Assembly: GCF_006345805.1 (NCBI RefSeq) | Contig: NC_043002.1 | Location: 42,346,001-42,410,000 of the forward strand | Direction: 5' to 3' | DNA: 64,000 bases | Source: Octopus sinensis | Lineage: Eukaryota | Part shown: positions 1-64,000 of the stretch, piece after piece | Layout: the number at the start of each line of letters is the position of its first letter | Numbering within the stretch: position 1 is the stretch's first letter | The notes under the pieces: generated by a model | What the model was told of the DNA's origin: nothing | Databases searched by the model: none | What the model saw: only the letters and a program-made list of their open reading frames with translations | Program-made: the position numbers and the translations under genes

Positions 1-319
1 TATATATATATATATATATACATATATATATTGTTAATGTAAATGTGTGTGTTTGTTTTTAGAGCTGTGACCGACTCGCCGAGACTTCAATTAGTGTAAA
101 CTACTACTACTGCTGCTTGATTCACCACCGATCATTTTCTAAGTATTGTGTGTGTGTGCGTGTTGGCTGAATGTTTATTATACGTATGTATATGTCTTCT
201 TTATTACTGTGTCTCGCCTATTGTCATAGCCGGGTGTGGCCGTCATACGGACGGGTGGACGGACGGACGACGGTCAGTCAGCAAACCACTAAGCAATTGT
301 TACCTCTATTTTGTCCTGG

Positions 320-463
320 ATGTTACACTTAAGGAAAGAAAAAGAGACCATCTCCCAAACGAACAGAAGAGATACAACAGAAAAAGCCTCTATCTGTTCT
401 AAAACCAGGCTAAAGAGCTTATTACTTCTACCAAGAAGAAAACAGCTGCTACAGTTTACTTAA
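320..463 (+). other. Upstream ORF (47 aa, MLHLRKEKETISQ...QLLQFT*) ending 1 nt before ATG 465
   Basis: Manual translation from ATG 320 to TAA 461-463, then a, then ATG 465. Confidence 0.4.
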
Positions 464-464
464 A

Positions 465-501
465 ATGGATGAAAATAATTTAATCGTTATTGGATCTGAT
501 G
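465..501 (+). CDS. Candidate first coding exon A of an unidentified large gene (MDENNLIVIGSD + G, phase 1)
   Basis: aaaATGg context at 465, in-frame upstream stop at 411-413, donor G|gtaagg at 502, CpG-retaining UTR-like sequence upstream (63-464), possible acceptor tttttag at 61-62. No homology recognised. Confidence 0.55.
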
Positions 502-1518
502 GTAAGGCTTTTTATTTACGCATTTATCAAATTCAAAGGCCAATATCAATCCTGGATGTAATTCTTTTTATATTTTTCTTTTTGTATAGAATTTTCTTTC
601 AGTTTTGTCAAAGTTGTTTTTCAATGAAATTCAAGCTGAGGGTTCTGGGAATTAAAATATACGTATTTCTCGCACAGAGAAAATACTTGTCCGCATTATA
701 GAAAAAAAAAAAAAAAAACTATTTTTATTTCTAATCTCTGTTTTTTATATTCATGTTTTTATGCATTGAGATTTATACTTCCATATGTATTACTTATGCA
801 GACTTAAAGGAATCTAAGATATGTTTTTCTGTGCGTGTGTCCCTGAAGTGTGTGTGTGCTTGTTATGTATATTGGTTGTGTTATGTATTTATTTCAAAGG
901 CAGATATCAATCATGAATGTTATTTTTTGTTTTTATATCCTATATTTGCGATTTTCTTTTAATTTAGTCGAAATTATCTTTCCTCTGTGAAATCTATACG
1001 CATTGCGTGTGTGCGCTTAATTGCGTTTGCGTGTATATGTGTCTGGCGTGCCTGTGTATACCTAATCTTATTATAATTTTCTGAACTGAATCCGATGTAT
1101 TTGTAACTTTCAAATGTATATATAGATGTTTGTTTAATTATGTGCACAATTTCTGTAATAAGAATTTTCAAGCGTTTACTTCGGCTCTGTGTGTCTGTGA
1201 AAATCCTGTCTGGACTAGCTCTGTGCGTGTCTATAATATATATACATATATAGAGACACACACACACACAGTGAGCTAGTATGATATATATTTATAAAAT
1301 TTCCAAAATGAAATGTTTTCTAAACGTGTATACATATATGCGTGTGTGTCAGTGTGTATAAAGAGCGGTGCGAAAAAATCACGTCATACCAAAAATATGA
1401 GGTAATTTTAGCTAGTTCGATAGATGAGAAAATAACCTCCCGGCGAACCGAATATACTAAACAAAGTTCGATTCCCAGTCATTTTATTTTTTTTTTTATT
1501 TTTTTTTTTTACCCTCAG

Positions 1519-1545
1519 TTTATGTTGCTAAAACCCTTGGGAAAG
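1519..1545 (+). CDS. Candidate 27-nt microexon, phase 1 to 1 (V-YVAKTLGK when joined to exon A)
   Basis: ~35-nt T tract + accctcag acceptor (1517-18), donor AAG|gtatgg (1546), frame-preserving and open in the phase left by exon A. Confidence 0.55.
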
Positions 1546-1723
1546 GTATGGATACCACGTTAATAATATCTTGTTTTTTTGGTGAAGCTTAAAAATCTGT
1601 GTTAATTTTTAGTTACCAAAGATTATTTGTTTATTGAACTCTCTTCGCATCCACGAAGAATTTTTTGGTACCTTCCTCTTCACCCGTTGTAGCTACAACC
1701 GATTAGTCATGCTTCCTCGAATC

Positions 1724-1929
1724 AGCAAGGGAGCCTATACGACCTTTCTTTAGAAATAGATGTCAGACCTTCTTCAGATCAGACTATACCGTTCCAAAAT
1801 AAAAGGACACACTCGATAATGTTGTCAGCAGTACACTATTATTTATTTGAAAGAAGAGAAAATATGGTCACATTTGGAACGCCTATGATGATGAATCTAG
1901 TCATTGAAGGTTGACCTGGGGCTAAACAA
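1724..1929 (+). mobile_element. Unclassified SINE-like element with (CAA)n tail (family X)
   Basis: Recurrent core gagcctctac..gacctgctagaaatagcag..ggacacattggataatg..gggctgacctggggctaaacaac. Other copies at ~2342-2543(+), 6505-6745(-), 8283-8508(+), 8800-9020(-), 14805-15050, 19200-19400(+), 20805-21080(-). Confidence 0.7.
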
Positions 1930-2037
1930 TTCAGGGTTGTTTCGACACCTTTCGTTGCTCCCTACTGCCAGCCTGCTTTCCTAATCTAATGACTCCTTTA
2001 ATATTTTACCTTCACCTGATAATTGTGTGTGTGTCAT

Positions 2038-2089
<52 letters not shown>

Positions 2090-2341
2090 ACATGCGCACA
2101 CGCATGTACCTGGCATGAGAACTAATATTTTTCTTCATCACTATGCGCGCATAAATAAAGAAAAATGAGTAATTATTTCGGTAAATGCATGAGAAAAGAA
2201 GCCCTACTTTTCTTTTTTTCATTTTTGGAGCATACATAAATTAACCTGTATCACGATGACTGTGTATGGAACTAGGTTGTTTCGGCTTGGATGTTGTTGA
2301 CTAATCTGGCTGTCCACCTCAAACAGCCTATAATTATCACG

Positions 2342-2543
2342 AGCCAACAAGGAAGCCTCTACCTGGTCGCTCGACTTGCTAAAAATAGCAGTGAAATTTC
2401 CTTTAACTCTTACCTTTCATATCTTAAAGAAGCTGCTATCTAAAACTGACATTGTATTAGATGCATTGCGCTCGAATAAAAGACTAGATGCAGCGCATTT
2501 GATAATAAATCTACTTAAGGCTGACCTGTGGTTGAACAACAAC
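2342..2543 (+). mobile_element. Family X SINE-like copy retaining CpGs
   Basis: ctggtcgctcgacttgctaaaaatagcag core and ctgacctgtggttgaacaacaac tail. Confidence 0.65.
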
Positions 2544-2899
2544 ATATATCATAACGAATATGTGTAAGTTATATGTGTCAGTGTGTAGATGCCTAGACAC
2601 TTCAAAGAAATTCATCTTAAGAGTGGCGAACTAGTCATATAGTCTCCCATTCTCTCTCAATCCGCAATCTTTTTTTTTTTATTTTCTTTTTACTTCTTCT
2701 CGTTTTACATCTTATTACTACTATTATTACAGCAATTGTTATTGCAACAATAATTATTTGTATTCCATCATGAAATTCCAGATTCTATTTCGCTTGAAAA
2801 GCAATATAAGAGTAACCGCTAAATGCGTTAGAGTGTATCATTTTATATTATGTCTGTGCATGTATTTAATTAGATTATGAAATCTGGAACGAAAGGAAA

Positions 2900-2902
<3 letters not shown>

Positions 2903-2962
<60 letters not shown>
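2903..2962. repeat. (TA)n microsatellite, ~30 units
   Basis: Read directly; one of dozens of (TA)n, (CA)n, (TC)n, (TATC)n and (TAC)n tracts in the window. Confidence 0.95.
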
Positions 2963-2964
<2 letters not shown>

Positions 2965-3651
2965 GAGTCATTCTATGGTAACAGCTTCGCGCTTGTGATG
3001 GAAGTATTAATAATATTTGTAAGTCAATCTCAGTATATTTTTCTACCTGTACTGAATAAAGAGACTAATATCTTTCTCTCTCTCGCTCTCTCACTCTATA
3101 TATATATATAAAATTGGGAAATCTATCTACAGCTATCTCATTGTGTGTGTGTGTGTCATTGATAAGTCTTTTCCGGATTTGTCAGTCTGTCTGCTTCCAC
3201 TTAATGTCTGTAATTGTCTATCGTCGTTTAGATGCGTTGGGTATGTATTAATTTGCTTTTCTGTTTTTGCTATGCTATTGTCTAAAATTATCGAGATATA
3301 TATATATATTTAAATGTGCATTATATATATATGAGAGATAGCGAGAGAATCTGTGCTTGTAATGAGAAAGCGAGACTAATAGAACTCGACGGTGCGAAAA
3401 AAAATTGATAAAAAATTAATAAAAAAAAGGAAAATAATAAACCTTCACGCTCTCGAATGCTTCGGTAGTAGAGAGAATAACAGAACGACGGAATACAAAA
3501 ATAAAACAAACAAATCTTTGCGCACGAGATTCTTTATTGTTTGTTTGTTGTCAACGTTCTTTCTCACTATTTACTCTTATATTCTTTTGTCAGCTCCACA
3601 TTCACATTCGTTACTTCCACTATCTCTCTCTCTTACACACACCCATATAAT

Positions 3652-3689
<38 letters not shown>

Positions 3690-4003
3690 TTGCTTTCTCT
3701 TTCGTATTACTATAGTATTTGTTTCTTTCCAATCCAAACCTCATTCATATTTTCATTCTTCTTACAAACACCCTGTACACACATACATACATACATGCAC
3801 GCACGCACACACACACTATATATATATATATAGTGTGTCTAGATTGTTAGGAGAATAAGCTTGAATGGCTATCAGTAAAGTATTGCTGCTCGTGCTTCCA
3901 AGCACTTATGTTAGACCCCAGTAAAATTCCACCGCTATTACTACCACTGCTACAGTGGGTATCATTACTATAACCACTACTACTACATACTACTACTATT
4001 GCT

Positions 4004-4038
4004 ATGAAGCGATATGGTCGCAATACTAGCCTTCATAG
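4004..4038 (+). CDS. Candidate first coding exon B, copy 1 (MKRYGRNTSLH + AG, phase 2)
   Basis: ATG 4004 opens the only frame that reaches donor AG|gtatgt at 4039; in-frame upstream TAA at 3971; CpG-retaining UTR-like upstream sequence. Confidence 0.5.
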
Positions 4039-4932
4039 GTATGTGTTTTGTTTGTTACAGTATTTATCTGTTGTTTAGTTTATTTATAAAGCTATAGAAT
4101 GTGTTTTAATATAGACTGTTTCATCTCTTCCCTCTCTCATACGTTTGCATCCATTTTTCCTCTTCTGTGAATGAGTTTATGTACATACGTAATGTATGGA
4201 TGGGTGGATGTTGACACGCTTGATATCTATCTATCTATCTATCTATCTATCCGTCTGTCTGTCTGCTTTTCATCTATACTCATACAAAAACACCTCCCCC
4301 CATATACACAGATATCTCTGTATTGTCTATGGAAGGACTCTCTTTCGTCACCTCGGTCTCTCTTTAGCAGCTCTCTGCCACATCTTCTTTCTCCACTTCC
4401 ATCACTCTGTCTACCAGCTCATCTATTTCTCATCTCGTGCTTTCCGTCTCGAATCTGTCTTCCTTTCTAATCCTTAATCTCTCTTCCTCGTCATTCTGTC
4501 TCTAATCTATCTTCCTCTCCACTTCTCTCTCTACCCTCTGACTCTCTGTATGAACGTGCACACAGCATAGTTATTATTCACCTCCTTTGTCTTGTCTCCA
4601 TAATTATATATATATATGAGAGATAGCGAGAGAATCTGTGCTTGTAATGAGAAAGCGAGACTAATAGAACTCGACGGTGCGAAAAAAAATTGATAAAAAA
4701 TTAATAAAAAAAAGGAAAATAATAAACCTTCACGCTCTCGAATGCTTCGGTAGTAGAGAGAATAACAGAACGACGGAATACAAAAATAAAACAAACAAAT
4801 CTTTGCGCACGAGATTCTTTATTGTTTGTTTGTTGTCAACGTTCTTTCTCACTATTTACTCTTATATTCTTTTGTCAGCTCCACATTCACATTCGTTACT
4901 TCCACTATCTCTCTCTCTTACACACACCCATA

Positions 4933-4994
<62 letters not shown>

Positions 4995-5315
4995 TTGCTT
5001 TCTCTTTCGTATTACTATAGTATTTGTTTCTTTCCAATCCAAACCTCATTCATATTTTCATTCTTCTTACAAACACCCTGTACACACATACATACATGCA
5101 CGCACGCACACACACACACTATATATATATATATAGTGTGTCTAGATTGTTAGGAGAATAAGCTTGAATGGCTATCAGTAAAGTATTGCTGCTCGTGCTT
5201 CCAAGCACTTATGTTAGACCCCAGTAAAATTCCACCGCTATTACTACCACTGCTACAGTGGGTATCATTACTATAACCACTACTACTACATACTACTACT
5301 ACTACTACTATTGCT

Positions 5316-5350
5316 ATGAAGCGATATGGTCGCAATACTAGCCTTCATAG
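5316..5350 (+). CDS. Candidate first coding exon B, duplicated copy 2
   Basis: Identical to 4004-4038; donor gtatgt at 5351. Confidence 0.45.
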
Positions 5351-7329
5351 GTATGTGTTTTGTTTGTTTACAGTATTTATCTGTTGTTTAGTTTATTTAT
5401 AAAGCTATAGAATGTGTTTTAATATAGACTGTTTCATCTCTTCCCTCTCTCATACGTTTGCATCCATTTTTCCTCTTCTGTGAATGAGTTTATGTACATA
5501 CGTAATGTATGGATGGGTGGATGTTGACACGCTTGATATCTATCTATCTATCTATCTATCTATCCGTCTGTCTGTCTGCTTTTCATCTATACTCATACAA
5601 AAACACCTCCCCCCATATACACAGATATCTCTGTATTGTCTATGGAAGGACTCTCTTTCGTCACCTCGGTCTCTCTTTAGCAGCTCTCTGCCACATCTTC
5701 TTTCTCCACTTCCATCACTCTGTCTACCAGCTCATCTATTTCTCATCTCGTGCTTTCCGTCTCGAATCTGTCTTCCTTTCTAATCCTTAATCTCTCTTCC
5801 TCGTCATTCTGTCTCTAATCTATCTTCCTCTCCACTTCTCTCTCTACCCTCTGACTCTCTGTATGAACGTGCACACAGCATAGTTATTATTCACCTCCTT
5901 TGTCTTGTCTCCATAATTATATATATATATATGCACACACAGACAATGTATCCGCCCTTTCTATCAAAACTCTTGCTTTGTCTGTTTTTACCTCTCCCAT
6001 ATGTAAATGTCTTATCTTCTGTCTATCTGTATACATACATGCATGCACGTGCGTGTGAGTATATATATGTGTGTGTGTGTCATTTGAATACATTACGGTG
6101 TGATAAAACAAAGAATATATCTAAAAATTTAAGACATTCCTGTCTCCTTCCCTTTATTTTTTCCTCTCCCCGCTTTCTCTCTCCTCTATGTCTCCTCTTT
6201 CTTTTTCTCTTCTTGCTTCTGCTTCTCTACCCCACAATTGGTTTGTCCACCCCCTCGATGTCACACAATATGGCTACTTTGGTTGGTTGTCTTGCATTAG
6301 AATTACTGCTACTGTTTTTGCATCACAGTTCGCTACCGATGACTAGACTATAGTGGTGTTCTTTGTTCTTGAAGCATACTGTTATATATATATATATATA
6401 TTTATTTATATATAGACGCGCACATTTGATTTTTGTCATTTACATTTCGCATCCACCACTACCAATATCATAGCTCTCTCCACCGTCTGTCAATCTCCTG
6501 TCAACAGCAGTTTGGTCAGGTTCTTCGATTATTATTCACTCCATAAATTCCCGAAATCTCTTTTCCATATGTATGTTGACCGAGGAGACTTACGTTCAAA
6601 AGCTTTCCCGTCATGACCATTTCGTCTTTTCTATAATTAGGGGACAACGTTGTTCAACGTCTCTCTTTAAGACAGTAGGCGATAGGTTTTCAGAAAGATT
6701 TGGCTGGTATTTCTAGCTTGCCGAATGACCGTGTTAGAGGTTCCCTTGTCGATTTGAGGTGTGTGTGTGTGTATGTATATATATATATATATATATATCG
6801 TCAAAATCTCCTTATGTATGCATTTGTGTTCGTCTCTACAAGCACTTCACCGATACGAGGGAGTAATTTCAAGATGTTTGGTCAGTTTACCTTAAATTTC
6901 ATACTGCTATTTTACAAAGGAAAGGATACATTAATGTAATCTCAAATATCGCTAACCTAGGGGTAAACAAAAATTCTTCTCTTGCTGTTATCTCCTCTCT
7001 CATTTGCGCGTGCGCGTGTGTATTATATGCAAGTACACACTGATATATAATGTATATCGGTGTATATTCTTTTTAGTTATATATAGATTTCGCATATGAA
7101 TATTATATAGACAAATATACTGTGCTCGCCGCAATATATATAACTGTTCTTATACATATATACATTAGATTGCGTGTTCATTGCCAAGTGGAAACTTGCC
7201 AGATGTGAATTTTCTCTCCCTCTCTGCTCATTATCATCCTCTTGTTTTCTTTTTCTTCCCCACCTTCTGTTTCTCTAACATACAACAATCTCTCTCTCTT
7301 CACATTCACCTTCTCTCTGCCTGTCAGTC

Positions 7330-7437
7330 AGTTCTCTCTGGCTCTCATTCTCTCTTTTTTTTGTTGTTGTTGTTGTCTTTCTGTCTGTCTATTTGTGTGT
7401 GTGTGTGTGTGTCTCTCCCCCTCCTTTCTACACGGAA
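7330..7437 (+). other. Candidate non-coding alternative first exon (start approximate)
   Basis: TCAGT(C/T) initiator-like motifs near 7324-7333 and consensus donor GAA|gtaagt at 7438, inside the CpG-retaining zone. Confidence 0.3.
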
Positions 7438-7729
7438 GTAAGTTGATAAATGTTGTAACCCGTAAACGATCAAGCCAAAATGACAACAAACATATTGCAA
7501 CACCACCACCACCATCGCTTCCCCCTCCACTCCCATCACCAACCACCCACACCCACCCACATAGACATTCTTTTCTTTATTTTGTAATAAATTTACCCCT
7601 AGTTGTTGGTGCCCTTTCCCTTTTAAAACCTTCCCCATTTATTTTTGTATATACCTTCTGAAAAACCAACAATCCCCCTTTTATTTTTTGCTCTTACCAG
7701 TCAACTTTTATCACCCTTTCTATCGCAAT

Positions 7730-7762
<33 letters not shown>

Positions 7763-7866
7763 CGTACACACACACACACAAAGGTATATTCTCAAAGCGT
7801 AAATCAAAATACATCATCCCGATGCAAATGACAATTTATGTAATGGAGGAAGTCTGCACAAAATTT

Positions 7867-7985
7867 GGTTTCAATTTTTGGTACAAGGCCAACAATTTCG
7901 GGTGGTGGGTGGTATCGCTCCAGCCCTCAACTGGTACTTATTTTATCGACCCCGAAAGAATGGAAGGCAAAGTCGACCTCGGCTG
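7867..7985 (-). mobile_element. Nin/Deu-domain tRNA-SINE fragment with all core CpGs intact
   Basis: Reverse complement of the gtcgactttgccttccattctttcggggtcgataaaataagtaccag core, resembling the Nin/AmnSINE-type central domain. Confidence 0.75.
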
Positions 7986-9349
7986 AGTCTGCGCAAATAT
8001 TAAAAATGGTGCAATTAAGCAATGTTACAGTTTCAGAAACATTTAGAATATAGAAAATGTGAAATGTGAAAATGTGGATTAAATGCTTGTTTGGAAGTAC
8101 AAGACCGGAGAAAGAGTATCCAGTACATGTAAAGTTTATTCATTTGAAGCTAAATGGATGGCTGATTCCACTTGATTCTACTCATTTTCAATGTTAATGG
8201 CCTTAACTTCTGCTTATTGTCGTCTTATAATTAAAAATCACGATCAATATTCTCAGTTTCATGACCATCATTGTTAGATTTTGGGCCAACGAAGGGATTT
8301 CTATGTAGTTGACTAACCTGCTAAAAGTAGAAATCTAAATCTCCCTTAAATCACACCCGTTCTGTCTTAAAAGGTGAAAAACAAAACCAAAAACATTGGA
8401 CATTGGACAATGCAGTAATGTCTGATATGCAAAAGATGAGATAGTAATGGCTTGAAAGCTTTTAATCATAGGTTTACTCGATTAGGGCTGACCTAGAACT
8501 AAACAACAGTTTTGTGTACTTTTTGTAATATTGATTTTAGCGTCTTCCCTTTTTGATTTTCCATATTATTATCTATGTGTAGAATGTGGGGAAAGAGCTT
8601 ATGTCAATTGCTAAATCGATCCCATGACTTATTTGGTACCCTTTTCATTGACCTTAGGAGGGATGGTAAAGCAAAGCCTACTCTTGAAATTTGAACTCGA
8701 AAACACGAATCGCATGCTTTTTCAATTTAGTCCACTTTTCGTGGCATGAACGTTTGCGTTACATTGCCATCAAATCTCAGATTGATTGCTATTGTATCTT
8801 AAAGTCAGCCCTGACTTAAGCAAGCAGACGTAATATAGCTCACAGACTTTACAGGCGTGACAATTCCGTCCATACCTTGTATTTATTTATTTATTTATTA
8901 AAATCGATTTAGTTCCACATTATCCAATGTGCCTTCGTTTCTTTAAGTTGGTTGGCTGTGTTTTAGAGACGTTTGGTTGCTATTCCTAGCAGCACACGCG
9001 ACAGCGTAGAATCTTCGATGGTGGGTGGATAATTGTGGATATATTGTTTCTATCAAGAAAATGATTTAAAATACAATAACAATGAGAATAATAAGTTGCC
9101 TCCTATGTCCACTCCCAACAGAAAAAAAAAAACTTTATCAAATGATAATCATTGTCTATATATTTGTGTATATGTATATGCATATATTTGTGTGTGTATG
9201 TGTGTGTGTGCACATATTTGTGTGTATATGCATATAATTGTGTTTGTATGCATATCTGTGTATATGCATATATTTGTGTGTGTATATATACATACATGCA
9301 TATGCTTGCGTGTGTGTGTTTATATGCTTATGTATATGTGTATGCACAC

Positions 9350-9383
<34 letters not shown>

Positions 9384-10099
9384 CAATGTTTTTGTTGCCC
9401 TTTTCTTTCCTTTTTTCATTTCACCTGCTGCACCTACCTCCCACTTCCACTCTTTAGCATATATGATGTTTCATTAGGTTGAGCTAATAGCACGGTAATT
9501 TATGCCTTTTGCTTTCCTAATCTGCTACCTGCCCGATCTTCTGCCTTCCCTGCCTGCAATCCTTCTTAAACACGTAGAACACGATTGCAGACTGATGGAG
9601 TGGGTCCCTGACATCTTCCCTGACACTACCTCACCACACACACACACACACACACACATGCGGAAGGGGGAGCTGTGCACAAAAATCATCTGAGATAAGA
9701 ATTTTTCATCCATCCTTTGTCACCGTGCATATAGACACTCACGCACTCGCGCTTTTACGCGAATGCCACTTCATCAAAGAAGCACGTAATATTGGGCTAT
9801 GTGCACTGCTACTATATTATTGTTTTCCTTCATTTTCTATTCTTAGTAAGTTGGTTTTGGGCTTTGATTTATCATTGTAAAACGTATCTATTCCATTACT
9901 ATTTAGACGATGTCTAATTACCACTTTTTCTTTTTCTTTTCGTTTCTCTTATTACACTTGATTGTTACTTTGAGTTCAAATCCTGCCCCTCCGTGGGCCG
10001 GTGGCTGCAGTTTGACGGGTTTCGCTCATTCTTGGAATCTATATACAATAAATCAGTTAATTTATTGACGAATTACCCCATATCGACTTTTTGTCTCTT

Positions 10100-10136
<37 letters not shown>

Positions 10137-10488
10137 TGTGGGCTTTGATTGGGCAGAAGGTCAGTGCATTTCCAAGTGTAGAATGCAGGTCTGAAGTGCC
10201 ACTCGAGTGTAATGAAGTACAAATATTTCATAGATTTCCACATGAAATAATTTACTCGTAATGGCGTTAAAAACAGACTGGCACTGAAACAGTTGTAACT
10301 CAAAGTAAAGGTATGGTAAATTCATTCTTCATCTTATTGGGGTTATATACCTATGCACACACACGTGTGTATGTATTTGTGTGTGTGTGTGTCATCATCA
10401 TCATCATCATTTAGCGTCCGTTCTCCATGCTAGCATGGGTTGGACGGTTCAATTGGGGTCTGTGAAGCTGGAAGGCTTCATCAGGCCC

Positions 10489-10856
10489 ATGCACAGGCGT
10501 GGCTGTGTGGTAAGAAGCTTACTTCCCAGCCACAGGGTTCTGGGTTCGGTCCCAGTGTGTGGCACCTTGGGCAAGTGTCTTCTACTATAGCCTTGGGCTG
10601 ACCAAAGCCTTGTGAGTGGATTTGGTTGATGGAAACCGAAAGAAGCCCCCGTATATATGTATATATTTATGTGTATGTGTCTGTCTTTGTTCCCCCGCCA
10701 ACTCTTGACAACCGATGTTGGTGTGTTTACATCCCTGTAACTTAACGGTTTGGCAATAGAATAATTACTAGGCTTACTTTAACTAAAAATTCATTAAGGC
10801 AGTGCTCCAGCATGGTCACAGTCAAATGACTGAAACAAGTAAAAGAATAAAAGAAT
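10489..10856 (+). mobile_element. Near full-length tRNA-derived CORE-like SINE (octopus OR-type)
   Basis: A-box tggctgtgtggtaag, B-box ggttcggtcc, CORE-like accttgggcaagtg, (AAAGAAT)n tail. Other copies at 12296-12690, 16441-16585(-), 29378-29780, 40613-40981(-), 43716-44098, 58440-58730. Confidence 0.8.
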
Positions 10857-11067
10857 ATGTGTATGTTAAAGAAGGATTTTCTCTCAGGACATTTTCACTC
10901 AAGGCTGTTTCTGCAGTGGAAGGTTTTCTCATGTTCAAGTGTACTCGAATATATTGAATGTGATTTTACATGTACATATTTTATTCGTGTTACTTTAGTT
11001 GGTTAATTCGAGCTTGAACAAGCTTTATGCAAAACAACAAACATGTCGTATATTATTCTAATAATGT

Positions 11068-11265
11068 TTTTAAATTTTGAGATAAGGCCAGCAAGTTCGG
11101 TGGAGGGGGCTAATTGATAAATATCAAACCCAGTATTTTATCAACCCTGAAAGGATGAAAGATAAAATCAACCTTGGTGGAATTTTGAACTCAGAACATA
11201 AAGACATGATATGCTGCTAAGCATTTTGCCCGGTGTGCTAACAATTCTGCCAGCTTGCTGCCTTA
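11068..11265 (-). mobile_element. Nin-domain SINE, CpG-decayed
   Basis: atcaaccctgaaaggatgaaag..atcaaccttggtggaattttgaactc and reverse-complement tRNA head. Confidence 0.75.
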
Positions 11266-11304
11266 CATTCTTCTAATATTAAAACTCATTTCCTTTTTAT
11301 CCAG

Positions 11305-11335
11305 TTGTGAATCACAGATTTTGCATTTGTTGTGG
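11305..11335 (+). CDS. Candidate 31-nt exon open in two frames (S-CESQILHLLW after exon B; V-VNHRFCICC-G after a phase-1 exon)
   Basis: Acceptor ctcatttcctttttatccag (11303-04), donor TGG|gtaagg (11336). Confidence 0.4.
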
Positions 11336-11517
11336 GTAAGGCCAAAAAAAAAAAAAATTGCAGAGATGTACACAGCCTATAATCCAATGACATCATTCAC
11401 ATGTTTTTGCATGTCATCTAAGAGAAGGATTTTCTCCTGGGAATATTTCTACAGTATCAGGTCTTCTCATGTCCAAGTGTGTTTGGGCATGTTAAATATG
11501 GCTTTACATGAATCCAC

Positions 11518-11574
<57 letters not shown>

Positions 11575-11898
11575 TATGTATATATATATAGTCAATGTGT
11601 ATGTTTTATATATATATATGTATATATACGCATATATATCCTTATAGTTATATATATGTATAAGTATGTAATGCATGTGTGTGTATGCATATCTGTGCAC
11701 ATATATACATTTGTACATAAGCATATATATATTTATATTATGTGTGTATATACATATGCATATATATATATAAAAACACCCATGTGTATGTTTGTGTGTA
11801 TATATATGTTTTTGCATGTGTATGTAGTTGTGTGTGTGCAGATGGACACGTGCACATGATATAATGTAGTAATCCCAAGTTTGCAATTACTAAGGTAC

Positions 11899-12002
11899 CA
11901 AGCAAATTGTTCGAATTTTGTCTCTTCTGCAAAAGTTCTGTTTATTCCTGTGTCCAAAATGGCTGATTGATTGGCAAGGCATATCACTCCAAACATTTCC
12001 TC
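11899..12002 (-). other. Possible antisense exon-like ORF (EEMFGVICLANQSAILDTGINRTFAEETKFEQFAW)
   Basis: Minus-strand acceptor tttctggttttcctatttggtatttag and an open frame, but donors are weak (gtacct, or gtaatt at 11890). Could be a transposon remnant. Confidence 0.2.
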
Positions 12003-12451
12003 CTAAATACCAAATAGGAAAACCAGAAATTTCACACTAACAGCTTTTGAGTGATCACTTTTTACTTTTTAATACAATGTTGGCTTGGAAATCAGGTATT
12101 TTCCCTATTCATTATTCATGATCAATATCTTTTTATAGGAGATCAGTAAACCTATTATACTACTCCTCTTGTTTTTGTTTTTTTATTCTCTAATGCAATT
12201 CATGTGATCACACAAGTAAGCTAGACTTTTTTCTTTATCTTTTTTCGAGTGAAAATTTTACTTTACTGTTATGTATACATATATTAAGTGTATACAGGTG
12301 CAGGCATGGCTGTGTGGTTAAGAAGCTCACTTCGCAACCAACTGGTTATAGGTTCAGTCCTACTGCATGACTCCTTGGGGATGTGTTTTCTTCTTCTATA
12401 CTGCTAGTCTAACTTGTGAGTGAATTTGGTGGCTAGAAATTGTGTGGAAGC

Positions 12452-12664
12452 GGTGAGCTGGCAGAAACATTAGCACGCCGGGGGAAATGCTTAGCAGTAT
12501 TTCATCTGTCTTTATATTCTGAGTTCAAATTCCACCAAGGTTGACTTTGCTTTTCATCCTTTTGGGGTCGATTAAATAAGTACCAGTTACACACTGGGGT
12601 CGATATAATTGACTTGATCCATTTGTCTGTCCTTGTTTATCCCCTTGTAGGCAGTAAAAAAATA
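12452..12664 (+). mobile_element. Full-length Nin-domain tRNA-SINE with 17-bp TSD, nested in a CORE-like SINE
   Basis: Head ggtgagctggcagaaac, B-box gagttcaaattcc, Nin core, TSD agaaattgtgtggaagc at 12435-12451 and 12665-12681. Confidence 0.9.
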
Positions 12665-12713
12665 AGAAATTGTGTGGAAGCCTGTTGTGTGTGTATGTAT
12701 ATATATATATATA

Positions 12714-12726
12714 GAAAATGGACATT

Positions 12727-12758
<32 letters not shown>

Positions 12759-12769
12759 AAATGGACATT

Positions 12770-12803
<34 letters not shown>

Positions 12804-12911
12804 ATATAGAAAATGGACATTAATATATATATATTATATATATATATATATATAAAATGGACATTTATATATAATATATATATATTATATATATATATAT
12901 ATAAAATGGAC

Positions 12912-12955
<44 letters not shown>

Positions 12956-13167
12956 GACATTTATATATATATATATAAAATGGACATTTATATATATATT
13001 TATATATATATATATATATATATAAAATGGACATTTATATATAATTTATATATATATATATATATATATAAAATGGACATTTATATATATATTATATATA
13101 TATATATTATATATATAAAATGGACATTATATATATATATATCTATATATATATAGAAAATGGACAT

Positions 13168-13198
<31 letters not shown>

Positions 13199-13417
13199 AA
13201 TGGACATTAATATATATATATATATAATATATATATATATAGAAAATGGACATTAATATATATATATATATATATATATCTATATATATATATATAGAAA
13301 ATGGACATTAATATATATATATATATAGAAAATGGACATTAATATATATATATATATATATATAGAAAATGGACATTAATATATATAAAATATTATATAT
13401 ATTAATGTCCATTTTCC
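12714..13417. repeat. Minisatellite: 16 copies of AAAATGGACATT separated by variable (TA)n, ending in an inverted copy
   Basis: Units counted by eye; the final inverted copy taatgtccattttcc is the tail of the adjacent SINE. Confidence 0.95.
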
Positions 13418-13560
13418 ATGTTGGCATGGGTTAGACGGTTTGACCAGAGCTGCGCTAGGTTCCATTCTGATTTGGCTTGGTTTCTACAGATGGATGCCCT
13501 TCCTAGCGCCAAGCACTTTACATTGTGTGCTGGGTGCTTTTAATGTAGCACTGGCACAGT
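13402..13560 (-). mobile_element. (GAT)n-tail SINE / LINE 3' end family copy
   Basis: ttaatgtccattttccatgttggcatgggttagacgg..ggatgcccttcctagcgcc. Other copies at 10393-10488, 16010-16199(+), 16956-17135, 26112-26325, 32880-33094(+), 45480-45645(+), 46233-46495, 49350-49500. Confidence 0.8.
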
Positions 13561-14167
13561 TTAAATAGTGGATATGGAAGCTGCAACAGAAAATCAAAAT
13601 TCATACTTCTTGTACATACACACATACCTAAATACTATGGTGCAGTACATTCCAAGACAACATGAGTGAAACTAGGAGGAAGACGAGCAACTGAGATGTT
13701 CGGAAAAGGGTTGTTACTCATTGTGTTGTCAGTACTGGAAGATCTAAGAGCTAAGATATATGCACACACCTACATATACACACATTTATATGTGTGTGTC
13801 TTTGCATTTGTCACTCACCAATGTTTAACAACTGTGGTTGATTTATTTACTTTCCCATTACTTATCAGTTTGGCAAAAATGACTGATAGAATATGTGCCA
13901 GTCTTAAAACTATGTATTGGGGCTGATTTGTTTGACTATACCCTTCAAAAATTAAAATAACAAAACAACAAATGTCAAAAAGACATGCACATGGAATATT
14001 TTAGCTTGATGCTCTGTATAAGATGGGAAAAAGAGTGAGTGTATAACATTTCAAGCATGGCTCTTTGTTAGAAAGAGGAGAAAGGGAAGGTCTGGAGAAG
14101 GGAAAAAAAAAAATCTAAGACAAGCATGTGTGTGGTTACATGGCTGAAGTGTCTTAATATTCTTTTC

Positions 14168-14340
14168 TGCTCTAGGCACAAGGCCTGAAATTTAGTATGC
14201 AACTGGTACTTAATTTATCAACCCTGAAAGGATGAAAGGCAAAGTCAACCTTGGTAGAATTTGAACTCAGAACTTGAAGACAGATGAAATACTGCTAAGC
14301 ATTTTGCCTGGCGTGCTAACATTTCTGCCAGCTCACCACC
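14168..14340 (-). mobile_element. Nin-domain SINE, CpG-decayed
   Basis: Same core as the 7867-7985 copy with all four CpGs mutated. Confidence 0.8.
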
Positions 14341-14344
14341 TAAG

Positions 14345-14720
14345 TGACTTGTATATAATTAGGCATTGGACAAAATACCTCAGCATTTATTCTGGCTTTT
14401 TGCATTTTGTGTTCAAAACTTTCCAGAGTCAGTATATGCCAGTCTACTGTGATGACCTGATGTAATTGTTTGAGTGTCTGATAGGATGCTTTGCTCTATC
14501 TGTTCCAGCCACTTGTGTTTAAAGAAACAATTCTGCTGTGTCCTACTGAAGTGATAGATTTAATCTATTGTCCAGTTTGATATGACCACCATCTTGTGAT
14601 TGGGTCCCTTTAGCAGTATCTACTTTGTTGCTAGGATCTGTTTGAGGAAACCTTCCTCCTTGTTATCAGGAGTAAATGGCAATATCCATGACCTTGCAAT
14701 GTGTCATGGGCATTGCCAAC
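14345..14720 (-). mobile_element. Degenerate mariner-like transposase remnant
   Basis: Minus-strand translation with stops (PDNKEEGFLKQILATK*ILLKGPNHK...SILSDTQTITSGHH) loosely matches mariner motifs FLxRIVTGDEKWILY and LxxGQTITS. Confidence 0.4.
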
Positions 14721-16009
14721 ACCCCTGACTAGCAATTTAAAAAAAAACAACATTCATATATTATCTATTGATATATGATAAACTTGTGAAAAATATGAGC
14801 TTCACCTACTAAAAGTAGCAGCTAAAAATTGTTCAAATACCTCACTTTTGTCCTGCAAAACAGTTGAGGTATAGTGGATATAGTCCAGGGTACATAGTCT
14901 GAATGAAAATAAAGAAAAATGGGATTGTCATAGGTCTGACCTGATCTGGAAAACCTCTGATCAAAAGTGTTGTAGATATAATTAAGAGGGCAGTGTGTGA
15001 TTTGAGGGAAATTATTCTGCTGTTTCTAACTGATCATGCAGCCATGAAAACACTCCTTCATTAGTTCAACTTTCAAGTGTATAACAATTTATATCGTGTG
15101 TGTTTTGTTTCTCATGCATACAAGAACCATTATTATTATTATAAAGGTTTCATATAGAGATGACTGCAATTATCAAGAGTTGCTTGGTAAATGATTGCAC
15201 ATGTGCATTCATACATACACATAGGCTTATGTGCTTATTCACACATGCCCACACACTCATACAACATATGTCCCCACTCTTACATAATATACATGCATAT
15301 TCACTTATGTACACACACATATATCCAAGCTTACACACATATATATTCACTTAAAATATATATATATATACACAACATGCAAGTGTACCCAGTATACAAA
15401 TGTACGTGCCCATTCACACATACATACAAGCATACAAATCCACTCATACATTCATATACACACAAACACGCATGTTATATCTTTTTCCCAATGGCAACCA
15501 ACAAAACTGGTTGGTTGCAGAGATTTATTTATCTCTTTTGTATCTTTTATGGATTGTCATCTAATAATATTGTTTTGTAATTCTTATTATGAACTGTCGT
15601 CTAAGAACTACTGTCTCTAACAGTTATTGGAGCTTAACAATATATTAGAATTAATGATGTTCATGCCTTTCACAAGAGCATTATATTTATAATGAGTGAA
15701 GTGAAGCAGTAACTTTAAACGAGAATGGAAGCAAACCATATGTGACATTCAAGCTGACTAATAATTTAAGTTTAATGTTATTATCACTTCTATTGATGAA
15801 TCACAGTCTTTTGAATCAACTTAAATATGTTACTGTCGATTACTGAAACCAGTGAGAGATCCGCTATAAGATTACTTGACTTGTTATAAACAGGAGATGA
15901 ATTTCTCTGCAATTTCTCTTTTATTTTTCTTGTTTCTGTTCATTGGGCTGCAGCCATGCTGGGACACCATCTTGAAGAGTTTAGTTGAACAAATCATGCT
16001 CGGTGCTTA

Positions 16010-16199
16010 TTTTACGGTGGCACGTAAAAAGCACCCACTACACTCACGGAGTAGTTGGCATTAGGAAGGGTATCCAGCTGTAGAAACACTGCCAGATCAG
16101 ACTGGAGCCTGGTACAACCTCCTGGCTTCCCAGATCCCGGTTGAACCATCCAACCCGTGCTAGCACAGAAAACGGACGTTAAACGATGATGATGATGAT
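16010..16199 (+). mobile_element. (GAT)n-tail SINE family copy
   Basis: cacccactacactcacggagtagttggcattaggaagggtatccagctgtagaaac..ggacgttaaacgatgatgatgat. Confidence 0.8.
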
Positions 16200-18719
16200 A
16201 ACTGGTACTTATTCTATTGGTCTCTTTTGTTGAAAATGCTAGCTAAGGGGGGATGTAAACAAACCAACACCAGTCATTATATATATATATTCACCAGTAT
16301 CGGCGTCAAGCAGTGTTTAGGAATAAGCAAACTATAGGTTAGTTAAAATATTTTCATGACCTATTTCAACTTCTAAAGGCAAATTCACTGCAGTTACTGT
16401 AGAGAAAAAAATTCTTTCTTATCATAAAAGGTGTGAACTTCTACACAGTTTCCATTTATCAAATTCACTCATAAAGCATTGGTCAGCCTTGGGCTACAGT
16501 AGAAGACACTTGTCCCAGTGCCATGTAGTGAGACTGAACCTGAGATCATCTGATTGCAGAGCAAGTTTTTTATCTGTATGACCATGTTTACTGAGGAATG
16601 AAAAATAAAAGGAGAGGACATTTGAAAGTGTACTGGTCCTATATATCAACCCTAGTACTTATTTCAGTTTGGTATTTATCTTATCTATCTCCTTCACTGA
16701 GTAGCTAAGTTATCTTTTTACCCAAGTTCTTTTAACTGGCCATGTTGTGTTAAAATGTGTCTCTATGTGATGGACTTCATCTCAGATTGTCAACCTGTTT
16801 CCACTCACAAGGTGTTGGTCAACTCAGGTTATAATAGAAGATACTTTCCTAAGAGGGCATACAATAGACTTGTAACTGTGAAGCATATTTAACCCCATGG
16901 CCACATCTGAGCCTGTGTGTGATATTGGGTTTCCACAATAAGCCTGACACATCATAATCATCATCCTTTAATGTCCGTTTTCCATGTTGGCATGGGTTGG
17001 ATGGTTTGATCAGAGCTGGTAAGCCGGACAGTTGCACCAGGTTCCAGTTTGATTTAGCTTGGTTTCTACAACCGGATGCCCTTCTTAATGCCAGCCAGTT
17101 TACAGTGTGTGCCAGGTACTTTTATGTGGTGTTGGCACAAATGTTCTTGCAAGCCAATCCTCTTCATCAGGGGGAGCAGCCTTAACATTTCTGGTCTGTA
17201 TACTTCACTCCTTTGTTGTGGCTTAAACAGGAAGCAATACTGGTATACATTCTCCTTTTTTCTGTCTTTCTCTCTCTTTCACACATGCACACACCCACCA
17301 GTATTCACTTGCACACATTCACTTTATTCCTTTTATTCTTGCATATCCTAAAAGCATTGTTTCCGAATGGCCTAAGCTGAATTTTCTGCTCTAGGTGTTA
17401 CTTTAGTTCTGTTTACTGTCTGATATAAGGTTCTAGATCTGGGATTATTTTCTGTTGACCTGACATATTAAATACCAAGAACAAGGTTCTAGACTATTTG
17501 ATAGTGTCTATTCTTTAGAATAAGGTTCCAGATTGTTTAGAAGTATTTAAATTCTTGGTGTATTTACTGCATGAAATAAGTAACATTTAAGACAGGCACA
17601 GGCAACCATTTTCAATGAGTGGGCCACATGAGACATGTTTCATCATCAGGCAGACAGCATTACTAAGAAAATAGCAGGTAATTTTTTCATTAAGGGTGCT
17701 ATTCACTAAATCCCACAAAGCTGACTTATCTACAAATGTTATTTGCAATAGATCATCTTATATCTAAGAGGAGACGCATCTTCCATCAACTTATCATTTG
17801 AATAAAGAGACTTAGTAGTAGCCCTAAACATATCGCCCCTCTGATGGACATTTAGAAAGTATTTGTATTTTACTTTTCCAGTGACACTCACATGTCTTCA
17901 CTTTTGTTTGCAAACACTTATTTAAATACTCATGCATACATGCCATATACCAGTACACATACATTATTTAATACAGATGTGTGTGTGTGTGTGCAGCCAT
18001 TGTTTTAATATCCACTTTTCCATGCTTGTATGGGTTAGATGAGGCAGATTTTTTTATGGCTGGATGCACTCCTTGTAAGAAGGACATCTAACTGTTTCCA
18101 AGTAGGGTAATATTTCCCCATTGCCAGACATGTTTTCACAGAAGATTGGAAAGGTGGATCTCTTCACATATATACAACCAGGTGCTTCCCTTCCTTTCCA
18201 TCCACCAGATCCAATAACAAGGGTTTGGTTGACTGGGGGCTATGATAAAAGTCACTTACCCAGGGTGCCACATCTGCATACACGTGCACACACACAGAGG
18301 CATGGCTGAATGTTTAAGAAGTTCAATTTATAACTATTAAACCTTGGTTTCACAGTCTTACTGCACAGGAGGTGCCTTCTATCTTAGCCTTGGCTCAACC
18401 AGAATCTTATGAGTGAAAAGAGTTCTACAGGAGCAGAATGGAAACTGACTGGGTGAGCTGTGCTTGTAAATCAAAGGAGTTGCTTTTTAACACATGCTGT
18501 CTCGGGTTACTATGGATTGCTCAACCATTTACCATTATTATACAATGGTTAGGTAGTTTTGTTCATCTCACAAGCGGTCAAAACTGATGTAAAGTCTACT
18601 ATTATATATGTATCTTGTTTCAGTCATTAGACTGTGGCTATGCTGTGTCACTGCCTTAAAGAATTTTAGTCTAACAAATTGTCCCCAGTACTTAATCTTG
18701 CTGATTCTGGCAGAATAGC

Positions 18720-19085
18720 AGTGCTTTTAGAGGGCCTCCTAGACCAGTGAGGTTGATGCCATTGATGTTCTTCTTAAGACATCAAAGGTTAACAACTGTA
18801 TGAAAAAGATGAGCAGGGCAAGAATTCCAAAGGGCTGACATTCTGTAAATGAAGCTCTAGGCATAGTGATAAGTGAGGTTCCTGTGGTGGGTTTCCATAC
18901 AACATGTGTAATAGGAAGTTAAATGTGAGTGGGGGTGGCATGAGTCCAGCCAGTTGCAAGAAGCAGAGGTCACTATAATACCCATAGAAAAGGCAGAGAG
19001 ATGAGGCAGCTTGCTTGGCCAGCAGCTGGAGCCTGTCTGTGAGTGATTCTATGCAAGCATTTCTAAACCATTTCCGGAATTTAAA
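18720..19085 (-). mobile_element. CR1/Jockey-type LINE 3' remnant (post-RT C-terminal region)
   Basis: ORF segment LQLLAKQAASSLCLFYGYYSDLCFLQLAGLMPPP resembles the CR1-clade LxxLxxRRxxASLxLFYRYYxGxCSxELxxLxPP motif. Confidence 0.55.
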
Positions 19086-19524
19086 ATTATTTTTCAATTG
19101 TTTTCACATATACTCTGTTAGATTTGTGCATCCCAAATGAATTCTTAATTGCAAATATGTTCTAAAGCTGTTATGTTAATGAGAGAGAATTTGATAAAAA
19201 AAGAAAAAATGTAGTGAATCCCAGATTAATCAGCCTGCTATAAATAGCAACCAGATTTCCCTCAATTACATCATTCTGTCTTGAAAGTAGGACATATTGG
19301 ACAATGTAGCCCTAGATATGCAAAGCACAAGATGGTCAGGGATTTGGACACTTTGGATTGTAGGTCTGTTCGAGAGTGGTTGTCTTCAGGATAAACAATA
19401 ACCAGTAAAAGGGGGCTGTGCATATTCACAAATCCATACATATGTAATTATATGCATAATACACACACACAAATACATTTGTATAGTACACACACACACA
19501 CACACGTGTGTGTGTGTATGTATG

Positions 19525-19574
<50 letters not shown>

Positions 19575-20033
19575 GTAATACAGACACATGTATACACCTG
19601 TTTGAGAATTACCTTCTTAGTTGGCACCAAAACCATAATGTTAATTCACACCACAGTATGATCATGTCGCTTTTGCGATAGATTGCCACCAGCACAAATG
19701 CCAATTTCTATTGGATATGCAAAAGTCTATTAAAAGCACAGTTTTTGTTGTTCTTGAAGATGATAATTATAATAATAATAATAATGGCGATGGTGAGAAT
19801 AATGATGACAATGGTGATGATGATGATATTGGTATTTTTCTCTTTTTTTTTTCACTTTGCTTTAATTCAAATCTACCAGATAAGTGCTTTATTTTATTTA
19901 TTCATTTATTTATTGGCTTGGCAAAATGCCTGTTAAGACATGTTTTGGATCCACTTCAGTTGCTTAGCTGCATGATAATAAGGAATATTGATTTCTTTCA
20001 TTTCTGCAAGAGTGACTGAGTGAGTGGGAGAAA

Positions 20034-20040
20034 ATGAATG
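20034..20040 (+). CDS. Candidate alternative first coding exon C (MN + G, phase 1)
   Basis: aaaATG context preceded by UTR-like low-complexity sequence (~19700-20033); donor G|gtaaaa is only moderate. Confidence 0.3.
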
Positions 20041-21812
20041 GTAAAATGGTGGTTTAAAGTTGTAATAATAATTTGTGAGTTGGACTATGTTGTGTTGTGT
20101 TTAGTATTTTTTTTTCTTTTCATTTTAATCTTTTTTTTTTTTACTTTCAATTTGTTTTGTTTTCCGTTCAGCACAAATATATATATATATAAATTTTAAA
20201 AATGCAAAAGACAAAAAGATAACAAACAAACATAACAACCTTTATAGAATGAGATTTTCATTGTTCTTAGTTTATGTAGCAGAAGCAGCAACATCCCCAT
20301 ATTTTATACAAGTGTATCATTGGCTGAATTGATAAAGTGTAGGAATACTGGCTGAAGAGTGAGCATTTTTTTTTTTTCTTTAACTACTCCCTCACACTAG
20401 ATTTGTGCAATGTCCATAACTTAGCAACTTTACAATTTGCTGGCTCAGCTTATCTAACTATAAATAAGTACCATGAGGAGATGCACTTTTTACTGCTGTA
20501 GGAAGTGAAAGAAACAGTTGTAATTGACCAAGTGTTCCATTTATATCTGATCATTCCAAATCACACCATGCATATATAATGAAAAGAAGTAAGGACTCTG
20601 CTATGTTAAACACTTCTGAATATAATGTGTAGAGTTAGTAATAGTGATGGTGAGTGAATAAGGCAGATGGAATCTTCTGCAAGATCTTCAATGTGACACT
20701 GTAAAATAATGGAAATACTCTTCAGGGTCAATATTAATGTTTTGTGTCATTTTCTTTTAAAAAGAAGCATATAATCTACCCTATTTAAATCCATTCATTG
20801 TTTCAATGCAGCTCTACTCCGATCTAGCAGACTTATGATCAAGAGACATTCCAACCATGACTATCCAATTTTTTTTCAGTTATGGCACACTTGGATCAAA
20901 TTAACTAATGTGTCCTTTTTATGTTGTTGTTGTTCAGACCTGTGGTCAAACATTCCAGTCGTGACCATTCTTTCTTTGCTTAAGGTATGTGTCCGGAACT
21001 GCACATCTTCACTTTTTTTGTGATTTGCGAGAGATTCAGTTGCTATTTCTAGCAGGTTGAGTGACTTCATAATCCTCAAACTAGTGGAAGAGCTGACATA
21101 CGTAGACTTAAGTGCACAAATTAAATGTACAATGAAATACCTGCTGCGCATTTAAACTCAAGATCTGAGGCGATAGCCCTGTATCATATCTACTCGGCCA
21201 TTTCACTTCTAATAATCCAATTAATAGCATTATGTTCTATTAGTAGCATCAAGTACAAAGTACTTGACTCAACATAGCTAGCAATGAGGTATTTGTTAAC
21301 GAGATTTTGCTTCTACTATCTTAGTAGTATATGATCTGTATAAATTTACCAAATTTGTGCTTTGAAAGTGCATATTGTTTTCTAACAAGGCATGTAGCAA
21401 ACAGTCTGTACACATAATGAGAATATAGAAATTAGTATAAAAATAGAGGAAACAAAAAAAAAAAATAATAATAATAATAATTCATAGAGGTATAATCTTC
21501 ATTGTATACAATTGAGAATAGAGGAATATAAATAAAAACATGAAACTGTGTATATAGGCATTGTTAGTTCTGTGGATGTTAGTATATGAATTATAGCATG
21601 TCATAGCTGCTTGTGCTCACATTGAAAATGTTCTGTGTATTTCTTATAGGATTAAAACTACTGTGGGAGTTATGAGCTATGGTTTCTTTTGACTAAATAG
21701 AAAGTTAGTTGGGCTGATGAAGGGATATATTACTCTAGAAGGCTGAAAAACAAAGTCAGTATTCTATTTGTTTGAAGTCATAGAATACTGAAGCATCAAA
21801 TTAAATGCCCTT

Positions 21813-22253
21813 CTAACCATTTTGATGTCACACTGCCCAAGACCTGGTTTGGTCCTATGATATAAACCTTCTTGTTTTAACCCATTAACATTCAGATTAC
21901 TCTGTCAATTGCAATATTTATTTATTCACATTGTTTTGAATTAATTATGCATTATCTTGTAGCTTCAAAATTTCAATGATGTGATTGTTTATTTTTAGAA
22001 TGACATTGTCGGGTAGGTGTAAGAGGTTGAATCTGGCTGGTTTGAACTTACAACAGGTTGGATATTTAGGTTAGATATACCTGGTTTAAATACTAGTGTT
22101 AAAATGATTCAAATGAAAATCTCTGATCAAAACTTATTTTATATTCCAAACACCAGCTTAATAATGAAGTTACTTTACAAAATTCTTCATTTTCAAAATG
22201 AATTGAAACAAATGCAGTGCATTTCAGTAGAAATCTGGTAGCAAAAGGGTTAA
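21813..22253 (+). mobile_element. piggyBac-like MITE family A, interrupted by a family B insertion
   Basis: 3' end caaaaggg|ttaa and internal ttccaaacaccagcttaataatg. Other copies at ~36768-37005(-), 48117-48342(-), 52520-52742(-), 57385-57624(+). Confidence 0.7.
21881..22098 (+). mobile_element. piggyBac-like MITE family B nested at a TTAA site
   Basis: TTAA at 21877-80 and 22099-102; degenerate ccctttagcatt TIR; second copy at 37477-37700 ending aatgctaaaggg|ttaa. Confidence 0.75.
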
Positions 22254-22786
22254 AGTAGTGTTTCTAAAAGTAGATGTCACTTACATTGTAGGGTGCAAAT
22301 TTTGTGGAGTGAGTATGGGTACCTGTTCAAAATGTGTTATCTTTAGTGAAGAATTCACTTAAATAATACCTTAAAGCATTATTTCTCAAAGAGAGTTCTA
22401 AGAAAAAAAGGTTGTGAAGTTCCTCAAGTTGAGGTGTCTTAATAAAATCTAATAAAAATTTTGCTTTTGTATTTGTCTTGCTAGATTCTTGAAGTGAAAT
22501 CATATGTTGGAATAGATATTGTTGAACCATAAGAGGGTCATTTTGCTAGTAAAATCACATGCACTGTTTCTGTTTCACTTCTGCTAAGGTCAACTTTGCC
22601 TTCATCCTTTTGGGGGTCGATAAAATTAGTGTGATAAAAATAAAAAATGGTGTGTATTATATTTGTCTTATTAGAATTAGGGTCAGCAGGAGTTGTTCAT
22701 AAAGCACATGTTGTGTGATTTAAAAAAAATTCTTTTTAAAATTGTCTTAGGTTTCTGTAAAAATAGGTTTGGGAATGAAACTCTAA

Positions 22787-23066
22787 CAGTGTGGTTTCCA
22801 AACATTTTCTGGCTTCCACCCTCTTGATACCCTGGCCATATTCCTAGCACCCATACCCCAACTAATAATCACAAGCATAGACCTCTTTCTGAAGCAAATT
22901 CAAAGCAACTGCATTTCACAAATAAAGCTCAACCTAATGAATCCATTATTCTGTTGTTTTTACATGAATCTCTACCCCATTATGGCTCCACTTTTCTTCA
23001 ACACCCTCTTGGAACTTTCCACCACTGCCCCCAGGGGGGCAATACCACCCACATTGAGAACTACTG
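22787..23066. mobile_element. hAT/Charlie-like MITE
   Basis: Termini cagtgtggtttccaaac and cacattgagaactactg, gcccccagggggg subterminal motif, TCTA-like flanks; TSD degenerate. Confidence 0.45.
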
Positions 23067-26000
23067 ATCTAGCATAAGGAAGGACTGAGAATGAGGTATA
23101 GCATCAATGAAACTCTAGTCACTAGTCTGCTGAGTTCACTTACCTCACTAATACCATTTCCTATATCTAGATCATTTATTGTTTGCCAGATTAGAGAGGT
23201 AGAATTATTGAAACTTCAGGGGAAGGGAATGCTATGCAGTATTTCTTCTGGCTCTTTAAAATTCTGTTTCCAAAGATGCCATGGTCACCTTTACCTTTCA
23301 TCTCTCAGGTGTTGATGAAAGTCAAGGACTGAAGTTGATGTATCAATTAATCCCTTTCTTTCAAAATAGCTGGCCTTGTACCTAAGTTAGAAATCATTAC
23401 TTAGTAACATTGTTGGAAAGGATTGTCACAAATATTGTAGCTAGGTAAATGAAGTATGTCAAATTAGATGTCAGTTACTGTGCTATGACAAAATACCTCA
23501 AATGTAATATACATTTTTGACTTCATCTTTACAAAATGGCATAGCATGTGACATACTTGCGTGAACAGGCATAAGTAAGTATTCATGCTTCTCACATACT
23601 TGCTTAGTATTTGATATTACTTTTGTAGTAAAAGCATCTATCTGGTTATTTTACTTTGACCTTGTGGTTTTAAAATTCAAAACCTTTTAAAGTTGACATT
23701 TTAGGATCAAAGTAATTTCAGAACTAGTAATTCAATTGAAAAGAGGTGAAGTCTGTGATATAATTACATTTTAAGTATATCTGCCTGTCATTTTGGAAAG
23801 TGTACTCTGACATTACTATTTGACCAGTTCTATAAACAGGCCATATAGTGTATCTTTTTAAAAATTCTTCCATTTTAAATTATATTATTTGCTTTTGAAT
23901 TGTTTTATACTGGGAGTGACAGCTATTTTAAGCTAAGCAGATGAGGCTAGTAAAATCATACCTATCCTATAATATTGTGTATGACAATGGTTGTTGGATA
24001 TTTTGAACTTGTGACTGTTCAAACAAAAATACCCTAAGGTGTGAAAAATCACTAAATGAGTGTATATGTATGGATGTATGGAAAGCACAAATACATACAT
24101 ACCTATGTATATACATTTGAGTGAGATGTAAAGTAAGTTGAGTTTTTTTAGATCATCTGATTGTCTATATGTCATGTTCTAGCTTTGACTCTTACTCTAA
24201 AGAGTTTATTTTATAGATAACCTTTGTTTTTGCTAACCCCCTCACTTCCCATCTCTTTCTCTGTTTCTAGTTCATTTCCCTCTGTTGTATTTGTAAGCAT
24301 CTGCAAAGATATGATGGGTTAGAGAACTATGACCTCTGTTGATAATAGAATAAAATAGTTGGCTACATGAGCTGAGTGGATGATGTGTGACTATTGTATG
24401 TGAATAGAACACAAGAAAAAACTATTGTGGATTTACATTAACCTGAAAAGGAATAAGCTGAGTATGACCTATAAAATTTGCTAACATAACTTATGAAAAG
24501 GCTAGTGTATGGTAAATGCTGATGGACATCTCAAGCATTGATCAGTGTAAACCTTAAAGGCAACTGTACTGGAATAGACATATGTTTGTTGTTAGTAGAT
24601 TGTAAATCATAATGGAGATGAATTAAGTCTTGTGAAGAAATTGTGTAGTCAGACGTTAAAATGTTGAACCTCTCATATAGGAAAAATAGAGAAATGCTGT
24701 TACAGACCTAGTCAACCCACTTCAATAAGAAAAACCTGATATTAAAGCAACAGTAATGATGGTGATTTTCCTTTTTGTAATTTACATTTCTCTCAGAAAC
24801 TTTTTTTTTTCTTTAGAAGACTGGTTGATCAATCATTGGAAAAAAATTAACACAACACTATATTGTGTGTGTGCACGAATGAGCAAGCTTATTGAATATT
24901 CATTAATACTTGTTTTGAATTAATTACTATGCTGGCTTGCAACAGCTACTGATAAATTTATTTAACTAATGTGCACCCTACCCCTCACCTTTATAATCTT
25001 TTGAAATTATAAGGATATGGTTTATGTTTATGAAACATTAAACAATGACTCCATAATTATGGCACCATTGTAATATGACTAAACAAATTTATGAATATTA
25101 TCTTACACTGATAAAAGATGTTTAGAAACTTTTTCTTCAGTCATTATACATTTTTGTTTTCTTTAATGTTGTTTAAACTAGTCTGTCAAGTGGTTTTTTG
25201 TTTTATTTTTTTCACTGTAATTTGGTAAGGCTTCAGTTTTTCAAAGGACAAAGAACATAGATTTAATCTCGAGTTTGCAATTTTGCTGATTTGATTTTTA
25301 AAGAAGTAGTTGGTATGGTTTGCAAAGTATTCAAAAATACAATTTCATCATCATCATCATTACCATAACATTTATTTATTATTTTTTTTCCATAATAATA
25401 TAATTTTGATAGGTCTGCAATTCTATTTAATAATATTACAGATGATACTATAACAATCTATCTCATCTTTGCGGCACAGTATTGTCAAATTGTTTGCTGG
25501 TGATTGCTTTTGTAACAATAATTCCTTCTTTCAAGAGCTTTTATCTCCTCCAGCAGCTACATTTCTACAAAAGTCTTGTCAAGTATGTAATCTCTTTACC
25601 ACCAACAATAATGAACCACTCTTACCTTTCTGTTGGACATTGACAGTAAAGGGTGGATTGCTAAACATGATGATGAGAGAGAGGGATGATGCCTGATATC
25701 ACAGTCATCATGTACAGTAATAATACGACAGGTCATTATACTTGGTGCTATACTAGATCTAAATACATTCCATGGTTACAGTGTTGTTTTTTTCTTTTGG
25801 CTAGGTCCATTTATCATGGATTTATCAGCAATAGCAGTTGTTTTAGACATAAGTACATACACATGCATACATCAACACATATACATTTCATATCAGCTTT
25901 AATTCTGTCTTCTTCACTATAACACGTGTTTTCCTGGACTTCTCATTCTCCAGACCTTTCCTTTCTCTTCTTTCTACTGAAGAACCATGCTCAAAACGTT

Positions 26001-26327
26001 GAACATCCTCTCTTTTTTTCCATCTTATACAGGGCATCAAGCTAATATGTTCCATGTGTATGTCCTTTTGACTTTTGTTGTTTTGTTATTCGTATTTTTT
26101 TATTTGCCTATATCATCATTATCATCATTTAGTGTCCGCTTTCCATGCTAGCATGGGTTGGACGGTTCAACTGGGGTAGGGAAGCCAGAAGGCTGCACCA
26201 GACCCAGTCTGATCTGGCAATGTTTCTACGGCTGGATGCCCTTCCTAACGCCAACCACTCCGTGAGTGTAGTGGGTGCTTTTTAGGTGCCAGGCAAGGCT
26301 GGCAACAGCCACGATTGGATGGTGCTA

Positions 26328-26378
<51 letters not shown>

Positions 26379-26892
26379 TAGGTTTTATATCAAAAGTTTT
26401 CAACATAAATGGTGTTGTATTGAAATTTAAGTTTAATTCTACAGTAGGACAAAATACATAATAGTAATAAAAAATTTCAATTGCTGGTAAGCTTAAATTT
26501 CAAGTTTTGGCTTGTATATGCTTTGTAATTTTCTGAATTTCTGAGATTAAATCATAGTGGATTTTTTAATCCATCCAGTCAGTGGTTGACCTGTCAGTTT
26601 TTCTATTATCTTTTTAAATCCCTTTACATGCTTATTACCTATTCTATACTTCCAAAGAGTCTTGTATATCTCTCCTATTAGCAACCCCACCCTGCTGCCC
26701 CCATCATACCATCAGTTTATGTTAATAATACTTTTACAGCATTAGCCAGATATTTTCAAATATCTGTATAGAATGTATTTATCTCTAAAAGGAAAAAATA
26801 TATAATTTTATACCAATATTTTAGTAATGGCATTTGTGGTCTTTGTTTAAAATGTGACCCCATTTCTTTTTCACATAACCAGAGATAAACAT

Positions 26893-26931
26893 AACCAGAG
26901 ATAAATACCAGACTGGTATTTATCTCTGGTT
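26893..26931. repeat. Perfect 19-bp inverted repeat with 1-nt spacer
   Basis: aaccagagataaataccag-a-ctggtatttatctctggtt, preceded by a direct copy of cataaccagagataaa. Confidence 0.95.
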
Positions 26932-27009
26932 TCCAAATCATTAAGCTTAATGAGACAATCTCTTTCTGGGTAGGATGCCAAATCTATCGTGAGTAACATT
27001 TTCCTGCAG

Positions 27010-27026
27010 ATAAAATTGAACTTGTT
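27010..27026 (+). CDS. Candidate 17-nt microexon (D-KIELV, phase 1 to 0)
   Basis: Acceptor aacattttcctgcag, donor GTT|gtgagt. Confidence 0.3.
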
Positions 27027-27407
27027 GTGAGTCAACAAATCGCCAGTCAGTTTTACAATGCTACAACTGTGAATTATGAATGTTCTGCATTATCTACCTT
27101 GTAGATAGAAGAACTGGGTTATGGAAAGCTTAATATTTTGATCATAGACACATTGTAATGCTAGTGATAGGAAATGAATTGAGACTCTTAGCTGGTTGTC
27201 CAACTTTTTCTCAAAAATTGGATCATCGTTATTTATCAAATTTATACATAGGTGCTTTGTACATTGCACCAGGTTTGGAAACCCTGTTAGGATGTTTATT
27301 TTTTATCATTATTTTTACCATCTACCAAATAAATTAAATTGAGAAAGAAAAAGCTAATCACTTTTCAAATGGATGTATTTTTTTATTTTTATTTTTTTTT
27401 TTTACAG

Positions 27408-27413
27408 AATAAG
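27408..27413 (+). CDS. Candidate 6-nt microexon AATAAG (NK in phase 0)
   Basis: Branch-like gctaat ~50 nt upstream, ~26-nt T tract, tacag acceptor, donor AAG|gtaaga. Confidence 0.45.
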
Positions 27414-28414
27414 GTAAGATATAAATTCTAATCTACGAAATACATTTTGAATTTATACCTTGTCTTACTCTCTAAAAAGTTATACATGTTCAGTTGAAAG
27501 GCAATTAGCTATCTCTCATCTCTACAGAAACTTTCTGTAGAAGTTATATGACTATAACTTGATAATAGCTGTCCACACAGATGTGCATGCACAGATATAC
27601 ATCAGCGCATGCATACATGAACATACACACCAGCTCATATACATACAACAGCACATAATTACACATGCACCAGTATTCATAAACTCATATATTAGCATGC
27701 ACGCACATACACACATATCAGCACATGTATATCACACACACAGACACACACACACACGCTCTCTCTCTCGTTCTAGCTTTTGTATCAATTTTGTATAGCA
27801 GCACATTTCTACTATACATATGTACTTTTAAACAGCATATATTGAATATATGATGCATCACATATGCTATAGAGTGACTACATTTTACTTACGTGTTAAA
27901 TGCCAAATAAGTCTTTAGCAAAAGCACGTGCACACACACACACACACACACACACATGCATGCACACACATGCACATGAGTTCACATTTGCATTCACACA
28001 TGCACACAAGAACGCATGCTTCAGCTGCAGATGCAGAAAACACACTTCGGTAAATTTACCCTAATGAGAAGTTGTTCTATTGTTCTCCAATCTTGAGACA
28101 TGACAAATACATCAAGTTATCCCCAGAAGTCTTGTGATGAATGCTAAAGCCTTAGAAGAGAAGAGTGAACCGAAGACCCATGTGATTCAGTCTTTTCCAA
28201 TATGGCTGATGACTAATGAATCACTACTACCACTACTAGTACTGCCTGGCTTCCCCCCTTTACTCTCACCTAAGCTTCCATTTTCCTTATAAGGTATATC
28301 ATTTTCCATTGATCTCCTTCCAAAAATACTTTCTTTTATTATTTCACTATGTTTGTGTGGGGATAACTATTCATATTTAGGCATTGGCATTTCAATATTC
28401 CCTTCAACATCCCT

Positions 28415-28469
<55 letters not shown>

Positions 28470-29155
28470 GCCTTCTTTCCTCTTCCATTGTAATGAAATG
28501 AATTGTTAAATGTGCCCGTTCATTTATTTCCCTCTTTATCTATCTATCTATCTATCTATCTATCAATATATATATATATATATATATATAATACAGACAC
28601 ACATATATATACATATGCATAAATATATATATATGTAATTATACATACACATATATATGCACACATATGCATAAATACATGTATATATATATATATATTC
28701 ACACGCATCTATTAATATGTATACAAATATATATTTACATACGCAGACACAAACACATACACAGTAATATAATTCTAATGTCTAAGTTGCTGTTGTATTT
28801 TTTATTTTTTGTTACCCCCCCCCCCCCTTCCTCCACTAATTTAAATTAGAATCTGTGAAAATTGCTGCTGTCCAGTAATTAAACTTGAGTGAAATACAAT
28901 ATAAAGATAGGAATATAATTAAAATCTAGTTGAAAGTGGTCTTGGCTATTTATGAGGAACTTAATTTATTATACAATCATTGTGATTAAACTGAAACAAA
29001 ATGGTGTAAAAAGACAAAGCCTCTTAGAAAATGTATCTCTGTTTTTCTTTCTCTCCTTCTTTTATACTGCTCAATTAATAAACTCCTTCTAAGGTAACAG
29101 CAGCTGTTGAGTAGTGGGGAGAGATTTAAATGATGATTGTCTGAGATAGCTGTGC

Positions 29156-29392
29156 TAGTCAGGAAAGTGGTTTTTACAGTAAGGAAAACATTTTCCCAGG
29201 CTAATTTTGAGTTTGCCACCCTTGAAATGGCAGTTTTACCTTTTGTTTCTTAGCTACGTGTGTCTTCTACGATAGTCAGGAAAGTGGTTTTTACAGTAAG
29301 GAAAACATTTTCCCAAGCTAATTTTGAGTTTGCCACCCTTGAAATGGTAGTTTTACCTTTTGTTTCTGAGCTATGTGTGTCTTCTAAGATAG
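29156..29392 (+). repeat. 117-bp tandem duplication (2 units, 5 substitutions)
   Basis: tagtcaggaaagtgg starts at 29156 and again at 29273. Confidence 0.95.
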
Positions 29393-31443
29393 CCTTGGGC
29401 TAACCAAAGCCTTATGAGTGAATTCAGTAGAGAGAAACTAAAAGAAGCATCATGTGCATGTATATGTACATGTGTGTATGTTTTTGTGTCTGTTTGTCCC
29501 CTGTCACCACCACTTGACAACTGGTGTTGGTGTGTTTACATCCCTGTAACTTAAGTTTGGTTAAGGACACTGATAGAATAAGTATCAGACGTTAAGAAAA
29601 ACTAAGTAATGGGCTCAATTCATTCGACTAAAAGTTCTTCAAAAGAAACATAGAAGTCTGGTGCAGACTCCTGTCAAACTGTCCAACCCATGCCAGCATG
29701 GAAGGTGGATGTTAAATGATGATGGTAATAATGATGTGGTGCTCCAGCATGGCTGCAGCCAAATGACTGAAATTAGTAAAAGATGGAAGATATGTATTGT
29801 TTATTTATTTATTTTTTTTTACACACTGGTTTCAATCATTGCATGATAGCCATACTGGAGCATTGCACTTAAACAATTTTTGTCAGTCATATTGAAACTC
29901 CACTACCATCTTCATTCTTATTCTTACCTGGTATTTATAAAATGGTCTTTAGATTGCACTTCAGCATAAAAAGAAATGCATCGCCTTTCTCTAGTAAACT
30001 CGTGCATTGACACTCACTCACACACACACACACACACGCACACACACACGCACACAAATATACATACATGTTTTGTCTCCTATAATAATTTCTCTTTTAC
30101 TTGTTTCATGCTGGGGTACCAACTACAAGGGTTTAGTGAAGAAATCTCCCTTAGTACTTACTTTTTAATCCTGGGTCTTATTCTATCAGTCTCTTTTTTT
30201 CCTAACTGCTAATTTATGAGGATGTAAACAAACCAACAGTATATGTCAAATGGAAAGGAAGGGGAAAGACACACACATGCATGGTAGGGTAAGAGGAATG
30301 TATGGTAGTTGTCATCACATATGATACTGTCTTAAAGAACATTTTGTTTGCTAATGTCATCACCGACATTATTTGAAATGGAGGTTGGCACTAAGATTCC
30401 ATTCTTCTAGATTATAGACCTGAATAATTTGCTTAACTATTATTATGTTTTTCTTTTATGGCCCTCCTTCCCTCCCTTCCCATCAACTGGTATTCAAATA
30501 AGGTTGCATAGAAAGGTCACTTGACTGAGTTCCATCATTGGATTGCTGTTACATTCAGACTTAGTCTTGACTTCAGAAGGAAATTGATATTTCATGTCAG
30601 TTTATTTATTAGGTTTTGGTCTTTTAATTTTTCTGCTTAAATTTCCATCCAATTGGGTCATTGAAATGAGTTAGCCTTCAGATCAGCCTCAATCCAGCAG
30701 ATCCATTATCAAAAGCATTCTAACCATGACCATCCTGTAACACGGTTTAATTAATTTTTTTGCTTTTTATATCTTAATATAGTGTTCGATAAGTCCTTCT
30801 TTATTTAAGGAGTAAAGCAATCATGGCAACTTTTTTCATGGAGATAACCACATGAAACTGGAATTATTATCAGGCAGGCCACACTGCTAAAAATTTCAAG
30901 GTAATTTTTCATCAGGTGTGTCTTTCAGAAAGTCCTGCATCTGCTGTAGAGTTTGAATTTGAGGAAGATTTATTTTCCATTTCTAGCAGACAAATTGATT
31001 GCATAGAGATTTTGTCATAAGCTCTACTAAATGATTAGCTGTGGTGCTATAAATAGTCAACTGAAAATATTTGGATGATCGGTTGTGAATAGTATTTTCT
31101 CCAGTACAATGATTCAATAAGAGATTACTAATTTCTTCAAAATGTTTTCATGTTAACTACTGAAAATCTAATCATATTTTTTTTCAAATCACAAGGATCC
31201 ATATGTGGGAGGGGATGCTTATGCCTGGATTCAATATTAAGATGATGTAATATAAATTTTCCTTTATCTCTTGCAGTTAACTATTTTCACTAGAGAAACT
31301 GAATTCTGTTGCGGTACTGCCACTGCTTACATTAGGGAAATATATGACCTGCAGTACTTAATTGATGGAACCCTTATCCAGTGCCATGATCTGCTAGAGG
31401 TTCTCCATGTCCTCAATTCACACTCTGCCCTTTTAAATTAGGA

Positions 31444-31785
31444 ATAAAGAGTAAAGACCCCCTTTTGATCATGAATGACCATGGGATTGCATCTAGAAAG
31501 TTACCCTCTCAGGCACAAGTCTGGATAAGGTTGTTTATGGAAGACTAGCATTCACCTATTCATACTAGACTTCCTTCTCTGTGCCACTGATGTTATCGAA
31601 GGGTAAGGCAAAGGCTGATACAACTTGGCACCAGTGATGTAACAACTCATTTCTATAGCTGAGTGAACTAGAGAAATGTGAAATAGTGTCTTGTTCAAGA
31701 ACACAATACACAGCACAGTCTGGGAGTCAAACTCACTACTTCATGATTGTGAACCTGATGCTCTAACAACTGAGCTATGGGATAC
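31444..31785 (-). mobile_element. tRNA-derived SINE, antisense orientation
   Basis: gtaaagacccccttttgatcatgaatgaccatgggattgc.. through a reverse tRNA-like head gctctaacaactgagc. Confidence 0.7.
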
Positions 31786-32478
31786 CTTCATTCATAGAGT
31801 TGCTCAGTCAGTGCTAACCTAGGGTTAAACAACAGCTAAGAGCCATCGTGAACTACAATATCTTTACCAGACACCAAGCAATTATGGTGATAGGATGCAA
31901 ACAGCCCATGACCTCTTAGCTAGTTTGTCTTCTATTCTGCTGTCACAGCCACACTTTCACATCAACTACTGCTGATTAAAACCTGTCTGTAGCTGTTGTT
32001 TTGTTTAATGCCCTGTATTAAGTGATATCAGCTGGGTAAAGTCTGACAGCAGTGTGCAGCAGATTGAGTCAATTCAGTGTTCTGGATTATTCATAGTTGA
32101 TGGACAGAACATTGTGTATCATAGTCTCTTCATAGCAACCGTTGTTCCTAATCAGATAATCAACTGATGAATCAATCTGTGTTATTTTTTAATAATGACT
32201 AATTTATTTTGTATGTAGCAAGGAAAGTGTTGCCTCTGAGATATTACTAATGCCAACTATTCTTTTATCAATGAAGTTAAAACTATTAAGTTAATCTTTT
32301 GTACATTGATAAAGCAAACATTCACTACTCCCAATTTCAGTAGTATCAGAAAGCATAATGAATGCTCTGCTAAAAAGAATTTTTTTTTTGTTCTTGTTGG
32401 TTTGGTATGTGTAGAGGAAATGGTTCTGCCCTTGGTTTTTGCATCACTCTAAAACCAATGAGAATAATGTTAACTTAC

Positions 32479-32496
32479 CTTTTTGACATATGCAAA
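32479..32496 (-). other. Antisense microexon-like site, 18 nt (FAYVKK in phase 0)
   Basis: Minus strand: ggattttttgttttcttctgtcatcag|TTTGCATATGTCAAAAAG|gtaagt. Conflicts with the + strand gene model, so may be chance. Confidence 0.3.
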
Positions 32497-34814
32497 CTGA
32501 TGACAGAAGAAAACAAAAAATCCTGGTGGCACAGAATTCCATTGAGCCAACATTCTGGGGAGGAATTACTGGGAATTGTGCTTAGTGTAGAGCCTGTGAG
32601 GAAAGGACACAATACTACAGGGTCTTCAGTTCCTCTAGACAGAAGCCACTGGAGTGTCATTTAAAAAGGCAGATCCATAGGTCAGAAGTTGGTGTGTTCC
32701 ATTTTTGAAATATTTCTTTTCTGGAAAAGAAACGGTTAAATATTTTGGGGCTTGCAAAATCTAGATTGCATTTAGTTGAAATATTTATTGTACAGTGCCT
32801 CCACAAGATGATTAACTGGGCAACTAATAACTTGTAATAAGCAGAATCATTAGCATGCCAGGCAAAATGCTTAGAATCAGGCAGTGCCAGTACTGCCTGA
32901 CTGTCCCTCGTGCCGGCGGCACATAAAAGCACCCACTACACTCTCGGAGTGGTTGGCGTTAGGAAGGGCATCCAGCTGTAGAAACTCTGCCAGATCAGAT
33001 TGGAGTCTGGTGCAGCCATCTGGTTCGCCAGACCTCAGTTAAATCGTCCAACCCATGCTAGCATGGAAAGTGGACGTTAAATGATGATGATGATGTAAAG
33101 ATGGATGAAATACTGCTGAGTTCAAATTCTGCTGAGGTTGACTTTGTCTTTCATCCTTCAGGGCTGATAAAATAAGTACCAGTTGAGAACTGGGGACAAT
33201 GTAATTGACTTACCTCTACCCCAAAATTACTGACCTTGTGCTAAAATTTGAAACTGTATTTAAGAGCAAAACAAAATAAAATTAAATAAATAAAAGTGTT
33301 TTAGATAGCTACAGAATATATAATTTGCAGCGGCTGTAAAGATTTATGCTTCACTGGGGAAAAAAAATTAAATATTGAGCTATTTCCTATTTCTAAATTA
33401 TGTTGTTATGCATTTGTGTCAAGTCTGTTCTTGCCACCACATGTTTCATAGTTATAATTTCACTGACGCTTCAAAGAAACCTATTACATAGGAACATTCT
33501 GTTGTTAGTCTAATATGACACTAATTAAGTTTTGGGTGCAAAATGAGAACTATCAATAGTAAAGGTTGATACTTCAAGCAAAGAAAACTCAAATGTGCAA
33601 AGTCTAAATGAAGAACATATTTTTATATTAAAAAAAAAACTAAATGTAGATGCTGATAATAAAAAAGGAGAGGAAGAGTGAAAGTGAGCACCTGGTGTGA
33701 ATTTATTCCCACCTAGTCTTTACTTTCGGTTCCATTTCATGTATTTGATATTTGTGTCTACAGTTAAACATCCTCAAATTATATTTATTCAGTTAATCTT
33801 GGATTAATTATCAGATAAATTTCATTCAATTATTGAATTTTATAGCCTGTTATTGATATGTGTGTCTGTGCATGTTGCTTAAGTGGTCTGAACTAAGTAG
33901 ATAAAAATGGATTTACGAATGGAAGAAAATCATATGATATTGTTGGAGTAAATATATATTAAAAATATAAAAAACACTGATCATACACAATGTGGGTTCT
34001 GTATTGTTTGTCATCATTTATATCAATATTATCATATAGAATTTTGTGTGTGTGGATAGTGTTTGAATGGAAATAAAAAGGATTTGGTTTACAATGTATG
34101 GACCATGTAGATGATAAATAGTTATACAGGATGGTAAAATATGGTGTTTTGTACTTTGTTAGACAGTATATCTACATTTCCTTAAACATTATCTAATGTC
34201 TGAACTCTTCTTTTTATACATAGAGTATCTGTGCAAAAGAAGCTCACAACTAACTGAGTTTATAGGATCTTGTCTGATTAAATAAAGAGTTGAAATTTTG
34301 TGTTTAATTGCTCTCTTTCTAGTCAAGTTAATTTTATCTAACTTCATCCACCTATTTAATTAGCTCCTAGTCAGGTCTGACCAAGCAGATCTGTGAATAT
34401 ATGCGTTCTATGACCATCCCATCATCTTGTCAGAAACCAGTAGCTGTTTAGTTAATGTGTAGTGTTAAGCCCAAATCCTCATTTGGACTTGGTGTAGGCA
34501 GTGGGAAAACTACCACAGTGTGCACTCCAAAAGTGAAACTGGGATTGGCAAGATCATCAGTCTCTCATTTTACATTGTCATAGTTGTAAAGCAATGGAAA
34601 ACCTACTGTAAATGATGATGTCATCAGTAGATGTAATGTATAACCCACTTTTTGTCTACACAAAATCATATGTGCTCTAATAGATGTTGGCTCAATGGTT
34701 GAAGTCTGGTTCTCATTTTATTCTCTGTGAGTGTCCCTGAATTATGTCCAGCTAACACTTTTTTTTTGACAAGATCGTATTTATTTTCTCATTCAGTATG
34801 TCTCTTTTTCTCTA

Positions 34815-34867
<53 letters not shown>

Positions 34868-36284
34868 TCAATCCTAGCACCTTGAAATTAGCATTCCTTC
34901 CTAGCTTCATTCCAGGTTTGCCTAGGTCTACCCTCCCCACCACCATCCCCAATCGGATTACCACTTTTCAGCTGAATATTTGCTCATCTAACTCACAGGC
35001 CACTTTTACTCTCTATTCTCTGTTGGCCACCTACCCTGTATTCCTTCACTTCCACTCCCTCCTGTTACATAGCTCAGTTCAATCTCAGTCTCTGGCGACC
35101 AACACAATTAAAACGGATGTTGATTGACTGATTAGATATACCCATGTCAAGAATGAGGTCAACTTAATTTACTCAGTGTTACCTAAAATATAACTAAGAT
35201 AAAGAAGAAAAAAGGAAAAAAAAAAAGGACTCACAAAGTAACAACAACAATACCAAACCTTGGGTATTATATACTAGTATATAAACAATTAAAGGTAAAT
35301 GGTTATTAATAGATTTTTTTCCTCTATGTCATATAGAATAAATCACTGAATTCCCTGCTGTGTGCAGCTAGAAAGCTGATGATGATGATGATAATAATAA
35401 TAATAATAATTTTTTTTCTTCTAACATTCAAGTACAGTTACTACTACCATTATCTTTGTATATACATGTACATATGAAAATTATTATTAAATTATTCATT
35501 TTAGCTGGATCAGTTTCTGAAAGTTTATTATTATTGTTCAGCTTGTGTCTACACTATCACACAAACAAACATGAAAGAAAGCTAAATCAAGAGTTGTCCT
35601 CCCTCTTCCTCTCCATCTCTCCCATTACCTAGCAATTATACTATGTTAAATACTGAGCTCTTGTTCTATTACAGAAGTGCCATGGTTTACAAAGAATGTC
35701 TTCTTACAAACCAGCCGTCTGTAATCTCTCTTCTCCCCTTCTTTCTCTCTCCCTTGTATGTTTAGCCATTTCCCATAGTGCACCACCAAGATGGTTATCC
35801 TTTTTTTTTCCTTTTAATTTTTTTTCTTTGACATTTCTAGAGGTTGTCAAGCAGAAAAAAAGGGACAGACTAATATGTATTTCTCCCTTTCTAGAAATAT
35901 TTATTTTCTGTTTTTTTTTTTCCTTTTCTTTTCTCATTTAAATCAATTTGGCTGATTTTAGAATACTGTAGGTAACATGTTTTTTCCATTCTATTAATCA
36001 AAGTAAAGCCTTGTGCCAATATGCATGTACATGCATTTAAAAATTGCAAGAAAGTCTTCTGGTTATTGATTTCTTTAAGAATTAGTTACTGAGAGTTAAT
36101 AGAATTACTATTTTTTCTTTTAATAAGTCCTTTTTCTTCTGTTTTTATTTAATCATTCCAGCTTATTTGTATTTCACTAAAAGCAAGAAGATAGTGTACA
36201 AAGCAAGGCTTCGTTTATTTAGTAACATAATGATGATTAATATTCTGGATGTTGGCTGAAACCCTATAGTTGGTGCATTTCCAG

Positions 36285-36316
36285 TGGGTGGAGCTGCTGG
36301 CCCCAGGCCCAACTGA
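36285..36316 (+). CDS. Possible short terminal exon (V-GGAAGPRPN*, phase 1)
   Basis: Acceptor ggtgcatttccag, locally GC-rich codons, TGA at 36314-16. Confidence 0.2.
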
Positions 36317-37227
36317 GGACCATTATTTCTTCCCATTAATCACTGTTCATGACACATACAAAAGTAGTAGGAGTTGGAGCTATAGTAGTGGTGGGAGTTT
36401 TATTTGAAAGTTATGAAGAAATACTGTTTTGGCACAGCTTATGTGTATTGTGTTAGTTACAAGAATAAAAGTAGTTGTCGAAAAAATTGCATAGAATTGT
36501 ATTACAATTTGATGGGGTTTTTTTGTTTGTATAATTATGTTTTTATATTTTTATTTTCATTTTCACTCTCAGATTTTACAAAATTTATAATTTCTCTTCT
36601 TAAAGTTATTAAAAAAAATTAATTATATTTTATCATATTTATTGTTTGAAAAATAATAAAAAAAGATTGTGCTTAACAAATGATTACCTAACATTTGTTG
36701 CTAATTACTTAACAAATATGCTGTCAAGAAATATTAAGGTTTAATTTGAATGTTTTCATCTTTCTGTGACAATATTTCTAATAAAATACACTGCCAAATG
36801 TGTTTCAATTAATTCTGAAAATAACAAAGAATTTGGTGACTTTAATAGAATATATTTGTCATTAAGTTGATGCTTGGAACATAATTTAATGAAACAGATC
36901 TTTATAAAATTATGATGACTAGTTTCAATTTAGATATGAACACTTCAAAAATTTATGTATTTGAACCAGAGGTGGTTTCAGGCAGATTGATATCAAAAGG
37001 GTTAATTCATGAGATAAACTGAGTCTGTGCTTGTTTCAGTTTATAGTAGAGGATAATATTTATTGTTCATCAGAAGGGTGTGGACATCATGCATTGTCAC
37101 ATTCACATTTACTTTTTTTTTTTTATTTTTTTTTTTAGAATTAGTAGTCTTGTTCCAAATATGAAATCAGAAGTGATATTATTTAATCTGAATGTTTTCC
37201 TTCAATTTACTTTTTGTAAACTAAATG

Positions 37228-37272
<45 letters not shown>

Positions 37273-37476
37273 TTTGCATTTCATAATTTTAGAAATTTTC
37301 CAAAGGTTATTATTTACTTTGGTGGTTGTTTCTTGTAAAACATTGACTCATCCAGTTCTTTTCTGTTTTCTAATTAGGTACTACTTTTTCTTGCATTCAA
37401 ATCTTGCTTCAAACCAATTTCACTTCTTTTAGTGTTAAACTGGGTTTTTTTTTTCTTTTAGCTGCTGTCAGTCCTT

Positions 37477-37700
37477 TAATGCTTCTAGTATTCAGATTTC
37501 TCTGTCAAAATGCTTATTTTTTCACATTGATAAAAATCAGTCATGCATTACCTCATAGCTTTGAGATTCCAATGGTATGATTGTTTATTTCTAGAATAAC
37601 ATTGTAGGATAAGTGTGAGAAGCCAGATCTAGCCAGTCTGAAGATAAAACAAGTAGAATATTTTGGCTGGATATGACCAATTTAAATGCTAAAGGGTTAA
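37477..37700 (+). mobile_element. piggyBac-like MITE family B copy
   Basis: Similar to 21881-22098; 3' end tttaaatgctaaaggg|ttaa. Confidence 0.75.
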
Positions 37701-37984
37701 TAAAAATTAATTTTATACTTTAGAAATAGAATTATTTTTTTACAAATTCCCCTGATGTTTATTTTTGAATTGCATTAAGCCTGTTAGAGCTTCAGTTTCA
37801 TTTTGTAATATTTAGTCATTATGTAGTTATTAGCATAAGTTTGTTTAAAGTTGCTAACCTAGAAATAAAGTGCTAGGTTAAGTTGTAATGATGTTTTAGT
37901 TGTTAAATTGCAATTGAATAATTGAGCAAAGTGCATCTGAACAGGAAGTGTATTCCAGGAGGAAACAGTTTATTGTATACTACA

Positions 37985-38350
37985 TTTTATACACACTTGA
38001 AGGAGGTAAATATATGGGGGAGTGATAAAAGATAGAACTGCAAACACAGCAAGAAGTTTTAAATCCAGTTGGAATAAAGCCATCGCATTCAGAGGAACAG
38101 GGGTTATTAAAGAAATAATAGAAGAGGAAGGGAAACCATAACTTGGTGGTGGTCCAAGGTTTAAAGGTTGTTGGGGTGGGTTGGATTGTCAATTAGGAAG
38201 AGGGCAGTTTTGTGAAAATTTTCCAGTATCAGGAGATCAAAGAGGGTGTGTAATTTTGGTTATGAGTGCAATGTTCTACAATTGGCTGGGTGTATTCAAA
38301 TCTTATCTTTGCACTAAGTGCTTTGTCTCTTGAGAGGAAGTTAACTGCAA
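37985..38350 (-). mobile_element. Highly degenerate LINE-like remnant
   Basis: Purine-rich on +, disrupted minus-strand frames; classification uncertain. Confidence 0.25.
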
Positions 38351-39176
38351 GAAAACTGACTGAATGTAATTAATTTTTACATGTGTAATGAATGGAGTAG
38401 GGTTGGGGAACTGCAGCAGGTTTCTTTTCCATGGGATTATTGTCAATTTTGCTATTATTAAATATCAAGATTTCAGATTCCTATTAAAATTTGTATGGCC
38501 AATAAGATGTTTGAAGAACTTTCACAATATTAGTCACTGTGATGTATTTTATTTTTTATATTTTTTGCGTACATAATGATTAAATGGCATTTTTGTTAGC
38601 AAATATTGGTTATAACCTACAAACAATAACAATAGCTTGAAACAATTCCACAATTTACACTAGATATTGTATAAATGTGTCTAGATTCTAACACCAGTCA
38701 AGTCTAATTTTTAAAACACACCAGAATCTACAAATAATGAGGTTGGAAGTAAAACACGATAGTAATTAAACATAATAAATTATTGATCCTTTCCTGTAGA
38801 CCGTTTTAAAAATGCAGAAGAGAATGGTTTTAGATTTGAGTTTTAGATATAATCCTATTTCCTCAAATCTTTTTAAAAAAGAGAAACTGTCGTATAATTA
38901 TGCTTTATATTTTCCTTGGTTTTTCACTTTTTGTCTGTTATTTCTAAAGTAGATTTTTTTTTCCAAATGTACTTGCATAAATTATTGTAAAGGAGGCAGT
39001 GTTTAAAAAGTGGTCCTAATCCACTTAATCGGCTATTTATTCTACAATGGCTATGCTTCCTACTCAGTGAGAAGCTAACAAGTACAATCGGAAACTGCCT
39101 TGTAAAATAATGTCTTCCAAAAGACTTAATTCTTCTTTTATGTCTCTTATTTTAATCTCCTCTTTTTGTTATCTAG

Positions 39177-39204
39177 TTTAATGAAGAAATGTGCAGCTGT
39201 GCTT
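39177..39204 (+). CDS. Candidate 28-nt exon (FNEEMCSCA in phase 0); a longer form may run to 39240
   Basis: Acceptor tttaatctcctctttttgttatctag; donors CTT|gtaagt (39205) and CCA|gtaaga (39241). Confidence 0.3.
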
Positions 39205-39574
39205 GTAAGTTCTGTAAAAGAAAGAGCCAAAAAACGTCCAGTAAGACTTTTCATATATCGAAAATATTATTCTAGGAGATTGGGGGACTGGGAGAAAAAT
39301 ATTTCACATCTAACCTTTTTTTTTTTTTTTCAATATACACTCTTTTTAAAATAAACTTAAAGCTTCTGTTGCAAGAATTTCTATTCCACTAATTGTGCAG
39401 CACAGGCGCCTTGCCAATAATTGGAGGACAGGCTGCTTAGTGGAAGCCAAGTCATCATGATAAGGTGGTCTGGGACTAATGCCAAATTGAAAGCACCCTT
39501 ACTTTGCTGTTCTCTTCCTTTTCTTTACGTTATGGGATGTGTCCTTATCTCTCTCCCCACTCCCCTCCACTTAC

Positions 39575-39664
39575 ACTTTGTTGCCTGTATGTAGTGCCAG
39601 GTTTCCTTATCACTCAAGGATTTTGGTTGCCATCCAGGTTTTCCTGCTACTTCAGTGGGTGCTG
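39575..39664 (-). other. Antisense exon-like segment, 90 nt, phase 1 to 1 (APTEVAGKPGWQPKSLSDKETWHYIQATK)
   Basis: Minus strand: 30-nt pyrimidine tract + cccag acceptor, donor AGT|gtaagt, only one frame open. Confidence 0.3.
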
Positions 39665-40612
39665 CTGGGAAAAGTAAAAGAAAATGAAGTAAAAACAAAT
39701 TTCTTTAAATTTTGAGAGGTTATATAATAAAATATATAAAAAGTATCTCAAAGTAGTTTTTGAAATGTTGCTATGATAAGAAAATAATAGATTTTAATCA
39801 AGCCTGTTCATAGATTAGATTTTAGAAAGCAAAGCTAATTGTATTCTCATATTTTGTTTTTATTTTCTTACTTTCTTTTTAATCACATTAGAAATGAAAG
39901 TTTAGACTGACCTTCAAGTGCTTCCTTTCAATCAGATTTACAATCTTCTTGCTTGTAAGGGTTTTAAATTTTCAGCTTAAAATCTTCAGTGAAAAATTTT
40001 TTTTCGTCTTTATAATGTTATAAATTTTACCAGATCTGCAACTTCCTCTTTCTCTCTTGAAAAATTGATTAAAATGGTGAGGGTGGGGTAGGGAATGGAT
40101 TTTGACTGAAGCTCTGAGAGTTTCAGATTTGAAGTGTATATCTGGGAATATAAGATGTTTAGCTTTAAGTATAGTGACTGCAATTATCAAGCAAGGGAAT
40201 TCATCTCTCAGTTACTTTAATGATGTAATGCATCTTGACCATAAATCCAAAAAGAGAAGATAAACTATTGATCCTAAGTAGGATTATTTATGACAGCTAA
40301 CTGGGTACACAAGGTTAGAAATTTGACATATAAGCATATTTATATTTTCATACACTTTTTGAGAAGTCTGATTAGTAGTTACACTGATTAATAGAAAGGC
40401 CACAACTTACTAGCTGTCTGGAACCATTAAATAAGTAACTTTAAATTTCGCATATAGAATCAGTTCTTTTTTTCAACCTTTGCAATAGAGTAAGTAAATC
40501 TTATTTGTCAGAATTTTTGTTTTTGAAGTATAAATAATATTACATCAATATTCTTATGACCAAACTGTTGCTCCATTTGAAACTGTTTACCATATGATAA
40601 TTATTTTGCTTA

Positions 40613-40981
40613 ATACTCTATCTTTTACTTGTTTCAGTCATTTGACTGCAGCCATGCTGGGGCACTGCCTTGAAGGGTTTTAGTCAAAGAAATCAAGCCC
40701 AGGGTTTATTTTTTTTAAAGTCTAGTACTTATTCTATCAGCCTCTTTTGTTGGACCACTAAGTTACAGGGACACAAACACACCAACACTGGTTGCCAAGC
40801 AGTGGTTGGACACACACACTACAGCCTTTTTTCAGCTTCCATCTATCAAATCCACTCTCAAGGTTTGGTTGGCCCAAAACTATAGTAGAACACACTTCCC
40901 CAAGGTATCATGCAGTGGGACTGAACCTGGAACCATGTAGTTGGAAAGCAAGCTTCTTACCTCACAGCTACACATGTGCCC
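40613..40981 (-). mobile_element. CORE-like tRNA-SINE, antisense, CpG-decayed
   Basis: Reverse complement of the 10489-10856 family. Confidence 0.8.
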
Positions 40982-42612
40982 ATTTAAAAAAAAAAGCTAA
41001 TAAAATACTTTTTTAGTTTTTATTAGTATAACAGCTTGAGTTTGTGTTACATACAACAGTTGTTGGTGTCTTGTGTGTTTAATTAAAACATGGATATAGT
41101 TAAAAATATGTAAGTTGTGTAATTATTTTGAATTGTTTTAAATTTGTATCCCCCTATATTCTGTGTTCAAATCTTGCATTGCTGGCATTGCCTTTTGTCC
41201 CTTCAGACTTGGAGTAAAACTAATAATGTAGTGAAAACCTTAAAAAAGAAACAAAGCAAATATACACTTGTGCAAAAGCTGGTTTTGTAATTAAGTAAAA
41301 GAAATGTGTGGTAGGTGATAATAATTCTGTTTTGCTGCAGACAAAAGTGAGTAATTTTATTAAGAGGCCTCCATTGGTCGAAGTAGAGCATGTATGAGCA
41401 AGCCTAGACAGGCCTTCCCTTTTTTTTTTTTTGTTTTGTTTAGGAAGACTAGCAGTTTCCCATGTATGCAAATTCTTCATACCACTAATGTTTATCCAAG
41501 AGAAAGGCTATTGACTTGTGCCAGTACAATGGTGTTGTTACTGTCAACACAAAGAGCCTGAATAGATATCCTAAAGTAACTTTCCCAACCTTCTAACATC
41601 TTCACCAAGCCACTTCTTGGTTATGGATCAAATAAATTATATCATCCACGGTCCAGTGATCTTGATAGTAGTAAAATCTAAGTAATAACTTTGGGAAAGC
41701 AATAGCTACAAAGCTAGCAACTTAGCTCTTATTCAAAAGGATAAATGCAAAAGTTGATCTTGACAAGATTTGAACTCAGATTGCAGAGAATTGGCACAAG
41801 TACTGTGAGGCAATCCATTCAGTTCTTTAACAACTCTGCCAATTTACTGTCATTTTTTTTATACATTGCAATTTTATACTTTCTCATAATATCTGTAAAT
41901 ATAGATATAAAACATTGGCACAACGCCATAAATCTGTAGGTGAAGAGTGGTGTCAATTGGATCTACTTTGATACACGTACCTTACCTCTCTGATACAGAA
42001 ATCTGTTTGTAGTCAATACTCTAAGTACATGTAATATAACATACTGTTGCGGAGTCAGTCAAACATTGGTCTGATTCCGAGTCAATTTAGCATAATTTTA
42101 GCAGTATTTTTATGGTTTAGACATTAGAGAATTTAGTATGGTGCATAACTAGTACTCAACCTCATTTCTGAATTGTCTCTATCATAAAACAATCACTTGT
42201 AAAAAACACTTCTACATTGTTTTTGGTTTTTTTTTTTTTTCCTCAAATTTTATTTATTAGTATCAGAAAATAACTAATTTTGACTGAGCATTGTCATAGT
42301 TGTCTCTGCAATATGTATTGCCATAGATTTATGAGCTGTTTCACATATGAAGTACACTAAAAGTGGTGGGAGATAAGTGATTTTTTTATTTTTATTTTTA
42401 TGTATGAATAATAAGACTCTTTCTTGTGTGGTTTCATGTTGTGTGAAATTTATAATTTTTGAATGCAGTCTCATAACTATAAAATACTTATTCACAAACA
42501 CACATTTAGAAATGGCTGTATGTATCTATTATTTGGTACTCATAAAAATTCCAGCTGTCTACCTTTTGATAGAGAGAGATATGCAATATTTAAAATATAA
42601 CTACTACATCAC

Positions 42613-42651
<39 letters not shown>

Positions 42652-43107
42652 GGTCTTCTTGTAAAACAATTTTCAAAACCTACACTTTTTCCCTTCCACT
42701 CTCTAGATATTTTTTTCCTACATACATAGATGTGTGTGTGTGCACAAATACTCTGTACATTTCATCTTTTACATCTCATCCAATTAAAGAAAACTCTGTA
42801 TGTGTGTGTTCACCATTGTAAAGGGACTAATTAAATCACGTATTGCACCAATGTGATTTATATATGAAAAAAAAAAAAAGAATAGGGTGTGTGTGGAAAC
42901 AAAAATAATAAAAAAAAAAAGAAATTGTTATTGTCTTGGCGACCTATTGTGAAGTGAAACTTCATGCTATAGGGCTTTCAATAGGGAATAACAGAGCTCA
43001 TTAATCTAACCCTCTCGCTCTTCTCATCAGTATCATTGTTTTAATTGAAAAGGAATCTTTTTACAATCTTTTCTTGTTTTTTTCCCTTTTCCTTTCTCGT
43101 TATTTAG

Positions 43108-43162
43108 CTGACCAAATAATCTTGTGATTGTGGTGATACCAATTGTGAATGACTGTAGCATG
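43108..43162 (+). other. Candidate 5'UTR exon ending in a lone ATG (alternative start D, phase 0)
   Basis: Very strong acceptor (43106-07), all three frames closed, agcATG|gtaagg at 43160-43168, a few CpGs retained in 42940-43230. Confidence 0.5.
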
Positions 43163-43442
43163 GTAAGGATGATAATGATGATGATTGTTACCATGATTAT
43201 AAATGATCATATGATGATTAGCGATGTGATAGTGACCTTCAGTTTCTAAAATAATGCTTGGAGTTTACATTATACATTGTATTTTAAACACTGACTACTA
43301 TAATATAGACTAATGAACCCATTGTTTATTTGTTAACAATCCTAATCAGCTGCTATCTGTGCTGGTGTTTCTCTTGTGAACATTTTCTTCTTTGTAACAC
43401 CACCAGTCCTTGTCTTTTTTCTCTTCTAATTCTCTCCTATAG

Positions 43443-43455
43443 AATCAAAAGAGCG
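43443..43455 (+). CDS. Candidate 13-nt microexon (NQKS + G, phase 0 to 1)
   Basis: Strong acceptor tctttttctcttctaattctctcctatag with ctaat; donor GCG|gtagtg is weak to moderate. Confidence 0.3.
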
Positions 43456-43715
43456 GTAGTGTGATCATTTTAATTATTATTATGTTTTGTTTTTTTAAAA
43501 AAAAAATGTTATTGGTTAGAAAGTATGGTGTGTGACTGAATTGGTAGAATGTCAAGACCAACTACTTTGCAGTATTATTTACTCATGTACACTGATATTC
43601 TAAGTTCAGATCCTACAGTACTTGATAAAACACCAGTCAAGTTTTGGAATTTGTATAATTGTCTTATATCCCTTACACCTTTCGCCACAAAAAAAAAAAA
43701 AAAAAAAGGGTCTTG

Positions 43716-44098
43716 TAGGCGCAGGAGTGGCTGTGTGGTAAGTAGTTTGCTTACCAACCACATGGTTCCAAGTTCATTCACACTGTGTGGCAACTTGGAC
43801 AAATTTCTTCTGCTATAGCCTCGGGCCAACCAAAGCCTTGTGAGTGGATTTGGTAGATGGAAACTGAAAGAAGCCTGTCGTGATGATGATGATGATGTGT
43901 GTGTCTGTGTTTGACTCCCCAATATCGCTTGACAACCGATGCTGGTGTGTTTACATCCCCATAACTTAGCAGTTTGGCAAAAGAGACCGATAGAATAAGT
44001 ACTAGGCTTACAAAGAATTAGTCCTGGGGTCGATTTGCTTGACTAAAGGTGGTGCTGCCGCATGGCCGCAGTCAAATGACTAAAACAAGTAAAAGAGT
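43716..44098 (+). mobile_element. Full-length CORE-like tRNA-SINE
   Basis: Head taggcgcaggagtggctgtgtggtaag, tail aaacaagtaaaagag. Confidence 0.85.
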
Positions 44099-44879
44099 AT
44101 GTATGTTAGGAACCACAGTCTTCATATCTCAGCCTATGCAATGTACATTTACAAGCCTGCATGTGTACACTCTTATGTGCAATTGTTTGTTCTCACATGC
44201 ACATTTTGTTTATGTGTATACGTGCTTGTGTGGTACAATAAATTAAAGAGGCTAGTAACCTTATTCAAATATAGAGGACACATTTTCGTTCATTTTTAAT
44301 GAGTCATGATGAAAATGACAGCACATCAGTAACAATGTTAAATTTATATCACAAAGACATTTTATACCATCATACTTTGCTGTCTCTAGTTACAACAGCA
44401 GTTGCAAACCAATAAGTATTTCTATCCAGTTAATTCATGCTGTCCTCTACCCCACCCCCACCTCACTCCAATAGTCATATCTTTGTTGTTTTTTTTTGCT
44501 TTTTGAAATTATTTCTAATATAGTCTCAACTTAAGATAATGTCAAATATTTCAAAAGCTTTTCAGTTTCCTCCTCATCATCATCATCATTTTTTATATTC
44601 ATCTATGTCAATATGGAATTGATATACATAGAATACAGCACATTTTTTCATGCTCTGATTGTACAAGAAAACAAACAACATATCACTTATGCTTGTATGG
44701 GTTTGATGGGTATGTCATATATACATCATATTGTTCTCTACATCATATTCTTCATCTCTTTGTTAATAGGATTTTTTTTATCCTTTGCAGTCATTGGATT
44801 GTGGCCTTGCTGCGGCACCACACTAAAACCTCAAAGCTTCAGTCAAATTTAGTGATTCTAGTATTTTGTTTGCAACCAC

Positions 44880-44922
<43 letters not shown>

Positions 44923-45885
44923 CAATAATCTTCCATGCAGTTTCCTCTGGAAAATTTCACTCGTGAAGCATTAATCAACCAGGATGTTGCACAAATTAAT
45001 TGAACTTGAAACTAAGTGTTTGTGAAGGGGACATCTTAGACACACTGCTATTCCTGTAAAAGTTTCATGAATATTTCCTCTCTGTAAACAGAGCAATGGA
45101 TACAATTAAATATATAGATTTAGAAATGCAGAGTTCTTCATATAGAAACAGAATATACAAGTGGAGTGTAGGGCTTTAAAGAGGAAATTTTATTCATGAA
45201 GATGCCTATGTCTGCCACAAGATGTGAATTAGTGATATGAAAGATGGTTTTCAAATCTCCACCATCATCTCTCTCTGATTATTTCTTTCTCTCTAACTCT
45301 CTTTCTCTCCTTTCTTTTCCAACTGAGGTATCCATGTATCTCCTCCACAGCAAGACACCTATCTCTGTCCCTCATTTATACTTTTAACCTCTCATCAACT
45401 GGCACAAAGCCACTTCTGTTAATGCTACTCCACACCGACCAGCTGAGGGTCTTTGTCTTGCGACAAAGTTATCCTGCTAGTGTTGGTGCCATGAAAAAAG
45501 CACCCAGTCCACTCTGTAAAGTAGTTGGCATTAGGAAGCGCATCCAACCATAGAAACCATGCCAAATCAGACAAAAGAGCTTGGCACAGCCTCACTGAAT
45601 TGCTGGCTCCAATTAAACCATCCAGTCCATGCCAGCATGGAAAATGGAAATTTTGACATTTTTCACTTTAATATTTCTTATAAACAGTTTATAACCTCTA
45701 TCATGAAATATGAGTTTTTTAAAAACATCTTTGTCATGTATCAGAATACACCTTCTTACAAAATTTCTTAAATGCTCCAATAACTTACTTCTCCTTTCTT
45801 TAATATTCTGAGTACATGTGTGGTAAAAGTTTTATTTTGGTGGTGGTAGTGGTAAAAGGTAGCTTTTGATATTTTTTTTACTCAT

Positions 45886-47232
45886 TTTGTCCTTATTTTT
45901 ACCAGCTTTATGACTTGGTATGATTAATTTTTTATTATCTTATGATATTTACAGCAACACAGTTAATGTTAGTTTTGACACTCCTTTTCCTCCTCAATCC
46001 TCAAATCATATGTTTTTCAAAAGGATAGGACCTGGTGATCAATCATTGTCAGTTATTTGCTGAATCACTATTATTGTTAATAAGATTATTTTACACTTTA
46101 CTACTATTAAATATATTATTTATAGCACTGTTTGACTTAACAACACCAACATTTCAGTTATTTCATTCATGCACATTTAGAGACACCTATAAAAGCATGA
46201 TTTTCAGAATTGGCCATATTCATTGTGTTAAGTCATCATCATCATTTAATGTCTGTTGTCCATGCTGGCATGGGTTGGAAAGCTTGACCAGGGCTGGCAA
46301 GCTGGAAGGCAGCACCCGACTCCAGTCTGATTTGGCATGGTTTCTACTAATGGATGCCCTTCATAACGACAACCACTCAGAGAGTGTAATGGGTTCTTTT
46401 ACGTACCACTGGCACAGGTGCCATTTGTGACACCAGTATATTCCACAACTGCACTTTTACTTGGCTTGATGGGTCTTCTTCTCCAGCACAGCATAATAAT
46501 AAGATACATGGTAAACTGCAATCCTGTTTTATAAAAGGTGCACTACTATATATGCAACAAAAGCCAAGTGGCTAATAAATTATGAGCTTGCGGGTTTATG
46601 TCATTGAACAGTATCTTGGGCAAGTGGCTTAACCTGAACTATAGGTAACTATTTTGACTGCAATTGAATAGATGGAAACTGTGTTGAGGTCCATTGAATG
46701 ACTGATTGTACTTGTAATGTGTGTCAGTCATTCAGTGGATCTCATCACAGTTTCTATCTATCTATCCAATTGCGCTCAAAAGATTTGAGTTGCTCATGAT
46801 TTAAGGTAAGTCACTTTCCCCAAGATACTGTGCAATGAAATCAACTCATGAGCTCACAATTTATTAGCTATTTGGCTTTTATTACATACTTAGTAGTGCT
46901 CCTTTTATAAAATAGGATTGTAGTTTTCCATGTATTTTTTATATATACATATATATAAAATACATTGTTATTCAACCAATTTTGAAAATATGCTATACAT
47001 GTAAATATATTTATTAGTAGTAAAGTGTAAAATAATCTTATTAACAGTAATAGTGACTCAGCAAATAACTGAAAGTGATTGGTCACCAAGGTTCTAGCCT
47101 TTTGAAAAATATATACTTAGAAGATTGAGGAAGAAAAGGAGTGTCAAAAATAACATTAACCATTTCATTGTAAACATTGTATGATAATAAATTAATCACA
47201 CCTAGTCAGGGAACTGGTAAAATAAGGACAAA
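45886..47232. repeat. Large imperfect palindrome (fold-back): arms 45886-46705 and 46724-47232, 18-nt spacer
   Basis: Manual alignment of both arms; ORFs 46035(+) and 46868(-) share QLFAESLLLLIRLFYTLLL. The left arm carries an extra SINE (46233-46495) and a ~70-nt insert. Confidence 0.95.
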
Positions 47233-47794
47233 GATTTATGTGTGGATATATATATGTATATATATATATATATATAAACACAAACTATTATTTAGACAGT
47301 AAAAGAAGTCAACTGTTACAGCAGAAAAGGCTCAAGTTTTCAGGAAATAAAGATACTGAGAATTACTTAAACATTAATGCAGAGTTCTTCATAATATGTC
47401 CTTGCATTGACAAGTACCTTCACATCCACTAATAAATCCCACTTGCAGCAGCAAAGACCATAGTCTGGCAAATGCTTTACACTCTCTGTACTCACAATGG
47501 ATTTCCCTCCTTCTTACCATTCAAATCATTAATGCTTCTTTCCCCTCTTTTCACCATATGTTTCACTTATATTAGTGGTTATCCACTGACAATCTCCATA
47601 AAGTTACTTGCTCTAGCACCTCCTTATAACATACCTTTAGCCCATTTCAACAGGCAATAAATCACCTTTAATTTCACCTGATTTTCCCATACTACATGGT
47701 GCACAATCTAAGCAAATAGCTCACCCATGTGTATATATGTATTTGCATATCTCTATGTATGTATATGGATATGTGTGTTTGCAGGTATATATAT

Positions 47795-47975
47795 ATGAAG
47801 GGGTGCTGAAAAGTTTCTGGTTTTTGGTAAAAGAAAATACAGGAGGATCAGTTAATTATGATTTTATTCAACATGTTCCCATTGCAAAGTCACACACTTA
47901 TTGCAGTGGTCCTTCAGTTTTTCTAAGTCCTGTAAAGGAATTTTGAAGGTTGGGCCTCTAACCAAGCATGTTGCA
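47795..47975 (+). mobile_element. Tc1/mariner-type non-autonomous element, 5' part
   Basis: TIR-like tatgaaggggtgctgaaaagtttctgg after TA. Confidence 0.5.
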
Positions 47976-48719
47976 TGGATCATGGTCTGACGTTTTTAAC
48001 CCAGTACTTGATTAGTATTTTATTCTCTCAACTTTGATATAATAAAAATCTAAGTCGATTGATCTCAGTGGGATTTGAACTCTGAACGAAAACAAAAACA
48101 AAAAAACATATAACTCACCCCTTTGTTATTATATTTCTGTTCAAATACACTATCATTGCTTTAATTTATTTTGAAAATAATGAAGAACTTAGCAAAAATA
48201 ATTGTCATGTAAAGTAGATGCTTGGAATAGAAATTAACATACAATTTTGATGGAAATTTTAAAATCTAGGACAATTAAAAATAGGAAGTTTGTATCATCG
48301 AACCAAGGGTGGTCTCAGATGAGTTGAAATCAAAAGGATTAAACAGAGTAAAGCATTTTGACACTTTAAGCAATGTGCCAATCCAATGTCCTATGACCAA
48401 TAAAAATGTTGGAAGTCCATTATAAGAAAAAGAAGAATTAGTTAAATAAAATATAATAAGAACTTTATTAGGAATTGTAATTTTATGAAATGCAATTAAT
48501 TTTCTTACAAGGGTATGCTCGTCAATTCTAGTAATCAGTTTTTCACTACTACTTTATTGACCAGAAAAGTTGAAAGGCAGAGCTTGCTTTCCATAAGACT
48601 TGATCTTAGAGTATAAAGCACCAAAAGAAACGCCACCTGGCATTTTGTGTCATGCTCTATCAATTCTGCCAATTCCCCACCCGTGTTTGCAGTAATAATA
48701 ATAATAACAATCCTTCCTA

Positions 48720-48915
48720 CTAAAAGGCACAAGGCCTGAGATTGTGAGGAGGGGACGAGTCAATTGCATCGACCCCAATTTTTCACTGGTACTTAATTTA
48801 TTGACCCTGAAAAGATGAAAGGCAAAGTTGACTTTGGTGGAATTTCAATTGAGAACTAGCAACTGGCAAAATACTGCTAAGCATTTTCCCCAACATGCTA
48901 ACAATTCTGCAAGCT
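48720..48915 (-). mobile_element. Nin-domain SINE, with an older copy in tandem at ~48535-48685
   Basis: ttattgaccctgaaaagatgaaaggcaaagttgactttggtggaatttc core. Confidence 0.75.
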
Positions 48916-50758
48916 TGCTGCCTTAATAATAATTTTTATTACTATTAAGTTTAGGGAGGGGTATGAATAGTAGAAATGGTTTAGTACAGAACTAAATGCT
49001 ATAAATGGTTTAATATTTGTGTTATAAGTTTAAATTCTGTCCTGTGTCAGCTCACTTGACAATGCCCTTAAAACATAGTGGCCTTGTGAAAATTTAATTA
49101 ATATTTTCTCCATCATCTAAGCCAAAGCCGCATATCATATTGTTTTCTCAACCATGTTTCACACTCTAAAGTCTCCACCAAAACCTTTATTCATGGAAAT
49201 GCAACCCTCGAGAACTTCCTCTCTGTTCATATTTACCCCATAAACATCAGACTGCGGAAATAGAAGCTGAACAGAAATTACATAATCACCAGTCTGGCAG
49301 AGCCTTTAAAGCTATGAGCCCTACCCTGCCTTCAGGAATTCATATATATCATCATTACCATTTAATGTCTGTGTTCCGTGCATGCATGAGTTGGACAGGT
49401 TGACAGGATCTGGCAAGCCAAAGCACTGTGTTAAGCTCAAGTGTCTGCTTTAGTATGTTTCTGTGGCTGAATATCCTTTCTAATGCCAACCACTTTAGAA
49501 TATGTATTGAGGTCACTAATAACTCATAAGACGAGATCCTTTGACTGAGTAGGAGTGCAGTATTGAGAGATGTGGTTTTGTACTAGGTGTTGAGCCTAAT
49601 GTATAACAGAGGAACAAAAACTGATGTTTTGCAATAGAGGAGATACACAGCTACTCCAGCAGAAAAGGGAGAAAGGATGATGGCGATGAGGTGTCAGGGT
49701 ATATCATGGTACAAGAAGGTGTTTATGAGAGAAGAGGGTGAATGCATAGGTTCTCAAGACTCAAAAATGAATGACAGATAGTTGGAAGTGAGAATAGAAG
49801 TGAACATGGGTGGAGGCATAGTCAATGGTGAATCTCAGTTTGAAAGGGAAGGTAAAAGTCAGGGAGGAGGAAGTGATGTCACAGTATATAAGGCAGGTAA
49901 GAAGGACAAATGTAGAATAAAACCAGATAGATGAGAAATAGAAAGATGTGATAGTGCAGAACCAGTTGGTAAACATGCACATGGCTACTCTTAACGTGTT
50001 GTCAATGCATCATTCTGATTTGTTCCTATGCAATTTCTGTAAGCTTTGTAAGCTTTTCTTTACCTCTATTTTGTAAAACACACATCTTTCTAATTATTAA
50101 CAATGCATTATGCATGATAACAAGGGCTGCACAACTGATTAGAATGTTGTCTCATGTTTTCCATTGGTGACTGAAATTTCTTCAGGTTTATTCAGCTGTT
50201 TTCCATTTCATGATAATGTTTTCAAGATAAAACTCATTTTTGTTTAGGTACATGCAAGAGCAGTCTACCCATGCAAAATATTGATAAAAATTTCTATTAA
50301 CAAAAATATATATCTTTGACCAAATTTTAAGTTTATTTGCCAGTTTTATTTCTTAGCATCATTTTTTTCCTGATCTTTTGAGCTTTGCTTTCATAGTTTG
50401 CTTAGTAAATGTGAATACTTTGTATACATTTACTCCTATTTATGTTTACTGATAGAATACTTTTTGATGTCTGTGACACTCATTTGGAGACAAGCCATCT
50501 GTTATTTTATTTATAATTCTTTTTAGTTTTTTTTTTTTTTTTTTTCAAAGCTAAATAAATTGGTAGGACTTAACATTTCACTCATAATAGCTTGTCTTCA
50601 AATAAATTTACTAACATATATACTGATTTCCTTTTTAATATATTCTGCAGTGCATTGACATTTATTGTCAGAACAGTGGTAATTATTGTAGATGCAACCT
50701 GCTACTGCAGACAAGTTAACATTCATTGCATAGGCATCTGTGCACACACACACACACA

Positions 50759-50925
50759 CCATATTTACCCATGTACAAGTAACACTATTTTATACTTGAT
50801 TTTAAGTGAAAAAAAACTCAGGTGCAGCTTACACATGGGGCAAAGCTAAAACTCTGAAGGGAAAATGTTTCGTGTCAAGATTTAACCCTAATTTAGGGGT
50901 GTTATTTATACACGAGTAAGCACAG
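50759..50925. mobile_element. Tc2/pogo-like MITE with ~28-bp degenerate TIRs
   Basis: ccatatttacccatgtacaagtaacac and gtgttatttatacacgagtaagcacag, resembling CCGTATTTACTCGTGTATAA-type termini. Confidence 0.5.
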
Positions 50926-51645
50926 TGTATATAATGGTAAAAATGTTCTGTGCAACAAAACAGACAAGATCTTATAGGAGTACATGGAATTCACTGTATC
51001 AAGTGCTAACTGGACATTGTGATTTCGACACCTCAATGATAGGTGCATACAAACTATTAGGGAATGTGAGTCTTAGACACAAGGAATATATGAGTCTTTA
51101 GAATTAAGCTAAACGGGCAAATGATATATGAGTATAGACTGGTGAATGTAATGCTAAGAGGGAGAAAATGTAGTAAAACATTCAAACACTGCTTTATGAA
51201 CACATTGAAAAGGTTAAACAGCATAATAGGTAGATGGTTGTCTGACCTAAGACACCACTAAGAAGAGAAGGACACAAGAAGCGTATGTAGACAGAGGTAG
51301 AATTACTTTCTGGAAAAGAACTGGGGACTAGAAAAGGGATGAGTGAAGGTGGCAGGAAGGTATTAGAGGGTAAAGACTATATATAATAATGAGATGGTCT
51401 GCCTAGTGTTAAAGATATTATCAATATGGGAAGTGGTGGGGTGCACAGAACACACACACACCATTTCACAATCTTGTAATCAAATTATCAATGCAATACA
51501 TTTAGAGGGTAGCATTGAATTTGGGGCTGTGGCTGTCATGGAGAGAAATGTTATTTAAAAATTTGAGTAATTTATCACTTGAATTAAAACAAATGTTTTC
51601 ATTTGAAATGATGATCAAATATGGGTGTTACTTCTTATTTCTCAG

Positions 51646-51659
51646 TAATTCTCAATAAG
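51646..51659 (+). CDS. Candidate 14-nt microexon (x-ILNK, phase 1 to 0)
   Basis: Acceptor ttacttcttatttctcag, donor AAG|gtaaag; only phase 1 is open. Confidence 0.3.
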
Positions 51660-53968
51660 GTAAAGCTTTATAAAATGATGGTTTGAAGTGCATTTTATAG
51701 AGAATATATCTCTTTCTCTTTACTTTCATGTTAAGTGCTAAAGACCAGTTAGTTAAAAAAAAAAAGAAAAGAATTTAAACCATTTTTTTCCTCATGTTTT
51801 CAACTGCTGGGTCAAAATTACAAACATTCTGCCTCCCACACTACCCAAAATCACAAAATACCTAACTTTGGACCTTTTTTAGCCTTAAAATACCACAGTA
51901 TAGCTATTGATTTTTGGATAAAAAATACGCTTGACACAGAATATTTAGAAAAATAAAAAACAAGAAAAACACTTGAGATTGAGTTCTTCAATAGAAAAAG
52001 TTTATTTGACTGAAAGCAAAACAGTAGAATCCAAGGAAATTAGTCTTTGTTCGGCTGATTATAAATATTTCTTGTCCAATTGAATAATTTAATTTGCTGA
52101 AGAGGAGAGGTTTAACATTTTGATTTGAGAGGTGAGAAATAGAATTGCTTATTGCTACTATTTTTGTAAGAAGTGTTGCTTTAGTTATTCAGATATCATA
52201 CTTTCATATTTGTTAATATCTTAATACTTTTCTGGTAGGCTGATATGGAAACTCTTTATTAATATTATAAGGTCAGTCCAACTTTTCTTTTACATAATTG
52301 TCTTTTCAAATCTCAGCATTATCTGGATATATTTGATAGAAAAATGAAAAACAAAAAAGATTTTGTTGGGATTGGTCTTTATAGGTTGTTGCGTAGTTAT
52401 GTTTGGTACATTAAGTAGGTATAAGATAAATTTTGTCTTCCGGTAAAATGTCAAGCTATCTTAGCTTCAGGTACCACTCCTCAAATATTTTGTATCCAAC
52501 AGCTAACTTAACTGAAACCCAAACATATTTTTGTTACTTTGCTTCTATTGAAGCACACTGCTTTTAATTTCAATTAATTTTGAAAATAATAAAGAATTTA
52601 ATAACATAAGTTTATTAAGCTGGTGTTTGGAATATAGATTAACAAGAAATTTTGATGAAAGGTTTTAATTTATATCAGTTTAAAACAGGAAATTTGTATC
52701 CTAGAACCATGGGTGGTTTTAGGCAGGTTAGTATCAAAAGGGCCAGATACACAAAGAAATATCTGCAGTAGATTTGAATTCAGTACTTAGTAGTTGGTGT
52801 TCCAGTATCATATCCACATGACTATTTTGTCATGTGGATATCAAAAAAAAACTATATGCAAGAAATCTTTCTACAAATTTTTTGACATTTTTCTAATACA
52901 TTAATTCTGTGCTGCTAAGACATTTAATTAGATTTGTCAAAGATTATTAGAGAGGATATTGCAATACTTTGCCTGCACAGGAACAATTAAACCAGCTATC
53001 AAGTTAATAGTATTATTATTATTTGTTGTGTTGAAAACTATAGGATTGAATCAGAAATTTAGAGTTGAATATTTTTCAAGATACAAAACACAAGTTTCTA
53101 TGTCATTTGAACCTCCCCCATTTCACACCTTGTTGATTGGCTACATTTTTCTTTTCTATGATGTGGTGTTGGTACTGATCAGTGTCACAATTCATTATTA
53201 TAATGCTGCAAATACACTTTTACTGTTATATTGAAAGAAACTTTTCCTTTTATTTCTCTTAATCCTTCTCTGTTTTTATGCCACTTTTATTCCTGAACTT
53301 GTCATTCCCTTACTAATGACCTTCTTCTACCCACATCTCCCATCACAATTCAAATCCATTCTTAGTGGGTTTATATATATATATTTATTTTGGATAGAAC
53401 ACTTAATTCTACATTCTTCCAACCAACTGGCCACCGGAGAACCAGTAGCAGGTTTTCTAGAATAGCTTAAAACTATTTTGTGCAACCATAGCTATGTACT
53501 TAAAGAGTTTGTTTCTCAACCACATGGTTTCAAATTCAGTCCCACTGTGTGGCATCTTAGGCAAATGTCTACTTTAGTTCCAAGCCAACTGATACTTCAT
53601 GAGCAAATATTCATAGGCAGAAACTATGAGAAAGTCCATCATGTGTATGTATGTGTACTTAAGTGTTTCTCTTGGCACCAGCATTAAAGTTACAAGGCAA
53701 TCTTCACTAGTGCCACAAAAATAAAAAATAAATAAAATACCCATTACACTTTGTAAAAAGATTGACATTAAGTACATCCAAATGTAGAAACTGTCAAACT
53801 TGACATTAGAGCATGACACAGCATTTTGACTCACCACATCCCATTGACTGGTTCAACCCATGCCGGAATGGCATGATGATTTTATATCTAACTATATATA
53901 TATATAAATAAAGCAAAACTGGAAGCTGGAAAATTTTTGGTATTATTCATTCATTGTTATATTTCATT

Positions 53969-54265
53969 GTGGAGGCACAATGGCCCAGTGGTTAGGGCAG
54001 TGGACTCTTGGTCGGAGGATTGTGGTTTCGATTTCCAGACTGGGCGTTGTGTGTGTTTATTGAGCAAAAACACCTAAAGCTCCACAAGGCTCCAGTAGGG
54101 GGTGGTGGCAACCCCTGTTGCACTCTTTCGCCACAACTTTCTCTCACTCTTTCTTCCTGTTTCTTGAGTAACACTGCAATGGACTGGCGTCCCGTCCAGC
54201 TGGGGGGAACACATACGCCACCGAAACCGGGCCCATGAGCCTGGCTAGGCTTGAAAAGGGCACAT
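53969..54265 (+). mobile_element. Young tRNA-derived SINE with V-domain-like motif
   Basis: A-box tggcccagtggttagggcag, B-box ggtttcgatttcc, atggactggcgtcccgtccag; several CpGs retained. Confidence 0.85.
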
Positions 54266-56199
54266 AAATATATATATATATATATATTTAATTAGTTAAT
54301 AGGAATCACAAAGTTGTACATGTTGAATAAATATGTAAGAAATTTCCTATTCTAAATTCTTCAGATACCAACAGAATAAGTACCCGAGTCAGTTTGATTG
54401 ATTCAACTCGAGGCAGTATCCCAGTTTGGCCTTAGTGTAAGGACTGAAATATGCAAAAACAATGGAAGAGTAAAAGAATAGGTGTTACATAGCATGATGG
54501 TGCTTTGGTGGAAACAAGAGATCACCAGACTGGATATGCTTGTGCTTACAGTTCTTGTGAGCACCAACTCTGCTTTTCATTGTTTCAGACTCATTAACCT
54601 GAATATGAGTAATATGTACTAGCAATCAATCTAATCAACACTGTAGTGTGTGGTTTGCCAAGAAATTTCTTAAGTCTTGCATAACAGATGGTTGAGAATA
54701 GTTTCTATGTTTAGGTGTTGAAAAATGTAAAACTTTATTTCCTTCTTAAATCTGGCAATATTACCTCAATAACTATTTTAGATATTTTATTTATTTATTG
54801 TTTAGTCTTTCAGACTGGTCATTCATTTGGGTAGTGGTCTAGAAATGCTGATCATTTCTCTGTTTATGCACATGGTATGATTTAAATTGTTCTTAATATT
54901 TCAATTGTTGCATTAGTTTCTCTTAAACGGGTTTAATGAATATTGAACATTCATCCTGGAGCCTAAACATGTTTTATACTGATGTGTTGTGTTTAAAATT
55001 TGAAGTTCACATGTTGTTAATTAACATTTGTTATAGAGTCCATTTATATTTCCACATATTTATAATTACTTTTTTTTTTATTTGTGGAAAAAAATAATTT
55101 GTGAGTGTTAAGTTGATGGAATTATAATTTGCAGACAAATTATTTTATCAAATCTACATATATGAAAAATTCTATTTTTTCATTTAAATTTTGTATTTTA
55201 CCTTTTTTTTAATTTTTTTTTTTTTTGATATTCTCTTAATATCAACACTTTAGAGTTGTTGACGAGCTTAGTAGTAAAAATCATTTATTTTATGTAGTGG
55301 CCAAAATAGTCTTTCTGTAAAAATGTTTGTGTCAGTTGGTGAAATCTGACAATTGCTTTCAGTCTGTAACTACAAGCTTAGATATCCTGTTTAGATTGAT
55401 GTTGGTCATGGAATTTATTAATGTGGAATTTTAATGTAATTTTTTTCTATTTTATTTTGTTTTTTTAATTTCACACTTCATCAAGAAACTGCTTGCTTTG
55501 GGTTAATTTCAAGGATAAGCTGAGATAGGAATGTATAAGTTAGGAATCAGCCTTTCATTGAAATAGATGCAGCCATGTCTGTATGTCTCTCTTGTTGCTT
55601 TGCAACTCTGTTGTTTTTGGTTCAACAGCACTGCAATACACCTTAGGCTAATGTCTTGTATAACCTTGGGTAGTGGAATTTGATAAACAGAAACTATGCG
55701 ATAACCTATTTTATGTGTCTGTTTATTGGTGAAGGATATAAATAACAAGAAAACTGAAAAGCCAACTGTTTGAGTGAAGTCCATTGCAATATTTGATCTA
55801 CACTCCTTTACAAACACTCCCTTGTCACACTTGTTGTTAGGAATACAGTGAACAACTGATCAGCCCATTGAAAACTTTTAATCAGTTATACTGTTGTTCA
55901 GTTGTAATATGTGTAAATTAAATAAACCGACATAAGTCATCTAAGGCTTTGGTCAAAACAAATCAAACAATGAAGTAATGTTCTAGCTTAATTTTTTGTA
56001 GTATATACTTATATATATAAAGGTTTGGCAATGCAAACAGGAAAAATAGAACTCTAAACAAAAGAGTATATTTTAATACTTAGCAAAAGCAACTGAGTGA
56101 TTCAAGGACTGAGGGTTTTGTGTTAAATAAGTGCTAACACACGAACCTCTTCTCCCTTGAGTCACTCTGTTACTTCTGCCAAAATTTGATAATAATAAA

Positions 56200-56257
<58 letters not shown>

Positions 56258-58033
56258 ATGTTGGTGTATTTGTTAGAGAGGAATGTAGAGTACTTATTTA
56301 TTTATTTGACTTAATGGCAACTATGAGTTTATTGTATATCATATAGTATGTTTAATAATTTTCTTTCTCTTGGCTTGCTTTTTCTATTTCTCTGCCATTA
56401 TACTTATGAATTTCTGCTCTATCAACAATGTAGTTATGTGCTTACAAGTATACAGCATGCATTAAATGTGGTAGTACTGTTAGTTAGGGCTGTTTACAAA
56501 CACTACATCAGTACAATGATAGTACCATTCGCAAACAGTGTGCACATATTAAACAACATATTCATACAAATGCATCATCTGTTAAAAAACTAAAGAGTTG
56601 TCCTAACCAAGACAGTCACAGCTTTAAATGGCAGCTTGGAATATTGGAAATTTGAGGATTAAAAAGGCAAATTAAATCCCCTATTTCACTCCATCAGCAA
56701 GAAGTGAGAGTTTTACAACACTAATAAAATATTACTAAACCATTCTTGTTACACCAACATCTCAGTTAATCAAAATTAAGCCTAGTTTCCATTTTCTGCT
56801 GATGAGCACTTTAAAAGCAGAAATATTGAACTATTGGGGAAAAAATGTGAACCTTTATTTCTTTTAGGTCTTCTTATTACTTGTTTAGTTCCAACTTACA
56901 TTGTCATGATTTTCTCAAACACTTTTAATTACACATAGATATGTTACCATGGGTATCCCAGTTTTAAAATAGGTACAAGATGTCACATCCCATGTCATAA
57001 AGGTTGATGACAAATGATGCCTGGTCCTAAAACATTGCTTCAGAAACCTACCTGACCACATATAGGTGGACATGTAACATTGTTGCTGTATATTCATACA
57101 TGCTTGTGCACACATGCTTGCATGCATGCACACTCACACTAAGTGACAAGGTTAGCTTTGACTTTCTGATTAGTGTTTCAGATGTTAGTTTTCAATTGGT
57201 CACACACCTCTCCACCAACATAGCTCTGCAGTGAGATCATTTTCTCCTTATTTTGATGAACTATAAATTTGATAGTATCATTAAGAGTAATCATCTCTTA
57301 CATTGACCCAAGGCTGCTAATTTGTAGGAAAGGGTTATATTCTAGTCGATTGAATTCATTTCTGCACATGTCTGGTGTGATTTTCAATCCTTTTTGATTT
57401 CACCTCCCCTAAAACTGTTTTTAGTTCTATGATATAAACTTCTTGTTTCAAAGTTATCTCAATTAAAACCTTCCACCAAAATTTCATGTTAATTTGTGTA
57501 CCAGACACCAACTTAATAATTCATGACAAAGTTATTTTACTAATTTCATTATTTGCTGAAAAAAACTGAAAGAATGGTAGTGTATTCCTAGAGAAATATA
57601 TTGAAGTAAAAAAGAGAGGGTTAATAATTAGTGAAGTTTGAAAAATAAAGTCAACCACACAGGGCAAAAGGCTTAGTGGCATTTTGTCCGTTTTTATATT
57701 CCAGGTTCAAATTCCACTGAGGTTCGCTTTGTCTTTCAACCTTTCAGTGTCGATAAAATAATTACTGCAGGAGCACTGGTGTCGACTTAATCAACTTATT
57801 CCCTCCTCTGAAATTGCTGGCCTTGTGCCAAGATTTGAAGCCAATAATATGTAAATATATAGGGTATAAAATTTACTGTTTTACTGTTGGTGCCATTATG
57901 GCAGGTTTTTTTTTAAATATTTGATTAGAACAAGGGATTTCTTTTTCTCTTTTAAGAAGCTTTCACTTCATTATAGTTTTAGAATTCAGTTATGAAAAGT
58001 TATTGCATCTCTTTGCATTTTCTTACTCTTCAG

Positions 58034-58164
58034 ATATTCTGTTAATCGTCGTTGTCTTCACTGTTGTTGACATATTTTGTTATCTCTCGCTCTCTTTCTT
58101 CATATCTCGGACTAAAATGGGGAAAGCTGATGTATGGGATTACCTTGGGTTTCCCTGTCCATAA
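58034..58164 (+). CDS. Candidate phase-1 terminal exon (D-ILLIVVVFTVVDIFCYLSLSFFISRTKMGKADVWDYLGFPCP*)
   Basis: Strong acceptor tctctttgcattttcttactcttcag (58032-33); phases 0 and 2 close within 12 codons; local CpG retention. Confidence 0.3.
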
Positions 58165-58258
58165 AGGGTTTAGCTTTATGGTGTATCATCAGATCCCCAA
58201 AACCCGTTGGCCCATGACCTCTTAAAAATTAATCCCATATACCGGCCTTCCCCATTTT
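58114..58258. repeat. 145-nt hairpin or MITE-like element with 29-nt imperfect inverted arms
   Basis: aaaatggggaaagctgatgtatgggatta / taatcccatataccggccttccccatttt, plus an internal perfect 8-bp stem ccataaag/ctttatgg. Confidence 0.85.
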
Positions 58259-59760
58259 TATTATATATTGCTCTACATCTTAGAGTGTGCTTCTTCTTTC
58301 AGATTTGTTTTTTACAAACAATATAATATATATACTTACTCTCTCCCACATTCACATTGAATCCCCCCCCCCACACACACATCTATTTGTCTACTTATTT
58401 AGCTATTATTGCATGGTATCTTGAGCAAATACCTTATGCTACATCCCTGGGCCAACCAATGCTTTCTGAGTGAGTTTGGTGAACGGAAACTAAATGGAAG
58501 CCTGTTGTGTCTGTGTGTATATATTTAGTGTTTATGTGTGTCTGTTTGTCCCCCATCGCTTCCACTTGACAGCTAGTTTTTGTTTTGTCACCATAACTTA
58601 GCAGTTCAACAAAAGAGGCAATAGAATAATAAGTACCAGACTTCAAAAATAAGTACAGGATCCAGTTTGTTTGACTACAAATCTTTCCTGGCAGTGCTCT
58701 TGCATGACCACAGATCAATGACTGAAACAAGCAAATTGATAAATGTTGATTACATGTGCACTCACACACACACACACACACTTATACCAGTGTAGTACTG
58801 GGCAAAACTGATGGGGTTTATTTGTGACTCTTTCCAGTCATTCTTTTTTTTTTCTTTTCATTGCCTTGATTCTTGTTCTGTTCTTGATCCACTTTGCTTT
58901 CGAGTTATTCTTTTATTTTTTTTTTCACTTTGTTCTTGCGTTCCTTTCTTCTTATACTTCTTGTTTTCCAACAATACTACATTTCTCCTATTCACACCAG
59001 CCATTGACTTTGGGTGATAATCTTCAGCTTCTTTTTTTTTGCAATTCAGTCATGTATTTTTATTTTTGTGCCTGAGAGTTCCTTCGTCAGTATGACTTGC
59101 AGTTACCTGTTGTATACATGAAAAGTCAGCTCTCCATTTATTTACTTTCACGTTCTTTTTACCTTACTCTCATTTCATTTTTCACTGACTCATACCTCAT
59201 CATATGTTTTCTTTTTCACCTTCACTCTCTCTCCTATGTATGTGTGAGTGTGAACATGTAGGAAAAGTGTGATAAACACAAGATCAGTTTATACTTTTTG
59301 TTCCCTGTGCACATTTCTCCATTATTGTTATTTTATTGTATTACTTCTCTAATTCTCCCTTACCATTGCAGAGTTAGATAAGTTTTAGCAATTGCTAGTC
59401 TCCACAGAAAAGGCTGCCATAATTTTAGTGTAAGCAAGTTAGGTCTGACTAAACAAGGAAGAAAAATAAATTTCATATATAAATGGGAAATTTCATATAT
59501 ATTGAAAGCCAGTGGGAGCAAGCGCAGTGGAAGGTTTGAAATAAAGTAATTGAATGTTTGGTTTAGAGAGTGAAATGACAGCTAAATTACATTCACAAAG
59601 ATATTGTATACAAAGACAGGGTATTTATACATCTGTACTTTCACTGTTGGTAAATATGTGTAGATTTTTCTGTTGTACAGAATGCCATAGAAACAAAACA
59701 AGACTCCAAGAATATATATGCCAGTTATTTTATTCAGTTAACGCTGCCCTTAGTAATAAT

Positions 59761-60066
59761 GGGAGGTGCAATGGCCCAATGGTTAGGGCAGCGGACTTGC
59801 GGTGGGAGGATCATGGTTTCGATTCCCAGACCGGGCATTGTGTGTGTTTATTGAGCGAAAACACCTAAAAAAACTCCACGAGGCTCCGGTAGGGGTGGGT
59901 GGCAACCTATGTTGTACTCTTTTGCTACATCTTTCTCTCACTCTGTTTCTGGAGTAACGCTGCGATGGACTGGCGTCCCGTCCAGCTGGGAGGAACGCAT
60001 ACGCCACAGAAACTGGGAAACTAGGCCCATGAGCCTGGCTAGGCTTGAAAAGGGCATTGTTTATCG
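59761..60066 (+). mobile_element. Young V-domain-like tRNA-SINE with TSD
   Basis: Same family as 53969; TSD ttagtaataat(gg) at 59750-59760 and 60067-60077. Confidence 0.9.
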
Positions 60067-61264
60067 TTAGTAATAATGGATTTGTAAACAGTTTCTGTAT
60101 GGACAGTTAAAGAGGGTACTGAGATACTTAAGAATTCCCAGCATGGGCTTGAAACTAGTCCAGCTAATCCTTCTTTACTTGATCATGAAGTTGCCAGTCA
60201 CAGAGATTCTATAGACATACATTGTTGGCAATAAAATTTACCAATATATTCTTTAGTGCAGTTTAGCATTGAAATGAGATAGAAACTTAGTTGCTGTTCT
60301 GGATCTAGGTTTAGAAGTAAAGTTAATAATTTGGTATGGTATTTGTTAAACGATATTGTTGAGCCTACTTCTTGTTCACTCATTTATAAATATGATGCTG
60401 TTATTGAAAACCTTCCAGCTTCATTTTTGTGTTTGAAATGTAATGTGGATTTTCTTGTAACAATCATTATCACCATAATCATCATTGCACATGTGTTCTA
60501 CATACTGTCATGGGTTGGATGGGTTGTCATAGTCTGAGTAATTTCTTATTTAAAGTTACAGCTATATCTCATACATTCCATTTTTGCTGTGATTTTTATA
60601 GCTTAGTGTCCTTCCTAACACCAATCACTTTACAGCATGTATTTGGTGTATTTTATCATTGTAGAAGCATGATAGAAAGAAAGAAAGGTTATTTTGTCCA
60701 CTCTAAGAGTAAATAGTCCTCTCTACTATTGTTTCTGTCTTTTCAAGGCAAATGTAACAAAAAGACAAGATAGAAAATTGCAAAAATTTTGATGGGGGAA
60801 GCTTTTAAAGGTGGCTGATGGGCAGAAAGCATGAGTGATTGATAGCAACAGAGATCAATGATATTAAGTGAAAGTGATAGAATTGTATGGGGTGGGGAAG
60901 GAGAAAAAGAGTGATTGGTCAGTACCATGCCTCCATAGGTGGGTGGCAAACAGCAAATAGGAGAGTGAGTTATAAATGAGATGGTAGTGAGAAGTAATGT
61001 AACAGGAATATAATGGGGTGGCAGACCCAACACAGATCTGTTATACATCCTTACTCCCAACTTGTATCGCCACCAGAAGACAGCAAATTCAGAGTAGTTA
61101 ATAACATTTGTTGTGGCTTCATGAATGTTTCAAGACTGTGGATTTACTGTATAAGTTAGTTGTACTTCACCTTTTACTAATCAAGTCCTTCTAATAGTTT
61201 ATTGCGTAATTTATTCTGTGGTGTTGATTTCATTGACATATTTTCAATTTCACTACTTCAAATT

Positions 61265-61700
61265 TAAGTACCTTAGTTCTAAAATGATTTATACTCCCTC
61301 TTTCTCTCTCTTTCTCCTTTCTCTCTCCCCCTTTCTATCTCTTTCTCATTTCTCTCTCCCCCTTTCTCCTTTCTCTCTCCCCCTCTCTCTTTCCCTCTCT
61401 CTCTCCCCCTTCTCTCTCTGTCTCCTTTCTCTTACATTCCTCTCTCTTTCCCTTTTACCCACTACTTCTTCCATTGTGTTTCTTTACTCTTTAGTTCTCT
61501 CTTCTTACAGTTTGTCTCATATCACTCATTCTTCTTCCTCCCTATCCTCTCATTTTATCTCTCTCCCTCACTCTTTACCTCTCTTACTATTTATATCTTT
61601 AATCTTTGTCTTTCTCTCTGTCTTACTATTTACATTTCTCTCTCTCTGTCTCTCTCCTCCTCTTCTTTCTCCCATTTTTACTCATCTGTTCCTCCTTCAT
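61265..61700 (+). repeat. Long imperfect polypyrimidine (CT-rich) tract
   Basis: ~430 nt dominated by C and T; gives rise to the spurious 164-aa ORF. Confidence 0.9.
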
Positions 61701-62469
61701 ATAAATGGATGAGATATAATTAGTTGCATTCAGTAACTTTAATACAGATTTTAAAATATCAATCTCTGTGATATATTCTGTAAATATATTCCTCTTTCTT
61801 TCTTTCTTTCATCCTTAAGTGCTAATTAACTGTGAGACATGTTATGATACACAACCAGGTTTAATGTAGCCATAATACTTTTGCAAATACAATTTTAAAA
61901 ACACAGTAAGACAAATAAAACAAAATTTCTCCTATTTTTAATTAAAAACCAAACACTATTTAAAACATATACAAAAAAGAAATCTACCCATCCACTTATT
62001 CACCTTACATATGATGAAATAAAAAAAAATCTCTTCATATTAAGCAAAATTTTTTCACTATTCCCTCCCTACAAAATAATGGGAAGATAGTAGTAAAAGC
62101 ATGAAGTATTTTTAGTTATGTGAACTTACATTGCTTAATTATTTTTCCATAATGAATTCACTTGTATTTTTTTAGGTTATTTTATTCCATATCACCTCAG
62201 GGAATAAGTTGGGAGCAAGTTCTACATCTATCCTTTGAAGCAGCTCAAGGAATAATTTAAGTACACTAAATGTCTCATGAACATGTACTTTACAAACAAG
62301 GGTAAGATTGCTAAGGAATATTTTTTTTCTGTCCCTAGGCCCATCAAAGTTAATTATGTGTAGATTTCAAAACCTGAGTATTTTATACACACACATTCAC
62401 ACACATATACACATACATGCAGATATATACACACTTATGTACACATGCACACACACATACACAAACAAT

Positions 62470-63800
62470 GGAAAGTAGTTCTGACAAAATCGTAGAGATG
62501 CTGGAACAGAGGCAAATGTGTGTTGTGTACAAGATGTACCATGTGCCTCAGCCAGATTCCTCACAGGCAACGAGCACAAATAGAAATTCTTTTGGGTGTA
62601 TAACAGTGCCTGGGGTTAGTGGTGGGTAGAATAAGCATTTTGTTGGTTGAGAAATGGATAAAGCAATTGAACTAGTCAGAGTACATGACCCTGTACCTAA
62701 GATGACAGCAACAGTTTTTTTATGTATGTGTGTTACAATTAGGATTGGCAGAAGAGCAAAAGAACTGTTTCTATGACACCCTATTGCAACTTTGAGAGGA
62801 CATTACACAAGGTGTGTAATGTGGAAGTTGCTAAGAAAGCTAGGAGTAGATAAATGGCTTGTGAAAGTCACGCAAGCCATCTTGAAAGATGCCATCAGCA
62901 AGGTGAAAGTAAGCAATGAAGACTGGTTGTCTGTAGTGAGCCCGGCATGCCAATGACCTAGATCTCATTGCTGATTCCTGCTGAGAAGAATGTGGATGCA
63001 AGAGCCTATAATCAAGAAGTCTAAAACCTATCAAAATCAAAACTTTTAGTTAACAGAAAAGGAGACAGGTTTCTAGTTCCACCAAGTATATTGGTTATGC
63101 TCTATATACAGAAAAGGAATTGTTGGAAATTCCTTGTGTACTAAATGTATACTGTGGGTGCATAAAAGATGCAGTGGCAAGCAGGCTGACAGAGTAGAAA
63201 TATTTTGTATGTAGTAAATACATGGTAGTAGTTAGTACTACAAGAGTTCAGATGGCTCCCAAGAAGTAAATAGGTCTTGTTACTTAGGTGATTTAATCAG
63301 CAGTAGATGTGTTGCAATAGCATAGTAGTTATAGTAATGATAAGGTGGAAAAAATTCCAGGTTGCTATTTTATTAACAACAAAAGGACTCTCTTGCCTAA
63401 TGAAGAGTGGCTTGTATGATTCTTGTGTTCAAAGTGTGATGCTGAATGGTAATAAAACATGGACATTGAATATGAAGGATGTGCGAAAGACTGGGAAGAA
63501 AAGAATGAAGTGAGCATGTTCTACTGGATGAAAAGTCACGTGCATGAATGGCAGTACAAATAAGCTGGGAGTAAAAGACTGAGTATAAGTGGAACCAGAT
63601 GCATTGTGCAATACTGTGGACTGTGTTGGTACTAACTTGTTTGTGGGATGACAATTGAGTAAAAAGGTCAAATACTCCAAATGTAAGGAACTTGTAGAAG
63701 AAAAAGGCCAAGGAATATAAAAGAAGAGATATAAAAGCTAATCTAAATGGGATGAGCCTCACAAAGGAGATAAAGGACTGCAAGAAATGGTAAACTGCTG
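62470..63800 (+). mobile_element. Degenerate RTE-clade LINE (reverse transcriptase and C-terminal region)
   Basis: Translations MWKLLRKLGVDKWLVKVTQAILKDAISKVKVSNE and WKKFQVAILLTTKGLSCLMKSGLYDSCVQSVMLNGNKTW match RTE RT motifs; many stops and frameshifts. Confidence 0.8.
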
Positions 63801-64000
63801 TGCTAAAGAAACTTTGTTAAATCCATGTAAACAGAAAAGCAGACATAAAATGATGATACATCCTCCTGAACATACATTCATACTCACATGCACATAAACA
63901 TACAGACATAGACATATATGCATATACATACTCAAAGCAAAGAATAAATAAGTAAGCTATTTGAGATTATGGAATCTATGTTTTAGAATCAATTTTGCCA

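What the first reader, a model, noticed from the sequence alone, without database searches (positions are those of the whole stretch)
45886..47232. 1.35-kb intronic fold-back palindrome: a ready-made long dsRNA
Seen: about 500 bp of sequence is duplicated in inverted orientation around an 18-nt spacer (46706-46723), roughly 80-90% identical by eye. The centre is a CORE-like SINE copy folded tail to tail, and only the left arm carries an extra (GAT)n-tail SINE. In the innermost ~38 bp, 3 of 4 differences are G.U pairs in the + transcript. A consensus donor AAG|gtaagt (46805-46811) lies inside the stem. No TSD is visible, so it looks like a template-switch duplication rather than a transposon. 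Known: coleoids have very active ADAR editing of long dsRNA. Inference: hyper-edited intronic duplex, endo-siRNA or miRNA source, or splicing modulator.
Basis: partly seen in the sequence, partly recalled or inferred. Interest (0 to 1): 0.75.

Follow-up and report, generated by a model that had tools for sequence, protein, structure and literature searches.

The report
Old inverted duplication in octopus DNA
A real but decayed 1.35-kb inverted duplication in repeat-rich non-coding octopus DNA would fold into a long imperfect RNA hairpin if transcribed; nothing here indicates that it does more than the many similar repeat hairpins already known in octopus.

Summary
The inverted repeat is real. 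Left 45886-46117 pairs with right 47004-47232 (86% identity over ungapped columns). Left 46493-46705 pairs with right 46724-46946 (84%). The spacer is 18 nt (46706-46723). Only the left arm carries an extra 375 bp, mostly a (GAT)n-tail SINE that has at least 10 other copies in the window and matches Octopus bimaculoides gene models.

The innermost ~100 bp of each arm is a very diverged, 3'-truncated copy of a second SINE family (tRNA-derived, CORE-like). The outer ~300 bp of each arm matches no repeat in the window. There is no target-site duplication of 5 bp or more, no sub-repeats, and no second copy in the 64 kb.

Best reading: one ancient local fold-back or template-switch duplication of "flank plus SINE fragment", followed by neutral decay. 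Differences are spread evenly along the arms.

G:U versus A:C differences on the + strand are 25 to 18 (p=0.36), so pairing shows no strand preference. The donor-like AAGGTAAGT is at chance level. "Intronic" is unverified: no coding exon is detectable in the window.

If transcribed, either strand folds into a two-part hairpin of ~445 bp. That is a generic ADAR substrate of a kind already described as abundant in octopus. Copy number, expression, editing and small RNAs could not be tested. Interest is low.

The parts
45886..46117 (.). Outer left arm; pairs with 47004-47232
   Evidence: blastn 84.6% over 234 columns, E=3e-63; 86% over ungapped columns; no other copy in the window
46118..46193 (.). 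Left-arm-only 76-bp segment (indel relative to the right arm), bounded by TATAGCA / TATAAAAGCA
   Evidence: Global alignment of 46090-46520 with the reverse complement of 46915-47031; read directly from the sequence
46194..46234 (.). Short shared middle segment; pairs with about 46957-46994 in the right arm
   Evidence: AGCATGATTTTCAGAATTGG vs AGCATATTTTCAAAATTGG
46235..46492 (-). Left-arm-only insertion: a (GAT)n-tail SINE. The recognisable body is 46235-46432 with its tail at the 46235 end. The 60 bp at 46433-46492 are unassigned and may be the 5' part of the element
   Evidence: At least 10 related copies in the window at 77-89% identity; multiple alignment shows homology starting exactly at the (ATC)n tail; six-frame translation of a sister copy hits 13 proteins, 11 of them named Octopus bimaculoides gene models and 2 unnamed
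46493..46705 (.). Inner left arm; pairs with 46724-46946
   Evidence: blastn 79.6% over 225 columns, E=8e-40; 84% over ungapped columns
46611..46694 (+). Diverged, 3'-truncated fragment of the tRNA-derived, CORE-like SINE family (motif CTTGGGCAAGTG at 46615-46626)
   Evidence: nhmmer with a model of six other in-window copies: E=3.5e-4, model positions 102-191; motif scan
46706..46723 (.). Unique 18-nt spacer (hairpin loop), TTGTACTTGTAATGTGTG
   Evidence: I6; sequence
46724..46946 (.). Inner right arm
46735..46836 (-). Mirror copy of the CORE-like SINE fragment
   Evidence: nhmmer E=2.2e-5, model positions 94-191
46803..46811 (+). AAGGTAAGT, a splice-donor-like 9-mer; it is the antisense of the SINE core motif in the right arm
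   Evidence: 2 matches in the window vs 0.83 expected; 23 of 100 shuffles reach 2
46947..47003 (.). Right-arm middle segment (57 bp) opposite the 375-bp left-arm segment; partly (TA)n
47004..47232 (.). Outer right arm
45485..45655 (+). Upstream copy of the (GAT)n-tail SINE, inverted relative to the copy inside the left arm; it could form a competing duplex
   Evidence: I4 (45520-45572 vs 46325-46377, 83%; 45496-45572); tail read

Best explanation
This is an old, single-locus inverted duplication. A stretch of about 0.5 kb of non-coding octopus DNA was copied in reverse next to itself. That stretch was roughly 300 bp of non-repeat sequence followed by the 5' and core part of an already old tRNA-derived, CORE-like SINE. 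An 18-nt unique loop was left at the centre. The most likely route is fold-back priming at a broken or stalled DNA end, or a replication template switch. Afterwards both arms decayed at a neutral-looking, even rate to about 15% total difference. The left arm also gained a (GAT)n-tail SINE and a 76-bp indel.

The locus has no demonstrated function. Its one predictable molecular behaviour is that a transcript crossing it on either strand will fold into a two-part imperfect hairpin. The inner stem is ~213 bp and the outer stem ~230 bp, separated by a 375/57-nt asymmetric loop. Such a hairpin is a generic substrate for ADAR hyper-editing.

Shown here: the anatomy, the repeat content, the absence of a TSD, the even decay and the fold. 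Inferred: the mechanism of origin, and editing if the locus is transcribed.
For: - Arms are collinear right up to an 18-nt spacer.
- Each arm is a composite. Only its inner ~100 bp matches the in-window CORE-like SINE model, and only model positions 94-191. The outer and middle parts have no other copy in the 64 kb, whereas both true SINE families have 10 or more copies there.
- There is no TSD of 5 bp or more at 45886/47232, and no tandem sub-repeats in the arms.
- Outer and inner segments have the same divergence (13.8% and 16.1% mismatches; JC 0.15 and 0.18). Mismatches are spread evenly (permutation p 0.12-0.25). This fits one event followed by neutral decay.
- There is no strand bias in G:U versus A:C differences (25 to 18, p=0.36).
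- The SINE present in one arm only begins exactly at its (ATC)n tail, so it is a later insertion. It also shows the palindrome is not an assembly artefact.
- Both strands fold into the long hairpin.
- Fold-back duplications with a unique spacer are a documented class (PMC3907307, PMC10622511, PMC11724301).
- Octopus has the strongest hyper-editing signal and an unusually high density of loci that form long dsRNA (PMC5625713). Most octopus editing lies in intron and 3'UTR hairpins (PMC9699675).
Against: - Genome-wide copy number could not be measured, because no octopus genome was reachable with these tools. A low- or middle-copy palindromic transposon family is therefore not excluded.
- Short TSDs of 2-4 bp (for example TTTA or TA) cannot be judged in this AT-rich context.
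- Junction microhomology, the signature of fold-back priming, is erased at this age.
- The one-arm SINE looks older than the duplication: about 19% from a crude four-copy consensus, against about 7.5% per arm. That is awkward unless the SINE comes from an older subfamily or the arms have been homogenised by gene conversion.
- Transcription is unproven.
Confidence: 0.6

Rival explanations
1. It is one copy of a palindromic non-autonomous DNA transposon (Foldback-like or a long-TIR MITE, comparable to the palindromic Harbinger-derived repeat of Xenopus) that captured a SINE fragment. It inserted here and then decayed.
For: Both arms stop at equivalent outer positions. Palindromic repeats that are heavily edited exist in other animals (PMC5625713). 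A weak 4-bp TTTA direct repeat can be placed at the ends. Having no second copy in 64 kb says little about a family of fewer than a few thousand copies.
Against: There is no TSD of 5 bp or more. There are no sub-terminal or tandem sub-repeats. The arms are a mosaic of a retroposon fragment and unrelated sequence. There is no other copy in the window. The six-frame arm query found nothing in 5.8 billion proteins, which include O. bimaculoides models, whereas the true SINE found 13. That last contrast is weak evidence.
Confidence: 0.25
2. It is a functional RNA hairpin kept by selection: a hpRNA or endo-siRNA source, a miRNA-like locus, a dedicated ADAR substrate or sponge, or a splicing modulator that uses the donor-like site in the stem.
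For: Both strands give a long predicted duplex. The + strand is 31 kcal/mol more stable and has slightly more G:U than A:C. A consensus donor lies in the stem. The central 96-nt hairpin resembles a miRNA precursor in shape.
Against: The G:U excess is not significant (p=0.36). The decay is even, with no conserved block. The longest perfect Watson-Crick run is 32 bp in the outer stem and 12 bp in the inner stem. The donor motif is at chance level. All Rfam matches are to unrelated miRNA families at 22-44 bits, against gathering scores of 70-119. The arms show no similarity to any protein-coding gene that could be a target. A 375-nt SINE bulge was tolerated.
Confidence: 0.06
3. It is two independent insertions of the same ~500-bp interspersed repeat, landing 18 bp apart in opposite orientation.
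For: Inverted pairs of the abundant SINEs do occur elsewhere in the window.
Against: Both copies would have to end at the same internal position of a SINE and sit only 18 bp apart. A family abundant enough to make that likely should have other copies in the 64 kb, but it has none.
Confidence: 0.05
4. It is an assembly or sequencing artefact, such as a chimeric palindromic long read.
For: Palindromic chimeras are a known artefact class. This statement rests on my own knowledge.
Against: The arms differ by ~15%, by several indels and by a whole SINE. Artefactual palindromes are near-identical.
Confidence: 0.02

Closest known systems
Fold-back (inverted) duplications with a unique spacer, formed by intrastrand fold-back priming at a DNA break or by replication template switching (Hermetz et al. 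2014, PMC3907307; Al-Zain et al. 2023, PMC10622511; short templated inverted duplications in yeast, PMC11724301)
   Same: Two inverted copies of one contiguous segment, joined through a short non-duplicated spacer. There is no TSD, and the duplicated segment is arbitrary local sequence rather than a mobile unit.
   Different: The arms here are ~0.5 kb and the spacer is 18 nt. The human constitutional cases are Mb-scale with spacers of 0.8-70 kb, and the yeast templated insertions are about 5-34 bp. This event is ancient, so junction microhomology can no longer be read.
Neighbouring inverted repeats that form intramolecular dsRNA and are hyper-edited by ADAR (Porath et al. 2017, PMC5625713; Zhang et al. 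2023, PMC9989829)
   Same: It meets the operational criterion used in PMC9989829: a reverse-complement alignment of at least 80% identity and at least 50 nt within +/-2 kb. The organism is the one with the strongest hyper-editing signal. SINE sequence takes part in the duplex.
   Different: Most such duplexes are two independent insertions of one repeat family. Here the duplex comes from a local duplication and more than half of it is non-repeat sequence. Transcription and editing were not shown.
Foldback / long-TIR palindromic DNA transposons (Drosophila FB, Galileo; the palindromic Harbinger-derived repeat of Xenopus mentioned in PMC5625713)
   Same: Almost the whole unit is an inverted repeat around a short centre.
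   Different: There is no TSD, no sub-repeat structure in the arms and no second copy in the window. The arms contain a retroposon fragment.
Drosophila hpRNA loci (PMC10317233)
   Same: Inverted-repeat arms of several hundred bp, born by local duplication, sometimes carrying TE sequence.
   Different: hpRNA arms are homologous to a target gene or TE, and young hpRNAs are near-perfect. Here no target is detectable, identity is 84-86%, and no small-RNA data exist.
CORE-SINEs of octopus (OR1/OR2 of Ohshima & Okada 1994, as cited in PMC4824008 and PMC4758252)
   Same: The in-window family has a tRNA-like head followed by ...CCTTGGGCAAGTG.... From memory, this resembles the start of the MIR/CORE domain. 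Octopus is a documented host of CORE-SINEs.
   Different: No CORE consensus was available to align, so superfamily membership is a resemblance and was not tested. The copy in the palindrome is only a weak, partial match even to its in-window relatives.

Membership tests
Foldback / MITE-type DNA transposon | Target-site duplication flanking the element (7-10 bp for FB, hAT, P and Mutator; 2-4 bp for Tc1, PIF and piggyBac) | tested here: not met
   A systematic scan of all boundary offsets found no direct repeat of 5 bp or more, only 4-bp AT-rich coincidences. TSDs of 2-4 bp cannot be judged.
Foldback / MITE-type DNA transposon | Multiple dispersed copies with the same termini | not testable with these tools
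   There are 0 further copies in the 64-kb window. No octopus genome was reachable: searches found nothing, and the metagenome scan for an arm 23-mer gave 0.
Foldback / MITE-type DNA transposon | Arms built of tandem sub-repeats (FB-type) | tested here: not met
   TRF finds no sub-repeat array in the arms, only a 27-bp x1.9 repeat at 47003-47055 and an 11-bp x2.5 repeat at the left edge.
Fold-back inverted duplication (break- or replication-associated) | Two inverted copies of a contiguous local segment joined through a short unique spacer | tested here: met
   Arms are collinear up to the 18-nt spacer 46706-46723.
Fold-back inverted duplication (break- or replication-associated) | The duplicated unit is arbitrary local sequence, not a mobile unit | tested here: inconclusive
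   The arm is non-repeat sequence plus a truncated SINE fragment, which fits. The genome-wide copy number of the outer part is unknown.
Fold-back inverted duplication (break- or replication-associated) | Inverted microhomology at the spacer / duplication junction | not testable with these tools
   Microhomology cannot be told apart from the arms once the event has happened, and about 15% divergence has accumulated since. An outgroup with the pre-duplication state is needed.
ADAR hyper-editing substrate (intramolecular dsRNA) | Nearby reverse-complement match of at least 80% identity and at least 50 nt (criterion of PMC9989829) | tested here: met
   Two blocks of 234 and 225 columns at 84.6% and 79.6% with gaps, or 86% and 84% without. 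MFE is -618 / -587 kcal/mol.
ADAR hyper-editing substrate (intramolecular dsRNA) | Both arms on one transcript; clusters of A-to-G mismatches in RNA-seq | not testable with these tools
   No expression data were available. No exon was found in the window. The only hint is T>A on the + strand in all eight 8-kb bins.
miRNA precursor | Match to a curated family at its gathering score | tested here: not met
   There are 0 hits at gathering score. In E-value mode the centre hits several unrelated plant and animal miRNA models at 22-44 bits, against gathering scores of 70-119.
hpRNA / endo-siRNA locus | Arms homologous to a target gene or TE; Dicer-dependent ~21-nt siRNAs | tested here: inconclusive
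   The six-frame arm query has no protein match. Only a SINE fragment is shared with other loci. Small RNAs are not testable.
CORE-SINE (inner arm fragment) | tRNA-derived head, ~60-bp CORE domain, LINE-derived tail | tested here: inconclusive
   The CTTGGGCAAGTG motif and downstream region match the in-window family. The head is not matched and the tail is absent. No CORE consensus was available for a formal test (one search failed).

The most novel reading that the evidence does not exclude
The hairpin is a transcribed, lineage-conserved long dsRNA inside a neural gene intron or lncRNA of octopods. It would be processed into endo-siRNAs or used as a dedicated ADAR-binding or splicing-control element. 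The mild + strand G:U excess would then be a trace of selection for pairing in the sense transcript.
Probability: 0.04. Interest if true: 0.6.

Novelty: new member of a known kind. Interest (0 to 1): 0.15.

Why it matters
The finding has little importance on its own. It is one more inverted-repeat locus in a genome already known to be rich in them. It has modest value as a clean example showing that some dsRNA-forming loci in octopus arise by local fold-back duplication of mixed unique and SINE sequence, and not only by paired insertions of one repeat. It could also serve as a dated marker if the one-arm state is found in other octopods. It would become interesting only if RNA-seq or small-RNA data showed specific processing, or if the stem proved to be conserved.

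Tried and rejected
- Exact look-up of the two longest palindrome ORFs in the contig index: nothing on record.
- Six-frame pieces of both arms (1283 aa) against 5.8 billion proteins, to detect a dispersed family through spurious ORFs: no hit. Later calls showed the database holds octopus proteins only as UniRef gene models, so this negative is weak.
- A search for coding exons. Of the stop-to-stop ORFs of 40 aa or more in the window, the 79 that passed all filters were joined (4875 aa) and searched: no hit. The filters were at most 20% repeat-masked, GC at least 0.36, entropy at least 3.8, and exclusion of the LINE-like stretch and of the palindrome itself. 'Intronic' therefore stays unverified.
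- Fetching octopus genomic loci through the SINE-containing proteins P0001 and P0007: not in the contig index.
- Metagenome scan for an arm 23-mer: 0 hits. A control scan with the SINE tail found 7 contigs that share only the ~50-bp tail. There is therefore no usable octopus DNA in that collection.
- Full-text search for the SINE sequences in papers: 0 hits. Gilbert & Labuda 1999 is not held.
- Pfam on the RT-like ORF remnants at 62.7-63.5 kb: nothing significant.

Rejected readings: assembly artefact (the arms are too different), two independent insertions, a miRNA, and a selected G:U bias.

Full report
**Observation**

The region was read and scanned for repeats. blastn of 45850-46714 against the reverse complement of 46715-47300 gives two collinear blocks:
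- 45886-46117 with 47232-47004: 84.6% over 234 columns, E=3e-63.
- 46493-46705 with 46946-46724: 79.6% over 225 columns, E=8e-40.

Global alignment gives 200 matches and 32 mismatches in the outer block, and 177 matches and 34 mismatches in the inner block. That is 86% and 84% identity over ungapped columns, with 9 and 14 gap columns. The arms meet at an 18-nt unique spacer, 46706-46723. The left arm holds 375 bases (46118-46492) where the right arm holds 57 (46947-47003).

**Anatomy of the arms**

The window contains two abundant SINE families.

The first family ends in (GAT)n. The left-arm-only segment carries one copy in minus orientation. Its recognisable body is 46235-46432, and homology to sister copies begins exactly at the (ATC)n run. 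At least ten further copies or fragments lie in the window at 77-89% identity. A six-frame translation of a young sister copy hits 13 proteins at 67-96% identity. The 11 that carry a name are Octopus bimaculoides gene models with SINE-derived stretches; 2 are unnamed. This identifies the window as octopus DNA.

The second family has a tRNA-like head followed by ...CACCTTGGGCAAGTGTCTTCTACTATAGCC...GGAAACTG.... An nhmmer model built from six in-window copies, with the palindrome left out, recovers 11 clear copies. It also hits both inner arms weakly:
- 46836-46735 on the minus strand: E=2.2e-5, 18 bits.
- 46611-46694 on the plus strand: E=3.5e-4, 14 bits.

Both hits cover only model positions ~94-191. 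Typical copies score 150-190 bits and continue ~160 bp further 3'. The centre of the palindrome is therefore an old, strongly diverged, 3'-truncated fragment of this SINE, and the truncated ends face each other.

Calling it 'CORE-like' rests on two things. One is my memory of the MIR/CORE motif. The other is published statements that octopus OR1/OR2 are CORE-SINEs (PMC4824008, PMC4758252). It was not formally tested.

The remaining ~300 bp of each arm consists of the outer block and the short shared middle piece (46194-46234, pairing with ~46957-46994). This part has no other copy in the window.

**Transposon or local duplication**

A scan of every boundary offset found no direct repeat of 5 bp or more flanking 45886/47232, only 4-bp AT-rich coincidences. 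TRF finds no sub-repeat structure in the arms. It is the only near-adjacent large inverted pair in the window; all other inverted pairs are separate SINE copies 750 bp to 4.7 kb apart.

Outer and inner blocks have the same divergence (JC 0.15 and 0.18). Differences are spread evenly: permutation p for the most and least conserved windows of 40, 60 and 85 columns is 0.12-0.35.

These facts fit one duplication event that copied 'flank plus SINE fragment' in reverse beside itself, followed by neutral decay. Later the left arm gained the (GAT)n SINE and a 76-bp indel bounded by TATAGCA / TATAAAAGCA. Fold-back priming at a resected end and replication template switching are the documented routes to inverted duplications with a unique spacer (PMC3907307, PMC10622511, PMC11724301). 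I take this as the most likely origin, with confidence 0.6.

The main rival is a palindromic non-autonomous DNA transposon (0.25). It cannot be excluded because genome-wide copy number was out of reach. Look-ups of palindrome ORFs and of SINE-containing octopus proteins found no contigs. The six-frame arm query found no protein. The metagenome collection holds no usable octopus DNA. An assembly artefact is excluded by the 15% divergence and the one-arm SINE.

**RNA structure and signs of selection**

As RNA, the + strand of 45850-47270 folds to -618.3 kcal/mol and the - strand to -587.1 kcal/mol. In both, the arms pair with each other. The duplex has two parts:
- An inner stem of ~213 bp: 177 Watson-Crick pairs, longest perfect run 12.
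- An outer stem of ~230 bp: 197 Watson-Crick pairs, longest perfect run 32.

The two stems are separated by a 375/57-nt asymmetric loop.

The binomial p is 0.36 overall and 0.13 for the inner block. The '3 of 4' in the innermost 38 bp is true but carries no weight.

The donor-like AAGGTAAGT at 46803-46811 is the antisense of the SINE core motif. It occurs twice in the window against 0.83 expected, and 23 of 100 shuffles reach that count.

Rfam finds nothing at gathering scores. In E-value mode the central 96-nt hairpin hits several unrelated plant and animal miRNA models at 22-44 bits, against gathering scores of 70-119. That is a generic hairpin signal.

Nothing here indicates selection on the structure.

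**Context**

No tRNA, no Rfam family and no convincing coding exon was found in the 64 kb. Of the stop-to-stop ORFs of 40 aa or more, the 79 that passed my repeat, GC and complexity filters were joined into one query. It found no relative among 5.8 billion proteins, although that database holds O. bimaculoides gene models.

The locus may sit in an intron longer than the window, in a non-coding transcript, or between genes. Non-repeat DNA shows T>A on the + strand in all eight 8-kb bins (AT skew -0.067). By analogy with introns of other animals (my own knowledge), this hints at + strand transcription but does not prove it.

**Comparison with what is known**

- Porath et al. 2017 (PMC5625713) report that octopus has the strongest hyper-editing signal of 19 species. 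They also report an exceptionally high fraction of loci able to form long dsRNA (4.4e-3), mostly through neighbouring inverted repeats.
- Zolotarov et al. 2022 (PMC9699675) find most octopus editing in intron and 3'UTR hairpins.
- The palindrome meets the operational dsRNA criterion of Zhang et al. 2023 (PMC9989829).
- It is therefore an ordinary member of a known class. Its one slightly unusual point is that the duplex comes from a local duplication of mostly non-repeat sequence.
- It does not meet the tested defining features of Foldback elements (TSD, sub-repeats), of miRNA precursors, or of hpRNAs (a detectable target, near-perfect arms; PMC10317233).

**Open point**

The SINE present only in the left arm is ~19% from a crude four-copy consensus, while each arm is only ~7.5% from their common ancestor. 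There are three possible explanations:
- The copy derives from an older subfamily.
- The arms have been partly homogenised by gene conversion.
- The duplication skipped the SINE.

The exact coincidence of the homology break with the SINE tail favours a later insertion.

**Verdict**

The locus is a new member of a known kind, and its interest is low (0.15). The decisive tests are genome-wide copy number, orthologous loci in other octopods, strand-specific RNA-seq with hyper-editing analysis, and small-RNA mapping. None of these could be run here.

Noticed in passing
window 3322-5930: A 1.3-kb unit is tandemly duplicated (3322-4617 and 4607-5930) at 97.4% identity, far younger than the palindrome. 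Identical ORFs appear twice in the ORF list.
   Followed up: partly
window 29156-29392: A 120-bp tandem pair (29156-29275 and 29273-29392) at 95.8% identity. The second and further copies (29377-29484) also give an nhmmer hit to the CORE-like SINE model.
   Followed up: no
L001-L007 (JGI metagenome contigs), e.g. L002:465-518, L003:1125-1190: The ~50-bp 3' tail module of the (GAT)n SINE (TCCATGCTRGCATGGGTTGGA plus the (ATC)n side) occurs in 7 metagenome contigs that share nothing else with the window. This suggests a tail module shared with a widespread LINE or SINE partner in other organisms.
   Followed up: partly
window 1-64000: Non-repeat DNA has T>A on the + strand in all eight 8-kb bins (overall AT skew -0.067, GC skew about 0). 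This uniform strand asymmetry is compatible with + strand transcription of the whole window.
   Followed up: partly
window 46235-46432 versus the arms: Age paradox: the SINE found only in the left arm is ~19% from a crude in-window consensus, while each arm is only ~7.5% from their common ancestor.
   Followed up: partly
window 62651-63510 (+): ORF remnants that look like the C-terminal part of a LINE reverse transcriptase and a Cys-rich motif. Pfam gave nothing significant (best hit: PHD finger, E=0.02), so this stays an impression.
   Followed up: partly
P0001-P0013 (O. bimaculoides gene models): Thirteen proteins, 11 of them named O. bimaculoides gene models (THO complex subunit 5, PARN, 6-phosphogluconate dehydrogenase and others), contain 30-45-aa stretches that match translated (GAT)n SINE sequence at 67-96% identity. 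The SINE segments are either exonised or mis-annotated.
   Followed up: no
window 40619-40980 and 43718-44096: Two copies of the CORE-like SINE (~360 bp, 76-80% identity) lie in inverted orientation 2.7 kb apart. This is another potential intramolecular duplex in the same window, of the ordinary 'two insertions' type.
   Followed up: no
window 45485-45655 versus 46235-46432: An upstream (GAT)n SINE copy is inverted relative to the copy inside the left arm (83% over 53 nt in I4). In a transcript it could compete with, or extend, the palindrome's folding.
   Followed up: no
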